A stretch of DNA of 44,607 nucleotides from Burkholderiales bacterium. GTDB taxonomy: Bacteria; Pseudomonadota; Gammaproteobacteria; Burkholderiales; SG8-39. Below, one piece after another: positions 1-44,607 of the stretch (within the stretch, counting starts at the first letter, position 1; the number at the start of each line of letters is the position of its first letter). The notes beneath the pieces were generated by a model. The model saw nothing but the letters and a program-made list of their open reading frames with translations, ran no database searches and was not told where the DNA came from. Location: NCBI GenBank assembly GCA_036390555.1, contig DASWBP010000031.1, positions 1 through 44,607 on the forward strand, in the 5' to 3' direction. The translations under genes were made by a program, and so were the position numbers.

Positions 1-340
1 CGAAGCTCGTGATCAGGTCGCCGAGGATGTGCGCGGCGAGGCCGAGCGCCGCCACGCCGTAAAGCGCGCGCCATCCGCGCGGTTCACGCAGGATCTTCGC
101 CAGCGCCCAGGAAAACACGAGCGCCCAGAACGGCAGAAGGATGAAGGAATGCGTGGGACCGCGGTGCTGCTCGAGGTAGAGCACCGGCGACACGAACGCG
201 AGCACGAAATCGAGGTCGGGCGCGGCGGCGGCGAAGAAGCCGGCAGCCACGCGCCGCGGGATGCTGCGCGGAGGCGCGTCCTTCGGCGCCGTCGCGCGCG
301 CGAGCAGCGCGCCAGACAACGCATGCGTCAGCGTGTCCAT
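1..340 (-). CDS. Membrane-bound metal-dependent hydrolase, YdjM/DUF457 family (5' part only; gene runs off the left edge)
   Basis: Absent from the ORF track because it leaves the window. Hand translation of the reverse strand from ATG 340..338 gives MDTLTHALSGALLARATAPKDAPPRSIPRRVAAGFFAAAAPDLDFVLAFVSPVLYLEQHRGPTHSFILLPFWA... This has the MDxLTH N-terminus and HRGxTHS motif I associate with DUF457. Third codon positions are G/C-rich. Confidence 0.7.
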   Translation of the reverse strand, partial: MDTLTHALSGALLARATAPKDAPPRSIPRRVAAGFFAAAAPDLDFVLAFVSPVLYLEQHRGPTHSFILLPFWALVFSWALAKILREPRGWRALYGVAALGLAAHILGDLITSF

Positions 341-341
341 A

Positions 342-392
342 TGGGGTCAGACCCCAAATTAGGCTCGCAAGCGAAAATGGGGTCTGACCCCG
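342..392. repeat. REP-like intercistronic palindromic element, copy 1 (two GGGGTCNGACCCC palindromes around a GGCTCGCAAG core)
   Basis: GGGGTCAGACCCC at 343..355 and GGGGTCTGACCCC at 379..391. Each is self-complementary and they also pair with each other (14 bp, 2 mismatches, 2 bp). A second copy lies at 17712..17764. This copy fills the whole gap between the aminotransferase stop (396..398) and the DUF457 start (340). Confidence 0.85.
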
Positions 393-395
393 ATT

Positions 396-1895
396 CTACG
401 CAGCCCTCTTTTTGCGCTGCGCGTCCTTGGCGTGCATCTGGGCGTAGGCGCCGTGCGCGGCGGACTCGGCATCGCCGACGTGCACCGGGTAGCCCATGTC
501 GTCGAGCACCGAGCCGAGCGCCGAGAGGCACAGCATCACGTTGTCCGGCCGGCAGGAGTAGCCCATCAGGCCGAAGCGCCAGATCTTGCCCTTCAGGGGC
601 CCGAGGCCCGCGCCGATCTCCAGTCCGAACTCCGAAAGCAGGCGCGAGCGCACCTGCGCCTCGTCCACGCCCTCGGGGCAGAGCACCGCGTTCATCTGCG
701 GCAGCTGGTACTCCACCTTGACGAGGAACTTGAGGCCCATCGCCTCGAGGCCCGCCTTGAGCGCCAGGTGGTGACGCTGGTGGCGCGCCCAGCAGTTCTC
801 CAGGCCTTCCTCGCGGATCAGCAGCAGCGCCTCGTGCAGGGCGAAGAGCGAGTTGGTGGGCGCGGTGTGATGGTAGGTGCGCGTGCCCGCGTTCCAGTAG
901 CCGAGCAGCAGGTTCATGTCCATGAACCAGCTGTGGATCTTGTCCTTGCGGCGCTTGACGTGCTCCACCACGCGCTCGGAGAAGGACACCGGCGAAAGCC
1001 CGGGCGTGCAGGACAGGCACTTCTGGCTCGCCGAGTAGATGGCGTCGATGTCCCACTCGTCCACCTTGACCGGCGTGCCGGCGAGCGAGGTCACGGCGTC
1101 GACGATGACGAGCGCGCCGTGCTTGTGCGCGATGCGCGTGAGCTCCTTCGCGTCGGACTGCGCGCCGGTGGAGGTCTCGGCGTGCACGAAGGCGACCACC
1201 CTCGCGCCCTTGTTCTTCTTCAGGGCGTCTTCCACCTTCTGCGGGTCGACGGGCTCGCCCCACTTGTCGTCCACCACGACCGGCGTGCCGCCGCAGCGGA
1301 TCACGTTCTCGAGCATGCGGCCGCCGAAAACGCCGTTCTGGCACACGATGACCTTGTCGCCGGGCGCCACCATGTTGACGAAGCAGAACTCCATGCCGAC
1401 CGACCCGGGACCGCTGAGCGGGAAGGTGAGCGGGTTCTTCGTCTGGTAGACATAGCGCAACAGCGATTTGAGCTCCTCCATCATCTCGACGAACACCGGG
1501 TCGAGGTAGCCGATCGCCGGCTGGCTCATGGTGGTGAGCACGCGCGGGTGGATCTCCGTGGGCCCCGGACCCATCAGCGTTCGCTGCGGCGGGTGGAAGG
1601 AGGTGATGCGCTTGGCGGGGGCGTACTGGGTCATGGCGGGGTTCTCCGGGCGGATGCCGAAGGGCGCGTCCTCGGGGCGCGACTTCACGCGCACCGGGTT
1701 CTTCGCGCTTGCTTCGTGGATGACGTCGGTGGCGCTGATGCGCCCCTGGGTGATGCGCTCGACCTCGCCGGCCCAGCGCGCCGGCACGTAGCCGGTCTTC
1801 ACCCAGTTGTGCACGACCGCGCGGTCCAGCTGGAAGGCGCGAGCCACCTCGGCCTGGCTGCCGAAGAGTTCGACCAGTTGCTCCGCGCAGTTCAT
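396..1895 (-). CDS. Class V aminotransferase (alanine/serine--glyoxylate aminotransferase family) with an in-frame N-terminal Cro/YdaS-like HTH extension
   Basis: 499-aa ORF. Residues 88-499 (MTQYAPAKR...LMGPGPTEIHPRVL...YSASQKCLSCTPG...) look like a complete AGXT-type PLP enzyme with the SxSQK lysine motif. Residues 1-62 (MNCAEQLVELFGSQAEVARAFQLDRAVVHNWVKTGYVPARWAGEVERITQGRI) match the single-HTH Cro/YdaS pattern. No stop codon separates the two parts. An alternative enzyme-only start is ATG 1634, preceded by GGAGAA 8 nt upstream (412 aa). Confidence 0.85.
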   Translation of the reverse strand: MNCAEQLVELFGSQAEVARAFQLDRAVVHNWVKTGYVPARWAGEVERITQGRISATDVIHEASAKNPVRVKSRPEDAPFGIRPENPAMTQYAPAKRITSFHPPQRTLMGPGPTEIHPRVLTTMSQPAIGYLDPVFVEMMEELKSLLRYVYQTKNPLTFPLSGPGSVGMEFCFVNMVAPGDKVIVCQNGVFGGRMLENVIRCGGTPVVVDDKWGEPVDPQKVEDALKKNKGARVVAFVHAETSTGAQSDAKELTRIAHKHGALVIVDAVTSLAGTPVKVDEWDIDAIYSASQKCLSCTPGLSPVSFSERVVEHVKRRKDKIHSWFMDMNLLLGYWNAGTRTYHHTAPTNSLFALHEALLLIREEGLENCWARHQRHHLALKAGLEAMGLKFLVKVEYQLPQMNAVLCPEGVDEAQVRSRLLSEFGLEIGAGLGPLKGKIWRFGLMGYSCRPDNVMLCLSALGSVLDDMGYPVHVGDAESAAHGAYAQMHAKDAQRKKRAA

Positions 1896-1906
1896 GCTGC
1901 GCGGAG
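1881..1906 (-). promoter_or_regulatory. 10-bp perfect hairpin with the HTH-ORF start codon in its 6-nt loop
   Basis: CTCCGCGCAG (1881..1890) / TTCATG loop (1891..1896, contains CAT = ATG 1895..1893) / CTGCGCGGAG (1897..1906). The arms are exact reverse complements. Confidence 0.4.
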
Positions 1907-1933
1907 TCTAAGCTGTCAAATCTACTTTGACAA
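1905..1933 (-). promoter_or_regulatory. Candidate sigma70 promoter overlapping a perfect operator-like palindrome TGTCAAA-N5-TTTGACA
   Basis: On the minus strand: -35 TTGTCA (1933..1928), 17-nt spacer, -10 TAGACT (1910..1905), then 9 nt to ATG 1895. The predicted TSS is only about 2-3 nt before the start codon. The palindrome TGTCAAA (1914..1920) / TCTAC / TTTGACA (1926..1932) covers the -35 and spacer. Confidence 0.4.
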
Positions 1934-2110
1934 GCGTAGTTTCGGCCTGGTGGGCGTGCGGTCCGGGCCCGCCTCCAGGCGCGCGAGGCGCCGCTCGTGC
2001 TCGAGGATGAACGCCTGGTGGTCGCGCAGCGTCGCGTGCATGTCGTTCAGGCGCTCGCGCAGCGTCGCCATGCCGGAGAGCCGGTCGAGGAGATCCTGGA
2101 TCAGGCTCAC
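1922..2110 (-). CDS. Hypothetical 62-aa coiled-coil protein, translationally coupled to the RHH gene
   Basis: GTG 2110..2108 overlaps the TGA 2109..2107 of the upstream gene (GTGA). Product: VSLIQDLLDRLSGMATLRERLNDMHATLRDHQAFILEHERRLARLEAGPDRTPTRPKLRLSK. Almost every third codon position is G/C, as in real genes here. I recognise no family. Confidence 0.5.
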   Translation of the reverse strand: MSLIQDLLDRLSGMATLRERLNDMHATLRDHQAFILEHERRLARLEAGPDRTPTRPKLRLSK

Positions 2111-2391
2111 TTGGCGGCCTCCTTGCGCAGCCTGCGCATCTCGCGCAGGAACGCGGCGTGGCTCTCGAGGATCGCGTCCGCCGTCTTCACCATCGCATCG
2201 ATCTCCTGCTTGGCGCGCCGCGTGGCGGCATCGAGCATCTCCACCTCCTGCAACGTGACGCCGGCGAGATAGGCGTCCACCGCCGAGCGGATCTCGGCGG
2301 CGACCTTGGTCTTCCTCTGCTGGGCGCGCCTGGCGAGACCCTGCTTCTGCTCGGGCGTGAGGTACACCATGGTGCTCTGCATGGCTTTCAT
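2107..2391 (-). CDS. Ribbon-helix-helix (CopG/Arc/MetJ-type) DNA-binding protein with a C-terminal helical extension
   Basis: 94 aa. The N-terminus MVYLTPEQKQGLARRAQQRKTKVAAEIRSAVDAYL has the beta-strand/helix/helix RHH pattern. A strong SD GAGGAGG (2404..2398) lies 6 nt before ATG 2391. GC3 is high. Confidence 0.7.
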   Translation of the reverse strand: MKAMQSTMVYLTPEQKQGLARRAQQRKTKVAAEIRSAVDAYLAGVTLQEVEMLDAATRRAKQEIDAMVKTADAILESHAAFLREMRRLRKEAAK

Positions 2392-2409
2392 CTGCGGCCT
2401 CCTCGCCGC

Positions 2410-2424
2410 ACATATATCATATGT
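2410..2424. promoter_or_regulatory. AT-rich operator-like palindrome ACATAT-ATC-ATATGT in the divergent RHH / TPP-enzyme control region
   Basis: Perfect 6-bp inverted repeat with a 3-bp spacer. It is the only AT-rich patch in the 78-bp divergent intergenic region (2392..2469) and lies 5 nt upstream of the RHH gene SD. Confidence 0.4.
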
Positions 2425-2469
2425 ATGTCATGAGAGCGACCCCTGGCGAGGCGGGTAGCATCTCGTGCC

Positions 2470-4191
2470 ATGCAGCCTTCGCATCCCGTGCAGTCCCAGC
2501 CCGCCACCGCCGCCGAGGCCTACCTGGGCCTGCTGGCCGCCCGCGGCGTCGAGTACCTGTTCGCCAACGGCGGCACCGACTTCGCGCCCGTCGTCGAAGC
2601 CTATGCCAGGGGCAAGACGCTCGGCTGGCACCTGCCCGAGCCGGTGATCGTGCCGCACGAGAACATGGGCGTCGCGATGGCGCACGGCTTCACCATGGTG
2701 AGCGGCCGTGCGCAGGCGATGATGGTGCACGTGGGCATGGGAACGGCGAACGCCGTCAACGGCCTGATCAACGCCGCGCGCATGAACATCCCGATGCTCT
2801 TTACCGCCGGGCGCACGCCGCTCACGGAATCGGGGGCCGTGCCGGGCGCGCGCAACAACTACATCCACTGGGCGCAGGAGCACTTCGACCAGGGCGCGAT
2901 GCTGCGCGAGTTCATGAAATGGGACTACGAGCTGCGGCACGCCGAGCAGGTCGAGACGGCGGTGGATCGCGCGCTCGCCATCGCGCGCAGCGAGCCGCAG
3001 GGGCCCGTCTACCTGACGCTGCCGCGCGAGATCCTCGCCTCGCCGTTTGCGGCCAGCATCTCGGCCGCCGCAACGCAGGTGGCCGCGAGTCCGCCCGGCG
3101 CCGACCCGGAGGCGCTCGAGGAGGCGGCGCGCCTGCTCGCGCGCGCCGAGCGGCCGCTGCTCATTACCGCAAACGCCGGCAGGACGGCAGATTCTGCGAA
3201 AGCGATCGCTCACCTTTGCGAGACGTTCGGCATTCCGGTGGTGCATTACCGGCCGCGCTATTTCGCGCTGTCCACCGAGCACCCGATGCACGCGGGCTGG
3301 GAGCCGCACGCGCTCGTGAGGGAGGCGGACCTCGTGCTCGTCGTCGAGTGCGACGTGCCCTGGATCCCTCAGCAGGGCGGCCCGGGCGCGCAGGCCAAGG
3401 TGATCCACATCGGCCCGGATCCGCTCTACGCGCGCTATCCGCTGCGCGGGTTTCGCACCGATATCGCGCTCGCCGGCCTCACGGCGCCCACCCTCGCGCA
3501 GCTCGCGGCGCGCGCGCTTGCGCACGCCCCCTTGGCGACAAAGCTCAAGTCGCGCTTCGAGGCCGGCGCGCAGCAATTCGCCGCCGCGCGCGCGAAGCAG
3601 CGCGGCGCGCCGCCGGCGATGGGCGCGAAGTACGCCTCGGCCTGCGTGAACCGGTTGCTCGACGCGGACACCATCGTCGTCAACGAGTATCCGCTGGTGC
3701 TCGAGGAGATGGTGGTGCGCGAGAGCTGCCGCTACTACGCGAGCGCGCCCGCCGGCGGCCTGGGCTGGGGGCTCGGCGCCGCGCTCGGCGCGAAGCTCGC
3801 CGCGCCGGAAAAGACCGTCGTCTGCTGCGTGGGCGACGGCGCCTACATGTTCGGCAACCCGACTGCCTCGCACTTCGTTTCCGAGGCGATGAAGCTGCCG
3901 GTGCTGTTCGTGGTGTTCAACAACGCGCGCTGGGCAGCGGTGCACCGCTCCACGCTCGCCATGTATCCCAAGGGCGTCGCCGCCGGCATGCAGGCCCCGC
4001 CGTTCGCCACGCTCGAGCCCTCGCCGCGCTTCGAGAAGGCCATCGAGGCGAGCGGCGGCTACGGCGTGCGCGTGGACAAGGCGCAAGACGTGATGCCCGC
4101 GCTCGAGCGCGCGCTCAGGGTCGTGAAGGAAGAAAAGCGCCAGGCGCTCGTCAACCTGCGCCTCGAGGCGAGCTACGTGAAGACGAGCTGA
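2470..4191 (+). CDS. Thiamine-pyrophosphate-requiring enzyme, acetolactate-synthase-large-subunit-like family (substrate unknown)
   Basis: 573 aa. The N-terminal TPP-pyrimidine domain is (AYLGLLAARGVEYLFANGGTDF...HENMGVAMAHGF). The C-terminal TPP-binding motif is GDGAYMFGNP...NN. Length and domain order fit the ALS/benzoylformate decarboxylase superfamily. Confidence 0.85.
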   Translation: MQPSHPVQSQPATAAEAYLGLLAARGVEYLFANGGTDFAPVVEAYARGKTLGWHLPEPVIVPHENMGVAMAHGFTMVSGRAQAMMVHVGMGTANAVNGLINAARMNIPMLFTAGRTPLTESGAVPGARNNYIHWAQEHFDQGAMLREFMKWDYELRHAEQVETAVDRALAIARSEPQGPVYLTLPREILASPFAASISAAATQVAASPPGADPEALEEAARLLARAERPLLITANAGRTADSAKAIAHLCETFGIPVVHYRPRYFALSTEHPMHAGWEPHALVREADLVLVVECDVPWIPQQGGPGAQAKVIHIGPDPLYARYPLRGFRTDIALAGLTAPTLAQLAARALAHAPLATKLKSRFEAGAQQFAAARAKQRGAPPAMGAKYASACVNRLLDADTIVVNEYPLVLEEMVVRESCRYYASAPAGGLGWGLGAALGAKLAAPEKTVVCCVGDGAYMFGNPTASHFVSEAMKLPVLFVVFNNARWAAVHRSTLAMYPKGVAAGMQAPPFATLEPSPRFEKAIEASGGYGVRVDKAQDVMPALERALRVVKEEKRQALVNLRLEASYVKTS

Positions 4192-4192
4192 C

Positions 4193-5407
4193 GTGACGGC
4201 GCAGACCCGGGGCTACCTCGCCGTCGCGATCGCGGCGGGCACGGTGTTCGCGCTGGGGCTGGGCATCCGCCAGGCGCAGCCGCTGTTCATCGGCCCGATC
4301 AATTCCGCGACCGGCATCGGCTATGCCTCGATCAGCCTCGCCTTTGCCGTGGGGCAGCTCATGTGGGGCATCGCGCAGCCGGTGGCCGGCGCGGTCGCCG
4401 ACCGCTGGGGGCCGCGGCCGGTGATGCTCGCGGGCGCCCTGCTCGTCGCCGCGGCGACAGCCGCCACGCCACTGGCCAGCACCACCGCGGCGCTGGTGCT
4501 GCTGGTCGGCGTGCTCTGCGCCGCGGGCGCGGGGGCGATCGGCCCGGCGCTGCTCATCTCTGCGGCGGCGCGCTGGATCCCGGAGGCGAAGCGCAACTTC
4601 GTCAACGGCATCGTCAACGCGGGCGGCTCCTTCGGCCAGTTCACCGTCATCCCGCTCGCGCAGCTGTTCATCGGGCTCGCGGGCTGGCAGCCGGCGCTCG
4701 TGATCCTCGGCGTGATCGGCCTCGCGACCATCCCGATCCTCCTTTGGATCACGCAGGGGCACGCCGAGCATGCGGCCACGGTGGCCAAGGCGCCGCCGGG
4801 CGCGCTCCAGAAGCAACTCGCGCAGGCCGCGCGCAATCCAAGCTACCTGCTCCTGAATGCGGGATTCTTCACCTGCGGCTTCCACGTCGCTTTCATCGCC
4901 ACCCACCTGCCCGGCGTGGTCGCGAGCTGCGAGCTGCCGCCCGCGGTGAGCGCCTGGTCGCTCGCCGTCATCGGACTGTTCAACATCTTCGGCAGCCTGT
5001 GGATCGGGCGCGTGATCACGCACCGGCGCATGAAGATGGCGCTCTCGGCACTGTACCTGTCGCGCGCGCTCATCATCGTGGCCTTCTTCTTCGCGCCGAA
5101 GACCGCGCTCACCTTCCTCGTCTTCGCCGCGGCGATCGGCTTTACCTACCTGTCGACCGTGCCGCCCACGGTCGGGCTGGTGATCAAGTTCTATGGCCCG
5201 CGCTACGTCGCGACGCTTTTCGGCGTGGTGATGCTCTCGCACCAGGTCGGCGCCTTCCTCGGGGCGTACCTGGGCGGCAAGGCGTTCGAAGCCACCGCGA
5301 GCTACGACTGGATGTGGTGGGCGGACGTGGCACTGTGCCTGATGGCCGCCGCGGTACACCTGCCCATCCGCGAAAGCCTGCCGTCAGCCGCACGCGCGGC
5401 CGTCTGA
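4193..5407 (+). CDS. MFS transporter
   Basis: 404 aa, about 12 hydrophobic segments. GTG start lies 1 nt after the TPP-enzyme stop (4189..4191). Has an MFS-like loop motif GAVADRWGPRP. Confidence 0.85.
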   Translation: MTAQTRGYLAVAIAAGTVFALGLGIRQAQPLFIGPINSATGIGYASISLAFAVGQLMWGIAQPVAGAVADRWGPRPVMLAGALLVAAATAATPLASTTAALVLLVGVLCAAGAGAIGPALLISAAARWIPEAKRNFVNGIVNAGGSFGQFTVIPLAQLFIGLAGWQPALVILGVIGLATIPILLWITQGHAEHAATVAKAPPGALQKQLAQAARNPSYLLLNAGFFTCGFHVAFIATHLPGVVASCELPPAVSAWSLAVIGLFNIFGSLWIGRVITHRRMKMALSALYLSRALIIVAFFFAPKTALTFLVFAAAIGFTYLSTVPPTVGLVIKFYGPRYVATLFGVVMLSHQVGAFLGAYLGGKAFEATASYDWMWWADVALCLMAAAVHLPIRESLPSAARAAV

Positions 5408-5460
5408 GCTAGCATAGGCACGGGCCGGCTCGCGGCCCCAAACCAGGAGGGAGCCCCATC

Positions 5461-6408
5461 ATGCGCAAGACCAGGATCGTCGCATTCGCTTTCGGCGCAG
5501 CGCTCGCGTGCAGCGCGGCGCAGGCGCAGCAGCAGACCTGTTTCCCGTCGAAGTTCGGACCGAAGGACGAGATCGGCAACGCCAACCACATCACGCCGGA
5601 GAAGACGCTGCAGGCGGTGAAGACCGTCACCAAGGGCAAGAGCTACCGGCTCGGCATCGAGACCAACAAGGACACGCCGGCCTTCCCGCCGCGCAGCTTT
5701 TCGCTTGCCATCGTGCAGCCGGGCCAGCAGGCCGGCGGCACGCTCGGGCCCACGAAGACCACCTACAACGACGACATCATCATGGGCTGGGTGGGCATCG
5801 GCTCGCAGCTCGACGGCCTCGGGCACATCGGCATCGACAACGTCTACTACAACTGCAACAAGGCAGCCGAATTCGCGCAGGCCGGCGGGCTGACGAAGCT
5901 CGGCATCGAGAAGTTCCCCGCCTTCGCCACGCGCGGCATCCTGCTCGACATGGCGGGCTACTTCAAGACCGACATCGTCAAGGAAGGCACTCCCTTCAAC
6001 CGGGCGGAGATCGAAGGCGCGATGAAGCGCCAGGGCGTGAAGTCGATCGACAAAGGTGACGTGGTGTTGTTCTACACCGGCTGGACCAAGTTGATCGGCA
6101 AGGACAACAAGCGCTACGGCTCGGTCGAGCCCGGCTTGGGCGTCGGCGGTGCGAAGTACCTCGCCGAGCGCGGCGTGGCCGCCGTCGGTGCGGACACCTG
6201 GGGCCTCGAGGTGATTCCCTTCGAGCCGAACCAGGGCGTGTTCGAGGTCCACCAGATCCTGCTGCCGATGAACGGCATCTACATCCTGGAGAACATGAAT
6301 ACCGAGGAGATGGTAAAGGACCAGGCCTGGGAGTTCCTGTTCACGCTCGGGCCTTCGCGCATCACGGGCGCGGTGCAAGCGATCATCAACCCGATCGCCA
6401 TCAAGTAA
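5461..6408 (+). CDS. Secreted cyclase-family (kynurenine-formamidase fold) protein
   Basis: 315 aa. Sec signal peptide MRKTRIVAFAFGAALACSAAQA. Motifs GSQLDGLGH, GDVVLFYTGW and GADTWGLE are typical of the putative-cyclase family. SD AGGAGGGAG lies upstream of ATG 5461. Confidence 0.8.
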   Translation: MRKTRIVAFAFGAALACSAAQAQQQTCFPSKFGPKDEIGNANHITPEKTLQAVKTVTKGKSYRLGIETNKDTPAFPPRSFSLAIVQPGQQAGGTLGPTKTTYNDDIIMGWVGIGSQLDGLGHIGIDNVYYNCNKAAEFAQAGGLTKLGIEKFPAFATRGILLDMAGYFKTDIVKEGTPFNRAEIEGAMKRQGVKSIDKGDVVLFYTGWTKLIGKDNKRYGSVEPGLGVGGAKYLAERGVAAVGADTWGLEVIPFEPNQGVFEVHQILLPMNGIYILENMNTEEMVKDQAWEFLFTLGPSRITGAVQAIINPIAIK

Positions 6409-6445
6409 GTGATCGCGGCAGCAAGGTAATCGGGGCGGCGACCGT

Positions 6446-6473
6446 ACGCGTTTCCGGCAACGGATCAACGCGT
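6446..6473 (+). terminator. Candidate stem-loop downstream of the cyclase-family gene (GNRA-capped, no clear U-tract)
   Basis: ACGCGTT (6446..6452) pairs with AACGCGT (6467..6473). Inner stem TCCG/CGGA is capped by a GCAA tetraloop (6457..6460). It lies 38 nt after the TAA at 6406..6408. Only TT follows the stem. Confidence 0.3.
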
Positions 6474-6664
6474 TAGGCGGCGGCAGGCGGCTGGACCCGT
6501 CGCCGCCGCCCGCCGGCCGCAGCCCGGGCGCGCCACCGCGCGCAGCGCGCGCGGACGCGCGGACGCTTCCCATCGCGCGAGCCGATTGATAGTCTGCAAC
6601 GCCGCGGCGCGCACGGCGCGTGCCGCGTTTCCCGCACCCACCTGAGAGCCAAGGAGAGAAGGCC

Positions 6665-7837
6665 ATGAAGAACACCAGCAGAATGCTTGGCGGCGCGACG
6701 GCGCTGCTCGCAGCCGCCGCGCTTGCCGCCGGCGCCGCGCAGGCCGCCGGTCCGCGCCAGTCGATCGGCAAGAGCGAGGGACGCGTCGACATCGTCGCCT
6801 GGCCGGGCTACATCGAGCGCGGCGCGACCGACAAGAAATTCGACTGGGTGACGGGCTTCGAGAAGGCCAGCGGCTGCAAGGTGCAGGTGAAGACGGCGAA
6901 CACCTCCGACGAGATGGTGGCGCTGATGAACGAGGGCGGCTTCGACCTCGTGACCGCCTCGGGTGACGCGAGCCTGCGCCTGATCGCCGGCGGGCGCGTG
7001 CAGGAGATCAATCTCAAGCTCATCCCGAGCTACGGCAAGGTGGACAAGCGCCTGCAGAACGCGCCCTGGCACACGGTGGGCGGCAAGCACTACGGCGTGC
7101 CCTACCAGTGGGGCTACAACGTGCTCATGTACAACACCACCGTGTTCAAGGAAGCGCCCACCTCCTGGAACGTGGTGTTCGAAGAAATGAACCTGCCCGA
7201 TGGCAAGCCGAACAAGGGCCGCATCCAGGCCTTCGACGGGCCGATCTACATCGCCGACGCGGCGCTGTACCTGATGACCAAGAACCCGGCGCTCGGCATC
7301 AAGGACCCGTACGAGTTGAACGAGGACCAGTACAAGGCGGCGCTCGCGCTGCTGCGCCAGCAGCGAAAGCTCGTGGCGCGGTACTGGCACGACGCCTTCG
7401 TGCAGATCGACGACTTCACCAACGAAGGCTTCGTCGCCTCCTCGGCGTGGCAGTTCCAGGCGAACATCCTCAAGTCGAAGAACCGGCCGGTGGCAACCTC
7501 GGTGCCGAAGGAAGGGGTGACGGGATGGGCGGACACCACCATGATGCACGCCAACGCCAAGCACCCGAACTGCGCCTACAAGTGGCTCGAGCACTCGATC
7601 AACCCGAAGCTGCAGGGCGACCTCGCGGCCTGGTTCGGCTCGGTGCCGGCGCGCCTGGACGCGTGCAAGGGCAACCCGCTGCTCACCGACCAGGGCTGCG
7701 AGCGCCATGGCCTGGGCAGCTTCGACAAGATCCACTTCTGGCGCACGCCGGTCACCAATTGCAAGACGCAGGGCGGCAAGTGCGTGCCCTACTACCGCTG
7801 GGTGTCGGATTACATCGCGGTGCTCGGCGGCCGCTAG
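6665..7837 (+). CDS. ydcS: ABC transporter periplasmic polyamine (putrescine/spermidine)-binding protein, YdcS-like
   Basis: 390 aa counted from ATG 6665 (SD GGAGAG upstream). Signal peptide MKNTSRMLGGATALLAAAALAAGAAQA. Long collinear similarity to my recollection of E. coli YdcS (GRxDIxAWPGYIERG...DLVTASGDASLRLI...GPIYIADAAL...KEGVTGWADTTM). Confidence 0.85.
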   Translation: MKNTSRMLGGATALLAAAALAAGAAQAAGPRQSIGKSEGRVDIVAWPGYIERGATDKKFDWVTGFEKASGCKVQVKTANTSDEMVALMNEGGFDLVTASGDASLRLIAGGRVQEINLKLIPSYGKVDKRLQNAPWHTVGGKHYGVPYQWGYNVLMYNTTVFKEAPTSWNVVFEEMNLPDGKPNKGRIQAFDGPIYIADAALYLMTKNPALGIKDPYELNEDQYKAALALLRQQRKLVARYWHDAFVQIDDFTNEGFVASSAWQFQANILKSKNRPVATSVPKEGVTGWADTTMMHANAKHPNCAYKWLEHSINPKLQGDLAAWFGSVPARLDACKGNPLLTDQGCERHGLGSFDKIHFWRTPVTNCKTQGGKCVPYYRWVSDYIAVLGGR

Positions 7838-7865
7838 CGAGCGCCTGAGCCCTACGCAGCAACCG

Positions 7866-7890
7866 CGCCCGCGGGCCCAGCCCGCGGGCG
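7866..7890 (+). promoter_or_regulatory. Intercistronic 10-bp GC hairpin between the binding-protein and ATPase genes
   Basis: CGCCCGCGGG (7866..7875) / CCCAG loop / CCCGCGGGCG (7881..7890), perfect complementarity. It sits 7 nt upstream of ATG 7898 and has no U-tract. Confidence 0.4.
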
Positions 7891-7897
7891 TGCCGTC

Positions 7898-8932
7898 ATG
7901 ACCGCCGCCGTGGCGTTCGAGCAGGTGAGCTGCGCCTATGGCGCGGTGCTCGCCGTCGACCGCGTGAGCCTGGAGATCCGCGAAGGCGAGTTCTTCACGC
8001 TGCTCGGGCCCTCGGGCTCGGGCAAGACCACCTGCCTGCGCATGATCGGCGGCTTCCAGTTCCCGACGAGCGGCCGCGTGCTGATCCACGGCGCGGACGC
8101 GACGCGCCTGCCGCCCTACGAGCGCGACGTGAACACCGTGTTCCAGGACTACGCGCTGTTTCCGCACATGAACGTGCGCGACAACGTCGCCTACGGCCTG
8201 ATGGTGCGCGGCGTGGACCGCGCCGGGCGCTACCGTAGAGCCGACGAGATGCTCGAGCTCGTGCACCTGCCGGGCATGGGTGCGCGCCGCCCGTCCGAGC
8301 TCTCCGGCGGCCAGCGCCAGCGCGTAGCCCTCGCGCGCGCGCTCGTCAATCGCCCGCGCGTGCTGCTGCTCGATGAGCCGCTCGGCGCCTTGGATCTCAA
8401 GCTGCGCGAGAGCATGCAGGTGGAGCTGAAGGCCCTGCAGCGCCAGGTCGGCATCACCTTCGTCTTCGTCACGCACGACCAGCAGGAGGCGCTCTCGATG
8501 AGCGACCGCGTGTGCGTGTTCGACCGTGGCCGCATCGAGCAGATCGGCACGCCCGAGGAGATCTACGACCGGCCTGCGACGCGCTTCGTCGCGGGCTTCG
8601 TCGGCGCGGGCAACCTGCTCGAGGGCGCGCAGGCGCGCGCGCTCGCCGGCTCCGACGCCCCGGTCATGCTGCGCGCCGAGCGCATCCGCATCGCCGCGCG
8701 CGGCGATGCGGCGGGTCCCGGGCGCCGCGCCGTCAACGGCGTGGTGAAGGAGGTCGAGTACCTGGGCGCCTTCATCCACTACATCGTCGAGGTGGCCGGC
8801 GGCACGCAAATGCTCGTCAACCAGGCGAACCAGGGCGAGGGGGCGGCGCAGCGCAATTTCCCGCGCGGCGCCGAGGTGACGCTTTCCTGGATGGATGCGG
8901 CCTGCCACCGCATCGGCGCAGGTGCCGGATGA
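7898..8932 (+). CDS. ydcT: ABC transporter ATP-binding protein (PotA/YdcT-like)
   Basis: 344 aa. Walker A GPSGSGKT, signature LSGGQRQR, Walker B LLLDEP, and [17 protein letters not shown] as in polyamine importer ATPases. Confidence 0.9.
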
Positions 8933-9870
8933 GCGCCGCGCTCGCCGCCGCCGCGCCAGGCGCGCCGCTGCGCCGGATTTCGAGCTACCTCTATGGCCGG
9001 CGCGGCCTGTACCTGGCGCTGCTGCTCGCGCCGCCGCTCCTTTGGCTCGGCGTGGTGTACTGCGGGTCGCTCCTCGCGCTGCTCGCCAACAGTTTCTTCG
9101 GCATGGACGAGTTCTCGGGCATGGTGAAGCGCGAGTTCACGCTGCGCAACTTCGTCGAGCTCGCCGCGCCGGCGAACCTGGACGTGATGGTGCGCACCGT
9201 GACGATGGCGGCGGCGGTGACGCTGGGCTGCGCGGTCATCGCGTTCCCGATCGCGTACACCATGGCGCGCTACACGCGCGGCGCGCTGCGCGCCGCGTTC
9301 TACCTCGGCGTCATGCTGCCGCTGTGGTCGAGCTATCTCGTGCGCGTCTACGCCTGGAAGCTGCTGCTCGCCAAGGAAGGCGTGGTCAACTGGGCGTTCG
9401 CGCAGACCGGCATGAGCTGGCTCCTCGAAGCGCTGCTCGCCGTGCCGGGGATCGGCGGGCCGTCGCTGTCCATCTCGTCGCTCGGCACCTTCATCGTCTT
9501 CGTCTACATCTGGCTGCCGTTCATGATCCTGCCCATCCAGGCGGCGCTCGAGCGCGTGCCGCAGAGCCTGATCGAGGCCTCGGCCGATCTCGGCGCGCGC
9601 GACGCGGCGACCTTCCGCAAGGTGATCTTCCCGCTCGCGCTGCCGGGCATCGTCGCCGGCTCGATCTTCACCTTCTCGCTCACGCTCGGCGACTACATCA
9701 TCCCCGGCATCATCGGCGACTCCTCGATGTACATCGGCCAGGTGGTGTACCTGCAGCAGGACACCGCCGGCAACGTGCCGCTCGCCGCCGCCTTCACGCT
9801 CGTGCCGATTACGGTGATGGCCGTCTATCTCGCCATCGCCAAGCGCATGGGGGCCTTCGATGCGCTCTGA
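8929..9870 (+). CDS. ydcU: ABC transporter permease (PotB/YdcU-like)
   Basis: ATG 8929 overlaps the ydcT stop (ATGA). 313 aa, multi-pass membrane protein with an EAA-like loop ([18 protein letters not shown]). Confidence 0.85.
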
Positions 9871-10672
9871 CGGCCGCGCCGGCGCCTCCGGATTGCTCAA
9901 GGCCGCCGCGCTCGCGGGTATGGCGTTCCTGCACGTGCCGATGCTGTTCATCGTGCTCTACGCCTTCTCGGCCGAGGACCAGACCTACGTGTTCCCGCCG
10001 CCGGGACTCACCACGCGCTGGTTCGCCGTCGCCTGGGAGCGGCCCGACGTCTGGCAGGCGATCGAGCTCTCGCTGCAGGTCGCGGCGGCCTCCACCGCGC
10101 TCGCCATCGTGCTGGGGACGCTCGCCGCGCTCGCGCTCGCGCGCACGCGCTTCTTCGGCCGCGAGGCGGTGTCGCTGCTCCTCGTGCTGCCAATCGCGCT
10201 GCCGGGCATCGTCACGGGCATCGCGCTGCGCTCGGCCTACGGACTGGGGGGCATCCCCTTCGGCTTCTGGACGATCGTCGTCGGCCACGCCACGTTCTGC
10301 GTCGTGGTGGTCTACAACAATGCGGTCGCGCGCCTGCGGCGCACCAGCCCGTCGCTCATCGAGGCCTCCATGGACCTCGGCGCCGATGGCTGGCAGACGC
10401 TGCGCTACGTGCTGCTGCCGCAGCTGGGCACGGCGCTCCTTGCCGGCGGCATGCTCGCCTTCGCGCTTTCCTTCGACGAGGTCATCGTCACCACCTTCAC
10501 CGCCGGGCAGCAGACCACGCTGCCGATCTGGATGCTGCAGGAGCTGGTGCGCCCGCGCCAGCGACCGGTGACCAACGTAGTGGCGGTGGTGATCGTGGCG
10601 CTCACCTTCGTGCCGATCCTCGCCGCCTACTACCTCACCCGCGCCGACGAGCCCTCCGGGGCGGGGCGCTGA
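9860..10672 (+). CDS. ydcV: ABC transporter permease (PotC/YdcV-like)
   Basis: 270 aa. Overlaps ydcU by 11 nt. Strong similarity to remembered E. coli YdcV ([14 protein letters not shown]...[17 protein letters not shown]...[18 protein letters not shown]). Confidence 0.85.
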
Positions 10673-10694
10673 CACTTCAACCAGGAGCACGACG

Positions 10695-12125
10695 ATGAAA
10701 TACCAGACCCAGCTGCTGATCGACGGCCAGTTCGTGGACGGCGAGGGGCGCGCGGAAGAGATCCTCGACCCGGCGAGCGGCGCGGTGCTCGCGACGGTGC
10801 GCGAAGCCTCCGCGGAGCAGGTGAATCGTGCCGTGACGGCGGCGAGCCGTGCGTTCCAGACCTGGTCGGAGACCACGCCCGCCGAAAGGAGCGCGCTGTT
10901 GCTCAAGCTCGCCGCCGCCATCGAGGCGCGCGCCGAGGAATTCGCGCGCATCGAGTCGCAGAACTGCGGCAAGCCCTACGCGCGCGTGATCGCGGATGAG
11001 ATGCCGGCGATCGTGGATTGCTTCCGCTACTTCGCGGGCGCGGCGCGCTGCATGCCGGGCTCGGCCGCCAACGAATACCTCGCCGGCCACACCAGCATGA
11101 TCCGGCGCGATCCGGTCGGCGTCGTGGCCTCCGTCGCCCCCTGGAACTATCCCCTGATGATGGCCGCATGGAAGGCGGCGCCGGCGCTCGCCGCGGGCAA
11201 CGCCGTGGTGCTCAAGCCCTCGGAGCAGACGCCGCTCACCTCGCTGCGGCTCGCGCAGCTCGCCGCGGAGATCTTCCCCAAGGGCGTCTTCAACATCATC
11301 GCCGGGCGCGGCGACTCGGTCGGCGCGCCGCTCATCGAGCATCCGCAGGTGCGCATGGTCTCGCTCACCGGCGACGTGGCCACAGGGCAGAAAGTGCTGC
11401 AGGCCGCCTCCCGCACGTTGAAGCGCACGCACCTCGAGCTCGGCGGCAAGGCGCCGGTGATCGTCTTCGACGACGCCGATCTGGCCGAGGTGGTCGAGGG
11501 CATCCGCACCTTCGGCTACTACAACGCCGGGCAGGATTGCACGGCCGCCTGCCGCGTCTATGCCGGCGCCAAGGTCTACGATCGCTTCGCCGCGGACCTC
11601 GCAAGCGCAGTATCGAAGATCAAGGTCGGCACGCAGGAGGAGGAAGGCGTCGAGATCGGCGCGCTCATCTCCGACCGGCAGCGAAAGCGCGTGGCGGGCT
11701 TCGTCGAGCGCGCCGCAGGCGCAAAGCACATGGAGGTACTCACCGGCGGCAAGCTGCGCGCCGGCAAGGGCTTCTTCTACGAGCCCACGGTGGTCGCCGG
11801 CGCGCGCCAGGACGACGAGATCGTGCGCCGCGAGGTGTTCGGGCCGGTGGTGTCGGTGACGCGCTTCAGCGACGAGGCCGAGGCGATCGCGTTCGCCAAC
11901 GACTCGGACTACGGCCTCGCCTCATCGGTGTGGAGCACCGACGTGCGCAAGGCGATGCGGGTGGCCAAGCGCCTGCAGTACGGCTGCACCTGGATCAACA
12001 CGCACTTCATGCTGGTGAACGAGATGCCGCACGGCGGCATGAAGATGTCCGGCTACGGCAAGGACATGTCCATGTACGCGCTCGAGGACTACAGCGTGGT
12101 GCGCCACGTGATGGCGAAGATCTGA
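10695..12125 (+). CDS. patD: Gamma-aminobutyraldehyde (4-aminobutanal) dehydrogenase
   Basis: 476 aa. Near-collinear match to remembered E. coli PatD/YdcW ([15 protein letters not shown]...[45 protein letters not shown]...[15 protein letters not shown]...[15 protein letters not shown]...[14 protein letters not shown]). Same position after ydcSTUV as in E. coli. Confidence 0.9.
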
Positions 12126-12166
12126 CGCGGCAGGCGCCGTGCCAACCGGTGCGTCGCGGCGCGGGG

Positions 12167-12197
12167 CCGGCCGCTCGCGGCGCAGCGGCGCGGCCGG
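12167..12197. terminator. Weak candidate bidirectional GC hairpin between convergent patD and the DUF3750 gene
   Basis: CCGGCCGC (12167..12174) pairs with GCGGCCGG (12190..12197), 15-nt loop. No U/A tracts. GC-only stems of this size are common by chance at this GC content. Confidence 0.2.
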
Positions 12198-12209
12198 TGC
12201 AGGATAGGG

Positions 12210-12947
12210 CTACGAAGCGCTGGCGCCCACGCGCCCGACGAGCGGCAGCTTGAGCGCCGGCGGCCAGGGGTCCACGCCGAAGGTGAGGCCAAGCAGGTTG
12301 AGCTCCAGGCCCTCGACGCTGCTGGCCGTCAAGCCGAGCACGCCGGCGACCGAGAATTGCACGCCGCTGCCGCTCGGCGCGGAGGCGAAGATGCTCGAGC
12401 CGAGATAATCCTTGCCGATCGCGGTGGGCGGCAGGTCGGCGCGCAGCTCTGGCACTTCGCGCAGGATCCACGCCGTGAAGGTGTTGGAGTTGGGGCCCGG
12501 CCAGGCGCTGTAGCGCTGCGCGAAGGGATAGCTCCTTGCCGCGGCTTCGATCCTCGGGATCAGCGCCTCGGCGTCCTTGCCGCGCGCCTCGGCGTAGAGC
12601 TCGGGCTCGGCGCCGAACCAGCGCCCGTCGGGCGCGCGGCTGCGAATCGAGACTGCGGTGTCATCCCAGCGCAGCTTCCAGCCGATGACTTCGTACACCG
12701 TGTAGTCGGCCGCGCGCGCGGGCTTCACCGCCACCCAGGTATGCACGCCGAAGGTGCCTCGCCAGCCGACCGTGCGCGCGCCATACACCTGCACGAGCGC
12801 TTCCGGATGCTCCGCCGGCTGGGGCGCGATGCCCACCGGCGCGCGGCTCGCAGTGCGCCAGTCGGCGTTGGCGCGCGTCATGACCGCTGCGGCGATCGCC
12901 ACCGCAAGCGCCAGGAACGCGAATCCCACGGCGCGCCTGCGGCTCAA
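12210..12947 (-). CDS. DUF3750-like membrane-anchored protein of unknown function
   Basis: Proposed TTG start 12947..12945 overlaps the upstream TGA (TTGA) and follows GAAGGAGAA. 245 aa. N-terminal anchor RRRAVGFAFLALAVAIAAAVM. Motifs HTWVAVKP, YEVIGW and PGPNSNTF match my memory of DUF3750. Confidence 0.6.
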   Translation of the reverse strand: MSRRRAVGFAFLALAVAIAAAVMTRANADWRTASRAPVGIAPQPAEHPEALVQVYGARTVGWRGTFGVHTWVAVKPARAADYTVYEVIGWKLRWDDTAVSIRSRAPDGRWFGAEPELYAEARGKDAEALIPRIEAAARSYPFAQRYSAWPGPNSNTFTAWILREVPELRADLPPTAIGKDYLGSSIFASAPSGSGVQFSVAGVLGLTASSVEGLELNLLGLTFGVDPWPPALKLPLVGRVGASAS

Positions 12948-14041
12948 GCCTTCTCCTTCGATTCGCGCCAGATGTCGAGCTTCTCCTGGATCACGCGGTC
13001 CGAATAGATGAACAGCACCGCGTCCTCGGCGGCCTGGTGGGTGTGCGCCATCCAGCTCGGCGCGACGAAGATGTCGTGCGGGCCCCAGTCGAAGGTCTCG
13101 CCGCCGATGGTGGACTTGCCGTGGCCTTCGACCACCGTGAACACCGCGCTGTCGGTGGAGCGGTAGGGTGCGGTCCTGAAGCCCTTCGGGATGAGCTGCA
13201 TCCAGGTGGAAATGGTGGGCATCGCCCAGCCGCCGTTCACCGGATTGATGAACTTCATCTTGTACGCCTGCCACGCATCCGGCGCGCGCATGCGCGCCAG
13301 CGCATCGAGCGACTCGCGCGACTTGCGGTAGGGATAGTTGAAGATCGGCGAGGTCTGCGAGCGATGCGTCACGTCCACCGGCAGCAGGTTGTTGCCGAAC
13401 TCGGCGGGCGCCGCGCCCTCGGGCCGGTCGAGCTTGTGCGCCTTGCCGCCCATGTCCTCGCGGAAGCTCGCCGCAAGCATGTTGATGACGTGCATGTCCA
13501 GGCCGTCCAGCCACACCATCGGGCCGGTGCCTTCGTTGCCGTGGTCGTGCCAGGTCCACGACGGCGTGATGACGAAGTCGCCCGGCTCCATCATCGTCCT
13601 CTCACCCGCCACGGCGGTGAACGCGTTGCTGCCTTCGATGATGAAGCGCAGGGCGGAGGCCGTATGCCGGTGTGCGGGCGCGATCTCGCCCGGCAGGATG
13701 ATCTGCAGCCCCGCGAACAGGCTCTGCGTGGCGCGCGACTGTCCCGGCAGGCCGGGATTCTCGAGCACCATCACGCGCCGCTCGGCTTCCGCCGCGCCGA
13801 TCAGCTTGCAGGCCTCCATCAGGTAGGGTCGCACGTCCCTGTAGTGCCAGATCGCCGGCACGCAGCGCGTCGCCGGCGTCGCGGTCACCAGGCCATGCAG
13901 CACGCGCCAGAGCGGCGCAAGGTTCTGCGTCTTGGCGCGGTCGTAGAAATCCTGGCGCCCTTCCTCGGCCGCAAGGTTGACGGTGGGGACGATGCCTTCG
14001 AGGTCCTTCGCCTGCCGCGCGGCGTTCTCCACGGGTTTCAT
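12944..14041 (-). CDS. Gentisate 1,2-dioxygenase-type bicupin dioxygenase
   Basis: 365 aa. Cupin metal motif GEIAPAHRHTASALRFIIEG...WHDHGN, plus a second cupin half. SD AGGAGG (14053..14048, containing the upstream TAG) lies 6 nt before ATG 14041. Confidence 0.85.
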   Translation of the reverse strand: MKPVENAARQAKDLEGIVPTVNLAAEEGRQDFYDRAKTQNLAPLWRVLHGLVTATPATRCVPAIWHYRDVRPYLMEACKLIGAAEAERRVMVLENPGLPGQSRATQSLFAGLQIILPGEIAPAHRHTASALRFIIEGSNAFTAVAGERTMMEPGDFVITPSWTWHDHGNEGTGPMVWLDGLDMHVINMLAASFREDMGGKAHKLDRPEGAAPAEFGNNLLPVDVTHRSQTSPIFNYPYRKSRESLDALARMRAPDAWQAYKMKFINPVNGGWAMPTISTWMQLIPKGFRTAPYRSTDSAVFTVVEGHGKSTIGGETFDWGPHDIFVAPSWMAHTHQAAEDAVLFIYSDRVIQEKLDIWRESKEKA

Positions 14042-14051
14042 GTCATGCCTC

Positions 14052-14999
14052 CTACTTGATGCCCGCCTTGTCGCGCACCGCGCCCCAGCGGGTGATTTCG
14101 GATTTCATGTGCGCCGCGAGCTCCGCCGGCGTGCTCATGGCCGGCAGGAAGGCGGCGTTCTGCATCTGCTTCTGGACGTCCTCGCGCGCGAGCGCAGTGG
14201 CAAGCGCCGCGCGCGCCTTCTCGACGATGGCGGCCGGCGTCTTCGCCGGGAATACGAGCGCGTACCAGGTCGTCACGTCGTAGCCCGCGAGACCCGCCTC
14301 GGCCACGGTGGGCACGTTGGGCAGGCCTGGAAAGCGCGTGCTGGAGGTGACCGCCAGCGCCTGCAGCGCGCCGCCACGCACCTGCCCGATCACCGAGCCT
14401 AGCGTCTCGAGGATCAGCTGCGTCTCGTTGGCTACCGTCGCCGCCACCGCGTTGGGCGTTCCCTTGTAGGGCACGTGCACGAGCTTGATGCCGGCGGTGC
14501 TGAACAGCAATTCCGCCGCGAAATGCTGTGTGCTGCCGATGCCCACCGAGGCAAGGTTGAGCTTGCCCGGGTTGTGGCGCGCCACCTCGATCAGGCCCTG
14601 AAGGCTGCCGAAGCCCGCGCGCGGCCCGGCGAGGATGACCAGCGGCATCGTCGCCACCATGGAGACGGCCTGGAAATCCGCGACCGGGTCGTAGGGCAAC
14701 GGGCTGATCATCACCGCCGACACCGCATGCCCGTTGTTGAGCATGAACGACGTGTAGCCGTCGGGCTCCGCCTTCGCCGCCTGGCTGGCGGCGATCGTGC
14801 CGCCGGCGCCGGGCCGGTTCTCGACCACCACCGGCTGGCCGAGCGCCGCGCCCATCGCCGGCGCGACGATGCGCGCGAGGATGTCGGTGCCGCCGCCGGC
14901 GCCGAAGCCGACGAGCATGCGCACGGGCCGTTGCGGCCATTCCTGCGCGGCTGCCGGCAGCGCGAGCGCCGCGAGCAGGACTGCCATGAGACGTTTCAC
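14052..14999 (-). CDS. Bug-family (TctC-like) tripartite tricarboxylate transporter substrate-binding protein
   Basis: GTG 14999 overlaps the ttcA TGA (GTGA). The alternative ATG 14987 would lose the basic n-region. Signal peptide (M)[18 protein letters not shown]. Bug signatures: [28 protein letters not shown]. Confidence 0.85.
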
Positions 15000-15805
15000 G
15001 CCTTGAGTCCCTCGAAATCGAAGAGCTTGCGATCGAGCAGGTGCGAGGCGCGCACGTCGGAAAGCGCGCGCAGGATGGATTCTACGCGTCCCGGGTGCTG
15101 CTTCTCCCACTGGCGCAGGAGCTCGCGCACCTGGCGCCGCTGCAAGTGCTCCTGCGAGCCGCACAGGTTGCACGGGATGATCGGGAAGCGCTTTTCGGCG
15201 GCGTAGGCCGCGAGGTCGTCTTCCTTCACGTAGGCGAGCGGGCGGATGACGACGTGGCGGGCGTCGTCCGACTTCAGCTTGGGCGGCATGGCCTTGAGCT
15301 TGCCGCCGAAGAACAGGTTGAGGAAGAAGGTGGCGAGGATGTCGTCGCGGTGATGGCCAAGCGCGATCTTGGTCGGGCCGAGCTCGCCCGCGACGCGGTA
15401 CAGCACGCCGCGGCGCAGCCGCGAGCAAAGCGAGCACATCGTCTTGCCCTCGGGCAGCACGCGCTTGACCACCGAATAGGTGTCCTGCTCGACGATGCGG
15501 AAGGGCACGCCGAGCCTTGCCAGATAGTCTGGCAGCACGTGCGCGGGAAAGCCCGGCTGCTTCTGGTCGAGGTTGACGGCGACCAGCTCGAAGGCGACCG
15601 GCGCCTTCTCGCGCAGGCTCATCAGCACGTCGAGCAACCCGTAGCTGTCCTTGCCGCCCGAGAGGCAGACCATCACCTTGTCGCCCTCTTCGATCATGCC
15701 GAAGTCGGCGATCGCCTCGCCCACCTGCCGGCGCAGGCGCTTGGCGAGCTTGCCCGCCTCGTATTGTTCCTTGCGCGGATCGCGGTGCAGGCGGACGACG
15801 TTCAT
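14996..15805 (-). CDS. ttcA: tRNA 2-thiocytidine(32) synthetase
   Basis: 269 aa. PP-loop SGGKDS, CxxC pairs ([10 protein letters not shown] and CNLCGSQ), and GHHRDD. Full-length similarity to TtcA. Confidence 0.9.
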
Positions 15806-15827
15806 GGCGCGGTGGCGATTGGCGGGG

Positions 15828-16577
15828 TCACAGGAAGATCGAGCGTCCGCCGTCCACCGCCAGCACCTGGCCGGTGACGAAGGACGCGCTGGCGAGGAAG
15901 TGTACCGCCTGCGCGATCTCCTCCGGCGTGCCGATGCGCGCCAGCGGCGTGCTGGCGATGATGCGCGCGCGCTCGCCGGGATCGAACTGCCCGTCTTCGG
16001 GCCAGGCGATCGCGCCGGGGGCCACCGCGTTGACGCGCACGCCGGGGGCGAGCTCGAGCGCGAGCGACCTGGTGAGCGCCGCGAGCCCCGCCTTGGCGAT
16101 GCTGTAGACCACGTAGCCCTTCAGCGGCCGCTCGGCGTGGATGTCGGCAATGTTGACGATCGCGCCGCCGGCGAGCGCGAGTTGCGGCGCGGCCGCCTGC
16201 GCAAGGAACAGCGGCGCGCGCAAGTTCGAGCCGATCAACTCCTCCCAGTGGGGCGCCTCGATCTCACCCACCGCGGTGGGAAAGAACGCGGAGGCGTTGT
16301 TCACCAGGATGTCGAGGCGCGCAAAGCGCTGCAGCGTCGCGTCCACCAGCGCCTTGGGCGCGACCGGCGCGAGCAGGTCGCCCTTCAGCTTCAGCGCGCT
16401 GCCGGCGCGCGCGGCGTTCAGCTCCTTCTCGAGCTGCGCCGCCTCGTGCTCGGTGCCGCGGTAATGCAGCACGACCTTCGCGCCGGCGCCGTGCAGGCGG
16501 CGCGCGATCGCGGCGCCGATGCGCCGCGCCGCGCCGGTCACCAGCACCACCTTGCCTTCGAGCGAGCCGTCCGTCAT
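15828..16577 (-). CDS. Pteridine reductase / FolM-like short-chain dehydrogenase
   Basis: 249 aa. SDR Rossmann motif [12 protein letters not shown], and catalytic YxxxK (YSIAKAG). The size and the folM-ttcA-type neighbourhood fit pteridine reductase. Confidence 0.75.
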
Positions 16578-16578
16578 C

Positions 16579-16605
16579 GCGGGGATTCTAGGTTAAATTC
16601 CCCGC
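16579..16605. promoter_or_regulatory. Inverted repeat GCGGGGA-N13-TCCCCGC occupying the 28-bp divergent intergenic region, with back-to-back -10-like hexamers
   Basis: Arms at 16579..16585 and 16599..16605. The AT-rich spacer TTCTAGGTTAAAT holds TAGAAT on the minus strand (16590..16585, 7 nt from ATG 16577) and TAAATT on the plus strand (16594..16599, 6 nt from ATG 16606). No SD-like sequence precedes either start. Confidence 0.4.
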
Positions 16606-17709
16606 ATGCTGCCCGAACCCGAGCCCGAGGCGTGCGCGGCGAGCGCGCGGCTCACCGAGCGCATTCGCGCGGAAATCGCGGCGGGGGGCAACTGGATCGG
16701 CTTCGCGCGCTACATGGAGATGGCGCTTTACGAGCCGGACCTGGGGTACTACGCGGGCGGCGCGGCGAAGCTGGGCGCGCCGGGGGACTTCGCCACCGCG
16801 CCCGAGCTCGGCGCGCTCTTCGCCGCCACCCTTGCGCGGCAGGTCGCGGAGCTGCTCGAGCCGGGCGAGGCGATCCTCGAATTTGGCGCCGGCAGCGGCG
16901 CGCTCGCCCAGGCGCTGATCGCCGAGCTCGCGCCCGAGCATTACCTCATCCTCGAGACGAGCGCCGAGCTGCGCGCGCGGCAGCAGGCGCGCCTTGGCGC
17001 GCGAGCGCGCTGGCTCGAGCGCCTGCCGGAGAACTTCCGCGGCGTGATGCTGGCCAACGAAGTGGCGGACGCCATGCCGGTGCACGCGGTGGCGTGGCGT
17101 GCGCAGGGCGTGATGGAGCGCGGCGTCGCCGACCACGACGGCAGGCTTGGCTGGGCCGAGCGGCCCGCCGCCGGCGAGCTCCTTGCCACAGCGCGCGCGC
17201 TCGCGGTGCCGGTGCCCTACGAGAGCGAAATCGGGCTCGTGGCGCGAGCGTGGCTGAAGCTGGTCGCCGCGCGTCTGGCGCGCGGCGCCTTGCTCGTCGT
17301 CGACTACGGCTTTCCGCGGCGCGAGTATTACCACCCGCAGCGCGCCATGGGCACGCTCATGTGCCACTACCGCCACCGCGCGCACGGCGACCCGTTCTTC
17401 TACCCTGGGCTGCAGGACATCACCGCGCATGTGGACTTCAGCGCGCTCGCGCAGGCGGCGCGCGAGGGCGGACTCGAAGTGCTCGGCTACGCCAACCAGG
17501 CGCAGTTTCTCGTCAATTGCGGCATCACCGAGATCCTGGAGCGCGGAGGTGTCGCGGACGCGGCGCGCTACGCCCCACGAGCTTCCGAAGCGCAAAAGCT
17601 GCTCTCGCCGGCAGAGATGGGCGAGTTCTTCAAGGTGCTCGCGGTGGGACGGGGCGTGTCCCGGGCGCTCTGCGGCTTTGCGCAGGGCGACCGCAGCCAC
17701 ACGCTCTAG
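16606..17709 (+). CDS. SAM-dependent methyltransferase, MidA/NDUFAF7 (DUF185) family
   Basis: 367 aa. FARYMEMALYEPDLGYY, GDFATAPE, and the SAM motif ILEFGAGSG. Full-length family pattern. Confidence 0.85.
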   Translation: MLPEPEPEACAASARLTERIRAEIAAGGNWIGFARYMEMALYEPDLGYYAGGAAKLGAPGDFATAPELGALFAATLARQVAELLEPGEAILEFGAGSGALAQALIAELAPEHYLILETSAELRARQQARLGARARWLERLPENFRGVMLANEVADAMPVHAVAWRAQGVMERGVADHDGRLGWAERPAAGELLATARALAVPVPYESEIGLVARAWLKLVAARLARGALLVVDYGFPRREYYHPQRAMGTLMCHYRHRAHGDPFFYPGLQDITAHVDFSALAQAAREGGLEVLGYANQAQFLVNCGITEILERGGVADAARYAPRASEAQKLLSPAEMGEFFKVLAVGRGVSRALCGFAQGDRSHTL

Positions 17710-17711
17710 AA

Positions 17712-17764
17712 TTGGGGTCAGACCCCAATTTCCCTTGCGAGCCGAAATTGGGGTCTGACCCCAA
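17712..17764. repeat. REP-like intercistronic palindromic element, copy 2 (perfect 20-bp arms)
   Basis: TTGGGGTCAGACCCCAATTT (17712..17731) / 13-nt loop CCCTTGCGAGCCG / AAATTGGGGTCTGACCCCAA (17745..17764). It begins 3 nt after the TAG at 17707..17709 and ends 4 nt before ATG 17769. Confidence 0.85.
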
Positions 17765-17768
17765 CTCC

Positions 17769-18410
17769 ATGCGCCTGATCGCCCTCCTCCTCCTCCTGCT
17801 GCCAGCGCTTGCGGCGGCGGATGAGATCGCGGAGGCCAGGAGGCGCTGGGCGGAAAGCCCGCACGGGCCGATGCTCGAGCGCATCCTGCCGCCGACCTTC
17901 GAGGCGCGGCAGCTGCCCGAGCCCGGCTCGAGCGGCGCGCGCCTCGTGCGGCAGTACTGCGTGCAGTGCCATAACCTGCCCAACCCGGCGATGCACGACG
18001 CGGCCAAGTGGCCCGGCATCGTCGAGCGCATGGTGCCGCGCATGCAAGGCAAGGGGAACATGGGAAGCCTCATGTTCGACATGATGGCGGGCGTCAGGGC
18101 GCCGAGCCCCGAGGAAGTGAAGAACATCATCGCCTACCTGCGCCGGCACGCGCAGAAACCCCTCGACCCGAAGAAGATCCCCGAGGCCTTCACGCGCGCC
18201 GGCGAGCCGTTTCGCCTCGCGTGCAACCAGTGCCACGCGCTGCCCGATCCGCAGCGCTACACCGCGAAAGAGTGGCCGGCGGTGGTCGCGCGCATGCAGG
18301 AGAACATGGAGTGGATGAACCGCGTGGTCGGCACGCAGCCGGTCCCCGGCGAGCCGCAGCTCAGGATCGACGCGATCAACGCCTTTCTCGCAAAGTACGC
18401 GAGAAAGTAG
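17769..18410 (+). CDS. Periplasmic diheme c-type cytochrome (internally duplicated)
   Basis: 213 aa. Signal peptide MRLIALLLLLLPALAAA. Two CxxCH motifs: CVQCH (17958..17972) and CNQCH (18222..18236). Each is followed by the repeated pattern LP.P....A.EWP..V.RM. Confidence 0.8.
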   Translation: MRLIALLLLLLPALAAADEIAEARRRWAESPHGPMLERILPPTFEARQLPEPGSSGARLVRQYCVQCHNLPNPAMHDAAKWPGIVERMVPRMQGKGNMGSLMFDMMAGVRAPSPEEVKNIIAYLRRHAQKPLDPKKIPEAFTRAGEPFRLACNQCHALPDPQRYTAKEWPAVVARMQENMEWMNRVVGTQPVPGEPQLRIDAINAFLAKYARK

Positions 18411-19040
18411 CTAGGGCTGGGGTGGGGTGGGGACGACCATGCCGCGGGCGACGGCAGGGCGCGCCGTGATGGCGTCGAACCAGCGCTTCACTGCGGGAAA
18501 GTCCGCAAGCTCCACCTTGTGCCAGCCGTGGCGCGCCACCCAGGGGTAGGTCGCCATGTCGGCGATCGTGTACTCCGCGCCCGCGAGGTACGCAGCCTCC
18601 GAGAGCCGTGTCTGCATCACGCCGTACAGCCGCCGGGTTTCGTCGCTGTAGCGCTTGATGCCGTAGGGCACCTGCTCCCTGGCGTTGCGGATGAAGTGGT
18701 GCGCCTGGCCGAACATCGGGCCGACGTTGCCCATCTGGAACATGAGCCACTGCAGGGTGATGATGCGCGCCCGGGGATCGTGCGGCAGGAAGCGGTCCAC
18801 CTTCTCCGCGAGGTAGATGAGGATCGCACCCGACTCGAAGAGCTTGAGCGGACCGCCCGGCCCGTCGGGGTCCACGATCGCCGGGATGCGGTTGTTGGGA
18901 TTGATGGCGAGGAACTCGGGCGTGAACTGCTCGCCCTGGTTGATGTTCACCGGGTGCACGCGGTACGGCAGCCCGCACTCCTCCAGCATGATCGAGATCT
19001 TGCGTCCGTTGGGCGTGCCCCAGGTGTAGAGGTCGATCAT
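18411..19040 (-). CDS. yfcG: Nu-class glutathione S-transferase / disulfide reductase, YfcG-like
   Basis: 209 aa. MIDLY..TPNG.KI...LEE..L.Y, ISPNN-like INPNNRIPAIVD and LFESGAIL.YLAEK match remembered E. coli YfcG along its whole length. Confidence 0.8.
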   Translation of the reverse strand: MIDLYTWGTPNGRKISIMLEECGLPYRVHPVNINQGEQFTPEFLAINPNNRIPAIVDPDGPGGPLKLFESGAILIYLAEKVDRFLPHDPRARIITLQWLMFQMGNVGPMFGQAHHFIRNAREQVPYGIKRYSDETRRLYGVMQTRLSEAAYLAGAEYTIADMATYPWVARHGWHKVELADFPAVKRWFDAITARPAVARGMVVPTPPQP

Positions 19041-19094
19041 GCGCGGTCTTCTCGGTGGCGGGGAAGAGCGCGCGAGTTTATCCTCTCGGCGCGC

Positions 19095-19289
19095 ATGATC
19101 AAGTGGCTGCTCACCATCCTGATCGCCCTCGCCGTGCTGGCGCTCGCCACGCCCTGGCTCGAGCGCATGGGCGTGGGACGCCTCCCCGGCGACCTGAAGT
19201 TCACTGCGCGCGGCCGCGTGTATTTCCTGCCGATCGCGAGCACGCTCCTCTTCTGCGCGCTCGCCTGGCTGATCGGCAGGCTGATATAG
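19095..19289 (+). CDS. DUF2905 small membrane protein
   Basis: 64 aa: MIKWLLTILIALAVLALATPWLERMGVGRLPGDLKFTARGRVYFLPIASTLLFCALAWLIGRLI. The GRLPGD motif between two TM helices is typical of DUF2905. Confidence 0.6.
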   Translation: MIKWLLTILIALAVLALATPWLERMGVGRLPGDLKFTARGRVYFLPIASTLLFCALAWLIGRLI

Positions 19290-19316
19290 GCGCGCGCTTC
19301 CAGCGCGGCAGCGGCG

Positions 19317-20372
19317 CTAGCGGAGCGCGGCCGCAATTGCCGCGAGGCGCGCGGCATCCACGCGTGCGGCAATGTCCTGCGGGAACTGCTGCGCGATCGC
19401 ACCCGCGTCCACCTGCGCGGCCGCGTCCAGCGCCTTGCCGATCCAGGAGAGGTCGAGCGCCGGCTGCGCGAGGCGCGCCGCCTCGAGCAGCTGCACGAAG
19501 CGCTCGCGGCGCCGGATCGCATCGCCGCGCTTGAGGAGCTCCAGCAGCTCGGCGGGCGCGCGCGCGACGAGCAACGGCCGGCAGCGCGCCGCAGTCACGG
19601 CGAGGTCGCGCTCCTCGTTGGGCGCGCGCAGGCGCGCCGCAAGCGCTTCGATCGCCGGCGCCTCGAGCCCCCACGCGAGCACCGCAAAGCGCACGGGCGA
19701 GGATGCATTCGCCGCCGCCGCGCGCTCCAACGCGCCGCGGTTGTTCCCCTTCAGCTCCGGCATGACGCGCGCGGTGAGCCCGCAGCGCTCGAGCACCTCC
19801 AGCATGCGCGCCGGGTGCTTCTCCATCAGGCCGCGTGAAAATTCCTGCCAGACGCGCTCGGCAACGAGGTGGTCCGCCTCGCCCAGCTCCACCATGCGGC
19901 GCATCAGCGCCTCGGTTTCCGGCGCGATGCGAAAGCCGAAGCGCGCGACGAACCTGGCCACGCGCAGGATGCGCACCGGGTCTTCCTCGAACGCGGCGCT
20001 GACGTGGCGCAGCACGCCCTCGCGCAGGTCCTTCTCGCCGCCGAAGGGGTCGACAAGCCGCCCCGCCTCGTCGAGCGCCATGGCGTTGATGGTGAGGTCG
20101 CGACGCGCGAGATCGTCCTCGAGCGTCACGTCGGGCGCGGCGTATACGGTAAAGCCCTTGTAGCCGCGCCCGCTCTTTCGCTCGGTCCTGGCGAGCGCGT
20201 ATTCCTCGTGCGTCTCGGGGTGCAGGAACACCGGGAAGTCCTTGCCGACCGGGCGAAAGCCCAGTTGCGCCATGTCCTCGGGCGTCGCGCCCACCACCAC
20301 AAAGTCACGGTCGGCGACGGGCAGGCCGAGCAGCTTGTCCCGCACGGCGCCGCCGACGACGTAGGTCTTCAC
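19317..20372 (-). CDS. cca: CCA-adding tRNA nucleotidyltransferase (short form, HD-domain signature not visible)
   Basis: 351 aa. GGAVRD...[24 protein letters not shown] and [10 protein letters not shown] are near-identical to the E. coli Cca head domain. The C-terminal part is shorter than in the 412-aa E. coli enzyme. Confidence 0.9.
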
Positions 20373-20381
20373 GCCTGAAGG

Positions 20382-21008
20382 CTAGACGTACTGATCGAAC
20401 TGCGGCAGCGACTCCGTCTCGCGCTCGGCGTCGCGTATCCAGTCCTGCATCGCCGGCAGCGCGAGCATGCGGTCCGCATACGCGCGGCACACGGGCGGCA
20501 GCTCCACCTCGTAGGTGCGAAAGCGCAGCACCACGGGCGCGTACATGGCGTCCGCGCCGCAGAACCCGCCGAACAGGAACGGGCCACGGCACTCGCTCCA
20601 GATCTCGACGATGCGCTTCACGTCGGCGAGCGATTCGGGCGTGCGGCCCTTGCCCGGGTGCCGGCGCCGGACGTTCATGCTCATGTGCTGGCGCAGGTTC
20701 TGGAAGCCCGAGTGCATCTCCGCCGAGATCGAGCGCGCACGCGCGCGCAATGCCGCGTCCGCGGGCCAGATGCGCGGCTCGCGCTCGGCAAGGGTTTCGA
20801 GGATGGCGAGCGAATCCCACACGTGCAGGTCGCCGTCCACCAGCACCGGCACCTTGCCGGCGGGCGAGTGCTTGAGGATCTCGGCCTTGGATTTCTCGCC
20901 GTAGAGCGGAATGCGCTGTTCCTGGAAAGGAATGCCGAGCACCTTCATCGCCAGCCACGGCCGCAGCGACCAGGATGAGTAGTTCTTGTTGCCGACGACC
21001 AGCAGCAC
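20382..21008 (-). CDS. Glutathione S-transferase family protein
   Basis: 208 aa. Thioredoxin-like N-terminus (NKNYSSWSLRPW...GKVPVL.DG...WDSLAI.E.L) and a helical GST C-terminal domain. Confidence 0.8.
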   Translation of the reverse strand: MLLVVGNKNYSSWSLRPWLAMKVLGIPFQEQRIPLYGEKSKAEILKHSPAGKVPVLVDGDLHVWDSLAILETLAEREPRIWPADAALRARARSISAEMHSGFQNLRQHMSMNVRRRHPGKGRTPESLADVKRIVEIWSECRGPFLFGGFCGADAMYAPVVLRFRTYEVELPPVCRAYADRMLALPAMQDWIRDAERETESLPQFDQYV

Positions 21009-21021
21009 CGGCCGGGCTCTT

Positions 21022-21993
21022 TCAGCGCCTCGCGTGCGTGCGCAGCGCGGGGAATCGCTCGCGCGACCGCACCGGCGCGAGCCACGCCGGGGCGAGCGCC
21101 TCGAGCGCCGCGGGCTCGATGCCGAAGGGAAAGGGCGCGGCGCACACGCTCGGCACCTGCATCGAGCGCACGTTGTCGCGCGTCATCAGCTTGACGGGTG
21201 AGAGCTCCAGCATCCGCGCCTGAAGCATGGAAAGCCGCGGGCCGAGGCCGATGACGAGGCGCCGGCGCCCGATGATCGCGCACACGGCCTGCACCAGCTC
21301 GCGCAGGGTGTACTGCCTGGGCCCGCCGAGATCGTAGCGCTTGCCGTGCGAGCCGCGGTCATCGAGCGCCGCGAGGAAAGCGCGCGCCACGTCGCCCACG
21401 TACACCGGCTGAAAGCGCGCGTCCGGACAGGCGAGGACGATGACCGGCATCAGGCGCGCGAGCGTCGCGAACAGGTTGAGGAACGAATCTTCCGGCCCGA
21501 AGATCACCGAGGGCCGGAACACGGTCACGGCGATGTCCTCGGCGGCGAGCGCCACGCCCTCGCCGATGCCCTTGGAGCGCAGGTACTCGGAGGGGCCCTG
21601 CGGGTCCGCGCCAAGCGCGCTCATGTGCAGCAGACGCTTCACGCCCCCGGCGTGACAGGCGTTCACCACCGCCTGCGCGAGCTCGACGTGCGCACGCGCG
21701 AAATCCGGGCCGTAGTCGTTCGGGCCGCGCTCGTCGCGCCGCCCGCGGCGGCTGTGCAGCACGCCGACGAGGTTCACCACCACGTCGCGACCTGCGGCAA
21801 GCTGCGCGAGCACGCCCGGCTGCGCGACGTCGGCCTCGACCACCTCGACGGTGGGCAGGGGCAGCAGGTGCTTGGCGCGCTCGCGCCGGCGCGTGGGCAC
21901 TGTGACGCGCGCACCGCGCGCGGCGAGCGCCGATACCAGGTGCCGGCCTACAAAACCGGCGCCGCCCACCACCAGGACGTCTTGCGCGCGCAT
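21022..21993 (-). CDS. NAD(P)H-binding NmrA/epimerase-like protein, complex I NDUFA9-subunit family
   Basis: ATG 21993..21991 overlaps the slt TGA by 1 nt (TGATG). 323 aa. Rossmann motif VVGGAGFVGRHL, plus YLRSKG and the family-typical VFRPSVIFGPED. Confidence 0.8.
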   Translation of the reverse strand: MRAQDVLVVGGAGFVGRHLVSALAARGARVTVPTRRRERAKHLLPLPTVEVVEADVAQPGVLAQLAAGRDVVVNLVGVLHSRRGRRDERGPNDYGPDFARAHVELAQAVVNACHAGGVKRLLHMSALGADPQGPSEYLRSKGIGEGVALAAEDIAVTVFRPSVIFGPEDSFLNLFATLARLMPVIVLACPDARFQPVYVGDVARAFLAALDDRGSHGKRYDLGGPRQYTLRELVQAVCAIIGRRRLVIGLGPRLSMLQARMLELSPVKLMTRDNVRSMQVPSVCAAPFPFGIEPAALEALAPAWLAPVRSRERFPALRTHARR

Positions 21994-23927
21994 CAGGGCA
22001 GTTCCAGGAGCGTGGCGTCGACACCGTTCTGCCGGCCGGGCACCTGCCCCATGCGCTGCTTGAGCGAGGTGCTGCGGCCCTCGAGGATCAGCGCGTAGTA
22101 CAGGGAGTTCGCCATGACGCTTCTCACGTAATCGCGCGTCTCGTTGAACGGGATGGTCTCGATGAACACTGCGGCCTCCATCGGCTTCGGCGGGATCCAG
22201 CGCCGCGCGCGCGTGGGTCCGGCATTGTAGGCCGCCAGCGCGAGCACCGGGTGGCCGGTGCCGTCGAGCACCAGCTTGAGGTAGCGCGAGCCGAGCGCGA
22301 TGTTGGTCTCCACGTCGGCCACTCGCTTGGCGTTGTAGCCGCGGTAGCCGGTCTTCTGCGCCACCCAGCGCGCAGTGTGCGGCAGGAGCTGCATCAGCCC
22401 CGCCGCGCCCGAGCCGGAGCGCGCATCCACGATGAAGCGGCTCTCCTGGCGCACCACGCCGAGCACCCAGGCTTCCTCGAGGTCGAAGGCGCCGGCATAG
22501 GTGGAGAACACTTCGCGGAACGGCGCAAGGTAGCGCATGCGGTAATCGTGGAACTGCTCGGTGCGGATGGCCGTGCCGATGGCGCGGTCGTAGACGGCGG
22601 CGCGCCGCGCGAGCTCCGCCGCGGCGAGCAGCTCCCGGTCCTGCATGCCGCGCACCGCGAACATCCATTCCTTCGTGGCCTCCGGCCGCAGCCCGAGGCG
22701 GAACATCTCCAGCGCGCGCGCGAGCTCCGGATTGCGGCGCGCGGCATCCACCTCGTCTTCGGTCGCCGCGTGGAACGGCAGCGGAATGCTCGCCTGCGCG
22801 CCGAGTTCCTCGGTGGCGAGGATGCTGTAGTAGAAGGCCCGCCCCGCGATGCGCTGGTAGTAGGCGCGCGCGTGTTCCGCATCGCCCTGCGCAGCGAGCG
22901 CGCGGCCATACCAGTAGGTCCAGGCGGGGTCCTGGCGCGCGAGCATGGACATCGGCTCGATGGCGTCGCGCACCGCCTGCCACTGGCCGGCGCGCAGCGC
23001 CGCGCGCGCCTTCCAGGCGAGCTGCTCGTCGGTGAGCGGCGTCTTGCCCGCGCGCGCGAACCAGTCGAGCGCTTCGGGCAGATGGTCCTGCGCTGCCCAG
23101 GCGGCGATGCGCGCCCAAAGCAGCTCGCGGTCCTCCGCCGGCAGCTTCTCGCCGAGCGCTCCCTCCAGCGCGGCGGCGGCGGCGCGCGCGTCGTTACGCG
23201 CAAGCCGCGACGCGGCAAACAACATCACTTCGCGCGCGCCGCGCGGCTCGAGGTTCTTCGGCGGCTGGGCGATGAGCTTTTGCGGCGCCACCGCGGCCTG
23301 CGTCAGCAGGCGCTCGTCGGGTTGCTCCTTCGCCGGCAGGTAGCCTAGCGAGCGCCGCGCCGCGCTCACCTGCCCGTTGGCGAGCAGCAACCGCACGCGC
23401 TGCCACACCGCCTGCTCGCCAAAGGCGCCGGTCTTCAGCAGCTTCTCGGTGAGCGCCACGCAGCCGTCGGGCAGCTCGCGCGGCTCGAGCCACGCCGCGC
23501 GCGCCTCCAGCGCCGCTTCGCCGTCGGCGCGCGCCAGGCGCGCGGACCAGGCATAGCAGCGGATCTCGAGGTCGTCCTGCGCGAGCGGTCCCAGCGCGCG
23601 CTCGAAAGCGAGCCACTCGCCGCGCCGGCCGAGCTCGCGCAGCCAGTCGCTGCGCAGCAGGTCGCCGAGATAGGTGCCGGCGTGCTGCGCGAGGTAGCGC
23701 TGCACGTCCTCGGCTCTTGCGTCCTCGATGCGCAGCCGCAGCAGCCAGTATTGCGCCCAGGGCTCGAGCGTGTGCCCCTTCAATGCGGCGGCATGGCGCG
23801 CGAGCTTGTCCGGATCGCCCGCGCGGAAGGCGGCATGCGCGCCGAGCACGGCGTCGTCCTGTGCGCGCACCGTGGGGGCGAATGCCGCGCAGGCGAGTGC
23901 TATAGTCAGGAAACGCCGAAAAATCAT
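21993..23927 (-). CDS. slt: Soluble lytic murein transglycosylase (Slt70-like)
   Basis: 644 aa. Signal peptide, a long superhelical N-terminal domain, and the C-terminal SLT catalytic motifs VVRQESRF, AAGLMQLLP and AAYNAGP. Confidence 0.9.
   Translation of the reverse strand: MIFRRFLTIALACAAFAPTVRAQDDAVLGAHAAFRAGDPDKLARHAAALKGHTLEPWAQYWLLRLRIEDARAEDVQRYLAQHAGTYLGDLLRSDWLRELGRRGEWLAFERALGPLAQDDLEIRCYAWSARLARADGEAALEARAAWLEPRELPDGCVALTEKLLKTGAFGEQAVWQRVRLLLANGQVSAARRSLGYLPAKEQPDERLLTQAAVAPQKLIAQPPKNLEPRGAREVMLFAASRLARNDARAAAAALEGALGEKLPAEDRELLWARIAAWAAQDHLPEALDWFARAGKTPLTDEQLAWKARAALRAGQWQAVRDAIEPMSMLARQDPAWTYWYGRALAAQGDAEHARAYYQRIAGRAFYYSILATEELGAQASIPLPFHAATEDEVDAARRNPELARALEMFRLGLRPEATKEWMFAVRGMQDRELLAAAELARRAAVYDRAIGTAIRTEQFHDYRMRYLAPFREVFSTYAGAFDLEEAWVLGVVRQESRFIVDARSGSGAAGLMQLLPHTARWVAQKTGYRGYNAKRVADVETNIALGSRYLKLVLDGTGHPVLALAAYNAGPTRARRWIPPKPMEAAVFIETIPFNETRDYVRSVMANSLYYALILEGRSTSLKQRMGQVPGRQNGVDATLLELP
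23898..23906 (+). promoter_or_regulatory. Extended -10 element TGCTATAGT, candidate promoter of the 5-formyl-THF cyclo-ligase gene (inside the slt 5' coding region)
   Basis: TGn + TATAGT at 23898..23906, 43 nt upstream of ATG 23949. AAGGA at 23933..23937 could serve as the SD. Confidence 0.3.
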
Positions 23928-23933
23928 GTACTA

Positions 23934-23942
23934 AGGATAACA
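23934..23942 (-). promoter_or_regulatory. Extended -10-like element TGTTATCCT 6 nt upstream of the slt start codon
   Basis: The minus strand reads TG-T-TATCCT (23942..23934), then TAGTAC, then ATG 23927. No SD precedes the start. Confidence 0.3.
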
Positions 23943-23948
23943 CGCGCG

Positions 23949-24617
23949 ATGCACGTGGAGGAGTTGAAGGCTTGGCGCAAGGCCGAGCGCGCGCGGCTCC
24001 TCGCCGCGCGCGACGCGCTGGCGCCGCAAGTGGTCGATCACTGCCGCCATGCGATCGACAGCCATCTCGAGCGCGGCTTTCCGGGCTTGCGCACGGCGAC
24101 GCTCGCCTTCTGCTGGCCGATCCGCAACGAGTATGACGCGCGCCACCTCGCCAGAACGCTGCGCGAGGCCGGTGCGTTGACCGCCCTGCCGGTGGTGGTG
24201 GCGCCCAAGTCGCCGCTCGTGTTCCGCGAGTGGCATCCCGGAGTGACGCTCGCCAAGGGTCCGCTCGACATTCCCTATCCGGTGGATTCGCGCGCTGTCG
24301 TGCCGCGCGCGGTGCTCCTGCCGATGAACGGCTGGGACGCGCGGGGCTACCGCCTCGGCTACGGCGGCGGCTTCTTCGACCGCACCCTCGCGAGCCTGGG
24401 GGAGAAACCGCTGGTGATCGGCGTGAGCTACGAGATGGCGCGCATGGCGACGATCCATCCGCAGCCTTGGGACGTGCCGATGGATTACGTCGTCACCGAG
24501 CGCGGCGTGTACCGGCGCGACGGCGAGACGCTCGCGTTCCTCGGCGCGCCCGGCCCTACGAGCGCAATGGCCTCGCCGGTGTGCTACGCCGACGAGCGCA
24601 TCGTGCGCGGCGAGTAG
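23949..24617 (+). CDS. 5-formyltetrahydrofolate cyclo-ligase (MTHFS family)
   Basis: 222 aa from ATG 23949. Motifs LPMNGWDARGYRLGYGGGFFDR and PWDVPMDYVVTE match the MTHFS signature. It carries roughly 30 extra C-terminal residues. Confidence 0.8.
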   Translation: MHVEELKAWRKAERARLLAARDALAPQVVDHCRHAIDSHLERGFPGLRTATLAFCWPIRNEYDARHLARTLREAGALTALPVVVAPKSPLVFREWHPGVTLAKGPLDIPYPVDSRAVVPRAVLLPMNGWDARGYRLGYGGGFFDRTLASLGEKPLVIGVSYEMARMATIHPQPWDVPMDYVVTERGVYRRDGETLAFLGAPGPTSAMASPVCYADERIVRGE

Positions 24618-24628
24618 CGCAGGCGGCG

Positions 24629-26143
24629 CTACTTGAGGAACAGCCGGTAGGCCGGGTTGCGCGTCTCGTCGGTCGCCGGGTAGCCGAGGCGCGCGAGGAA
24701 CCTGCGGAAGTCGCCCATCTCGCGCGGCGGCACCTGCAGGCCCACCAGGATCGAGCCGTAGTCGGCGCCGTGGTTGCGGTAGTGGAACAGGCTGATGTTC
24801 CAGCCCGGATTCATCGCCGTGAGGAACTTCATCAGGGCCCCGGGGCGCTCCGGAAATTCGAACCGGTAGAGCAGCTCGTCCTTCGCCAGCGGCGAGTGCC
24901 CGCCGATCATGTGGCGCATGTGGCCCTTGGCCACCTCGTCCTCCGACATGTCGAGGGTGCGAAAGCCCGCGCGCCGCAGTCCGCGCACGATGCGCGGCGT
25001 CTCGCCGAGCCCGTGCACCGTGACACCGACGAAGATGTGCGCCTCGCGCGGGTCCGACATGCGGTAGTTGAACTCGGTGATGTTGCGCCCGCCCACCGCG
25101 CGGCAGAAGCGCCGGAAGCTGCCGCGCTCCTCGGGGATGGTGACCGCGAGCACCGCCTCGCGATGCTCGCCCACCTCGGCGCGCTCGGCGACGAAGCGCA
25201 GGCGGTCGAAGTTGGTGTTGGCGCCGCTCGCCACGGCGACGAGCTTCTTGCCGCGCGCGCCGTGGCGCTCCACCCAGGCCTTCGCGCCTGCGATCGCCAG
25301 CGCGCCCGCTGGCTCGAGCACCACGCGCGTGTCCTCGAACACGTCCTTGATCGCCGCGCAGATCTCGTCGGTGTCCACCAGCACCATCTCGTCCACCAGC
25401 TGGCGGCACAGGCGAAACGTCTCCTTGCCGACCTGCTTCACCGCGACGCCGTCGGCGAACAGGCCGACGTGCTCGAGCTTCACGCGGCGCCCCGCCTTGA
25501 GCGAGCGCGCCATCGCGTCGGCATCGGTCGGTTCGACGCCCACCACGCGGATCCCGGGCGCAAGGCGCTTCAGGTACGCGGCGATGCCGGAAACGAGGCC
25601 GCCGCCGCCCACCGGCACGAACACTGCGTCGATCGGCCGCGCGCTCTGGCGCAGGATCTCCATGCCGATAGTGCCCTGACCCGCGATCACCTCCGGGTCG
25701 TCATAGGGATGCACGAACGTGAGGCCGAGCCGGCGCTTGAGTTGCATCGCGTGCGCGTAGGCCTCGTCGTAGGAGTCGCCCTTCAGCACCACGCGCGCGC
25801 CTCGCGAGGCGACCGCATCCACCTTGATCCTCGGCGTGGTCACCGGCATGACGATGGTGGCGCGGCAGCCGAGCTTCTGCGCGGCGAGCGCCACGCCCTG
25901 CGCGTGGTTTCCCGCGCTCGCGGCGATCACGCCCTTCTTCAGCTTCTCGCGCGGCAGGCCGGCCATCTTGTTGTAGGCGCCGCGCAATTTGAAGGAGAAC
26001 ACCGACTGCAGGTCCTCGCGCTTGAGCAGCAGGCGGTTGCCGAGCCGCCGCGACAGCGCGGGCGCGAGCTCGAGCGGCGACTCGACCGCCACGTCGTAGA
26101 CGCGCGCGCGCAGGATGCGGGCGAGATAATCTTCGCGTTTCAT
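24629..26143 (-). CDS. ilvA: Biosynthetic threonine ammonia-lyase (threonine dehydratase)
   Basis: 504 aa. PLP-lysine motif SFKLRGA and glycine loop VGGGGL. Two C-terminal ACT-like regulatory repeats are consistent with the length. Confidence 0.92.
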   Translation of the reverse strand: MKREDYLARILRARVYDVAVESPLELAPALSRRLGNRLLLKREDLQSVFSFKLRGAYNKMAGLPREKLKKGVIAASAGNHAQGVALAAQKLGCRATIVMPVTTPRIKVDAVASRGARVVLKGDSYDEAYAHAMQLKRRLGLTFVHPYDDPEVIAGQGTIGMEILRQSARPIDAVFVPVGGGGLVSGIAAYLKRLAPGIRVVGVEPTDADAMARSLKAGRRVKLEHVGLFADGVAVKQVGKETFRLCRQLVDEMVLVDTDEICAAIKDVFEDTRVVLEPAGALAIAGAKAWVERHGARGKKLVAVASGANTNFDRLRFVAERAEVGEHREAVLAVTIPEERGSFRRFCRAVGGRNITEFNYRMSDPREAHIFVGVTVHGLGETPRIVRGLRRAGFRTLDMSEDEVAKGHMRHMIGGHSPLAKDELLYRFEFPERPGALMKFLTAMNPGWNISLFHYRNHGADYGSILVGLQVPPREMGDFRRFLARLGYPATDETRNPAYRLFLK

Positions 26144-26150
26144 CGCAAAA

Positions 26151-26159
26151 AGCCTAGCA
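26151..26159 (-). promoter_or_regulatory. Extended -10-like element TGCTAGGCT 7 nt upstream of the ilvA start codon
   Basis: The minus strand reads TG-C-TAGGCT (26159..26151), then TTTTGCG, then ATG 26143. No SD-like sequence. Confidence 0.25.
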
Positions 26160-26169
26160 CACGCCCCTG

Positions 26170-26574
26170 ATGGAAACCTTGCTCTCGCCTGAGGGCGGCC
26201 TTCTTGCCGTGCTCGCGGCGAGCTTCATCGCCGCGACGCTGGTGCCGCTTTCCTCCGAGGCAGTGCTCTTCGGCTACCTCAAGCTGCACCCCGAGCACGC
26301 GGCGCTCGCCGTGGCGCTCGCGACGCTGGGCAACACCGCGGGAGGCATGACGACCTATCTCATCGGGCGGCTCGTGCCGGAGAAGAAGCCGGACACGAAA
26401 GCCCTCGCGTGGCTGCACCGCTACGGCGCGCCCGCAATGCTCTTTGCCTGGTTGCCGATCGTGGGCGACGCATTGTGCGCCGCTGCGGGCTGGCTGCGGG
26501 TCAACTGGCTCGCCGCGCTCGCCTTCATGGCCGCCGGGCGCCTCGCGCGCTACCTCGTCATCGCCGCGGTCTAG
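26170..26574 (+). CDS. yqaA: YqaA-family (DedA-related) inner-membrane protein
   Basis: 134 aa. Collinear with remembered E. coli YqaA (ASF..ATL.P..SE......L...GN..GG.T.Y..GR...WL.RYGA...L..W.P.VGD.LC..AGW.R..W). Confidence 0.8.
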   Translation: METLLSPEGGLLAVLAASFIAATLVPLSSEAVLFGYLKLHPEHAALAVALATLGNTAGGMTTYLIGRLVPEKKPDTKALAWLHRYGAPAMLFAWLPIVGDALCAAAGWLRVNWLAALAFMAAGRLARYLVIAAV

Positions 26575-27062
26575 CATCCGCGGCGATGCGTAGCGCCGGG
26601 CATCTCCTGGAGCGAGCGCGTCATGAACGCGCTGTTCGGGTCGTCGGGGTAGTCCGCGAAAGGCCCGCAGTAGGCGAAGCCGAAGCTCTCGTAGAGCCGC
26701 CGTGCGGGCAGGAACGCAGGCATCGAGCCGGTTTCGAGGCTGAGTCGCGTGTAGGAGCGGGCGCGCGCCTCGGCGATGATGTGCTCCAGCATCGCGCGGC
26801 CCACGCCTTTGCGGCGCTGAGAGGAGACGGTACGCATGGACTTCACTTCGCCGTGCGTGCGATCGAGCTCCTTCAGCGCGCCGCAGCCCAGCAGCGCCAA
26901 TCCATCCCAAGCCGTCCAGAACGTGATCTCGGGCTTGCGCAGCCCGGTGAGATCGAGCGCGTGCACGCTTTCGGGCGGCGAGAGCTCGTGCATATTGCGC
27001 AGGTGCTCCTCGAGCAGCGCCCGAATTTCCGGCCCGGTCAGGTCGTCGACACGAATCAACAT
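26571..27062 (-). CDS. GNAT-family N-acetyltransferase
   Basis: 163 aa. Acetyl-CoA motif A region RRKGVGRAMLEHII, then LETG...A..LYESFGF. Confidence 0.8.
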   Translation of the reverse strand: MLIRVDDLTGPEIRALLEEHLRNMHELSPPESVHALDLTGLRKPEITFWTAWDGLALLGCGALKELDRTHGEVKSMRTVSSQRRKGVGRAMLEHIIAEARARSYTRLSLETGSMPAFLPARRLYESFGFAYCGPFADYPDDPNSAFMTRSLQEMPGATHRRGC

Positions 27063-27135
27063 GGCACTGCGAAGTGGCGAGCGCGCCTAGCGTACCAGCG
27101 AAGCACGCCGCGGAACCAGGCCGCGGCGAGGCGGA

Positions 27136-28671
27136 TCAGCGACTGGCAACCGCGAGCCGCGCTTCCAGTTCGTGGCGCTGGATCTTGCCGCTGGTGGAAC
27201 GCGGGAAATCGCCCAGCTCGATGAAGCGCACTTCCCTCGGCCGCTTGTAGCCCGCGAGCTTGTCGCGGCACAGCGCGAGCACCTGCTCCGCATCGAGCGC
27301 CGGGTCGCGCCGCGCGACGAAGGCGACCGGCACCTCGCCCCATGCGTCGTCGCGCTTGCGCACCACCACGGCGTCGGCGATGCGGGCATCGGCGAGCAGC
27401 ACCTGCTCGATCTCGGCGGGATAGATGTTCTCCCCGCCGGACTTGATCAGGTACTTGACGCGATCGACGAAATCCAGCGTGCCGTCGGCATTGCGCCGGA
27501 AGACGTCGCCCATGTGGAACCAGCCGCCGCGGAAGTCGCGCGCGTTGGACTCGGGCGCGTTCCAGTAGCCGGAGAACAGCGTCCCGGCGCGAATCGCCAG
27601 CTCGCCCGGCGCGCCCTCGGGCACGTCAGCGTCCTCGGCGTCCACCAGCCGCACCTCGCAGAAGGCGCTCTGGCGCTTGGCGAGCCGCACCGGCGCTTCG
27701 CCCGGCGCAATGCGCGAGCCGGTCGCCGGCGGCAGCCCCGTTTCGGTGGAGCCGAAGGAATTGAGGAAGGGCGCGCCCAGCAGGCCGCTCACCTCCGCGA
27801 TCTGCTGGCGCGGCACGAGATCGGCCATCGCGCCGCACACGCCGATGCCCGCCGGCCTCACCGGCCGCGCGCGCAGCGCCTCGATCATCGCCTCGATCAT
27901 GCCGGGAATCAGCACCAGCCAGCCCATGCGCTCGCGCTCGATCGCCTCCAGGAGCGGGCCCGGCTGGAAACCGTCCATCACGATCACCTTGCCACCGCGC
28001 AGCAGCGTGGAGAGCGCCTGGTCCGTGGAGGCCATGTGGTACAGCGGCGCCCACGCGACGAACGTGTCGCCCGGCGGAATCGACAGCTCGGCGCCAAAGC
28101 ACAACCCGCGCACGATCATCGCGCGATGGCTGATCACCGCGCCCTTTGGCATGCCGGTGGTGCCGCTGGTGTACAGGATCACGAGGCCGTCTTCGGGCTC
28201 GGCCTGCTCGCCCGGTGCGCCGCCCGCCTGCGCGGCCAGCAGGGCCTCGTAGCTAGCGTCCAGGACCACGCGTCCGTGCGGCGCGAGATCCAGACGGGAA
28301 AGCGCGTCAGCGTATTCCGGCTGATGGATCAGGATGCGCGGCTGCACCAGGTTGATGCTGTGCGCGAGCTCGCGTGCGGAGAGCCGCCAGTTGAGCGCGG
28401 CGGCGATGGCGCCGAGCTTGGCGCAGGCGAGCTCCACTTCGACGTATTCGAGGCAGTTACGCGCCAGCAGCGCGACGCGGTCGCCGCGCCCGACGCCACT
28501 CGCATTGAGCGCGCGCGCCAGCCGGTCAGTGCGTTCGTCGAGCTCGCCGTAGCGCAGCTGGCGCTCACCGGCCGCAATCGCGATCCGGTCGCGGCAGGCG
28601 CGCGCGCGGTGACGGAACAGGCTTGCGACGGTGTTGCGCGCCGCCTGCGCGACCGGCGCAAGCGCGTCCAT
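27136..28671 (-). CDS. AMP-dependent synthetase/ligase (acyl-CoA synthetase family)
   Basis: ATG 28671 lies 5 nt after the uvrD stop. 511 aa. AMP-binding motif YTSGTTGMPKG, plus GSTE, the GWFHMGD hinge region and the C-terminal SGKIQR lysine. Confidence 0.85.
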   Translation of the reverse strand: MDALAPVAQAARNTVASLFRHRARACRDRIAIAAGERQLRYGELDERTDRLARALNASGVGRGDRVALLARNCLEYVEVELACAKLGAIAAALNWRLSARELAHSINLVQPRILIHQPEYADALSRLDLAPHGRVVLDASYEALLAAQAGGAPGEQAEPEDGLVILYTSGTTGMPKGAVISHRAMIVRGLCFGAELSIPPGDTFVAWAPLYHMASTDQALSTLLRGGKVIVMDGFQPGPLLEAIERERMGWLVLIPGMIEAMIEALRARPVRPAGIGVCGAMADLVPRQQIAEVSGLLGAPFLNSFGSTETGLPPATGSRIAPGEAPVRLAKRQSAFCEVRLVDAEDADVPEGAPGELAIRAGTLFSGYWNAPESNARDFRGGWFHMGDVFRRNADGTLDFVDRVKYLIKSGGENIYPAEIEQVLLADARIADAVVVRKRDDAWGEVPVAFVARRDPALDAEQVLALCRDKLAGYKRPREVRFIELGDFPRSTSGKIQRHELEARLAVASR

Positions 28672-28676
28672 CGACC

Positions 28677-30857
28677 CTACGCCGCCTGGAGCTTGGCGAC
28701 CGCCACGGCGAGCCACTTCACGCCCTGCCGGCCGAAGTTGACCTGCACGCGCGCGTCCGTGCCCTGGCCTTCGGCATCCACGATCACGCCCGCGCCGAAC
28801 TTGGCGTGGATCACGTTCTGCCCGATACGAAAGCCGCTCGCCGCACCGCCCGTGCCCGCCGGCGCGCCGCCGAAACGCGGATCGCGCTTGGGCGCCTTGG
28901 CAAAGGAGCCGGCGGTGAAATGGGAAACCGGCTTGGGCTTGGCTGCAAAGCGCGGCGTGAGCCACTTGAGCAGGCCCTGCGGGATCTCGTCCAGGAACCG
29001 CGAGGGCAGGTTGTAGCGCGTCTGCCCGTGCAGCATGCGCGTCTGCGCGAACGACAGGTTGAGGCGCTTCCTGCCGCGCGTGAGCGCGACATACATCAGC
29101 CGCCGTTCCTCCTCCACGCCATCCTTCTCGAGCAGGCTTTGCTCGTGCGGGAAGAGGCCTTCTTCGAGCCCGCTGACGAACACCGTGTCGAACTCCAGGC
29201 CCTTTGCCGAGTGCATGGTCATCAGCTGCAGGGCATCCTGGCCTTCCCCCGCCTGGTGCTCGCCCGCCTCGAGCGCCGCGTGCGTGAGGAAGGCGGTGAG
29301 CGGCTCGGCGTCCTCGCCGGACTCGACGGCGATGTCCTCGGCGTTGAAGGCAGCCGCGGCGTTCACCAGCTCGGCGAGGTTCGCGAGGCGCTCCGCGCCT
29401 TCGCGCTCGGCCCTGTAATGGTCGGCAAGGCCGCTCTTCGCCACCACGTGCTCCACCTTCTCGGCGAGCGTGAGCCCCTCGGTTTCCTGGCGCAGCGACT
29501 CGATCAGCGCGACGAAAGGCGCGGCCTTGCCCGGCGTGGCGAGCGCGGTTTCGTAGAGATTGGCGCCGGCAGCCTTCGCCGCGTCCTGCAGCGCCTCCAC
29601 CGTGCGCGCGCCGATGCCGCGCGCCGGGAAGTTCACCACGCGCAGGAAGGCGTTGTCGTCCGCCGGCGAGGCCATCAGCCGCAGATAGGCGAGCGCATGC
29701 TTCACCTCTGCGCGCTCGAAGAAGCGCAGGCCGCCGTACACACGGTAGGGCAGCGCGGCGGTGAACAGCGCGTGCTCGAGCACGCGCGACTGGGCGTTCG
29801 AGCGGTACAGCACCGCGATCTGATCCAGGCGCGAGCCTTCGCGCTGCAGCGCCTTGATCTCCTCCACCATCCAGCGCGCCTCGTCGGCATCCGACTGCCC
29901 TTCGAAGACGCGCAGTGGTTCGCCCGCGCCCGCGGCCGTCCACAGGTTCTTGCCCAGGCGCTTGGCGTTGTGCGCGATGAGCGCGTTGGCGGCGTCGAGG
30001 ATGTTGCCCTGCGAGCGATAGTTCTGCTCCAGGCGAATCACCCTGCCGACGCGGTACTCGCGCTCGAACTCGGCCATGTTGGCGACGTTCGCGCCGCGGA
30101 ATGCATAGATCGACTGATCGTCGTCACCGACCGCGAACAGGCTGGTTTGCGGCCCGGCGAGCAGCTTGAGCCAGCGGTACTGCAGCTTGTTGGTGTCCTG
30201 AAATTCGTCCACCAGCACGTGCCGGAAGCGCGCGCGGTAGTGCTCGCGCAACGGCTCGTTCCTCGCGAGCAGCTCGTAGCTGCGCAAGAGCAGCTCGGCG
30301 AAATCCACCACGCCCTCGCGCTGGCACTGCTCGTCGTACGCGGCGTAGAACTCGGCGTAGCGCCGCGACACGTCGTCGGCGGCCATCACATCGCGCGCGC
30401 GCAGGCCTTCTTCCTTCCTGCCCATGATGAAGTACTGCACCTCGCGCGGCGGGAAGCGGTCCTCGTCCACGTTCATGGCGCGCAGCAGCCGCTTCACCGC
30501 GGCGAGCTGGTCCTGGGTGTCGAGGATCTGGAACTCGCGCGGCAGGCCCGCCTCGCGGTGGTGCGCGCGCAGCATGCGGTTGCAGAGGCCATGGAACGTG
30601 CCGATCCACATGCCGCGCGGGTTCACCGCGAGCATCGCCGAGAGGCGGCCGAGCATCTCGCGCGCCGCCTTGTTGGTGAAGGTCACCGCCAGCACGCCCG
30701 CGGGGGACACCGTGCCCGCCTTGAGCAGCCAGGCGATGCGCGTGGTGAGCACGCGCGTCTTGCCGCTGCCCGCGCCGGCGAGGATCAGCGCGTGGCCTTC
30801 GGGCAGCGTGACAGCGGCGAGCTGTTCGGGATTGAGGTGTTCGAGGTGCAGCGACAA
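28677..30857 (-). CDS. uvrD: DNA helicase II (UvrD)
   Basis: 726 aa. SF1 motifs AGAGSGKTRVL, TFTNKAA, DEFQDTN, YRSN and MTMHSAKGLEF. C-terminal Tudor-like tail (VIHAKFGAGVIV). TTG start according to the ORF track. Confidence 0.92.
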   Translation of the reverse strand: MSLHLEHLNPEQLAAVTLPEGHALILAGAGSGKTRVLTTRIAWLLKAGTVSPAGVLAVTFTNKAAREMLGRLSAMLAVNPRGMWIGTFHGLCNRMLRAHHREAGLPREFQILDTQDQLAAVKRLLRAMNVDEDRFPPREVQYFIMGRKEEGLRARDVMAADDVSRRYAEFYAAYDEQCQREGVVDFAELLLRSYELLARNEPLREHYRARFRHVLVDEFQDTNKLQYRWLKLLAGPQTSLFAVGDDDQSIYAFRGANVANMAEFEREYRVGRVIRLEQNYRSQGNILDAANALIAHNAKRLGKNLWTAAGAGEPLRVFEGQSDADEARWMVEEIKALQREGSRLDQIAVLYRSNAQSRVLEHALFTAALPYRVYGGLRFFERAEVKHALAYLRLMASPADDNAFLRVVNFPARGIGARTVEALQDAAKAAGANLYETALATPGKAAPFVALIESLRQETEGLTLAEKVEHVVAKSGLADHYRAEREGAERLANLAELVNAAAAFNAEDIAVESGEDAEPLTAFLTHAALEAGEHQAGEGQDALQLMTMHSAKGLEFDTVFVSGLEEGLFPHEQSLLEKDGVEEERRLMYVALTRGRKRLNLSFAQTRMLHGQTRYNLPSRFLDEIPQGLLKWLTPRFAAKPKPVSHFTAGSFAKAPKRDPRFGGAPAGTGGAASGFRIGQNVIHAKFGAGVIVDAEGQGTDARVQVNFGRQGVKWLAVAVAKLQAA

Positions 30858-30866
30858 GGCGCCGCC

Positions 30867-30872
30867 ATTATA
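30867..30872 (-). promoter_or_regulatory. Perfect TATAAT hexamer 9 nt upstream of the uvrD TTG start
   Basis: The minus strand reads TATAAT (30872..30867), then GGCGGCGCC, then TTG 30857. I found no convincing -35. Confidence 0.3.
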
Positions 30873-30906
30873 CGGCGCGCGCGCCCGTCGCCCCCTGCTC
30901 TTGCGG

Positions 30907-31632
30907 CTACGGCCGGCCGGCCGGCCCGCCCGTGCGCGCGGGAGTGCGGATCGCGCGCATCACGTTGTCGATGGTGCGCAACTGCATGCGCTTCACCGGT
31001 GAAGGCGGGCTCTTCTCGTCCGGGATCTCGGTGCCGTAGCCGGGCTTGTCGATCACCACGCTGCCGAACTGGTTCTCGACGACGATGGCGCTGCCGGCGC
31101 CGGCCTTCTCGGGCTCGAGCAGCGCCACCTTGGCGGAGGCATCCACCGTGCGGCCCTCCTTTTCCTGGCGCTCGCTCACCTCGCCCTCGACCTGCGTGCC
31201 GCGAATGCCGATCGTGGCAACGCTGACGCTCACCTTCATGTCCTTGCCCTTGGCCTGCGCGATGAGCCCGGTGACGAAGCGGAACGCGCCCTTGATGATC
31301 CTCGAGTGGAACGCGTCTTCCTCGGCGCCGCCCGCCCCGTAGCTGTAGCGGCCCACTTCGAACTCGGCATTGGGCCCCAGCACGAAGCGCGACTTGTCCG
31401 TGAACTCGATGTGCAGGACTGTGCCGGCGCCGGTGCGGATGCGCTCTCCCGCGAAGATCTGGTCTCCCTGCGAGAGCTTGCGCGCTGCGCCGCCCGGGGC
31501 CAGCGCGTCACCCAGCAGCCTGCCCGTCAGCTGCGATACGCGCCCGATGGCCGGCGATGCGGCCTGCGCTGCTGCCGGCAGCAGCGACAGGCCCAGAACG
31601 ATCAGTCCGATGCCGAAGGCGTGCAGTTTCAT
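30907..31632 (-). CDS. Periplasmic FecR-domain protein
   Basis: 241 aa. Signal peptide MKLHAFGIGLIVLGLSLLPAAAQA. FecR-type beta-sandwich pattern (G..I..G..I.TG....L.I.F.D.S.F.LGPN.EF....GAFRFVTG....V.V.T..ATIGIRGT). Confidence 0.75.
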   Translation of the reverse strand: MKLHAFGIGLIVLGLSLLPAAAQAASPAIGRVSQLTGRLLGDALAPGGAARKLSQGDQIFAGERIRTGAGTVLHIEFTDKSRFVLGPNAEFEVGRYSYGAGGAEEDAFHSRIIKGAFRFVTGLIAQAKGKDMKVSVSVATIGIRGTQVEGEVSERQEKEGRTVDASAKVALLEPEKAGAGSAIVVENQFGSVVIDKPGYGTEIPDEKSPPSPVKRMQLRTIDNVMRAIRTPARTGGPAGRP

Positions 31633-31730
31633 TCCCGGACTCCTTGGCGGTCTCGCCGCATCACAGGTGCGTGAATCCTACGCCGCGCGCCGCCGGCTGT
31701 CGCGGCACCAAGGCACAAGCGGCGCGGCGA

Positions 31731-31759
31731 TTGACCTTGCGCAGGCCGGCGGCTAGATT
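31731..31759 (+). promoter_or_regulatory. Near-consensus sigma70 promoter for the membrane spermidine-synthase-like gene
   Basis: TTGACC (31731..31736), exactly 17 nt, TAGATT (31754..31759). The predicted TSS near 31766 gives a 5' UTR of about 78 nt before GTG 31844. Confidence 0.5.
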
Positions 31760-31843
31760 GCCCCGCGGCCCCACCCTGCGCATGCGCCCTTCGAGCTCCA
31801 TGCTTGCTCCGTTGCCACGCAAGGCGCGCCCGGGCGCGCGGTC

Positions 31844-33406
31844 GTGAGCGAGCGCGGCCACCGGTACGCGCTCCTGCTGTCGGTCACGCTGACCGGCATG
31901 GCGGTGCTGATCATCGAGATCGCCGCCACGCGCATGCTGGCGCCCTATTTCGGCAATTCGATCTTCACCATCTCGAGCGTCATCGGCATCGTGCTGGCGG
32001 CGCTGGGGCTGGGCTACTACCTCGGCGGCTCGCTCGCGGACCGCAAGCCCTCCGCCGCGCGGTTCTTCTCCCTGATCGTGGCCGCGGGCTTCTCGGTCCT
32101 GCTGCTGCAGCTGCTCAACGCAGTGCTGTTGCCGGGGATCGCCTACAAGCTTTCCATGGTGAGCGGCCCCCTGATCGTGTCCGTGCTGATGTTCTTCCTG
32201 CCCGCGCTCTTCCTGGCGATGCTGTCGCCGTACGCCATTGCGCTGCTGCACGCGCGCGAAGCCGGCAGGGGTGTTGGCAACGCCGCGGGACTGGTGTTCT
32301 TCTGGTCCACCCTGGGCAGCATCGCGGGCAGCCTCGGCACGGGCTTCCTGCTGATCCCGCATTGGGGCATCGGCACCACCATCGCAGGCGTCGGCACGGG
32401 CCTGGTGCTGCTCGGCGCCGCCGGCCTGCTGTACACGCGAAGGCTGCCGGCGGCCGCTGCGCTCGGCCTGGCGATCCTCGGCCTCGCATGCGGCATTGCC
32501 GTTCGGCAGGCCGCGACGGTGGACGAGCGCGGCGCGGTCTACGCCGCCGACGGCCTCTACGAAAGGATCGTCGTTCGCGACATGACGCTGCGCAACCGCG
32601 CCGCCCGCATCCTGCTGCAGGACCGCAGCGTCAGCGGCGGCATGTTCCTCGACGACGCCAGCATGGCCTTCGACTACACCAAGTACTTCGACCTGTACCG
32701 CCTGTTCACGCCCGAGCTGAAGGCCGCGCTGGCGATCGGCGGCGGCACTTACAGCGTGCCCGGCGCGATCCTGCGCGGCGCGCCGCAGGCGATCGTGGAC
32801 GTGGCGGAAATCGACCCGTCGCTGCACGCGCTCGCCATCCGCCATTTCGCGCTTGCCGACGACGCCAGGCTGCGCAATCACGTGATGGACGGGCGGCGTT
32901 TCCTGCACGACACGGCCGAGCGCTACGACCTGATCTTCTCGGATGCCTATCACTCCTTCATTTCGGCGCCCACGCAGTTCAGCACCCTGGAGTTCTTCCG
33001 CCTGGCGAGAACGAGATTGAGGGAAGACGGCGTGTTCATCGCCAATTTCTACGGCAGCCTGGCGCCGGAGAGCCGCGCCATGATCTACGCGGTCCTCGGC
33101 ACGATGCGCCGCGCGTTTCCGCAGGTGTACGTCATCGCCACGCAGGGCCCGGGGCGCGAGGAGCTGCAGAACTTCATCTTCATCGGGCACAACGCCTCCA
33201 GGCCCGGGGAGCGCCTCGACCTGCGGCGCGCGGCGGCGACGGAGTTCGCCTACCCGATGCTGCAAGGCGTGGCTGCGCAGGAACTGCGCGTGGCGGATTC
33301 CCTGCTAGACGGCCACCCGGTCCTGACCGACGACTATGCCCCGGTCGAGCATTACGCGGCGAACGCGATCCGCCGCCACGACGCCGTGCTGCGCAGGATG
33401 CGCTGA
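31844..33406 (+). CDS. Fused polytopic-membrane / spermidine-synthase-like (SpeE-fold methyltransferase-like) protein
   Basis: 520 aa, GTG start. The N-terminal ~220 aa form about 7 TM helices (LIIEIAATRMLAPYFG...). The C-terminal domain has SpeE-like motifs (AIGGGTYS.P, DVAEIDP, DLIFSDAY), but the canonical GGGDG is replaced by GGGTY. Confidence 0.8.
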   Translation: MSERGHRYALLLSVTLTGMAVLIIEIAATRMLAPYFGNSIFTISSVIGIVLAALGLGYYLGGSLADRKPSAARFFSLIVAAGFSVLLLQLLNAVLLPGIAYKLSMVSGPLIVSVLMFFLPALFLAMLSPYAIALLHAREAGRGVGNAAGLVFFWSTLGSIAGSLGTGFLLIPHWGIGTTIAGVGTGLVLLGAAGLLYTRRLPAAAALGLAILGLACGIAVRQAATVDERGAVYAADGLYERIVVRDMTLRNRAARILLQDRSVSGGMFLDDASMAFDYTKYFDLYRLFTPELKAALAIGGGTYSVPGAILRGAPQAIVDVAEIDPSLHALAIRHFALADDARLRNHVMDGRRFLHDTAERYDLIFSDAYHSFISAPTQFSTLEFFRLARTRLREDGVFIANFYGSLAPESRAMIYAVLGTMRRAFPQVYVIATQGPGREELQNFIFIGHNASRPGERLDLRRAAATEFAYPMLQGVAAQELRVADSLLDGHPVLTDDYAPVEHYAANAIRRHDAVLRRMR

Positions 33407-33456
33407 ACAGTCCTCAGGGAAGCTCTGAGCAAGTCCCGCGTGCGCGACGGTGGCGA

Positions 33457-34587
33457 TTAGAGATCGACGCGCACGACCATCGAGAAGCCGTACTCGCTCA
33501 CCTCTTCCTGCGCCTGGCGCGAAGTGAACACGAAGCTCGCCGTCAGCCCCTTGCCGAAGTAGCGCCAGCCGGCGTTGAGCATGACGCTGTCGGGATCGTT
33601 GGCCGGCTGGTCGCCCGATGCGAACACGACCTGCTTGGCATCGCGCGTGTTCTCGTACAGCGCGCCGAAGAACACCTCCGCGTTGCCGCGGCCGTAGGCG
33701 GCCTCGCCGAGGAGGTTCCATTGCTTGCCGGTCTGCTTGCTGCTGGCGACCGTGGCGCCGAGGGCGCCCTGCTCCACATAGCCGTCCTGGTCCCGCCTCG
33801 AGCCCAAGTATCCGAGCGAGCCGATCAGTTTCCAGTCGCCCGCGGTCCAGACGTTGGTCAGGTTCGTCGAGACGAAGCCGCGCGTCGAGTCGAACTCGCT
33901 GTTCATGGTGAGCGTGCCGAAGGGCGGCGGGGTGCCGCCGCCCAGGGTCCGCGTCTGCTGCGTCGTGAACTGCCCGTAGCCGAAGATCAAGTCCAGGCTC
34001 AAGCTGTCCGTCAGCAGCCACGCAAAGTAGGGATTGACGTTGATGCCGCGCGTCTTCTCGTTGCCGCTGTTGAACGTGGTGGTGAAGTTGCTCGCTTCAT
34101 GGCCGATGGCGACGCCCATCACGTACTTGCTCGTGCGCGTGGCGTCGAAGCCGACCAGCAGGTTGTGCGTGGCGCCGTAGAAGGCGGTGCGGTAGAAGTG
34201 GTTCTCCAGCGAATTGGTCGCGGCGCTGATCCACACGCTCTGGCTGTCGCCGCCGTCGCCGCCGTCGCCGCCGCCCGAGTCGCTGCCGGGGCCGGCGGCC
34301 AGGAAATCCACGTCGCTGCGGCTAGCCGCATGGCTGTTGGCCGCGAGGATGGCGCCGAGCCGCGCCGACTTCGCCGGGGCCTGCGGCCGCCGCAGGCCGA
34401 GCAGTTGCGCCCGGATGGTGCCCGCGATCGGCTGGACCTGCGTCTCGAGGGTGGTCGCGTCCGTGATGGTGTTGCTGGGGCTGCCCTGCTCCTCGGTCGG
34501 CGCCGGAGGCAGCGTGAAGGCGAATGCCGCGCTACCGAACAGCAGCAACGCAAACCCGAGAATCCTGCTGAGCGCCTTCTGGAGCAC
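33457..34587 (-). CDS. Autotransporter-type outer-membrane beta-barrel protein with a very short passenger
   Basis: Proposed GTG 34587 (SD GGAGAA 5 nt upstream) gives 376 aa. Signal peptide (M)LQKALSRILGFALLLFGSAAFA. About 110 aa of Pro/Gly/Asp-rich N-terminal region are followed by roughly 260 aa of alternating-hydrophobicity strands ending ...GFSMVVRVDL. Confidence 0.65.
   Translation of the reverse strand: MLQKALSRILGFALLLFGSAAFAFTLPPAPTEEQGSPSNTITDATTLETQVQPIAGTIRAQLLGLRRPQAPAKSARLGAILAANSHAASRSDVDFLAAGPGSDSGGGDGGDGGDSQSVWISAATNSLENHFYRTAFYGATHNLLVGFDATRTSKYVMGVAIGHEASNFTTTFNSGNEKTRGINVNPYFAWLLTDSLSLDLIFGYGQFTTQQTRTLGGGTPPPFGTLTMNSEFDSTRGFVSTNLTNVWTAGDWKLIGSLGYLGSRRDQDGYVEQGALGATVASSKQTGKQWNLLGEAAYGRGNAEVFFGALYENTRDAKQVVFASGDQPANDPDSVMLNAGWRYFGKGLTASFVFTSRQAQEEVSEYGFSMVVRVDL
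34246..34272. repeat. Three perfect tandem copies of the 9-bp unit GTCGCCGCC (encodes (GGD)3 on the minus strand)
   Basis: Copies at 34246..34254, 34255..34263 and 34264..34272 are identical. They are in frame within the passenger/linker region (…SGGGDGGDGGDS…). Confidence 0.9.
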
Positions 34588-34678
34588 GGTGTTCTCCGAA
34601 GTCCTGGATGCGGTTCCCCGCCGCGTGGTCAGGATAATGCAACGCGTGGACGGAAACAACATCACGCCCCCCTTGCGG

Positions 34679-35635
34679 CTAGTCCACGCGGATGCCGAGC
34701 TCCGTGATCAGGCGCCCGTACTTCTCGAAGTCGTCGCGCAGCAGGCGCGCGAGGTGCTCGGGGTTGCCGCCCACGGGCTCGAGCGCGGCCTGCGCATAGC
34801 GCTCGCGGATCGCGAGCTCGCCTAGCGCCTTGCCGATCTCGGCGTTGAAGCGCTGCACGACCGGTGCGGGCGTCCCGGCCGGCGCGAACACGGCGAGCCA
34901 CTGCTCGATCACCAGCCCGGGCACGCCCGCCTCCTGGTAAGTAGGCACATCCACGAGGCTCGGCGCGCGCGTTGCCGTGGTCTGCGCGAGGAGCTTCAGC
35001 TTGCCGGCCTTGTAGTGCGGGATGAGGGGCGAGGAGCCCAGCGAGCCGAGCGGCACCTGCCCGCCCACGAGGTCCGCGATCGCCTGGCCGCCGCCCTTGT
35101 AAGGGACGTGCGTGAGCTGGATGCCCGCGATGCGCGCGAACCACTCGCCTGCCATGTGCTGCTGCGAGCCGGCGCCCGAGGTGGCGTAGCCGATGCCCGG
35201 CTTTTGCCGCGCAAGCGCCACCAGCTCCGCGACGCTCGAGACGCCGAGCGAGGGATGCGCCGCGAGCACCACCGGCTGGCGCGCGAGCTGGACGACCGGA
35301 ACGAAATCCTTGAACGGATCGAAGCCGACCTTGTACAGGTGCGGGTTGCTCGCGATCGCGTCGGGCGCGACGAGCAGCGTGTAGCCGTCGGGCGGGGCCT
35401 TCGCCGCCGCCTCCATGCCGATGTTGCCGCCGGCGCCGGCGCGGTTCTCCACGATCGCCGCATGCCCGCCGAGCGCCTGCCCCACGCGATCGGCCACGGG
35501 CCGTGTGGCGATGTCGGTGGAGCCGCCCGGGGGATACGGCACGATCCAGCGCACCGACTTCGCCGGCCAGGCCTGCGCCAGCGCGGCGCTGGAGGCAAAT
35601 GCGAGGACCGCTGCTGCTAGACGCGCATATGACAT
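34679..35635 (-). CDS. Bug-family (TctC-like) substrate-binding protein
   Basis: 318 aa. Signal peptide MSYARLAAAVLAFASSAALAQA. Bug signatures: VRWIVPYPPGGSTD, ENRAGAGG, VPYKGG. Confidence 0.85.
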   Translation of the reverse strand: MSYARLAAAVLAFASSAALAQAWPAKSVRWIVPYPPGGSTDIATRPVADRVGQALGGHAAIVENRAGAGGNIGMEAAAKAPPDGYTLLVAPDAIASNPHLYKVGFDPFKDFVPVVQLARQPVVLAAHPSLGVSSVAELVALARQKPGIGYATSGAGSQQHMAGEWFARIAGIQLTHVPYKGGGQAIADLVGGQVPLGSLGSSPLIPHYKAGKLKLLAQTTATRAPSLVDVPTYQEAGVPGLVIEQWLAVFAPAGTPAPVVQRFNAEIGKALGELAIRERYAQAALEPVGGNPEHLARLLRDDFEKYGRLITELGIRVD

Positions 35636-35659
35636 GAGGGCCTCCCGGGAGAGGCCCTC
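35636..35659 (-). promoter_or_regulatory. 9-bp hairpin abutting the Bug start codon and enclosing its SD
   Basis: The minus-strand RNA would read GAGGGCCUC-UCCCGG-GAGGCCCUC-AUG. The arms (35651..35659 and 35636..35644) are exact complements. The GGGAGG SD spans the loop and 3' arm. Confidence 0.4.
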
Positions 35660-35688
35660 ACGTTAGCAACAAACCCCGGGCAGGGAAA

Positions 35689-36573
35689 CTAGTTGGAGAC
35701 CCCCGGCTCGGTGACGCCGTGCATGCCGCGCAGCTGGGCGGCGAGCGCCTCGGCATCGCCCCTGGTCGGCAGGCGCGAGATGCGCACGTGGTAGATGCGC
35801 TTCTCGCCCGCCTTCGCCGGATGGATCTCGGCGGCATAGCCCGCCGTGCGCAGCTGCGTGTAGACCTCGAGCGCTTCGCCCTGCGTGGGCGCCGTCGCGA
35901 GCGTCACGCGCCACTTGCCGCCGAGCCGCGCCGCGCCCTGGCCGTCGGCGATCTCGGTCTGCTGCGCCCACTGCACGAGCTGCGCCGGCTCGACGAAACC
36001 GACGGGCGCGGTCTTGCCTTTGTCGCGCTGGTAGAACTGCCTCTCCTGGTCCATCACCACCGGCGTTTCGCCTTCGGCGCCGACCTCGATCCTGCCTTCG
36101 ATCAGGCAGACGACCTGCTTGTCCGCACGGTCGGACTTGCCCCACAGGTCGGTGCCGCGGATGCCGGCGGTCACGGTCGCGACACGGATCGTCACGTCGC
36201 GGCGCCGCTCCCTGGCGAGGGCGTCGGTGGTGAAGCGGAACGCGCCTTCCAGCACGTTGAGCGCCGCGCGGAACAAGCCGCCGCGATCGGGCGAGAGCTC
36301 GAGGATGCGCAGGCTCGCGTTCTCACCGAGCTTGATGAGGCTGCCCTCGGCGAGCTTGAGATACACGCGCGAGCCGGCGCCCGTCTTCACCTCGTCCCCG
36401 CCGCGCAGCTCCATGCCCGGCGCCAGCGGGATGCGGCGGATGCCGCCGGCCACCGCCCGCTCGGCCCACGCGGGCATCTGCACGCCTTCGACCACCCCGG
36501 CGGGCGCGGCCGCCGCTTGCAGGTCGGCGCCGGCCAGCAGCGCCGCGAACAGCATTCCCAGGATGCGTTTCAT
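35689..36573 (-). CDS. Periplasmic FecR-domain protein with a C-terminal SPOR (peptidoglycan-binding) domain
   Basis: 294 aa. Signal peptide MKRILGMLFAALLAGADLQA. FecR-like core (GDEVKTGAGSRVYLKL.EGS.IKLGENA...GAFRFTTD...TAGIRGT). The C-terminal ~75 aa (WRVTLATAPTQGEALEVYTQLRTAGYAAEIHPAKAGEKRIYHVRISRLPTRGDAEALAAQL) fit the SPOR pattern. Strong SD GGGGAGG. Confidence 0.7.
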   Translation of the reverse strand: MKRILGMLFAALLAGADLQAAAAPAGVVEGVQMPAWAERAVAGGIRRIPLAPGMELRGGDEVKTGAGSRVYLKLAEGSLIKLGENASLRILELSPDRGGLFRAALNVLEGAFRFTTDALARERRRDVTIRVATVTAGIRGTDLWGKSDRADKQVVCLIEGRIEVGAEGETPVVMDQERQFYQRDKGKTAPVGFVEPAQLVQWAQQTEIADGQGAARLGGKWRVTLATAPTQGEALEVYTQLRTAGYAAEIHPAKAGEKRIYHVRISRLPTRGDAEALAAQLRGMHGVTEPGVSN

Positions 36574-36665
36574 CGGTCCTCCCCTCGCTTGGTACGCCTG
36601 CTTATACGGGAAATCACAGGGGGTGGATGCGCTAGAATCCGCGGCTTCCGCGCATTACCTCACGA

Positions 36666-39269
36666 ATGCAATCCCTCGACCGTTCCTACGAGCCGCGCAG
36701 CATCGAGCGCGAGGCCCAGGCCTTCTGGGCCGCCAAGAACTCGTTCCACGCGGACGAGGTTCCGGGCAAGGCCAAGTTCTACTGCCTGTCGATGTTCCCC
36801 TACCCCTCGGGCAAGCTGCACATGGGGCACGTGCGCAATTACACCATCGGCGACGTGCTGACGCGCTACTACCGCATGCGCGGCATGAACGTGCTGCAGC
36901 CTATGGGCTGGGACGCCTTCGGCCTGCCCGCGGAGAACGCGGCGATGGCCAACAAGGTGCCGCCGGCGAAGTGGACCTACGACAACATCGCCTACATGAA
37001 GCGCCAGCTGCAGGGGCTGGGCTTCGCGCTCGACTGGGCGCGCGAGCTCGCCACCTGCAGCCCCGAGTACTACAAGTGGAACCAGTGGCTGTTCACGCGG
37101 CTCTTCAGGAAAGGCCTCGCCTACCGCAAGTCCGGCGTCGTCAACTGGGACCCGGTGGACCAGACCGTGCTCGCCAACGAGCAGGTGATCGACGGCCGCG
37201 GCTGGCGCACGGGCGCGCTCGTGGAAAAGCGCGAGATCCCGATGTATTTCTTCCGCATCACGGCGTACGCCGAAGAGCTGCTCGAGGCGCTCGCGAAGAT
37301 GGACGGCTGGCCCGAGCAGGTCAAGCTGATGCAGAAGAACTGGATCGGCCGCTCCGAGGGCGTGAGGATCGGCTTTCCCTACGAGCTGCAGGGAGAGAAG
37401 AAGACGCTCTGGGTCTTCACCACGCGCGCCGACACGCTGATGGGCGCGACCTTCATGGCGGTCGCCGCCGAGCACCCGATCGCGGCCTACGCGGCGAAGG
37501 GCGATGCGCAGCTCGCTGCCTTCGTCGAGGAATGCAAGCGCGGCGCGGTGATGGAGGCCGACCTCGCGCAACTGGAAAAGAAGGGCATGCCGACGGGCCT
37601 TTACTGCGCGAATCCGCTCACCGGCGAGAAGCTGCCGGTGTGGGTGGGCAACTACGTGCTGATGGGCTACGGCGAGGGCGCGGTGATGGGCGTGCCGGCG
37701 CACGACGAGCGCGACTATGCCTTCGCGCTCAAGTACGGCCTGCCGATCAAGTGCGTGATCCGGCACCCGGCGGGCGATGCGGTGCCCGAGCCCTGGAAGC
37801 CGGCCTATGCCGAGTACGGCACCTGCATCAATTCGGGCAAGTACGACGGCCTTGCCTACCAGGCCGCGGTGGACGCGATCGCCGCGGACCTCAAGGCGAA
37901 AGGCCTCGGCGAAAAGCAGGTGCAGTGGCGCCTGCGCGACTGGGGCATCTCGCGCCAGCGCTACTGGGGCTGCCCGATCCCGATCGTGCACTGCGCGGCC
38001 TGCGGCGATGTGCCGGTGCCGGACAAGGACCTGCCCGTGGTGCTGCCCGAGAACCTGGTGCCCGACGGCACGGGCAATCCGCTCGCGAAGCTCCCTTCCT
38101 TCTACGAGACGAAATGCCCTGCCTGCGGCAAGCCGGCGAAGCGCGAGACCGACACCATGGACACCTTTGTGGATTCGTCCTGGTATTTCGCGCGCTTTGC
38201 CTGCCCGGACAACGACAAGGCGATGCTGGATGCGCGCGCGCGGTACTGGATGCCGGTGGACCAGTACATCGGCGGCATCGAGCACGCGATCCTGCACCTG
38301 CTCTACTCGAGGTTCTTTGCGCGCGCGCTGAAGGCCGAGGGGCTGCTCGCGGTGGAGGAGCCCTTCACCAACCTGCTCACGCAGGGCATGGTGCTCGCCG
38401 AGTCCTACTACACGGACGCGAGCGGCCGGCGCGAGTGGATCAACCCGGCCGACGTCGAAGTGACGCGCGACGCGAAAGGCAAGATCGTCGCGGCGAAAGC
38501 GAAGGACGGCCGCGCAGTGGTCTACGACGGCATCGGCACCATGTCCAAGTCGAAGAACAACGGCGTGGACCCGCAGGCGCTCATCGACCGCTACGGCGCC
38601 GACACCGCGCGCTTCTACATCATCTTCGCCTCGCCGCCCACCAACACGCTGGAATGGTCGGATGAAAGCGTCGAGGGCTCCTACCGCTTTCTGAAGCGCG
38701 TATGGGCCTACGCCGCGAAGTTCGATGAGCCTCGTCGCACGATGGCGGAAGGGCTGGCCAAGACGACACGGTTCGAGATTCATTCGGTGCTCAAGCAGGC
38801 GAACTACGACCTCGCCAAGCACCAGTTCAACACTGTCGCCTCCGCGGCCATGAAGATCTTGAACGCGCTGGAGAGATTTGATGGCGGACGATTCAAGGAG
38901 GATGGCGGAAGAAACACGGTTGTGGAGGAAGGTCTCTCGATTCTGCTGCGCCTTCTTTCCCCCATCACACCGCACATCTGCCACCACCTGTGGCGCGAGC
39001 TTGGCTTGGGACGAAAGGGCAGCCCAGAGCAGGACGACGTCATGCTCGCACCCTGGCCGGACCCGGACCCCGAGGCGCTCAAGCAGGACGAGATCGAGTA
39101 CGTGGTGCAGGTGAACGGCAAGACGCGCGGCAGCGTGCGCCTGCCCAAGGCCGCCGACCGCGCGCAGGTCGAGGCGAGCGCGGCGCAGTCCATGCAGAAG
39201 TACGTGGCCGGCCAGCCGATCAAGAAGGTGATCATCGTCCCGGGCAGGCTGATCAACATCGTCGTGTGA
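36666..39269 (+). CDS. leuS: Leucine--tRNA ligase
   Basis: 867 aa. HIGH-type motif [16 protein letters not shown] motif (GTMSKSKNN), and the CP1 editing domain. Confidence 0.95.
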
Positions 39270-39276
39270 TGGTGTA

Positions 39277-39771
39277 ATGGCGCTCATGCGCCCGCTCGCC
39301 GCGCTCGCCGGCCTCCTCCTCCTCGCCGCCTGCGGCTTCCAGCTGCGCGGCACCGCGAGCCTGCCCTTCGACACGGTCTTCGTGCCGAACGCCACCACCG
39401 GCATCGCGCTCGACATCAAGCGCAGCATCCAGGCCGGCACCAATGCGCGCGTGGTGGACGACGCGAAGAGCGCCGCGGCGCTGCTGCAGTTCAGCGAGGA
39501 GTCGCGCCGCAAGGAGATCCTCTCGCTCACGGCGGCGGGCCGCGTCAACGAATACCGCCTGTTCTACCGCGTCGGCTTCCGGGTGAGCGACGGCAAGGGC
39601 GGCGACTACCTGCCGCCGGTGACCATCCAGCTGTTCCGCGACATGACCTACGACGACAGCCAGGTGCTCGCCAAGGAAGCCGAGGAGCAGCTGCTGTTCC
39701 GCGACATGCAGCAGGACATGGTGCAGCAGGTCCTGCGGCGCATCGCCACCGCGAAGCCCGTCAAGTCGTAG
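39277..39771 (+). CDS. lptE: LPS-assembly lipoprotein LptE
   Basis: 164 aa. Lipobox LLLAAC followed by GFQLRG, typical of LptE. Conserved position directly after leuS. ATG 39286 is an alternative start. Confidence 0.85.
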   Translation: MALMRPLAALAGLLLLAACGFQLRGTASLPFDTVFVPNATTGIALDIKRSIQAGTNARVVDDAKSAAALLQFSEESRRKEILSLTAAGRVNEYRLFYRVGFRVSDGKGGDYLPPVTIQLFRDMTYDDSQVLAKEAEEQLLFRDMQQDMVQQVLRRIATAKPVKS

Positions 39772-39795
39772 GCGCGCGCGAGCCCTGCCGTCCCG

Positions 39796-40803
39796 ATGCT
39801 GATCCGCGCCGAGCAGCTCGAGCCGCACCTGAGGAAGGGTTCGCTCGCGCCGCTGTACACGATCCACGGCGACGAGCCGTTGCTCGCGCTCGAGGCGGCC
39901 GACGCGATTCGCGCCGCGGCGCGCAAGCAAGGCTTCGCCGAGCGCGAGGTGCTCCTCGCCGAGCGCAGCTTCGATTGGAGCGCGTTTGCCCACGCGGGCG
40001 CGAGCCGCTCGCTGTTCGGCGACCGCAAGCTCATCGAGCTGCGCGTGCCAGGCGGCAAGCCCGGCGCCGAAGGCGCCACGGCGATCCTCGCCCACTGCGA
40101 GCGGCTCGACCCTGAAGTGCTGACGCTCGTCAGCCTGCCGCGCCTGGACCGCGCGGGCCAGGCCTCGCCCTGGTTCGCGGCGCTCGCTGGCGCGGGCGTG
40201 GTGGTGGACGTGTGGCCGGTGGACCGCGCGCGCCTGCCCGAGTGGATCGGCGCGCGCCTCGCGCGCCAGGGGCAGAAGGCGCCGCGCGAGGTGCTGGAAT
40301 TCCTCGCCGCGCGCGTGGAGGGGAACCTGCTCGCCGCGCACCAGGAAGTGCAGAAGCTCGCGCTGCTTGCGCCCGAGGGCACCCTCGACCTGGAGACGGT
40401 GCAGGACGCCGTGGCCTCGGTCGCGCGCTACGACCCGGCGGACGCCGCCGAGGCGCTGGTCACGGGCGACCTGGCGCGCTACCAGCGCGTGCTGGAGGGC
40501 CTGCGCGGCGAAGGCGAGGCGCCGACCTACGTGCTGTTTCCGATCGCCGGCGCGCTGCTCGCGCTGCGCGGCGTGGCGGAGGGCAAGCCGCTCGAGCGTC
40601 TCTTCGGCGAGCTGCGCCTGTTCAACAAGCCGCTGCAGCGTGCGGTGCAGGCGGCGGCGCGGCGCCACCCGCGCGCCACGCTCGATGCGGCGATCGCGCA
40701 GGCGGCGCTCGCCGATCGCATGGCCAAGGGCGTCGCGCGCGGCGAAGTTTGGGATCAGCTCAGCGCCCTCGGGTTAAAATTGACCGGTGGATCAACAGCT
40801 TGA
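39796..40803 (+). CDS. holA: DNA polymerase III delta subunit
   Basis: 335 aa. N-terminal pattern [17 protein letters not shown] and conserved leuS-lptE-holA synteny. Confidence 0.85.
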
Positions 40804-42055
40804 CGTGAAGTCGTACATGCGCGGCCTCGGCGCGGCAGCGCGCGAAGCCGCGCGGCTGCTCGCGCGCGCGGACACGCAGGCGAAGGACCGGGCGCTCGCG
40901 GCGATGGCGCGGACGATCCGCGCGCGACAGGCGGAGATCCTCGCTGCCAACCGCGAAGACGTCGCGGAGGCCAAGCGCGCCGGGCGCGACGCCGCCTTCG
41001 TGGACCGCCTGACCCTCACCCCTGCGCTCATCGAGCAAATGGCCGAGGGCCTGGAGCAGGTCGCCGCGCTGCCCGATCCCGTAGGCCAGGTTACCGAGCG
41101 CGTCAAGCGCCCCACCGGCATCGAAGTGGCGCGCATGCGCGTGCCGATCGGCGTGATCGGCATCATCTACGAATCGCGGCCCAACGTGACCGCCGACGCG
41201 GCGGGCCTTTGCATGAAGGCGGGCAACGCCTGCATCCTGCGCGGCGGCTCGGAAGCGCTGCATTCCAACCAGGTGATCGCCTCTTGCGTGCGCGCGGGCC
41301 TCAAGGCCGCGGGGCTGCCCGAGGCGGCGGTGCAGGTGGTGGAAGTCGCCGACCGCGCCGCGGTGGGCGAGCTGATCACCATGCACGAGTTCGTGGACAT
41401 CATCGTGCCGCGCGGCGGCAAGGACCTGATCGCGCGCCTGATGCGCGAATCGCGCATCCCGATGCTCAAGCACCTGGACGGCGTGTGCCACGTGTACGTC
41501 GACGACCGCGCCGACCCGGCGATGGCAGTGAGGATCGCCGACAACGCCAAGACGCAGCGCTACGGCACCTGCAACACCATGGAAACGCTGCTGGTCGCCG
41601 AGGGCATCGCGCCGAAGTTCCTGCCCGAGATCGCCGCCATCTACCGCGCCAAGGGCGTCGAAATGCGCGCCGACGAGGCCGCGCGCAAGCTCGTCGCGGA
41701 GGCGAAGCCCGCGACCGACGAGGACTATCGCACCGAGTGGCTCGCACCGGTGGTGTCGATCCGCGTCGTGCCGGGCCTGGACGAAGCCATCGCGCATATC
41801 GCCAAGTACGGCTCGCAGCACACCGACGCCATCGTCACGCAGGACCAGGCGCGCGCGCAGCGCTTCCTGCGCGAGGTGGACTCGAGCTCGGTGCTGGTGA
41901 ACGCCTCGACGCGCTTTGCCGACGGCTACGAGTTCGGCCTGGGCGCCGAGATTGGCATCTCCACCGACAAGCTGCATGCGCGCGGCCCGGTGGGGCTGGA
42001 GGGGCTCACCACGCAGAAGTTCGTGGTGCTCGGCCACGGCGAGATCCGCAGCTGA
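40787..42055 (+). CDS. proA: Glutamate-5-semialdehyde dehydrogenase (gamma-glutamyl phosphate reductase)
   Basis: 422 aa. [22 protein letters not shown] and the catalytic-cysteine region [14 protein letters not shown]. Overlaps holA by 17 nt. Confidence 0.92.
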
Positions 42056-43260
42056 GCGCAACGCCGACCCGGGAGCGCCCGCGGCGCATCCTGCCGGTCA
42101 TCATCGCTTCGCAGTTCGCCGGCGCCTCGCTGTGGTTTGCCGGCAACGCGGTGCTCTCCGACCTGCAGCGGCAATGGGACCTGCCTGCCGAGGCGCTCGG
42201 CTACACGACCTCGGCCGTGCAGCTCGGCTTCATTGCCGGCACGCTCGTGTTCGCCTTCCTCGCTGTTGCCGACCGCTTCTCGCCGCGCCTGGTGTTCTTC
42301 CTGTGCGCGCTTGCCGGCGCCGCCTTCAATGCCGCGCTGCTCGCTGCGGGGCCGAGCCTCGCCGCCCTGCTCGCGCTGCGCTTTGCCACCGGGTTCTTCC
42401 TCGCCGGCATCTATCCGGTGGGCATGAAGATCGCCTCGGGCTGGTTCCAGCGCGACCTGGGCAACGCGCTGGGGTTCCTGGTCGGGGCGCTCGTCGCGGG
42501 CACCGCCTTTCCGCACCTCGTGCGCGGCCTCGGCGGAGCGCTGCCCTGGCAGGGCGTGCTGCTCGCCGCCTCGGGCGTTGCGCTGCTTGGCGGGCTGGCG
42601 ATGCTGGCGCTGGTGCCCGACGGCCCGCACCTCGCCAAGGGGGCGCGCTTCGACCCGCGCGCGCTCGCCGCCATCTTCCGCGTGCGCGCCTTCCGCGCCT
42701 CCTCGTTCGGCTATTTCGGACATATGTGGGAGCTGTACGCGTTCTGGGCGTTCGTGCCCTGGATCCTCGGCGCGCACGCCGCCGCGGGCGGCGGCGGCCC
42801 GCTCGAGATCCCGCTGTGGAGCTTCGCCGTCATCGCCGCGGGCAGCCTGGGCTGCGTGCTCGGCGGCCTCGCGTCGCTGCGCCTCGGGAGCGCGCGCGTC
42901 GCCTTTGCCCAGCTCTCGGCCTCGGGCCTGTGCTGCCTCGCCTCGCCGCTACTGTTCCACGCGCCGACGCCGGTATTCCTCGCCTTTTTGCTATTCTGGG
43001 GCGTGGTGGTGGTCGGCGATTCCCCGCAGTTCTCGGCCCTGAACGCGCAGAGCGCGCCGCGAGAGCGCGTCGGCTCCGCGCTCACCATCGCCAACTGCAT
43101 CGGCTTCGGCATCACCATCTTCAGCATCGAGCTGCTCAACGCCCTCTCCGGCCGGATCGCGCCGCAGTGGCTGTTCCTGCTGCTCGCGCCGGGGCCGGCC
43201 CTCGGCCTCGCGGCGCTGCGGCCCCTGCTCGCGCGCGCGCCGGCGCACCCCGCGGCCTGA
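42052..43260 (+). CDS. MFS transporter (start codon uncertain)
   Basis: About 12 TM helices beginning with [22 protein letters not shown]. The frame has no in-frame ATG/GTG/TTG before TM1. Candidates are CTG 42052 (CTGA overlap with the proA stop), CTG 42091, or GTG 42151, which would delete TM1. Confidence 0.7.
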
Positions 43261-43802
43261 TGGCGACCGGCATCCTTGGCGGCACTTTCGATCCGGTCCA
43301 CAACGCCCATCTGGAGATGGCGCGCGCCGCGCTCGAGGCCCTCGCGCTCGAGCGCATCCTGTGGATGCCGACCGGCGCGCCCAAGTACCGCGCGCCCGCG
43401 CGTGCAGCCGCGCATCACCGCGTCGCGATGCTCAGGCTCGCGTTGGAGGGCGAGCCGCGCTACGCGATCGACGAGCGCGAGCTCGCCCCCGGCCATTCCG
43501 GCTACACGGTGGACACGCTGAAGTCGCTCGGCTTTCGGCCGGTGCTGCTGCTCGGCGGCGACCAGTACGCGAAGCTCGAGACCTGGCACCGCTGGCGCGA
43601 GGTGCTCGAGCTCGCCGACATCGCCGTGTTCGCGCGCCCCGGCTATGCGGGGGCGGACGGCCGCGCGCGCTTCGTGCCCTTCGCGCCGCTCGCCATCTCC
43701 GCCTCGGAAATCCGTGCGCGCCTGGCGCGCGGCGCGGACGTTTCCGCCCTGGTGCCGCCGAAAGTGCTCGCCTACATCCGGCAACACAAGCTGTACGGCT
43801 GA
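43260..43802 (+). CDS. nadD: Nicotinate-nucleotide adenylyltransferase
   Basis: 180 aa. GGTFDPVHNAHL (the HxGH motif) and the ISASEIR motif. TGATG overlap with the MFS stop. Confidence 0.88.
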   Translation: MATGILGGTFDPVHNAHLEMARAALEALALERILWMPTGAPKYRAPARAAAHHRVAMLRLALEGEPRYAIDERELAPGHSGYTVDTLKSLGFRPVLLLGGDQYAKLETWHRWREVLELADIAVFARPGYAGADGRARFVPFAPLAISASEIRARLARGADVSALVPPKVLAYIRQHKLYG

Positions 43803-44194
43803 TGGACATCCGCAAGAAGCAGCGCGCCGTGGTCGATGCCCTGGAGGACGTGAAGGGGCGCGACATCGTGGTGTTCAATGTCGCCAAGCTCTCGCCCTTC
43901 TTCGAGCGCGTGGTGATCGCGAGCGGCGACTCCAGCCGCCAGGTGAAGGCGCTCGCCGACCACGTCGAGGACAAGATGCGCGCGCTCGGCGAGCGCGTGC
44001 GCGGCGTCGAGGGGCACGCGGGCGGCGAATGGGTGCTGGTGGATCTCGGCGACATCGTGGTGCACGTGATGCACCCGGCGGTGCGCAGCCACTACAACCT
44101 CGAAGAGCTCTGGGGCGGCAAGCCGGTCAAGCTCGCGGCGGCGGCGCCCAGGCGCGCGCGTGGCAAAGCTCGTCCTCGTCGCGCGCGGCGCTAG
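43802..44194 (+). CDS. rsfS: Ribosome silencing factor RsfS with a basic C-terminal extension
   Basis: 130 aa. Motifs DIVVFNV, FFERVVIASGDS.RQVKALA, WVLVD.GDIVVHVM and YNLEELW. Followed by about 25 extra Arg/Ala-rich residues. TGATG overlap with nadD. Confidence 0.85.
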   Translation: MDIRKKQRAVVDALEDVKGRDIVVFNVAKLSPFFERVVIASGDSSRQVKALADHVEDKMRALGERVRGVEGHAGGEWVLVDLGDIVVHVMHPAVRSHYNLEELWGGKPVKLAAAAPRRARGKARPRRARR

Positions 44195-44558
44195 GCTGCG
44201 CGGCTGGGCGGCCGAGGCGCGCGACCAGTACCTCTCGCGCATGCCGCGCGGCTATGCCGTCGACTGCCTGCCGCGCGCGCCGAAGGGCGCGCGCCTCGTC
44301 GCGCTCGACGAGCGCGGCAAGGACCTCAGCACGGCGCAGCTCGCCGCGCTGCTCGGGCGCTGGATGCGCGACGCGGCGCCGATCGCCTTCGTGATCGGCG
44401 GGCCGGACGGGCTGGATGCCCAGACCAGGAAGGACGCGGCATTGCTGCTGCGCCTCTCGGCGCTCACGCTGCCGCACGCGCTCGCGCAGGTGGTGCTTGC
44501 CGAGCAGCTGTATCGCGCGGCGACGCTGCTCACCGGGCACCCGTACCACCGAGAGTAG
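44160..44558 (+). CDS. rlmH: 23S rRNA (pseudouridine1915-N3)-methyltransferase RlmH (short form)
   Basis: 132 aa, GTG start. Has the SPOUT C-terminal knot motifs FVIGGPDGL, LSALTLPH and the terminal HPYHRE. Overlaps rsfS by 35 nt. Confidence 0.85.
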   Translation: MAKLVLVARGARLRGWAAEARDQYLSRMPRGYAVDCLPRAPKGARLVALDERGKDLSTAQLAALLGRWMRDAAPIAFVIGGPDGLDAQTRKDAALLLRLSALTLPHALAQVVLAEQLYRAATLLTGHPYHRE

Positions 44559-44588
44559 CCTGCTACACTCGGGCGCTCCGCAGCAGCC

Positions 44589-44607
44589 ATGGCGACCGCA
44601 TCCGGCA
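44589..44607 (+). CDS. Start of an unidentified ORF running off the right edge
   Basis: ATG 44589 (MATASG...) lies 30 nt after rlmH. Only 6 codons are visible and no clear SD precedes it. In related genomes maf often follows rlmH, but that cannot be judged here. Confidence 0.2.

Follow-up and report, generated by a model that had tools for sequence, protein, structure and literature searches.

Why should a metabolic enzyme of an uncultured Burkholderiales bacterium begin with a DNA-binding domain of phage type, is the junction between the two real, and what would such a protein bind? These questions are raised by a 499-aa ORF at positions 396..1895 of the minus strand in the window, that is, the whole 44,607-nt stretch of DNA analysed here. 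The first-pass annotation had described this frame as running without a stop through all of its parts, and on re-reading it was found intact, initiated by ATG and free of internal stops; one polypeptide joins a Cro/YdaS-type helix-turn-helix (HTH) domain, a conserved basic motif, a variable hinge and a class V aminotransferase. The start codon of this long form is at 1893..1895(-), with 3-10 open codons upstream, and in all loci compared an ATG or GTG is found at, or slightly 5' of, this position, followed by a conserved MNCAERLV N-terminus. At the other end, the stop codon (396..398(-)) is followed 5 nt later by a terminator-like hairpin (GGGGTCAGACCCC, 379..391(-)) and ATTTT. The neighbours are housekeeping genes, encoding a TPP protein and an MFS transporter or resembling ttcA, metF and ahcY, and an Rfam scan of positions 1..3000 of the window returned no RNA families. 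Public annotation of the gene names the enzyme only and ignores the HTH.

The identity of the N-terminal domain (residues 1-66; 1698..1895(-)) was established by Pfam, AlphaFold2 (AF2) and Foldseek. Residues 1-62 had been read by eye as a Cro/YdaS-type HTH, and profile searches bear this out: residues 1-87 alone match YdaS_toxin PF15943 at 40.0 bits (gathering threshold 30) and P22_Cro PF14549 at 32.0 bits (gathering threshold 30.2), the latter dropping to 27.7 bits, below its gathering threshold, in the full-length protein. The Pfam matches of the region are YdaS, P22_Cro, NinH and HTH_17, with no GntR match in the same search, and among phage families PHROG 409 (transcriptional regulator) ranks first. 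The AF2 model of the domain has a pLDDT of ~90 over residues 1-65 and contains five helices (3-11, 14-21, 25-34, 39-48 and 55-65). In a Foldseek search this prediction matched Xfaso-1 Cro (3bd1) first, with a TM-score of 0.85 on the target and an rmsd of 1.4 Å, followed by N15 Cro, P22 Cro and YdaS (6on0, 2hin, 1rzs, 8co2); the N15 Cro structure among these is a DNA-bound one. The domain is predicted to have the all-alpha, five-helix fold of Cro and lambda-repressor-like proteins, and members of the YdaS family have been shown by experiment to be Cro-like operator binders (PMC8630535). The fusion protein also has a near-threshold NCBIfam match to a 'carph-isopro domain' (35 vs 38 bits), a term of which no mention was found in the literature. 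A homolog search with the N-terminus only, of a kind blind to other architectures, returned 165 short candidates that are fragments of the fusion family.

The remainder of the protein, residues 88-499 (412 aa; 399..1634(-)), belongs to the AGXT family of class V aminotransferases by both Pfam and PDB matches. In a search with the whole protein, Aminotran_5 (PF00266) scores 77 bits over residues 136-430, against 22 bits over a partial stretch for the class I/II family PF00155. The best PDB match is the alanine-glyoxylate aminotransferase 1vjo (359 bits, residues 100-464), then PucG 3isl and UGXT 3nnk; whole-enzyme matches range from 359 to 250 bits, all PDB relatives are AGXT-type, and none of the 35 covers residues 1-95. 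The SASQK lysine, named when this part was first read as a complete AGXT-type PLP enzyme, is K292 (1020..1022(-)). Aligned with human AGT, the enzyme has K292 in the place of the Schiff-base lysine K209, D266 in that of D183 (the Asp on the pyridine nitrogen), Y341/T344 in that of Y260/T263 (YHHT) and R440 in that of R360 (the Arg for the carboxylate). No NCBIfam equivalog threshold was reached, the best being BhcA at 210 vs 650, with others at 198 vs 600 and 180 vs 361. Judged by its residues, the enzyme part is apparently catalytically competent and of the glyoxylate/pyruvate-linked AGXT family. Class V aminotransferases are obligate homodimers, as established for AGT and PucG, and from these solved relatives the fusion enzyme is assumed to form a homodimer as well. 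The full-length AF2 monomer model, with a pLDDT of 62 from a shallow alignment, is too poor to show inter-domain contacts or the reach of the HTH.

Between the two domains a 25-residue linker had been proposed, but this stretch is not uniform. Directly C-terminal to the HTH, residues 65-74 (KNPVRVKSRP; 1674..1703(-)) form an invariant basic motif, in which K65, P67, V68, R69, K71, S72, R73 and P74 are unchanged across 38 sequences and which is kept in a divergent subclade as well; the motif has a dN/dS of 0.15 and is predicted by AF2 to be disordered. It could be a DNA-contacting arm or a docking peptide, both of which are possible. Residues 75-87 (1635..1673(-)), in contrast, are a variable hinge of low pLDDT that differs among relatives in sequence and in length, with a dN/dS of 0.18.

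An obvious concern with a chimera of this kind is that two separate genes were joined by an indel in this one contig. The comparison that bears on this covered 153 distinct loci from species-representative genomes, at 75.6-96% identity, the genome hits numbering more than 580; all carriers are uncultured MAGs of soil and groundwater Burkholderiales, and most were assembled from short reads (MEGAHIT/SPAdes). All 153 loci contain a single in-frame ORF, PF15943 and PF00266 occur together in 120 of the 120 best protein clusters, and in two sets of species-genome loci a single in-frame HSP extends from residue 1 in 80/80 and 79/80 cases, with the stop or frameshift that might have separated the parts in orthologous loci absent. 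Indels in the hinge and linker are of whole codons only, the reading frame is kept through at least 5 distinct indel patterns, and the dN/dS of the HTH (0.15) is close to that of the enzyme (0.14). What speaks for separate genes is a lone HTH protein of ~87 aa in a few database entries (P0215, P0183 and P0154), but in several of these 'short' proteins the tail is the N-terminal part of the aminotransferase read in another frame, and the fusion is in frame in 153 independent loci. Two of the split copies were rejected individually: that of P0183 (locus L002) has a frameshift inside the enzyme as well, and that of P0215 (locus L001), from a subclade that is itself fused, carries additional bases in the N-terminal part of the aminotransferase, and its HTH and enzyme share one overall frame. 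Broken or error-ridden assemblies account for the few copies that look split. An assembly or annotation artefact is refuted, with a joining indel retaining practically no probability, and the HTH-aminotransferase fusion is real and of ancient date in its clade, with purifying selection acting on both of its parts.

The junction retains a second potential start. Met88 (1632..1634(-)), where translation of the aminotransferase began ancestrally, is a candidate initiation site for a 412-aa product, and the SD-like GGAGAA that the first-pass annotation had noted upstream of it is present at 1642..1647(-), with a spacing of 7 nt rather than the 8 nt first given. The Met88 codon is ATG in 78 of 81 loci, the other three having GTG there or an ATG 1-2 codons later, and all 79 loci of the divergent set have a start-capable codon at the junction. 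Predicted pairing with the anti-SD before this codon reaches -6 kcal/mol or better in 54% of loci, vs 10.6% of background codon positions, and -4 kcal/mol or better throughout the divergent set (100%). About one third of the close loci have a weak SD before Met88, and an SD-like site at Met386 scores as high as that of Met88 by coding accident. An enzyme-only isoform of 412 aa from the junction start is plausible, and the SD signal counts in its favour but does not decide the matter.

Upstream of the first ATG lies a sigma-70-type promoter (1905..1933(-)), with a -35 element TTGTCA at 1933..1928, a 17-nt spacer and a -10 element TAGACT at 1910..1905; it is the one promoter-like site found in 250..2500, where 0.1 is expected. 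A TAnnnT -10 occurs at the same fixed offset in 144 of the 153 loci, and because the start codon is no more than 10 nt from this -10 in about two thirds of them (98/144), an mRNA that is leaderless or nearly so is implied for most loci. In the window copy 9 nt lie between the -10 and the ATG, with transcription predicted to start at ~1898 and to leave a 5' UTR of ~3 nt, and no SD is found 5' of the first ATG. Leaderless translation has been documented for the immunity-region repressor genes cI and paaR2 (PMC8630535). In a subclade with a longer leader, some members have a GAGAA-type SD before the first ATG, and only 24% of the longer leaders pair with the anti-SD at -4 kcal/mol or better.

These features of the two starts bear on the possibility that only the 412-aa enzyme matters and that the 87 codons before it are a translated leader or a relic without a DNA-binding role. 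In Proteobacteria translation often initiates poorly on leaderless mRNAs, both the junction ATG and the SD before it have been retained, and the name under which the gene is deposited is that of the enzyme alone. We nevertheless regard this as very improbable, since the HTH is constrained as strongly as the enzyme and in frame with it through repeated indels, its Cro fold is predicted confidently, and the longer-leader subclade includes members that carry an SD for the first ATG, infrequent as strong pairing is among those leaders.

If the HTH is functional, a site for it is close at hand. Over the -35 and most of the spacer lies a 19-bp palindrome (TGTCAAAGTAGATTTGACA, 1914..1932), with arms TGTCAAA and TTTGACA around GTAGA, that is a candidate operator. 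Flagged at first in this one sequence, it proves to be kept over the promoter in 153 of 153 distinct loci (consensus TGTCAAA-N5-TTTGACA), with at least 7 of the 9 symmetric pairs in 131 of them, and it has no second copy in the 44.6-kb window with up to 3 mismatches allowed, 0 being expected by chance. To our knowledge it has no convincing match among CRP/FNR, LexA or GntR-type boxes. The right arm is TTTGTCA in about one quarter of the loci, which breaks one symmetric pair.

A palindrome over a promoter may owe its conservation to the promoter itself. On one of its strands each arm can be read as a near-consensus -35 (TTGACA), the left arm giving TTGTCA on the top strand and TTGACA on the other, and in several loci (L017, L032, L060 and L075) a divergent gene with a plausible -10 begins ~25-30 nt upstream, so the promoter, and in some loci a divergent one as well, could account for part of the conservation. 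Taken further, the palindrome would be mainly a promoter element, with back-to-back -35s serving this gene and divergent neighbours, or else the site of another regulator, and the fused HTH would act elsewhere; in locus L184, where the fusion gene is not nearby, an MFS transporter has a similar palindrome ahead of it. Yet the right arm lies within the promoter spacer, 3 nt from the -10, where it cannot serve as the -35 of that element, and it has maximal information content like the left arm, which points beyond the promoter because a sigma-70 spacer needs no specific sequence. The palindrome also accompanies the gene when this is found in a different genomic setting (L086), and persists where the gene upstream runs in the same direction or is another gene altogether (the window, L086).

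The distribution of the palindrome argues in the same direction. Unfused homologs, at most 58% identical and beginning near the internal ATG, lack both the HTH and an upstream palindrome. Among the 120 exact matches listed in a genome-wide search, 36 precede the fusion gene, and of the rest only 5 are in DNA with a GC content of 58% or more; no second palindrome was seen in carrier genomes among the matches listed, nor in the 44.6-kb window. On these grounds we hold it improbable that the palindrome is chiefly a promoter element or a foreign site. An origin of the HTH from an adjacent regulator gene was considered separately and rejected, as no HTH gene lies upstream of the closest homologs without the fusion.

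Self-repression is the most likely role of the fusion because it is always found behind this conserved palindromic promoter site, and a palindrome so placed fits autoregulation. We consider it reasonably probable that the protein is a Cro-tethered, active AGXT-family aminotransferase whose dimer pairs two Cro domains and represses its own promoter. A domesticated phage-type Cro/YdaS HTH would be tethered to the aminotransferase through the basic motif and the flexible hinge; class V aminotransferases being obligate homodimers, the enzyme would present two Cro domains, which could bind the two half-sites, ~12 bp apart, of the 19-bp palindrome, and the occupied palindrome would block RNA polymerase on a mostly leaderless, apparently monocistronic transcript. 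More weakly, the junction ATG and SD may also yield an enzyme-only isoform, and the ligand or cofactor state of the enzyme might modulate repression, in which case the protein would be a 'trigger enzyme'. At the level of sequence, one polypeptide does contain both a DNA-binding domain and an apparently competent catalytic domain.

All-alpha Cro proteins such as P22 and N15 Cro are weak dimers on their own, so a dimeric partner could be advantageous in itself. It is possible, if on the whole unlikely, that the HTH binds the palindrome with no sensing of metabolites, the enzyme being a dimerisation scaffold and the outcome a homeostatic negative feedback on enzyme dosage. The structural and operator evidence fits this equally well as it fits sensing and nothing separates it from a ligand-modulated version, but it is a sub-case of the Cro-tethered autorepressor and does not compete with the claim about architecture. 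A more elaborate scheme, which we regard as doubtful, would have two products made from the leaderless mRNA, a scarce 499-aa Cro-enzyme begun at its 5'-terminal ATG and, in abundance, the 412-aa enzyme begun at the junction ATG behind its SD, with only long/long dimers, carrying two HTHs, able to repress. The isoform ratio would then set promoter occupancy, and the catalytic state (PLP/PMP, bound glyoxylate or amino donor) could add a second input; if true, a domesticated phage Cro would here have become part of a self-contained feedback device that responds to both stoichiometry and metabolism.

Whichever form the feedback takes, the fusion is fixed in at least 153 species-level genomes of Burkholderiales that are uncultured and abundant in soil and groundwater, together with a candidate operator, a promoter and a possible dual start. 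It offers a compact, directly testable system for phage-regulator domestication and for how an obligate enzyme dimer could stand in for Cro dimerisation, and poses the further question of whether an aminotransferase reports glyoxylate or amino-acid status to its own promoter. No description of an architecture combining a Cro-type HTH and a class V aminotransferase was found in the searchable literature, and among the classical trigger enzymes we know of none that joins a Cro-type HTH to an aminotransferase.

The separate parts have close relatives. P22 Cro, N15 Cro, Xfaso-1 Cro and CP-933P YdaS share fold and Pfam families with the fusion HTH, and stand-alone phage proteins of this type bind palindromic operators of ~17-21 bp over promoters, comparable to the candidate 19-bp palindrome here. 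They are proteins of ~60-75 aa encoded in prophage immunity regions, whereas the present domain opens a chromosomal metabolic enzyme of 499 aa whose neighbours are housekeeping genes. The enzyme shares its catalytic residues with 1vjo, PucG (3isl), HpxJ (3nnk) and human AGT and has a C-terminal extension as in PucG/UGXT, and the N-terminal 95 residues are what sets it apart from these solved AGXT-type structures.

Among regulators built on enzyme folds, the MocR/GabR/PdxR proteins of the GntR subfamily likewise consist of an N-terminal HTH, a linker and a dimerising fold-type I PLP domain, and their binding to repeats close to their own promoter or a neighbouring one is controlled by PLP or ligand chemistry (see PMC6677901). 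As the first-pass annotation had anticipated, the architecture differs: MocR proteins join a GntR winged HTH to a class I/II AAT-like domain (PF00155) in which catalysis is usually lost (see PMC6677901 for the architecture), whereas the present family has a Cro/YdaS HTH and a class V domain with all catalytic residues kept. In BzdR of the betaproteobacterium Azoarcus an Xre/lambda-repressor-type HTH is again linked to an enzyme fold and represses a promoter, but there the partner is a non-catalytic, shikimate-kinase-like sensor and the target a catabolic operon (PMC3602430), as opposed to an apparently active aminotransferase whose apparent target is its own gene.

Recruitment of a DNA-binding domain by an enzyme is the textbook route proposed for the origin of one-component regulators, and few natural cases keep the enzyme fully intact. 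PutA, BirA, NadR and archaeal RbkR repress genes of their own pathways, often including their own gene. In each an active enzyme is fused to a DNA-binding domain, as here, with other folds and enzyme classes involved, for instance an RHH with proline dehydrogenase/P5CDH in PutA and a winged HTH with biotin ligase in BirA (for RbkR, see PMC5397151). Beside them the present family is one more case with an intact enzyme, in a combination of which the searchable literature gave no example, an all-alpha Cro domain with a class V AGXT-type aminotransferase.

The minus strand from 396 to 1895 holds a 499-codon ORF with zero internal stops, and the first-pass annotation, which described it as a helix-turn-helix (HTH) domain joined to a class V aminotransferase without a stop between them, is borne out by the translation and by Pfam matches. 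When residues 1-87 are searched alone, two families score above gathering, YdaS_toxin (PF15943, 40.0 bits versus 30) and P22_Cro (PF14549, 32.0 bits versus 30.2), and the whole protein matches Aminotran_5 (PF00266) with 77 bits. The top match of the enzyme part is Nostoc alanine-glyoxylate aminotransferase (1vjo, 359 bits), with further matches to PucG, ureidoglycine-glyoxylate aminotransferase and mammalian AGT. Alignment to relatives shows that the aminotransferase part retains the Schiff-base lysine, the Asp, the YHHT motif and the carboxylate-binding Arg; it therefore looks catalytically competent. Scores against the nearest NCBIfam models (BhcA, 210 with an equivalog cut-off of 650; pyridoxamine-pyruvate transaminase, 198 with 600; PhnW, 180 with 361) lie far under every cut-off, giving no equivalog assignment.

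The HTH-aminotransferase fusion is real. PF15943 and PF00266 occur together in 120 of the 120 best protein clusters (86-96% identity, about 498-512 aa), which derive from JGI, ENA, NCBI and Logan assemblies. In a first genome scan, with one genome per GTDB species, residues 1-499 form a single in-frame segment in all of the best 80 of 587 relatives, and when an 80%-identical member served as the query for a second scan, 79 of 80 loci gave one in-frame HSP beginning at residue 1, a contig end truncating the other; the suggested comparison of orthologs thus turned up no stop or frameshift between the two parts. Removal of duplicates left 153 distinct loci with 75.6-96% identity to the window protein, most of them in MEGAHIT or SPAdes short-read assemblies. 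Several distinct insertions and deletions occur in the hinge between the domains, always of whole codons, and dN/dS (Nei-Gojobori, 400 random pairs) is 0.15 for the HTH, 0.15 for the basic motif that follows it, 0.18 for the hinge and 0.14 for the enzyme. At the protein level the HTH is therefore conserved no less strictly than the enzyme.

Candidates for an unfused arrangement were rejected. Locus L002, a long-read MAG, has two frame changes, one of them inside the enzyme. In locus L001 a TGA follows the HTH, yet the aminotransferase N-terminus also contains stray additional bases; the HTH and enzyme of L001 share the same overall frame, and three proteins of its divergent subclade (P0225, P0236 and P0202) read straight through from HTH to enzyme. 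In several short database proteins considered as stand-alone HTHs, the last residues come from reading the aminotransferase N-terminus out of frame.

Essentially a single cluster (P0241), fragments aside, represents the fused form in a library clustered at 50% identity. Relatives beyond it (58% identity, 52% and so on) are 395-415 aa long and alignable only from residue ~98 on, with no HTH domain in the protein and no HTH gene upstream, which therefore points to one fusion event, in a single lineage of uncultured Burkholderiales/Betaproteobacteria. This lineage inhabits soil, groundwater and lakes, and no cultured carrier is found among the 160 loci listed from both scans. Public protein names mention the enzyme alone and ignore the HTH.

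The AF2 model of residues 1-100 consists of five helices, with pLDDT about 90 to residue 65, and then a disordered tail. Its best PDB matches by Foldseek are all-alpha Cro proteins: Xfaso-1 Cro (3bd1; TM 0.85 normalised on the target, rmsd 1.4 A), N15 Cro free and bound to operator DNA (2hin, 6on0) and P22 Cro (1rzs), with the YdaS N-domain (8co2) lower. Searches with the HTH found phage YdaS/Cro-like proteins of up to 41% identity in a viral library, and 'transcriptional regulator' families in PHROGs. Pfam's 'toxin' label is misleading, because YdaS has been shown to bind operators and to act like lambda Cro (PMC8630535). NCBIfam NF046037, 'carph-isopro', gives a near-threshold match to residues 4-50 (~1746..1886; 35.1 versus 38 bits); no description of it was found in the searchable literature, and its name hints at a Cro-like domain carried by other proteins.

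The stretch between HTH and enzyme had been read as a 25-residue linker. Residues 75-87 are indeed a truly variable hinge, but residues 65-74, directly after the HTH (K65-NPVRVKSRP-74; 1674..1703, minus strand), are an invariant basic motif, which could be an additional DNA-contacting arm or a docking element. Also conserved is the C-terminal tail (...KDAQRKKRAA; 399..428, about the last 10 residues), which lies outside recognised domains and in which K495 and K496 are invariant. Either the basic motif or the RKKR tail could touch DNA.

The enzyme part has, as noted at first pass and confirmed in the sequence, its own ATG (Met88; 1634..1632, minus strand). An SD-like GGAGAA lies 7 nt, rather than 8, upstream of it (1647..1642). 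This codon is ATG in 78 of 81 close loci, the three exceptions having GTG there or ATG 1-2 codons later, and a start-capable codon occupies the junction in 79 of 79 divergent loci. That this Met stays invariant while the hinge around it varies, and that unfused homologs begin at the same place, suggests that a start codon has been kept. A purine tract 5' of Met88 persists despite differing hinge peptides (PENPAM, SESDPM, PGNDAM, SGKEAM); 54% of close loci reach a predicted anti-SD pairing of <= -6 kcal/mol, versus 10.6% of background positions, and all divergent loci reach <= -4 kcal/mol at the junction. About one close locus in three gives a weak signal, and a coding accident gives Met386 a score as high as that of Met88. 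An enzyme-only isoform starting at Met88 is plausible.

Upstream of the fusion gene lies the palindrome TGTCAAAGTAGATTTGACA (1914..1932), and TGTCAAA-N5-TTTG(A/T)CA is found there in 153 of 153 loci, at least 7 of 9 symmetric pairs being retained in 131. Of the right arms, 77 read TTTGACA, 27 read TTTGTCA and the remainder are single-base variants; a TAnnnT hexamer follows 3 nt past the arm in 144 of 153. Left arm and hexamer form, in the window, TTGTCA-17 nt-TAGACT, the only sigma-70-like promoter that a scan found in 250..2500 (0.1 expected). Information content is maximal over both arms and low in the surroundings; the right arm lies in the spacer, a region whose sequence a promoter does not dictate, and its invariance there argues for a site bound by protein. 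The palindrome is missing upstream of unfused homologs, has no second copy in the window with 3 mismatches allowed, and accompanies the fusion gene in a different neighbourhood, between dcd and a TetR gene, in locus L086. Genome-wide, the fusion gene lies downstream of 36 of 120 exact matches among those listed; nearly all the others are in AT-rich genomes, with only 5 in DNA of >=58% GC among the matches listed.

The first in-frame start lies <=10 nt from the -10 in 98 of 144 loci (9 nt in the window), without an SD, which implies a leaderless or nearly leaderless mRNA. One subclade has a 15-25-nt leader, with a GAGAA-type SD in some members; only 24% of longer leaders pair at <= -4 kcal/mol.

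In four loci (L017, L032, L060 and L075), about 25-35 nt upstream of the palindrome, the start codon of the divergent upstream gene lies 5 nt past TATGAT, TAAAAT or TATCAT, and 15 nt ahead of that hexamer is the TTGACA that the left palindrome arm carries on the bottom strand. In these loci the palindrome may therefore serve a pair of back-to-back promoters, both apparently leaderless. In locus L184, on a contig of 72% GC, a similar palindrome-plus-promoter (TTGTCAATGCTTCGTTGACAtacTAGGCT, 5643..5671) precedes an MFS transporter gene (5775..6953) that is 50% identical to the window MFS gene (4193..5407), with no fusion gene within 8 kb; this transporter family is a divergent neighbour of the fusion gene in at least 11 loci, and the site could be fortuitous or could hint that a regulatory site is shared. 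Three identical ~100-nt copies containing TTGTCAAGGCGTCCTTGACAacaTAGCGT (L103, L119 and L159; CBDCDS010000003.1, a Gammaproteobacteria MAG), two of them followed by the same 230-aa ORF, suggest a repeated mobile element unrelated to the fusion.

Between the fusion operator and a divergent TPP-enzyme gene sit two small co-directional ORFs (1922..2391, minus strand) of 94 aa (2107..2391) and 61 aa (1922..2107), with overlapping stop and start codons (GTGA) and no significant family match. Other loci have a RES-toxin/Xre-antitoxin-like pair (clusters 18 and 12) at this position, so small TA-like modules seem to insert preferentially in the region upstream of the operator. The divergent genes (2470..5407, plus strand) encode a TPP-requiring protein (PRK08327 equivalog, uncharacterised; 672 bits) followed by an MFS transporter of the oxalate/formate or lactate type; the two (clusters 2 and 10) recur as divergent neighbours in many loci and may hint at a small-organic-acid or glyoxylate pathway tied to the aminotransferase. 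Upstream neighbours vary; on the downstream side, a YdjM-like gene runs in the same direction in 46 loci. Past the fusion stop codon comes a terminator-like hairpin. In the interval from that codon to the ATG of the following gene at 339 (342..392, minus strand) lie inverted 14-nt GC-rich copies, GGGGTCAGACCCCA and TGGGGTCTGACCCC, with a gap of about 21 nt; the first, with its T-run, is the predicted terminator, and together they could form a longer hairpin or REP-like element.

AGXT-type enzymes are obligate homodimers in solved relatives, and all-alpha Cro proteins bind palindromic operators as dimers yet dimerise weakly alone. A fusion of such parts would give one dimeric particle a pair of HTHs, on tethers of about 20-35 residues that would suit a 19-bp palindrome. 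As the palindrome covers the -35 and the spacer, the predicted outcome of binding is autorepression. In MocR/GabR and PutA, binding is modulated by substrate or cofactor state, and the same might hold for the fusion protein.

As a concept, a DNA-binding domain on an enzyme fold controlling its own gene is known already. PutA, BirA and NadR combine a DNA-binding domain with an enzyme and regulate their own genes, and a DNA-binding domain on an enzyme fold is likewise described for MocR/GabR (PMC6677901), RbkR (PMC5397151) and BzdR (PMC3602430). No description of a YdaS/Cro plus class V aminotransferase protein was found in the full-text literature searched, most subscription journals being outside it, and the architecture is already present, unremarked, in sequence databases with precomputed Pfam hits. 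As the first-pass annotation held, it differs from that of MocR/GabR/PdxR: with neither a GntR winged HTH nor a class I/II domain, the fusion protein is not a MocR, and it is unlike a stand-alone prophage Cro in behaviour.
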